In this document: one piece after another, positions 1 to 24,448 of the stretch
Position numbering within the stretch: the stretch's first letter is position 1
Layout of the letters: each line of letters begins with the position of its first letter
From: an uncultured archaeon
GTDB taxonomy: Archaea; Asgardarchaeota; Lokiarchaeia; Sigyniarchaeales; Promethearchaeaceae
Direction of reading: 5' to 3'
NCBI GenBank assembly: GCA_964426185.1
Contig: CAYRPF010000046.1
Coordinates: 1-24,448, forward strand
Length of the DNA stretch: 24,448 bases
Notes under the pieces: model-generated
Seen by the model: only the letters and a program-made list of their open reading frames with translations
Told to the model about the DNA's origin: nothing
Database searches by the model: none
Position numbers and translations under genes: made by a program

Positions 1-54
1 AAGTCGCACGTCCAGTTCTGACGAACAGGAGGACTTAGGTCCCCCCTGATTCAT
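1..54 (+). mobile_element. 3' end of a group II intron (3' half of domain V plus domain VI with bulged branch A); truncated by the window edge
   Basis: 1-18 AAGTCGC-AC-GTCCAGTTC matches the 3' arm of group II domain V (consensus ...GAAAGTCGCACGTnCnGTTC, with the 2-nt AC bulge). 23-52 folds as a DVI hairpin: GAA(23-25)/TTC(50-52), bulged A49, CAGG(26-29)/CCTG(45-48), GGAC(31-34)/GTCC(39-42), TTAG loop. It ends in AT (53-54), matching the AY 3' splice consensus. Confidence 0.8.
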
Positions 55-84
55 GCAATAATTTTCTTATTTTTCTTAAAGAAC

Positions 85-1221
85 TTAATTTATGCTCGAA
101 ATTATAGCATCAATTACGGTTGTGTCTAATGCAGGAGAAAATGGTTTGACTATTCGTTGATTTAATAATTGATCAAGTTTTAAATCAGCTTTCACCAATG
201 CTGAAAGAAATTTCTTTTTAGAATCTTCAAATGGATTATTTTTTTCAGAAAATTGATAAATATGAATAAGGCATCCTTTTGGATGGAGAAAATCCGGTAG
301 AATCGATAAGAAATCAAGATTTTTCTCAGGTAGATTCATAATTAATCGAGAGATCTTATGGAACATTTTCGAATAATAAGGAGAATTATGAATTTGAGTA
401 ACATCTTGGGAAAAGCAAATAATATTTTCCGTTATTTTATTCAACCGGATATTCTTTTGAGCATATTTTATTGCAATGGGATTAATATCAGTTGCAAACA
501 TTTCCATATTGGGATTTTTTTTTGCAATTTGAATAAAATATGGGCCTACACCACAAAACATATCCCATAATGCCCCTCTTTGGTTAAATTCAGTATTAAG
601 AACAGCAATGCGATTTCGCTCATATGATAATCGAGGAGAAAAGAAGATTTTACGAATATTCAACTGAAATCTACACCCATTTTCTTTATATGTGGTAATT
701 GGATCATCTACTCCACAGACAAAGTTTAATTGCCTAGTTCGGAACACCCCTTCAATATTTCCTGCCTTTTCGAAAACTGTTTTAATGCTTGGATTAGATT
801 TTATTAAGTAATTTCCAATGTCCATTAGATATGGGCGTAATGGAATTAAATTTTCCCGATTTAAATCAATAATAACAATTGTTCCAATAATATCAAAAGA
901 ATTAGGGAGAAGAGTATGTAACTTTGGGGGGATTTTTCGTAATAACTCTTCTTTAAAATTATTATGGATTTTTTTACGAAGAGAGAAATGGAATTGGTTA
1001 TTTGTGTTATTCAAAATTTCAATTTCACGGCGAATTTCTTGAGGTAAACTAAAAATTTGTGAATTCACTTCATTGATAAGCGGTGCGAGAATAAATTGAT
1101 CTTGGTGGGAGATCCGATAACGAGAATCTAGAAGATTGTTATCTTGCAACCAGGGAATAATTGTATTTCCCTTAATTTTAGGAAATCGTGCTATTTTTTG
1201 GGGAAATTTTTCGATGCACAT
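85..1221 (-). CDS. trm5: Trm5/Taw2-family class I SAM-dependent tRNA methyltransferase (m1G37)
   Basis: SFDIIGTIVII, GVFRTRQL, YKENGCRFQLNIRKIFFSPRLSYER, SAM motif DMFCGVGPY, DINP and IMNLP are all characteristic of Trm5. Confidence 0.88.
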   Translation of the reverse strand: MCIEKFPQKIARFPKIKGNTIIPWLQDNNLLDSRYRISHQDQFILAPLINEVNSQIFSLPQEIRREIEILNNTNNQFHFSLRKKIHNNFKEELLRKIPPKLHTLLPNSFDIIGTIVIIDLNRENLIPLRPYLMDIGNYLIKSNPSIKTVFEKAGNIEGVFRTRQLNFVCGVDDPITTYKENGCRFQLNIRKIFFSPRLSYERNRIAVLNTEFNQRGALWDMFCGVGPYFIQIAKKNPNMEMFATDINPIAIKYAQKNIRLNKITENIICFSQDVTQIHNSPYYSKMFHKISRLIMNLPEKNLDFLSILPDFLHPKGCLIHIYQFSEKNNPFEDSKKKFLSALVKADLKLDQLLNQRIVKPFSPALDTTVIDAIISSIN

Positions 1222-1230
1222 ATCATTACT

Positions 1231-1731
1231 TCACTTTTCTGTATCCACCGGAAAAAAATAAAGTTCCAATATTTGGTTAGGAGTTTGCAAGCTTGAAATT
1301 AATTCTCTCGAAAGATCTTGTGCGCTTTTAATACAAGCAATGAGAACAGTTCGATCACTGATAAATGTGCTTTTTCTAAAAACAATTGAAACTGAATTTG
1401 CAAGTTCTAAGTTTTGATCCCCGAAACCTGTAAAAGTATCCCAAAAAGGTCCAACCTTAAGTAAAACCCCTATTTCTTTTCCAGCTCGAATCAAATCTTT
1501 TAATTTACAGTTTAAATCTTTCACAGATTTTGATGCATTAATTCCAATAATGCACGTTCCACGCAAGGTTAAAAAATCTTCTTTGGTAATTTCAAGAGTG
1601 GTTGGATGAGTGCCACGTACATTAGGATGACCATAAGATACAACCATATCAAGGATATAAGGTTTAAGATCTGCTAATATTTCATCTACATTGCGATATG
1701 ATGTGAAATCAAGCATTTTTTGAGCGTCCAT
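1231..1731 (-). CDS. DUF371 family protein
   Basis: GHPNVRGTHPTTLEITKE, TCIIGINA and VFRKSTFISDRT..I....SA.DL are the archaeal DUF371 signature. Confidence 0.88.
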   Translation of the reverse strand: MDAQKMLDFTSYRNVDEILADLKPYILDMVVSYGHPNVRGTHPTTLEITKEDFLTLRGTCIIGINASKSVKDLNCKLKDLIRAGKEIGVLLKVGPFWDTFTGFGDQNLELANSVSIVFRKSTFISDRTVLIACIKSAQDLSRELISSLQTPNQILELYFFPVDTEK

Positions 1732-1736
1732 GTCAA

Positions 1737-3368
1737 TTATTCCTTTTTCTGGGGTATATTATGAAGGATAGAAATATCTGCTTCATGAGAAATCTTAATG
1801 ATTATATCTTTTAAAATCGAAATAATATGAGTTTTAATCGGAAAAGATTCTTCCTCTTGGTATTCATTTCTAAAAGTATCAGGGATTAGAATAGATATCT
1901 GTCGGGACCTAATATCATTTCGAGTAAAGAAGCGAGAAATTTCTTTTTCTAATAAGTGGAGTAGGTTTACGTATTGAAAAGGATCAACTGTTCCCTCATG
2001 TTGACTTGCAGGGTAAATTTCAGCCAACTCTAATGGAATTATTCCTAAAATATTGCTGACAAGACAAAGTTGCATTTCTGGCCATTGAGGATGTTTTTTT
2101 AGTAATTTGATCCAATTTTTTACTGAATTGCTTTGAATACTGGGTAAATCTAACTCAGGAATAAAAAATAAATGAGTACGCTCTTTGGGAATTGTATAAT
2201 TGGCGACTTTTAAACGAAAATACTGAAAATGAGGTCTATAAACAGAAAGATCACTAAGAATCATTTGTCCGCGTGATTGGTTTAAATTTAATAGATTAAG
2301 AAATTGTTCTGGATTGTTTTTCACCACTTTCAGTGCTTTGATAAATTTCGGATGCGCATGCACGCGATGTTCCACCAAATCCCAAAGAGTTCCTTCCTTA
2401 ATTGAATTCCGAATAGTTCTGATCTCTGAAAAAGAATGATATAAATTATGTTTTGCAAGTGCTACAATTCGAATTTGCTTATCTTCTTTCATTAATTCTT
2501 GGGGAGTATAACTGGTGCAAACTGGGCAATGGCATGGAAATTCATATAAATCTCTTAAGCTTTTAGTTCCAGTTAATGTAAAATATCGATCGTCTTTAGC
2601 ATATAAGATGTATGCAGCTGAATCAAATAGATCCGCTCCACACGCGACCGCCAATGAGAAAAAGGCAGGTAATCCTAACCCAAACATATGAAGAGGTCTA
2701 TCCGCACGTAGCCACTTCTTAACCTCCAACAAAATTGCCACATCCAGATCAAATCGATAATCTATAAATGTTTTGACCACTCCACCTATGGCATATATTC
2801 CAAAATCTAATTTTGACATCTCAATAGCGCTTTTTTTTAACAATTCAGGATAGATCGATCCATGAATTGGTCCAAACCAAGCCGTATCATCCCGTTTTCT
2901 ACGAAGTACATTTTCTTTTGCGCGATGAATTGTCTTATTTATTTTATTCTCCGCTAATTCAAATGGATCAGTAGTTTGAACTGGAATATCTAAGATTACT
3001 GGACAATCAGATCCAATTTGCTCTTGAAAAGGTTCAATTTCATCAGGTTGAATTTTAATTTCTCCTGCATACATATAATCTTGAAAGGCGCCAGAATCCG
3101 TGGCAATTATTCCAGGAAATTCAAGATGTTTATGAAGACCTTTTGAAATAATTTCGAGATTTTTTTCTTGGTTTTTGTAGAGAATATAAGCATTTGTGAA
3201 AATACTTTGAACTCCGAAATGATGATAGAGATCTTTTGGGGGAATTAAATTTTCAAATGGACTCACAACAGGAAATAGATTAGGAGTGTCAAGAATCTTT
3301 TCACCTAATTTAAACTTACCAATCCGTCCTCCTGCATCAAAGTCCCGAATTTCGTAGGAATAACCCAT
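1737..3368 (-). CDS. tgtA: tRNA-guanine(15) transglycosylase (archaeosine TGT); no C-terminal PUA domain apparent
   Basis: GRIGK..TPNLFPVV, TNAYI, catalytic TDSGAFQ, LDIP, HMFGLG, DLFDSAAY, Zn site CHCPVC...HN, WDLVEHRVHAHP and GIIPLELAEIYP. Confidence 0.93.
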   Translation of the reverse strand: MGYSYEIRDFDAGGRIGKFKLGEKILDTPNLFPVVSPFENLIPPKDLYHHFGVQSIFTNAYILYKNQEKNLEIISKGLHKHLEFPGIIATDSGAFQDYMYAGEIKIQPDEIEPFQEQIGSDCPVILDIPVQTTDPFELAENKINKTIHRAKENVLRRKRDDTAWFGPIHGSIYPELLKKSAIEMSKLDFGIYAIGGVVKTFIDYRFDLDVAILLEVKKWLRADRPLHMFGLGLPAFFSLAVACGADLFDSAAYILYAKDDRYFTLTGTKSLRDLYEFPCHCPVCTSYTPQELMKEDKQIRIVALAKHNLYHSFSEIRTIRNSIKEGTLWDLVEHRVHAHPKFIKALKVVKNNPEQFLNLLNLNQSRGQMILSDLSVYRPHFQYFRLKVANYTIPKERTHLFFIPELDLPSIQSNSVKNWIKLLKKHPQWPEMQLCLVSNILGIIPLELAEIYPASQHEGTVDPFQYVNLLHLLEKEISRFFTRNDIRSRQISILIPDTFRNEYQEEESFPIKTHIISILKDIIIKISHEADISILHNIPQKKE

Positions 3369-3433
3369 TAATTATAATAGTGAATAGAAATAAATGAGCT
3401 TTTCGTTAAAATAAATAAAAAAAATAGAATGAT

Positions 3434-4639
3434 TTATCCTGGTAAATCTTGAATTAAATGCACGGCAAAATTGAATATGTCGTTAGAATTCAATTCTACA
3501 AAACGCGCTTGAATCTTTTTTCCAACATAATGACTTGCCGAGAAGATTGTAATAAGTTTGTCATCAAAATCTTTATGAAATCCCTCAGAAAATACTTGAT
3601 GCCCGCGAAATACCAAATCAATGTGATTTTTAAGACAAAAACTGCGAAAAATTTCTTCACCGAAGGCGTATCCAATTCCTCGACGATTGTTGTAGAATTG
3701 CTCACCTTCTCCAATAACATAATTCATTATTGGATCATTCCACAAGATTTGCTGAGTGATAGAATCCATTTCATCAATCCACACCTGACGATTGTTAAAA
3801 TTGTGGATGTTAAGTAAAGGAACTTCATATTCTTCTGATTCTTGATTTACCATAAAGGGGATTCCTCCATGTAAACAAAGAAAACTACCATTTTCTCCAT
3901 GAAATATCGAGATTAGAGGTAAATCCTTAAACATGTGGCAAAAAGATGCAAATATCATTTCTGAAAATACTTTCATTACCCTTTGACCAAATCCATAATT
4001 TGCAGAAATGGACATTTCTTCATGATTACCGCGTAAAATTAGAACATTTTTAGGATATTTCAAGTTGAATGTCATAAAATATAATAAATTATGTAAATCC
4101 CAATAACCTCGGTCGACAATATCTCCAATAATAATTATTTTAACTTCATAGCCATTTTTATTTCCTTTTTCAATCATTCTCACAAAGTGATTAATTAATT
4201 TGGTCACATCACTGAAGGATCCATGAGTGTCACCGACCAAAAAGAATTTTGCAGGACGTTTAACTGTATTTTTGGTTGAGCGATAAGATTTTTGAATAAT
4301 TGGAACAGGAAAAGATAAAGGATATACTTGTTCTAAATAGAAATCTTGGAATTGTCTAAGTAAAATGGTAATGTTTAATTCCGCCGCATCATCTCCAAAA
4401 TATTGAGATGAATCAGGAGGATTTGAAGAAGAAAATTGTTGATAATAGTTCCAAAAGTCTTCGACGATAGTGGCTTCAGTAGTTTGACCGATTCGACGCG
4501 TTTTACCTTCCAAAATCATTTTAGTTTGAGTTTTTTCAATCTCCATGAAAGTGGATTGCAAATTGTAATGAATATTTTTACCTATTTTCTGAGTTCGCTC
4601 ATTGTATTCATTTTCTTCTTGATACTCATCATGCCTCAT
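3434..4639 (-). CDS. PPP-family Ser/Thr protein phosphatase with N-terminal extension
   Basis: GDTHG, GDIVDRG, LRGNHE, LHGG, ILWNDP, RRGIGYAFG, RGHQ and FSASHY form a complete PP1/PP2A-type motif set. Confidence 0.92.
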   Translation of the reverse strand: MRHDEYQEENEYNERTQKIGKNIHYNLQSTFMEIEKTQTKMILEGKTRRIGQTTEATIVEDFWNYYQQFSSSNPPDSSQYFGDDAAELNITILLRQFQDFYLEQVYPLSFPVPIIQKSYRSTKNTVKRPAKFFLVGDTHGSFSDVTKLINHFVRMIEKGNKNGYEVKIIIIGDIVDRGYWDLHNLLYFMTFNLKYPKNVLILRGNHEEMSISANYGFGQRVMKVFSEMIFASFCHMFKDLPLISIFHGENGSFLCLHGGIPFMVNQESEEYEVPLLNIHNFNNRQVWIDEMDSITQQILWNDPIMNYVIGEGEQFYNNRRGIGYAFGEEIFRSFCLKNHIDLVFRGHQVFSEGFHKDFDDKLITIFSASHYVGKKIQARFVELNSNDIFNFAVHLIQDLPG

Positions 4640-4663
4640 CGTAATTTTCCTTCTAATTTCTTT

Positions 4664-5779
4664 TTAAAGCAATATTTCTTGTAATTCAGAGTTTAATTCT
4701 TCTTCAGTAACTGCAATAAGCTTTGGTGTTTTTCCAAATTCCAATTTTAGAATTTTAGGAGAAAATTGAACTTTTCCATCATATGAAGCAGTGCTAAACA
4801 ATGAATATAACCTTCCATCAAAAAATATTCTGAAACCTTCTGCCCATTTTTGATGTCCTCTAACTACAAGATGAAGATCATTTGCACGCATAAATTCATC
4901 AAAAACTCTTCTTCCAAATTGCATCCGTCCATTTAAATGGTCTCCTGTTAAAATTCCTTCTTGTATCATTTCATCTGGATCTGACCAAAGCATGGAAACC
5001 GTAAGTGGATCCATCTGATTGCTTTCTGGTTTTTCACATTCTAGATGGGGTTCAATTTCTGACAAAATAAGAGGTGTCATAAAATCATATGCATTAATTG
5101 GAATCCCACCATGCACCGTTAATACTCTCGCAATTTGTTCGTCTTTATGAATTTGGCTGATATGTGCAATTGGGAGGTGTGTGAAGAATTTTAGGATTTC
5201 CTCATATAAGATTTCCCCTTTTTCCCAAAAGGCACGCAGTAAATTATCAAAAAAACCATAATTTTCATTAATGATTCGATCTTCATGATTTCCCCGTATG
5301 AGAACCACATTATCTGGGCAGAGTAAATAAAAAGCAACAATTAAAGTCAAATTTTCTAAATCATAGGGATTTCGATCTACATAATCTCCCACAAAAATTA
5401 ATTTTGTATTTGGATTTTTTTGTAAAATTTGATAAAAGAATTCGATTATCAAAAATGATTCATGAATTGCGCCGTGAGTATCACCAACAAAAAAAACTGG
5501 GGCATATATATCATCAATTAAGATTTTTTTCTTAAGTTTAGGGATGATGCGATTTACCTCACGGTAGAATGCAAAATATTTCTCATAACTTAGTGGATTT
5601 TGTAAAAAATTAAACTCCCTCAAACATTGGTTAACAAGATGCTCAAATACCTCTCGAATAATTGGATTGATTGTGTTATTTTGTAAGATAATTTCAGAAA
5701 TATTTTCATGAGGCAATTGTCGATATTCAGGTGAATTCAAAGAAAAGAAATGCTTAGTAAAATTGTTGTAGTTTTCCAT
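4664..5779 (-). CDS. Second PPP-family Ser/Thr protein phosphatase
   Basis: GDTHG, GDYVDRN, IRGNHE, VHGG, LWSDP, RGHQ, FSTASY. Confidence 0.92.
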   Translation of the reverse strand: MENYNNFTKHFFSLNSPEYRQLPHENISEIILQNNTINPIIREVFEHLVNQCLREFNFLQNPLSYEKYFAFYREVNRIIPKLKKKILIDDIYAPVFFVGDTHGAIHESFLIIEFFYQILQKNPNTKLIFVGDYVDRNPYDLENLTLIVAFYLLCPDNVVLIRGNHEDRIINENYGFFDNLLRAFWEKGEILYEEILKFFTHLPIAHISQIHKDEQIARVLTVHGGIPINAYDFMTPLILSEIEPHLECEKPESNQMDPLTVSMLWSDPDEMIQEGILTGDHLNGRMQFGRRVFDEFMRANDLHLVVRGHQKWAEGFRIFFDGRLYSLFSTASYDGKVQFSPKILKLEFGKTPKLIAVTEEELNSELQEILL

Positions 5780-5791
5780 AATTATTCTCCT

Positions 5792-6625
5792 TTAAGGGTA
5801 TTCGAGCCGAATTTTCTCAATATTTGACAAATTATCAAAAAATTTTTTAAAATCAATTATGATTATAGAAATGTTATCGTCTATATTTCTATCCATCGAA
5901 AGTGAATATAATTTCATCACTATATCTTGTAATGTTTCTTTATTTGTTCGTTGTTGAAGAATTTTATTAATTTCCTGCTCGTTAACCTTATCAGTGAGAC
6001 CGTCGGAACATAAAACAGCATAATATTTCGAATGGAAGATATGATAATGATTTTGAACATCTGGCAGATATGCCCAATTGAAAACCTTTATTTCGGGTTG
6101 AACTTCATCTTGTCCTATTGCTTCAACAATTTCGTGAGCAGCACCAGTTCCAACATGATCAAGGCTTACTTGTCTAATTTCATCATCTTTTACCAAGTAA
6201 GCCCTGCTATCCCCTAAATTAAAAATCCAAACCCAAGGTCCAAGCAATAACAACCCAACCAAGGTGGTTTTAGGAATATTACCTTTCTGAATTTCATCAG
6301 AATATTTCTGAATTAATTCTTGATTCGTTTCTTGTATTGCTCGCTTAATTATCTGTTGAATTTCAGAAAGAATTACATTTTGAGTAAAAAGGTAATTCAA
6401 TATTTTCATTGGCAAGTGCTTTATTACAAAACTTGATCCTTCATCTCCGTGATGGGAAGCTGAAACTCCATCACATACTAATGCAAGAATCCCTTGATGA
6501 GAGAAATACTTGTCTTTAATATAAGCTGGTGCACATTTAACATCAAATTGGAGATAGAAGACAGAATCTTGATTCCCTTTGTTTTTTCCACCTACATCGC
6601 AAATAATTCCGTAATATTTCTGCAA
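5792..6625 (-). CDS. PP2C/PPM-family protein phosphatase
   Basis: NQDS, VCDGVS, TTLV, NLGDSRAY, SLDH, LCSDGL and DDNIS motifs. TTG start preceded by an AGGTGA RBS. Confidence 0.92.
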   Translation of the reverse strand: MQKYYGIICDVGGKNKGNQDSVFYLQFDVKCAPAYIKDKYFSHQGILALVCDGVSASHHGDEGSSFVIKHLPMKILNYLFTQNVILSEIQQIIKRAIQETNQELIQKYSDEIQKGNIPKTTLVGLLLLGPWVWIFNLGDSRAYLVKDDEIRQVSLDHVGTGAAHEIVEAIGQDEVQPEIKVFNWAYLPDVQNHYHIFHSKYYAVLCSDGLTDKVNEQEINKILQQRTNKETLQDIVMKLYSLSMDRNIDDNISIIIIDFKKFFDNLSNIEKIRLEYP

Positions 6626-6657
6626 TTTTGATTTTCACCTAAAATGAAAAGCTATTT

Positions 6658-7989
6658 TTATTCTAAATCTAAAACCGATATTAATTCAAATACACCTCTC
6701 ACTGTAGTATGTTTTATAGATATTTGATGATTGATTTGGATCGGTATCCATTGATCTTTTGGGATTTCTTGGCCATTTAGCATAGTCGGATTACTATTTC
6801 GCCCCTCATGTATATAAAACAAATTACGTTCACGACTATAACCTAAAAAGAATTGCTCGCGATTTCGATCTTGACCTTCTTTAAAACACCGGGTAATTCC
6901 TCGAAAAACTCCACGGTATTCTTGTTTCCAAGGTGCAGATTCTACGATTAATTCTCTACCAATTCGTTTGTTTTGATTCTCTTCTAAAATCATTTCCATT
7001 GGATTTAGTTGAATGATTGCATTGTTATTAATAATCCGCAAAACAAACATATTTCCCGTTTCAATTGATGGTAATTGGTTTAATCCGCCCGTTTTTCCTG
7101 ATAGATGTTGTTCTAATGCATGTTTAATATCTTTAAATGTCCGAAAACGATCTTTTGGTTCATATTGTGTGCATTTTTCCACTACATCATTTAAAGTGTC
7201 CGAGATTTTCATATTATAATCTTGAGGGTGCAAGATGTAATCTGAATTAATAGTTGGTTTAACTCGAGTATATCCATTAGTTAACGCATAAAACAAGACT
7301 GCTCCAAACATGTAAATATCTGTTTGAGGTAAAGGTGGCTTTTGCATTATAATTTCAGGCGCAAAAAATCCCGGAGTTATGATAACAGTTCCTGATCCTT
7401 CCATGTCTTCAATTAAAGGAGGTTCATCTAACAGAGTTTTAGGATCGAATAATCGGCCACCACCCCAGTCTATAACAATAGGATATGGATCACCGTTTTT
7501 TTGAATTATCATGATGTTATTGAAGGTAAAATCTCGATGAATTGCACCTTGTTTTTGAGCAAAAAACATAAAATCACATAATGGTAAGAAAATCTTCCTA
7601 ACAATATCATCAACTCCTAAAGGTTGTGTTGATCGCAAGTTATCATTAAACCAAGTCTTCAAAGTAGTGGCTTTTTCAATAAAACTAAAAACGAGGAAAA
7701 ACTTGGGATTGCTACGATCTGTTTTATCTTCGTAAGCTTCAATAAACTCCATATGAGGTCCAGGATAACCAGATACTGCTTTTGTGATATCCCTTTCACG
7801 TTCCCAATACATTCGTGCTTCTGCTATAGATGAGAATGCTGCACCTTTAAATAATTTAATCGCAACTCTTTTCTGAGTTTTATGAATAACCGCTTTATAG
7901 ACAGATCCAAAGCCGCCATCCCCAATTTTCTCCACAATTTGATATGTATTTTTTAATTTTAGTTTTGAGTCGATTTTTATATCAGTCAT
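6658..7989 (-). CDS. Hanks-type Ser/Thr protein kinase with C-terminal FHA-like domain
   Basis: IGDGGFGSVY, VAIK, alpha-C Glu (WERE), HRDFTFNN, IDWG, TPGFFAPE, DIYMFG and DRF. C-terminal RIGRE...ITR...SNPTMLNG resembles FHA. Start moved from 8037 to ATG 7989, which has a GTGAG RBS-like site and removes the overlap with the upstream gene. Confidence 0.9.
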   Translation of the reverse strand: MTDIKIDSKLKLKNTYQIVEKIGDGGFGSVYKAVIHKTQKRVAIKLFKGAAFSSIAEARMYWERERDITKAVSGYPGPHMEFIEAYEDKTDRSNPKFFLVFSFIEKATTLKTWFNDNLRSTQPLGVDDIVRKIFLPLCDFMFFAQKQGAIHRDFTFNNIMIIQKNGDPYPIVIDWGGGRLFDPKTLLDEPPLIEDMEGSGTVIITPGFFAPEIIMQKPPLPQTDIYMFGAVLFYALTNGYTRVKPTINSDYILHPQDYNMKISDTLNDVVEKCTQYEPKDRFRTFKDIKHALEQHLSGKTGGLNQLPSIETGNMFVLRIINNNAIIQLNPMEMILEENQNKRIGRELIVESAPWKQEYRGVFRGITRCFKEGQDRNREQFFLGYSRERNLFYIHEGRNSNPTMLNGQEIPKDQWIPIQINHQISIKHTTVRGVFELISVLDLE

Positions 7990-8002
7990 AATACTCACTT
8001 TT

Positions 8003-8878
8003 TTAATATACCCAGATATGGATCTTGAAGAATCCACTCCTTATTTGGGTAAGAACATTTTCTTTTAATGGAATTAATTGATTTGGATGAAAAATATGTT
8101 GATTTTGAGGGAAATATCGTGCATCTAGCTCGGAAACTGAATTTTCAAAAACAGAAAATAGTGTAAAAGATTGTGTTTGTGAATTATAACGGATAGAAAA
8201 GACGGGTTTATCTAACGAATATTTTTGAATCAATTGTTCGTAAATTTCGTCCGGAACATATGCCTTTGCATTCTTAATTAGATCCTTAGTTGAAACGGAC
8301 AAATCTTGACCATAAAGAAGATATTCAACATTATTATTTAAAATTGAAAACTTGCACGAAAGTAGTGAAGTATCAGATTTTGTGGATTCCTTTTGTTGAA
8401 AAGACTCGAATTGGAATGGTTCTTCCCAACATACTTTTGTAGAAATGGTAGAGGGCTTTAATTCACTTCTTTTCATAGTTCCATTATAGATAAATTCGGA
8501 TTGTCCACATAAATCACACACTTTTGCCTCCAAAGGGAGATGGTGGTGATTTTTTTCTTGGATACAATCCGGTTCGGAACATTCTTTAGTGGTAAAGGGA
8601 TAAAAATCATTCTCAATTCCGCATTCGCAAACATAATTTCTGCTATTAAGTTCTTCTGAAGAATATTCTCGCTTACAATTATTACATACCCATCGAATTA
8701 ATAAAGGACTTGTTTTAGGCATTAATACTTCTCGTGAAATAACATCATGATTGACTTTACCATCAATAAAGAAAGGGAATTTTAATTTACATCCATTTCC
8801 GCAGAATTTTTGAGAGATATTTTTGTAAACGGTGTGACAATTGCGACAAATTTTGACTTGTTCTAAATCCTCACTCAT
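8003..8878 (-). CDS. Multi-zinc-ribbon protein with a possible highly degenerate FHA-like C-terminal domain
   Basis: Cys clusters CRNC, CGNGC, CNNC, CEC, CSEPDC and CDLC. The C-terminal region is beta-rich but has no canonical FHA residues. Start overlaps the upstream stop (8875-8878). Confidence 0.65.
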   Translation of the reverse strand: MSEDLEQVKICRNCHTVYKNISQKFCGNGCKLKFPFFIDGKVNHDVISREVLMPKTSPLLIRWVCNNCKREYSSEELNSRNYVCECGIENDFYPFTTKECSEPDCIQEKNHHHLPLEAKVCDLCGQSEFIYNGTMKRSELKPSTISTKVCWEEPFQFESFQQKESTKSDTSLLSCKFSILNNNVEYLLYGQDLSVSTKDLIKNAKAYVPDEIYEQLIQKYSLDKPVFSIRYNSQTQSFTLFSVFENSVSELDARYFPQNQHIFHPNQLIPLKENVLTQIRSGFFKIHIWVY

Positions 8879-16900: not shown

Positions 16901-18241
16901 ATGGGAAATGAAATTGAAAAACAAGCAAAAAACCTCAATAAAATGGGGGATAAAATGTTTAAACAGAAGCAATATGCCGATGCTATTAAATATTATATAG
17001 AATCTGTAAAGCTTATGAAATCGGTAGGAAATATTAAAATGGCCGAGAAATACCGAAAAGAATTGGACACTGCTATAGGAAAACAAGCCGAACAATTGAA
17101 TAAAAAAGGAGATCAAGCGCTCAAAGAAAAAAAATATGAACAAGCAATAAAGATTTACGAGAATGCTTGGAATATGCTCAAAAAGGCAGGAGAAAAATGG
17201 ATTAAAAAGAAAGGATCTGAATTCCAAAAAGAATTACTGAAAAGCAAGAGACTTTATGTTGATGAAATTTTGAAACCTGCCGCAGAATCTGCAGTAAAAG
17301 ACCAGAACTGGGAAGAAGCAGTTAAGAAATACAAAGAGATATTGAAATTAATCCCCATTAGTTTAGATGAAAAGAAAAATAAAAAACTCGTGCATGATCT
17401 TGCTACTGTTTATGAACGATGGGCCGATGAAATTAATACACAAGGTGACGCGCTCTATAAAGCAAAAAATTATGAAAAAGCTATCGAAACTTATAGTGAA
17501 GCGGTTAGATTGATTGATTTATCTGATAATGAAAAGAAAAAGAAAAATTACAAAACTGAATTGAAGAAAGCATTTCAAGAACATGCCCAAGAGGTAAATA
17601 ATATTGGAGATCGTTTACGGAAAGAAAAGAATTTTGCTCAAGCGGCCGAGTTATATGCACAAAGTGTAAAAATTGCCAAAGAAGCTGAAGATCAAAAATT
17701 AATCGATCGATTTAGTAAAGAGATGTTTAAAGCATATGCTGAGTATGCAAAAGAAATTAATAAACAGGGAGATCAACTCTTCAAAGATAAAAAATGGGAA
17801 GAGGCTGCTGATCTTTATGAAAAATCAGTTCAAGTCGCCCGAGACTCCAATGATAGTAAATTAATAAAAAATTTCACTAAAGAATATGAAAAAGCTTTGG
17901 AAAAGTGGGCAAGAGGAGTAAATGCTGCTGGAGATACCGCTATGAAAGAAAAACGCTACGATGAAGCCATGAAATATTATCAAGAATCCGTTTCAATCAT
18001 CAGTCGAACAGAAAACAAAAGTTTGATCAAGAATTTTACCAATGAATATCATAAAGCTTGCGTTAAATTGGCAGATGAGATTAATAAAAGCGGAGATGAT
18101 GCCTATAAAGCAGGAGATTATGAAAATGCATTTAAACTATATGAAAAATCTGTTAAATTAGCAGAAATTGCCCAAGATGAAGGACGGATGAAGAAATATA
18201 TTAAGGAACGTAATAAAGCGCTCCAACGATTGGAATCTTAG
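16901..18241 (+). CDS. Alpha-helical repeat protein (TPR/MIT-like, 8 repeats of about 54 aa)
   Basis: Repeated AxxxNxxGDxxxKxxxY/WxxAxxxYxxSV unit. ATG 16901 lies 6 nt after a GGAGTG RBS, so it is preferred over GTG 16892. Confidence 0.85.
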   Translation: MGNEIEKQAKNLNKMGDKMFKQKQYADAIKYYIESVKLMKSVGNIKMAEKYRKELDTAIGKQAEQLNKKGDQALKEKKYEQAIKIYENAWNMLKKAGEKWIKKKGSEFQKELLKSKRLYVDEILKPAAESAVKDQNWEEAVKKYKEILKLIPISLDEKKNKKLVHDLATVYERWADEINTQGDALYKAKNYEKAIETYSEAVRLIDLSDNEKKKKNYKTELKKAFQEHAQEVNNIGDRLRKEKNFAQAAELYAQSVKIAKEAEDQKLIDRFSKEMFKAYAEYAKEINKQGDQLFKDKKWEEAADLYEKSVQVARDSNDSKLIKNFTKEYEKALEKWARGVNAAGDTAMKEKRYDEAMKYYQESVSIISRTENKSLIKNFTNEYHKACVKLADEINKSGDDAYKAGDYENAFKLYEKSVKLAEIAQDEGRMKKYIKERNKALQRLES

Positions 18242-18317
18242 TAAAATTTCTTTTTTTACATTATTTTCAAAAATATAAGAAAAGCCTTTTTTAACCTTAA
18301 CGATTCAAAGTAATATT

Positions 18318-18761
18318 ATGAGTAAGCGTTTTTCTAATAAATCCACTCATTTTGTACGGAAAGTTAAATTTCTCCCCATTTATATTCCTCCTAAACATCT
18401 CAATATCAATTCACAGCAAAAGCTCGAGGAATTTTTTCAAAAAACCTTATCATCATTCTTTTCTTGGAAGATTATTACTTCCCTTGAAAATCTCCGACAA
18501 ATTATCATTACACACCAATGTTCATCTATTTTAATTCATAATGCAATTTCTAAGGAAAAATTTGTCGAATTGCATTCATTTTTGAAGAATTTGCCCGTTC
18601 ACCTTAACCTATTTCTACTAACAGAGAGAGTTTCTTCAGATGAAGTTTCTTATTATTTGCATCATGGGATAAATGGAGCGATTAATTTCCCATTCAAAGC
18701 AAAAGATCTAGATTTGCTCTTCCACACTCATATTCATAATTGTATTTATGAAATTGATTGA
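18318..18761 (+). CDS. Degenerate CheY-like receiver-fold protein (pseudo-receiver)
   Basis: LFLLTE...YYLHHGINGAINFPFKAKDL resembles the receiver beta4-alpha4-beta5 region. The phospho-Asp position reads SSILIH and the conserved Lys-Pro reads FP. Confidence 0.55.
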   Translation: MSKRFSNKSTHFVRKVKFLPIYIPPKHLNINSQQKLEEFFQKTLSSFFSWKIITSLENLRQIIITHQCSSILIHNAISKEKFVELHSFLKNLPVHLNLFLLTERVSSDEVSYYLHHGINGAINFPFKAKDLDLLFHTHIHNCIYEID

Positions 18762-18820
18762 AATAAAAAAAATTGCATCTTGTTAGCTTTAACTTGAATT
18801 CTATGAGAAATAGTCGAAAT

Positions 18821-20182
18821 CTATGGAATTTCATTTAATTTATTGTATCTTCTCCAGTATAATCTCAGTTTATGGTTAAATGGATCAAAAGGATATTTAG
18901 ATATCTCTTGTTCCCAATGTGAAAGTAATTTCTCAACTTGATGGTAATGCTTATTAATAATTTCTTGCGGGAGCGGTTCTTCTCTTGGAAATATGCTTTT
19001 TATCTCTTCTAACATCGAATTTTCATATTCTTTTATTGAAGTTGCGATAGGAGGATGCATTGCTTGGTATTTTAAAACAACTTGTCGATGAATTTTTTCA
19101 GACCGCCACCAAAAATTCTCGGGGGAAAATTCTGCTTTACCAGTATGAGCCGTATATTTAGTAGGAAGGCCTTCATTGCCTATACAGATTGGGAAATACG
19201 GGGAAATACATGGATTTGAAGCACCCGTCGATAATATAAGGGGATGACCATGATACATTTCAACTACTAATGAATTCACGGATTGTGATGTCCTTGTAAG
19301 ATTATTGGTAGCATGTGCACAAACCGTCATTCTCAATCCTTTCATTGGTCGCCACGAATTAGAAGTATTCCTTTGGATTTCATGATGTGATCGAAGAATA
19401 GACATCATATCTTGGATGGTTAATTCTCCTTTACGTGAAAATAATTCATGGCGAGTATGCTGTTCCCGTCCTTTAGCTTGAGCCCCCCAAGTAATTATTT
19501 TATCTGAATAGCATTTTGAGAAGTTAAAATCCGACTCCGAATGGCACCATCCTTTTTGAATTGCAAATTCTATTAAATTTTCAGAACGTTGGTCCAAGTC
19601 TTTTTCTAATGAAATTTTATTTGAAATAGACCACACATTTTCGATTTTTTTCCAAGCCCATTCCTTTCCGACCGTTTCTAATACATAGGCATCTTGAGAA
19701 TCTCCAATAAGAAAGCCATTCATGTAATAAAGCTTATGCCGATATCCACACATTCCTCCTTGTCCGAATTTTTCTAACAAACGAATAATTACCTGGACTG
19801 CTTCTAAAGCAGAATTACTCATTTCTAAAGCTAATCTTAGCAAATCCATTCCAGTTAATCCCGATTCGGCAGGTTTGACTTTCGTCATTAATGCCTCATT
19901 TCCTATTACTACTCCCTTATCATTTATTCCCATTTCTCCACCGAACATCCAAAAAGGTTGGGAAAGTAGCACTCCATTGGTTTGCAATTGTTCATTTTCC
20001 TGAATAAGATTGTTCATAGGAATGGATATATAAGTACATTTAATTTCTTGTTCTGGAATGATTTCTCGAGGGGGATAGTATACCAGATTTTGCACTTCAT
20101 CTGGTTCACGATCGGAATTTTTTCCGAACAAAAGACGTCCGTTTTTAGTTGCACTTGGTGTGGCAATAATTGTATCACACAT
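18821..20182 (-). CDS. Peptidase C69 / secernin-like Ntn-hydrolase
   Basis: MCDT with N-terminal Cys nucleophile, GKNSDREPDEVQ, WMFGGEMGINDKGVVIGNEA, GMDLLRLALE, YVLET and ISN. Start set at MCDT (20182). Confidence 0.92.
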   Translation of the reverse strand: MCDTIIATPSATKNGRLLFGKNSDREPDEVQNLVYYPPREIIPEQEIKCTYISIPMNNLIQENEQLQTNGVLLSQPFWMFGGEMGINDKGVVIGNEALMTKVKPAESGLTGMDLLRLALEMSNSALEAVQVIIRLLEKFGQGGMCGYRHKLYYMNGFLIGDSQDAYVLETVGKEWAWKKIENVWSISNKISLEKDLDQRSENLIEFAIQKGWCHSESDFNFSKCYSDKIITWGAQAKGREQHTRHELFSRKGELTIQDMMSILRSHHEIQRNTSNSWRPMKGLRMTVCAHATNNLTRTSQSVNSLVVEMYHGHPLILSTGASNPCISPYFPICIGNEGLPTKYTAHTGKAEFSPENFWWRSEKIHRQVVLKYQAMHPPIATSIKEYENSMLEEIKSIFPREEPLPQEIINKHYHQVEKLLSHWEQEISKYPFDPFNHKLRLYWRRYNKLNEIP

Positions 20183-20252
20183 TTTATTTTTCCTCAATTA
20201 ACTTATTGTTGAATTAAAAAAATTTTGAAATTTGTTCTCAAATACCGTATTC

Positions 20253-20693
20253 TTAATAGATCTTTGAGCATTCCTTATCTATTTCGGTGAGACTTTCCCG
20301 AAAATCAGACCACCATATTTCTCCTCTTTGTGCGGTCAACATACTGTCCAATTTTCGACTGTTCAAGCAGAATATTTCATCTTTAAGTTTTTTGACTTTT
20401 TCCGCCCATAATAGAGAGTAAACTTGGCTTTTTGAAACTTTCGACTTTTTTTCCCGCATTTCCCAATCCCAATCGGGATGTTTGTTGCCTAATTTTTCCA
20501 TTTGTTCTGCTTTTTTCTTTTCTGCTGCTGCTGAAATTTCTTTACAATCTAGCGAAATTTGGAAAGGTTGATTTTTACCATACTTGCATTTCCCTTGATA
20601 TTCACATGGAACGCAGTATTCTTGGAAGGAAATAATAAATTCTTCTAACCCTGTGATGTTATAGCTTAACTTCCCCATTTTCTTAATGTACAT
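20253..20693 (-). CDS. Hypothetical protein with CxxC-x5-C-x13-C cluster
   Basis: Protein-like composition from M47/M52 of the listed ORF (ATG 20693 or 20678). The longer 5' extension overlaps TraB and is probably spurious. Confidence 0.6.
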   Translation of the reverse strand: MYIKKMGKLSYNITGLEEFIISFQEYCVPCEYQGKCKYGKNQPFQISLDCKEISAAAEKKKAEQMEKLGNKHPDWDWEMREKKSKVSKSQVYSLLWAEKVKKLKDEIFCLNSRKLDSMLTAQRGEIWWSDFRESLTEIDKECSKIY

Positions 20694-20749
20694 TACATCA
20701 ATGCTATTATTATAATTTTTGATTTGAAGAATTATGTGAAAAATCTTAA

Positions 20750-21682
20750 TTAAGCTGATTTGAGCAAATTTATTATTCCTGGAACGTGAAATGCACCACA
20801 GATAACTAAAATTCGGTGTTTGGGAAAACATTTATGATATTTCTTAATCTGTTTTGCCATATTTACATTTCTATCATCTATCAATGCTTTTGACAGCTGA
20901 GGGAATTCTGAAGAAAACTCTGACAATAATTTGCATAATTCTTTTTCATCTTCTAATAATGTAAAAAGATCTTTTAGCTCATCTATAGAATTTGGAATTT
21001 GTTCTTCTTTAATGGCATTAACTAACAAATTAGATTCAGAAGAAGCTGTTGTTGTAGAAGTAGAATGCGAGATTTGCTCTATGATTTCAGAGATAGAGAG
21101 ATCGATACATTTTAAAGGAATTCTTCGCTCTTGAACTACATCCACGGCAGTTAAAAGTTCTTCACCAGGGATTATTTGCAAAATTTGGCCAAATTGACTT
21201 TGAATTTGCTCAAATAAGCTGAAAAATTCATTTGAAGGTAATTCGGATGCATTATGGTTGATTTCTTCCCGATTAGGGCGATCACCAGATAGATTGGCAT
21301 CATCATTATTACTCGTTGGAAAATCTTCGGCTTTATTGCTGGATTCCTCGAATTCAAGTTCTAATTGAGTGGGAATTCCTGGGGAAGTATTATCGAAAAA
21401 TCGATCGAAGTTATTGTCAGATGCACATTCGCCCTTATTTGTGGTAATTAAATTCATGGCATTTGATTGGTTGGTATTGGAATGACTTTTTGCTTGATTT
21501 TTTGTTTTTTTGCGTTTCTCTTTTAGTAATTTCAGTCGTTCTTCATCAATTTCTATCATCACAACATCCGGCATTATCTTTGTGATAGTATATTCCACAG
21601 TTTCGCGACTGGAATGAGCTAAATGATTAGTTCCCAAAATATATATAATCTCTTCGATATTCCTTAGTTTGTTAACTGCCAT
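20750..21682 (-). CDS. TraB/GumN (TIKI-like) family protein with a low-complexity insertion
   Basis: ILGTNH, PDVVMIEID..R, PGEE, CID, DDRN..MA and GAFHVPG. Confidence 0.85.
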   Translation of the reverse strand: MAVNKLRNIEEIIYILGTNHLAHSSRETVEYTITKIMPDVVMIEIDEERLKLLKEKRKKTKNQAKSHSNTNQSNAMNLITTNKGECASDNNFDRFFDNTSPGIPTQLELEFEESSNKAEDFPTSNNDDANLSGDRPNREEINHNASELPSNEFFSLFEQIQSQFGQILQIIPGEELLTAVDVVQERRIPLKCIDLSISEIIEQISHSTSTTTASSESNLLVNAIKEEQIPNSIDELKDLFTLLEDEKELCKLLSEFSSEFPQLSKALIDDRNVNMAKQIKKYHKCFPKHRILVICGAFHVPGIINLLKSA

Positions 21683-21855
21683 CCTAATAATTCCTTTATG
21701 ATGTTGTTTTTTAATAGCATCATTATTTTAATTGATATCTCTATTTCTTTAATATCTTTATTTCTACCTTCATACGAATTCAAATATCTCTTATTGAATA
21801 CGAAAAAGGGAGCCAAAAAAAGAATATTTTACCGATTTGATTAAAAATAATCGTT

Positions 21856-22479
21856 TCACACCCGATTAAGCACCAAATCCAAAATCATACGGGCTACATT
21901 ATCATTATAATCTTCAAAGCCTTCCTTTTCAATAGCACAAGTTTGGAAAAACTCTTTCACTGTAATTCTTCGTTTCTTAAAATATTCAGTGATTTGTTCT
22001 TTAAAATCCTCAATCTTAGCCTTCTTCTCATCTTCCGTGCCTTCCATCAAATCATACTTATTTAAACAGATATAAATCGTCTTGGGCATATAGCGAATCA
22101 GATCATATAGTTTAAATTGCTCTTTTAAGGGTTGATCCAAAGCAAACAAGCCGATAATTTGACGTGCAATGCGGGAAATGGTGATTATTCCCATACGGAT
22201 TACTGCTCGATCTCGATCGCCTCCAGGTGCAAATAAAGTATGAGATGTGCCTGTCTTCTCTTCAACAAAAACAACTTTATTCGGAGTGATGGTCTTGGTA
22301 AATCCCTCTCCATCTTCCACTTCTATGGCACTTTCTCCTTTAAAATCTTGTTTCTCTATTCGACAGTCTACGCCGCCTTTAATTTTACCAATTTTTGCTT
22401 TTTCTACGTAATCAACAAACATTTGCAACACGGTGGTCTTTCCAACGTTCATTGCACCCATTAATCCTAGAATTGCCAT
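21856..22479 (-). CDS. Small P-loop GTPase, MglA/Arf-like with atypical G3
   Basis: G1 GAMNVGKTT, G2 KTITP, G3 FAPGG, G4 NKYD, G5 TCAI. GAGGT RBS upstream. Confidence 0.85.
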   Translation of the reverse strand: MAILGLMGAMNVGKTTVLQMFVDYVEKAKIGKIKGGVDCRIEKQDFKGESAIEVEDGEGFTKTITPNKVVFVEEKTGTSHTLFAPGGDRDRAVIRMGIITISRIARQIIGLFALDQPLKEQFKLYDLIRYMPKTIYICLNKYDLMEGTEDEKKAKIEDFKEQITEYFKKRRITVKEFFQTCAIEKEGFEDYNDNVARMILDLVLNRV

Positions 22480-22771
22480 TCTTCTACCTCATATGTACTG
22501 TTTAACACAGTTGGATTTATTTATATACCTATGTGAATCTATTATTTCGCGTGTTTAATATTTTGCCTTGTGAAGAAAAAACAATCATATTCTATTAAAA
22601 TCTCACAAAATTGCTCTTTGATATAATTGACTATCCAAATGAGATATTTAAGAGAATATTAACTATTAATTTCTGAGGTATTGTAGATTTGGAGAATGTT
22701 GAATAAAAGAGTTTCTTTTGAAGATTGGGGATGGATTATTTCCCTTGACTTCCCAGAAGCCCCAGAATATC

Positions 22772-23113
22772 TTAGTTGATTTCAAAAATTGTTTCAAAGG
22801 TTTGACGAATTATTTGTAGATTTTTCTTAATTTTTAGATCCGACCACAGATTTTCCTTCATACAGCTTTTAAAATGGCCTATAATCTTATTAATTTCATG
22901 GCTTCGCTGTTCAGGATGAGTTTTTAGCAGATCGTGCAATTTAATCCCTTTTTGCTTTTCCCAATTTTCAATGGCGGTAATCCCTAAATCATTCACGGCA
23001 GCACGGCATAAATTTCCCTCTTTGCTAAGAATTTCAACCATTTTTTGAAAGGCTACAATCTTATCCGGATTTGAGGCAATGAAAGAGTTAATCTCATTCA
23101 ATTGATTTATCAC
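22772..23113 (-). CDS. Hypothetical protein
   Basis: 113-aa ORF with helical composition. AGGAGTGA RBS-like sequence around the start; the true start may be TTG at 23101. Confidence 0.55.
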   Translation of the reverse strand: MINQLNEINSFIASNPDKIVAFQKMVEILSKEGNLCRAAVNDLGITAIENWEKQKGIKLHDLLKTHPEQRSHEINKIIGHFKSCMKENLWSDLKIKKNLQIIRQTFETIFEIN

Positions 23114-23263
23114 TCCTATTTTTTTCTGAAGTTTTTTCCTATCATCTTTAAGTCACTTCAACAACATAAATGTGTCGAATATTGTCTTTAAAAAAAATGT
23201 GTGGAAATCATTGGTGGAAATTTTGTAGGATGTGATCAAAGAAGTTCAAAACTACAAGATTTT

Positions 23264-23330
23264 AAAGTTGCCCAAACTCATAAAATCCCGTTTTCGGGGG
23301 CTTAGCCTGATTGAGCGCTGTCCTGATATT
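23264..23330 (+). pseudogene. Decayed copy of the tRNA-Ile promoter/leader and 5' exon
   Basis: Aligns to 23551-23622 at 56/67 identities with a 5-nt deletion in the acceptor strand (CCCGTTTTCGGG...GCTTAGCCTG..GAGCGCTG.CCTGATATT). No T-arm or 3' acceptor strand follows. Confidence 0.8.
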
Positions 23331-23557
23331 TGATCTTTTATTGTCCTTTTTGATAGCGATTTTGAATACTCTCTATAATCGTAAATCATTTTTAAAAACT
23401 GGTTAATGAATTATTCATCTTTACTCTGGTTTTCGGGGTTCCTTTTAAAGTTTGTGGCACTTCCGTTGGGTTTATGCCCGAATTCGTTACCTTTTTATTA
23501 AATCCCATATGTATTTCATTTGTCGTTGAGTTAAACATCTTTGAAAAATCAAAGTCG

Positions 23558-23563
23558 TTTAAA
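23558..23563 (+). promoter_or_regulatory. Probable archaeal TATA box of the tRNA-Ile gene
   Basis: TTTAAA lies 20-25 nt upstream of tRNA position 1, preceded by an A-rich BRE-like stretch. Confidence 0.45.
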
Positions 23564-23582
23564 CTCATGGAAACCCGTTTTC

Positions 23583-23688
23583 GGGAGATTAGCTTAGCCT
23601 GGTCGAGCGCTGCCCTGATATTAATCACTCTTTCTTGTGATTGGGAGCAAGGCAGAGGTCGGGAGTTCGAAGCTCCCATCTCCCACCA
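23583..23688 (+). tRNA. tRNA-Ile(GAT) with a 29-nt intron at position 37/38 (23621-23649) and encoded CCA
   Basis: Acceptor GGGAGAT/ATCTCCC, D-stem GCTT/GAGC, anticodon stem CTGCC/GGCAG with loop CT-GAT-A|A, variable AGGTC, T-arm GGGAG-TTCGAAG-CTCCC, discriminator A, CCA at 23686-23688. Confidence 0.93.
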
Positions 23689-23760
23689 CTATTTCTTGTA
23701 GCCAAATAATGTAATTTCTGGATATAGAATATTTTTAGAACTAGCGTTCTTAATTGAAGT

Positions 23761-24249
23761 ATGAGTTCTCCCTCAGATGCAGCTCCAGCCAACCAAGTGG
23801 AAAAAACGGCGAGTGAGCCCTCCAAAAAAAAGACAAAGAAAAATAAGAAGAAAAAACTGCGTGGCTTTCCTTCCATCATTTAGAACCAAGTAAAGATTCT
23901 CAATGATTCAGAAGAGTTTACTGAAAAATTTGGTGATGTCTCCCTAAATTTACTTATTATTGCGACAGATGACCGCAGAGCTGCCATTGTCCGTATTGAT
24001 GGCGGAAATATCAGCGTTGACCAAGTTAAGACGAAAGCAGAAGAGATCCAGCTCGTCAAGAAGCAGATTAAGGCTCGGATCACGACGGACACGGCGACAT
24101 TCTTGGGTCTAGCCATTGGTAAAGTTGATCCGGTTGAGGTAATATTTAAAGGTAAACCGAAACTCAAACGAATAAAAAAGGTCCTCTTGTTTACAAAAAT
24201 CTTCCCGATTATCAAGCAGGAGCTCAAGCAAAATAAGGTCGTCGAATAA
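23761..24249 (+). pseudogene. SCP2 sterol-carrier-like ORF interrupted by an in-frame TAG at codon 41 (23881-23883)
   Basis: Manual translation: MSSPSD...KKKKLRGFPSII*NQVKILNDSEEFTEKFGDVSLNLLIIATDDRRAAIVRIDGGNISV...ARITTDTATFLGLAIGKVDPVEVIFKGKPKLKRIKKV...*. The C-terminal I.TD..TF..L..GK.DP......GK pattern is SCP2-like. Confidence 0.7.
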
Positions 24250-24421
24250 AAGTGGACTCTCTCGGCCGCTGTTTAAGAGCTTTTTGCGCCATCGTCAAAC
24301 GGCCGTATATGGGCCGTAAAATCAGTGTCTTCAGGCTCTTTCCAGAATTGGGCGCCCAAAAAAGTAACGAAATTAGAATTTTTGGAAAAAAAAACAAAAA
24401 CGATTAAAAAAATTTTAGCCT

Positions 24422-24438
24422 GAGGGGTAGTGCCCCTC
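24422..24438. terminator. GC-rich hairpin, possibly a terminator or processing stem
   Basis: GAGGGG-TAGTG-CCCCTC inverted repeat. On the - strand it is followed after a few nt by a T7 tract. Confidence 0.35.
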
Positions 24439-24448
24439 TTTAGAGATA

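Follow-up and report, generated by a model that had tools for sequence, protein, structure and literature searches.

A group II intron terminus at a contig start of a Lokiarchaeia-type Asgard archaeon, from a family that probably ends in G and inserts behind genes

The first 55 nucleotides of the window (the whole 24,448-nt stretch of DNA that was analysed) are identified here, by comparative sequence analysis, as the 3′ terminus of a group II intron of an Asgard archaeon. The intron boundary very probably lies after G55, with a terminal G in place of the AY dinucleotide, and we infer from the mobile unit that the excised RNA would likewise end in G. With somewhat less assurance, we consider it likely that the copies compared form an Asgard-restricted CL-type lineage in which a terminal G (5′ GU...G 3′) replaced AY while canonical branch spacing was kept, which homes to oligo-pyrimidine (terminator-like) tracts behind genes and in which gamma is unmatched to the last base.

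The window lies on contig C46, one of 155 contigs in a metagenome-assembled genome (MAG; G000), and base 1 of the window is base 1 of the contig. The intron is cut at its 5′ side because the window begins at the contig start; a break of the assembly inside the intron would be explained by the intron being a multi-copy repeat. Contigs C5, C16, C18, C23, C30, C48, C66, C81, C86, C104, C116, C118, C120 and C121, cited below, belong to the same genome. The comparison sequences include a sibling-assembly contig, L120, the contigs L009, L010 and L011, which likewise extend the window upstream, the closed genome G135 of the same genus, and the JGI metagenome contig L124. The features at the start of the window and immediately upstream of it are as follows.

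1..18, + strand: 3′ part of domain V, with the end of the GAAA tetraloop (1-2), distal strand (3-7), AC bulge (8-9) and proximal strand (10-18)
L120:6594-6609, beyond the start of C46: 5′ half of domain V
19..22, + strand: J5/6 linker UGAC, from an alignment of 8 family members; unpaired in the structure tested
23..52, + strand: domain VI hairpin, with a basal helix of 3 bp (23-25/50-52), bulged A49, upper helix and UUAG loop, from the predicted fold
53..55, + strand: 3′ tail AUG, with the probable boundary after G55 and not T54, from filled versus empty sites
56..84, + strand: 3′ exon, an AT-rich spacer of 29 nt to the trm5 stop codon
85..1221, − strand: trm5/taw2-type tRNA methyltransferase gene, convergent with the intron
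386..437, + strand: trm5-internal segment with a copy in the 5′ exon of the intron (blastn E 1e-18)

Taken by themselves, the first 54 nt are not statistically convincing. Rfam at the gathering threshold gave no match on the window alone, a truncated match to RF00029, cut by the contig start, scored 17.4 bits (E 0.36), and the fold of the 54-nt fragment (z-score −1.2) was no better than that of shuffled sequences. These values speak for a likeness to domains V and VI that arose by chance, or for bacterial contamination at the contig end. Such an origin is nevertheless extremely improbable, because extension upstream yields a full domain V and an RF00029 match above the gathering score of 40 (50.8 bits, E 2e-7, in L009, L010, L011 and L120), because an RT, the 5′ end of the intron and domains I to III are recovered, and because both intron flanks are Asgard genes that L120 spans in one contig. 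The initial annotation, which had proposed a group II intron 3′ end at positions 1 to 54 and had named the RF00029 covariance model on the extended sequence as a check, was thus borne out on its central point.

The complete domain V, 34 nt long (L120:6594-6627), has the AGC triad in its 5′ arm, the AC bulge and the GAAA loop. The complementary 5′ arm with the triad, on which the initial annotation had staked its claim, lies directly upstream in five other assemblies, and the domain V 3′ arm with its AC bulge and the domain VI hairpin with a single bulged A49 are positioned exactly as had been described. Across 8 family members, 97.5% of the domain V and VI pairing is retained, compared to at most 51% in slid controls, and six pairs (four in domain V, two in domain VI) show compensatory changes. 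The bulged A49 is invariant across this alignment of 8 members and is the putative branch point.

The host is, by protein comparison, a Lokiarchaeia-type Asgard archaeon: the best named relatives of the TgtA encoded in the window are from Lokiarchaeota and Promethearchaeota, with 76% to a closed genome and 62% identity to Lokiarchaeum ossiferum, in agreement with the Asgard host suspected initially. The trm5 product matches Pfam TRM5-TYW2_MTfase (1.1e-30), plus TYW2_N_2 and Trm5_N. The Trm5 protein, encoded at 88-1221 (−), is present in identical form in five other assemblies, all of which share the same junction with the upstream continuation. L120 is 100% identical to C30:1-5545 plus C46:1-931 and bridges the two in one contig, and synteny with G135 places contig C30, read backwards, next to C46.

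In L120 the intron occupies positions 5480-6664 (1185 nt) and has the 5′ end GUGCG, an instance of the GUGYG that had been predicted. This 5′ end lies at C30:66 (L120:5480), and the same start is found in at least 10 family copies. The element therefore spans C30:66 to C46:55, and its interior of 1064 nt is absent from the MAG itself. The additional genomic copies that the initial annotation had called for were also found. Further GUGCG 5′ ends of the same family were observed at contig ends, at C118:1-94 (−) and C66:19206-19345 (+), both after T/C-rich tracts; the C66 copy is internally deleted.

The interior of the intron at the trm5 locus differs by assembly. L011 contains an ORF with RVT_1, YADD and a GIIM maturase domain, its stop located 34 nt before domain V, so that the expected RT/maturase ORF with YADD is present and is accompanied by GIIM. 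In L120 the RT gene is internally deleted, with residues 1-85 and 413-508 of the full-length relative left in different frames. The last 372 nt of the intron are identical in L120 and L011, and therefore the short-read assemblies cannot phase the deleted and the full-length form at the trm5 locus. L010 carries a 625-nt form with no ORF. Domains II and III are missing from it, and both its 5′ flank and its own 5′ sequence are different; a chimeric assembly or a dead derivative is the probable explanation.

Full-length relatives of the intron are about 2.17 kb long, and their RT scored 334.8 with TIGR04416 against a cut-off of 300. The RT of the family has RVT_N, RVT_1 and GIIM domains and no endonuclease domain. 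Its best solved relative is the T.el4h maturase (6ME0, chain 6ME0_C; E 1.3e-77, full-length alignment), and the IIC RTs GsI-IIC and E.r. score far below this match. The RTs form a tight clade (at least 47% identity) in which the only named members are Sigynarchaeota, followed by a gap to bacterial RTs at 41% identity or less. Among GTDB species representatives, the sole RT match above 50% identity is from an uncultured archaeon, and the next matches, at 34-45%, are from Anaerolineae, Microvirga and many cyanobacteria. The RT is present in 31 of 400 genomes of the host phylum and in 7 of 13 of the host family. The intron lineage thus appears, as far as it has been seen, only in Asgard archaea, and the RT clade above 50% identity comprises archaeal members only. 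We classify the element as a probable CL-like, IIB-type, endonuclease-less group II intron, an assignment made by RT similarity and RNA alignment.

The RNA outside domains V and VI was evaluated by an RNAalifold consensus of five copies, in which domain I occupies columns 7-392 and domain II columns 397-432, followed by J2/3 and domain III. This domain I to III consensus contains 150 pairs, 41 of them with compensatory changes. The Rfam D1-D4 models gave no match on full copies. In each of the five copies, a loop at about intron positions 210-217 forms base pairs with exon positions −15 to −8, and these covary; in G135 the 8-mer is AU-mixed and not a pyrimidine tract. Because the pairing is kept in all five copies, including this AU-mixed one, we take it to be EBS2-IBS2. 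For EBS1 and EBS3, no consistent candidate was found in the copies compared.

The position of the 3′ boundary was evaluated from the junctions of all intact copies. A G follows the presumed AY in each of them, namely in the window, L124, L014, L015, L016, L017, the G135 copy L114, G279, G160 and the inner intron of C18. By site, the G follows the presumed AY at 9 of 10, and the flanks diverge directly past it. The mobile unit ends in AUG in the family of the window, in ACG in L016 and L017, and in UUG in C18, G279 and G160, so it does not have the usual AY at its 3′ end. In the decayed G135 copy (L115/L126), a T stands in place of the G.

Two comparisons of filled and empty sites bear directly on this G. 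L124, which does not include the 5′ junction, carries at another site an intron 3′ part identical to that of the window locus over its 234 nt, reading ...TTCATG followed by TCGATA.... At the corresponding C16 end of the MAG, which is empty, the L124 flank follows directly after the pyrimidine tract CTTTCT, and there is no G. The second comparison lies in a 180-nt repeat of G135. The filled copy (L125) has T9, then an intron ending in CATG, then CTTCC; the empty copies, L127, L128 and L129 of G135 and C120 of the MAG, have a T-run followed by CTTC, again with no G. C120 was also considered as the footprint of a lost intron, a reading that was dropped because C120 can be aligned with the empty copies, from which three substitutions separate it. 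The G135 trm5 spacer and the C104 counterpart of the L014 flank were tried as further empty sites and rejected as too diverged, and a search of JGI metagenome contigs for a trm5-spacer allele without the intron, in which 0-3 junction bases were allowed, gave no match.

A third line of evidence is the nested case on C18, where the linker, basal helix and GAGG layout of the outer relic agree with those of related copies only when the G is counted as part of the inner intron. Assignment of this junction G to the exon, which would give a perfect 8-bp helix, was dropped after comparison with the L101 and L105 layouts and with the empty sites.

If the intron ends at G55, A49 is followed by six bases and is the 7th base from the end, compared to the 6th if the end is U54. 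An end at G55 therefore gives the branch A its canonical place, 7th from the end, which is the usual spacing by reference to the Rfam consensus and bacterial relatives and according to published work (PMC3753933). The initial annotation had taken AT as the terminal dinucleotide, and in light of the filled and empty sites the element is most likely one base longer, to G55. Its suggestion that the splice site or the domain VI geometry might be atypical was borne out for the splice site: the probable end at G55 restores the usual branch spacing and gives a non-canonical terminal G.

The alternative is a canonical end at U54 (AU), with G55 as the first base of the 3′ exon, an IBS3 to a fixed EBS3; the empty sites would then lack the G and be empty for that reason. 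AU and AC agree with the AY consensus, which is that of the great majority among group II introns and no absolute rule (PMC4424553), and a single EBS3 in the family would give a single +1 base. In addition, the cyanobacterial CL relatives show perfect covariation between the J2/3 base that precedes GAU and the base that ends the intron (A-U in 9 copies, G-C in 7), and in five of five aligned Asgard copies the base before GAU, gamma, is an A, which would match the penultimate U54 and not G55. Against this, a canonical end needs two independent coincidences, in that the G is the sole junction difference in both filled/empty pairs and that the empty sites have the right pyrimidine tract. It also leaves every member with its branch A in an unusual place, 6th from the end, the nested domain VI layout on C18 fits relatives only without an extra G, and the AC of L016 and L017 leaves an A-C mismatch with gamma regardless. 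It is because the J2/3 A matches U54 and not G55 that a boundary after G55 is held as very probable and no more firmly than that, and that an end at U54 is given as unlikely. No account of a group II lineage that ends in G turned up in the literature searched, which was limited.

With respect to its location, the intron lies between convergent genes, 81 nt past the stop of the upstream gene and 29 nt from the trm5 stop. This agrees with the earlier proposal of an intergenic insertion that adjoins the trm5 stop and has an AT-rich 3′ flank. The upstream gene is co-oriented with the intron and encodes a 276-aa coiled-coil product, and the G135 spacer at the same syntenic position has no intron. 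The targets of eight copies are T/C-rich tracts, and five to six of seven sites have the end of a co-oriented ORF 24-106 nt upstream. Within the species, at least one site is polymorphic, being empty in C16 (C16:48100-48190) and filled in L124 (L124:195-330), and this argues for recent mobility. A 9-nt tandem duplication in the flank is a further difference between the C16 and L124 alleles.

We propose that EBS-IBS pairing guides the introns, as they insert by reverse splicing, to oligo-pyrimidine tracts a short way past the ends of genes, and that insertion behind genes would keep the family harmless. The pyrimidine tracts may be archaeal oligo-T terminators, which would make them a "safe harbour" like that of class C introns, reached by another mode of recognition. 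The intron at the trm5 locus would be transcribed by read-through from the upstream gene, which is on the same strand, and no host reading frame would depend on its removal. For efficient splicing or for movement, the RT-deleted copy would depend on RT provided in trans by a full-length one. This explanation as a whole (a CL/IIB-type intron that ends in G, homes behind genes and is transcribed by read-through) is one in which we place high confidence; it is from DNA boundaries that splicing, the branch point and the precise 3′ splice site are deduced.

A different question, which concerns activity and not identity, is whether the trm5-locus copy is an inert fossil, that is, a real group II remnant past splicing or moving. 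In the sole assembly that spans the trm5 locus the RT gene is deleted and frame-shifted, the single intact intron RT of the MAG is on C18 and belongs to a different subfamily, and decayed copies occur elsewhere (the C66 end, L115 of G135 and the C18 outer relic). On the other hand, the trm5-locus copy keeps all conserved pairs of domains I to III, V and VI, the 3′ part identical to it over 234 nt is polymorphic at the C16/L124 site, which points to recent mobility, and a matching version that contains the RT exists in the population (L011). We therefore regard a fossil as possible but doubtful.

The closest known systems are the cyanobacterial CL/IIB introns (T.el4h, Thermosynechococcus). The likeness lies in the RT, which aligns over its full length with the same domains and no endonuclease, in EBS2, in the alignable domain V, J2/3 (xGAU) and domain III, and in a domain VI basal helix of 3-4 bp with a 3-nt tail. 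The RTs, however, have only 34-45% identity to the Asgard family, which also lacks an Rfam D1-D4 match and targets oligo-pyrimidine tracts. The tail itself differs, being AUG, ACG or UUG in the Asgard copies versus AAY or GAC in the cyanobacterial ones, and the Asgard gamma is unmatched to the terminal base.

Group II introns have already been reported in Asgard archaea (PMC5709842; PMC9887622, including "a separate CL type"; bioRxiv 10.1101/2024.12.10.627823). The introns of these studies (Vosseberg & Snel 2017; Vosseberg et al. 2023; Mattick et al. 2024) share with ours the host clade, the bacterial type of element and a CL-like RT/maturase. As far as consulted, the work consists of protein classification and RF00029 counts (PMC5709842, PMC9887622, bioRxiv 10.1101/2024.12.10.627823), and we came across nothing in it on the boundaries of the introns, their target sites or a terminal G.

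Among other archaea, the introns of Methanosarcina (Dai & Zimmerly 2003, as related in PMC4424553 and PMC8919778) are intergenic or lie within other introns and have CL-type IEPs, and ORF-less or ORF-deleted derivatives live off full-length copies. Nested and ORF-less archaeal copies are already known (PMC4424553). The Asgard family resembles them in its intergenic sites, nesting (here on C18), ORF-deleted copies and probably CL-type IEP. It differs in RT clade and host phylum, in its insertion mostly into pyrimidine tracts behind genes and not into intron ORFs, and in its non-canonical 3′ end.

Class C (IIC) introns insert after intrinsic terminators, recognise the terminator hairpin and do so without EBS2. 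The outcome is the same as in the Asgard family, namely insertion just past gene ends with little harm, but the Asgard introns have an EBS2-IBS2 pairing and an RT closest to CL and are thus not of class C. Precedents for a 3′ splice site away from the canonical AY after domain VI are found in the B.c.I4 "domain VII" introns, which have shifted 3′ splice sites (PMC1865049, PMC2691827), and in B.a.I2, which has alternative 3′ splice sites (PMC4424553). The shifts in these introns are 4 nt or 53-70 nt with canonical pairings kept, whereas in the Asgard introns the spacing is canonical and the terminal bases differ.

Spliceosomal introns are presumed to descend from group II introns, and the group II introns of Asgard archaea figure in arguments on the origin of eukaryotic introns. 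Their mere presence in Asgard archaea was already known, and what is new is a lineage with an apparent G boundary, normal branch spacing and an unmatched gamma. If these introns are spliced at the G, they would be natural group II ribozymes with a terminal guanosine at the 3′ splice site, like spliceosomal introns, and such a ribozyme would occur in the closest archaeal relatives of eukaryotes. The lineage could serve as a system for testing how 3′ splice-site recognition by group II introns can change. Pipelines that assume AY would place the ends of G-ending Asgard introns one base short. That the introns target pyrimidine tracts behind genes suggests how they may persist without harm in compact archaeal genomes.

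Several minor observations were made on the sequences around these introns. The 52-nt piece of trm5 listed above (386-437) has a copy, 49/52 identical, at C30:96-147 (L120:5399-5450), directly after the stop of the upstream gene. The copy is present in four assemblies and would be antisense to the trm5 mRNA if it is on the read-through transcript.

Contig C18 contains a complete 2.25-kb intron that ends in UUG and encodes a 510-aa RT, at C18:2487-4733 (−) (L117). This inner intron directly follows the domain V of a relic, C18:4741-4774 (−), of a second group II intron of another kind, and neither a 5′ part nor an RT was detected for the relic. In G160 C58, where two RT genes lie 650 nt apart, an intron ending in UUG is followed at once by the apparent 5′ end of another, minus its first three bases (L098:3150-3250); an odd junction between tandem or nested introns is a possible reading.

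The product of a multi-copy repeat at L010:3519-4337 (−) is a 272-aa protein that is rich in lysine and has no match in Pfam or NCBIfam; the repeat has a conserved end motif of about 45 nt. It occurs in the MAG itself at C48:8560-8881, C23:38652-38923, C86:1703-1986, C81:8439-8574 and C5:35388-35534 and at the ends of C116 and C121, and it has the look of an unclassified insertion sequence. Behind the ORF of this type of repeat, at a distance of 106 nt, lies one intron copy.

In the approximately 180-nt repeat of the second filled/empty comparison, the intron target lies about 20 nt in from the left end, and the copies are 84-95% identical to one another. The repeat was found at C1:1799020-1799200, 3383895-3384075 and 88475-88655 of G135 (L127-L129) and at C120:124-262 of the MAG; among its possible identities are a small RNA gene, a promoter module and a MITE.

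Lastly, positions 3434-14011 (−) of the window hold two metallophosphatases, a PP2C phosphatase, a Ser/Thr kinase, an FHA protein and a VWA protein, together with three proteins without a Pfam match (291, 544 and 450 aa), and this cluster looks like a phospho-signalling module.
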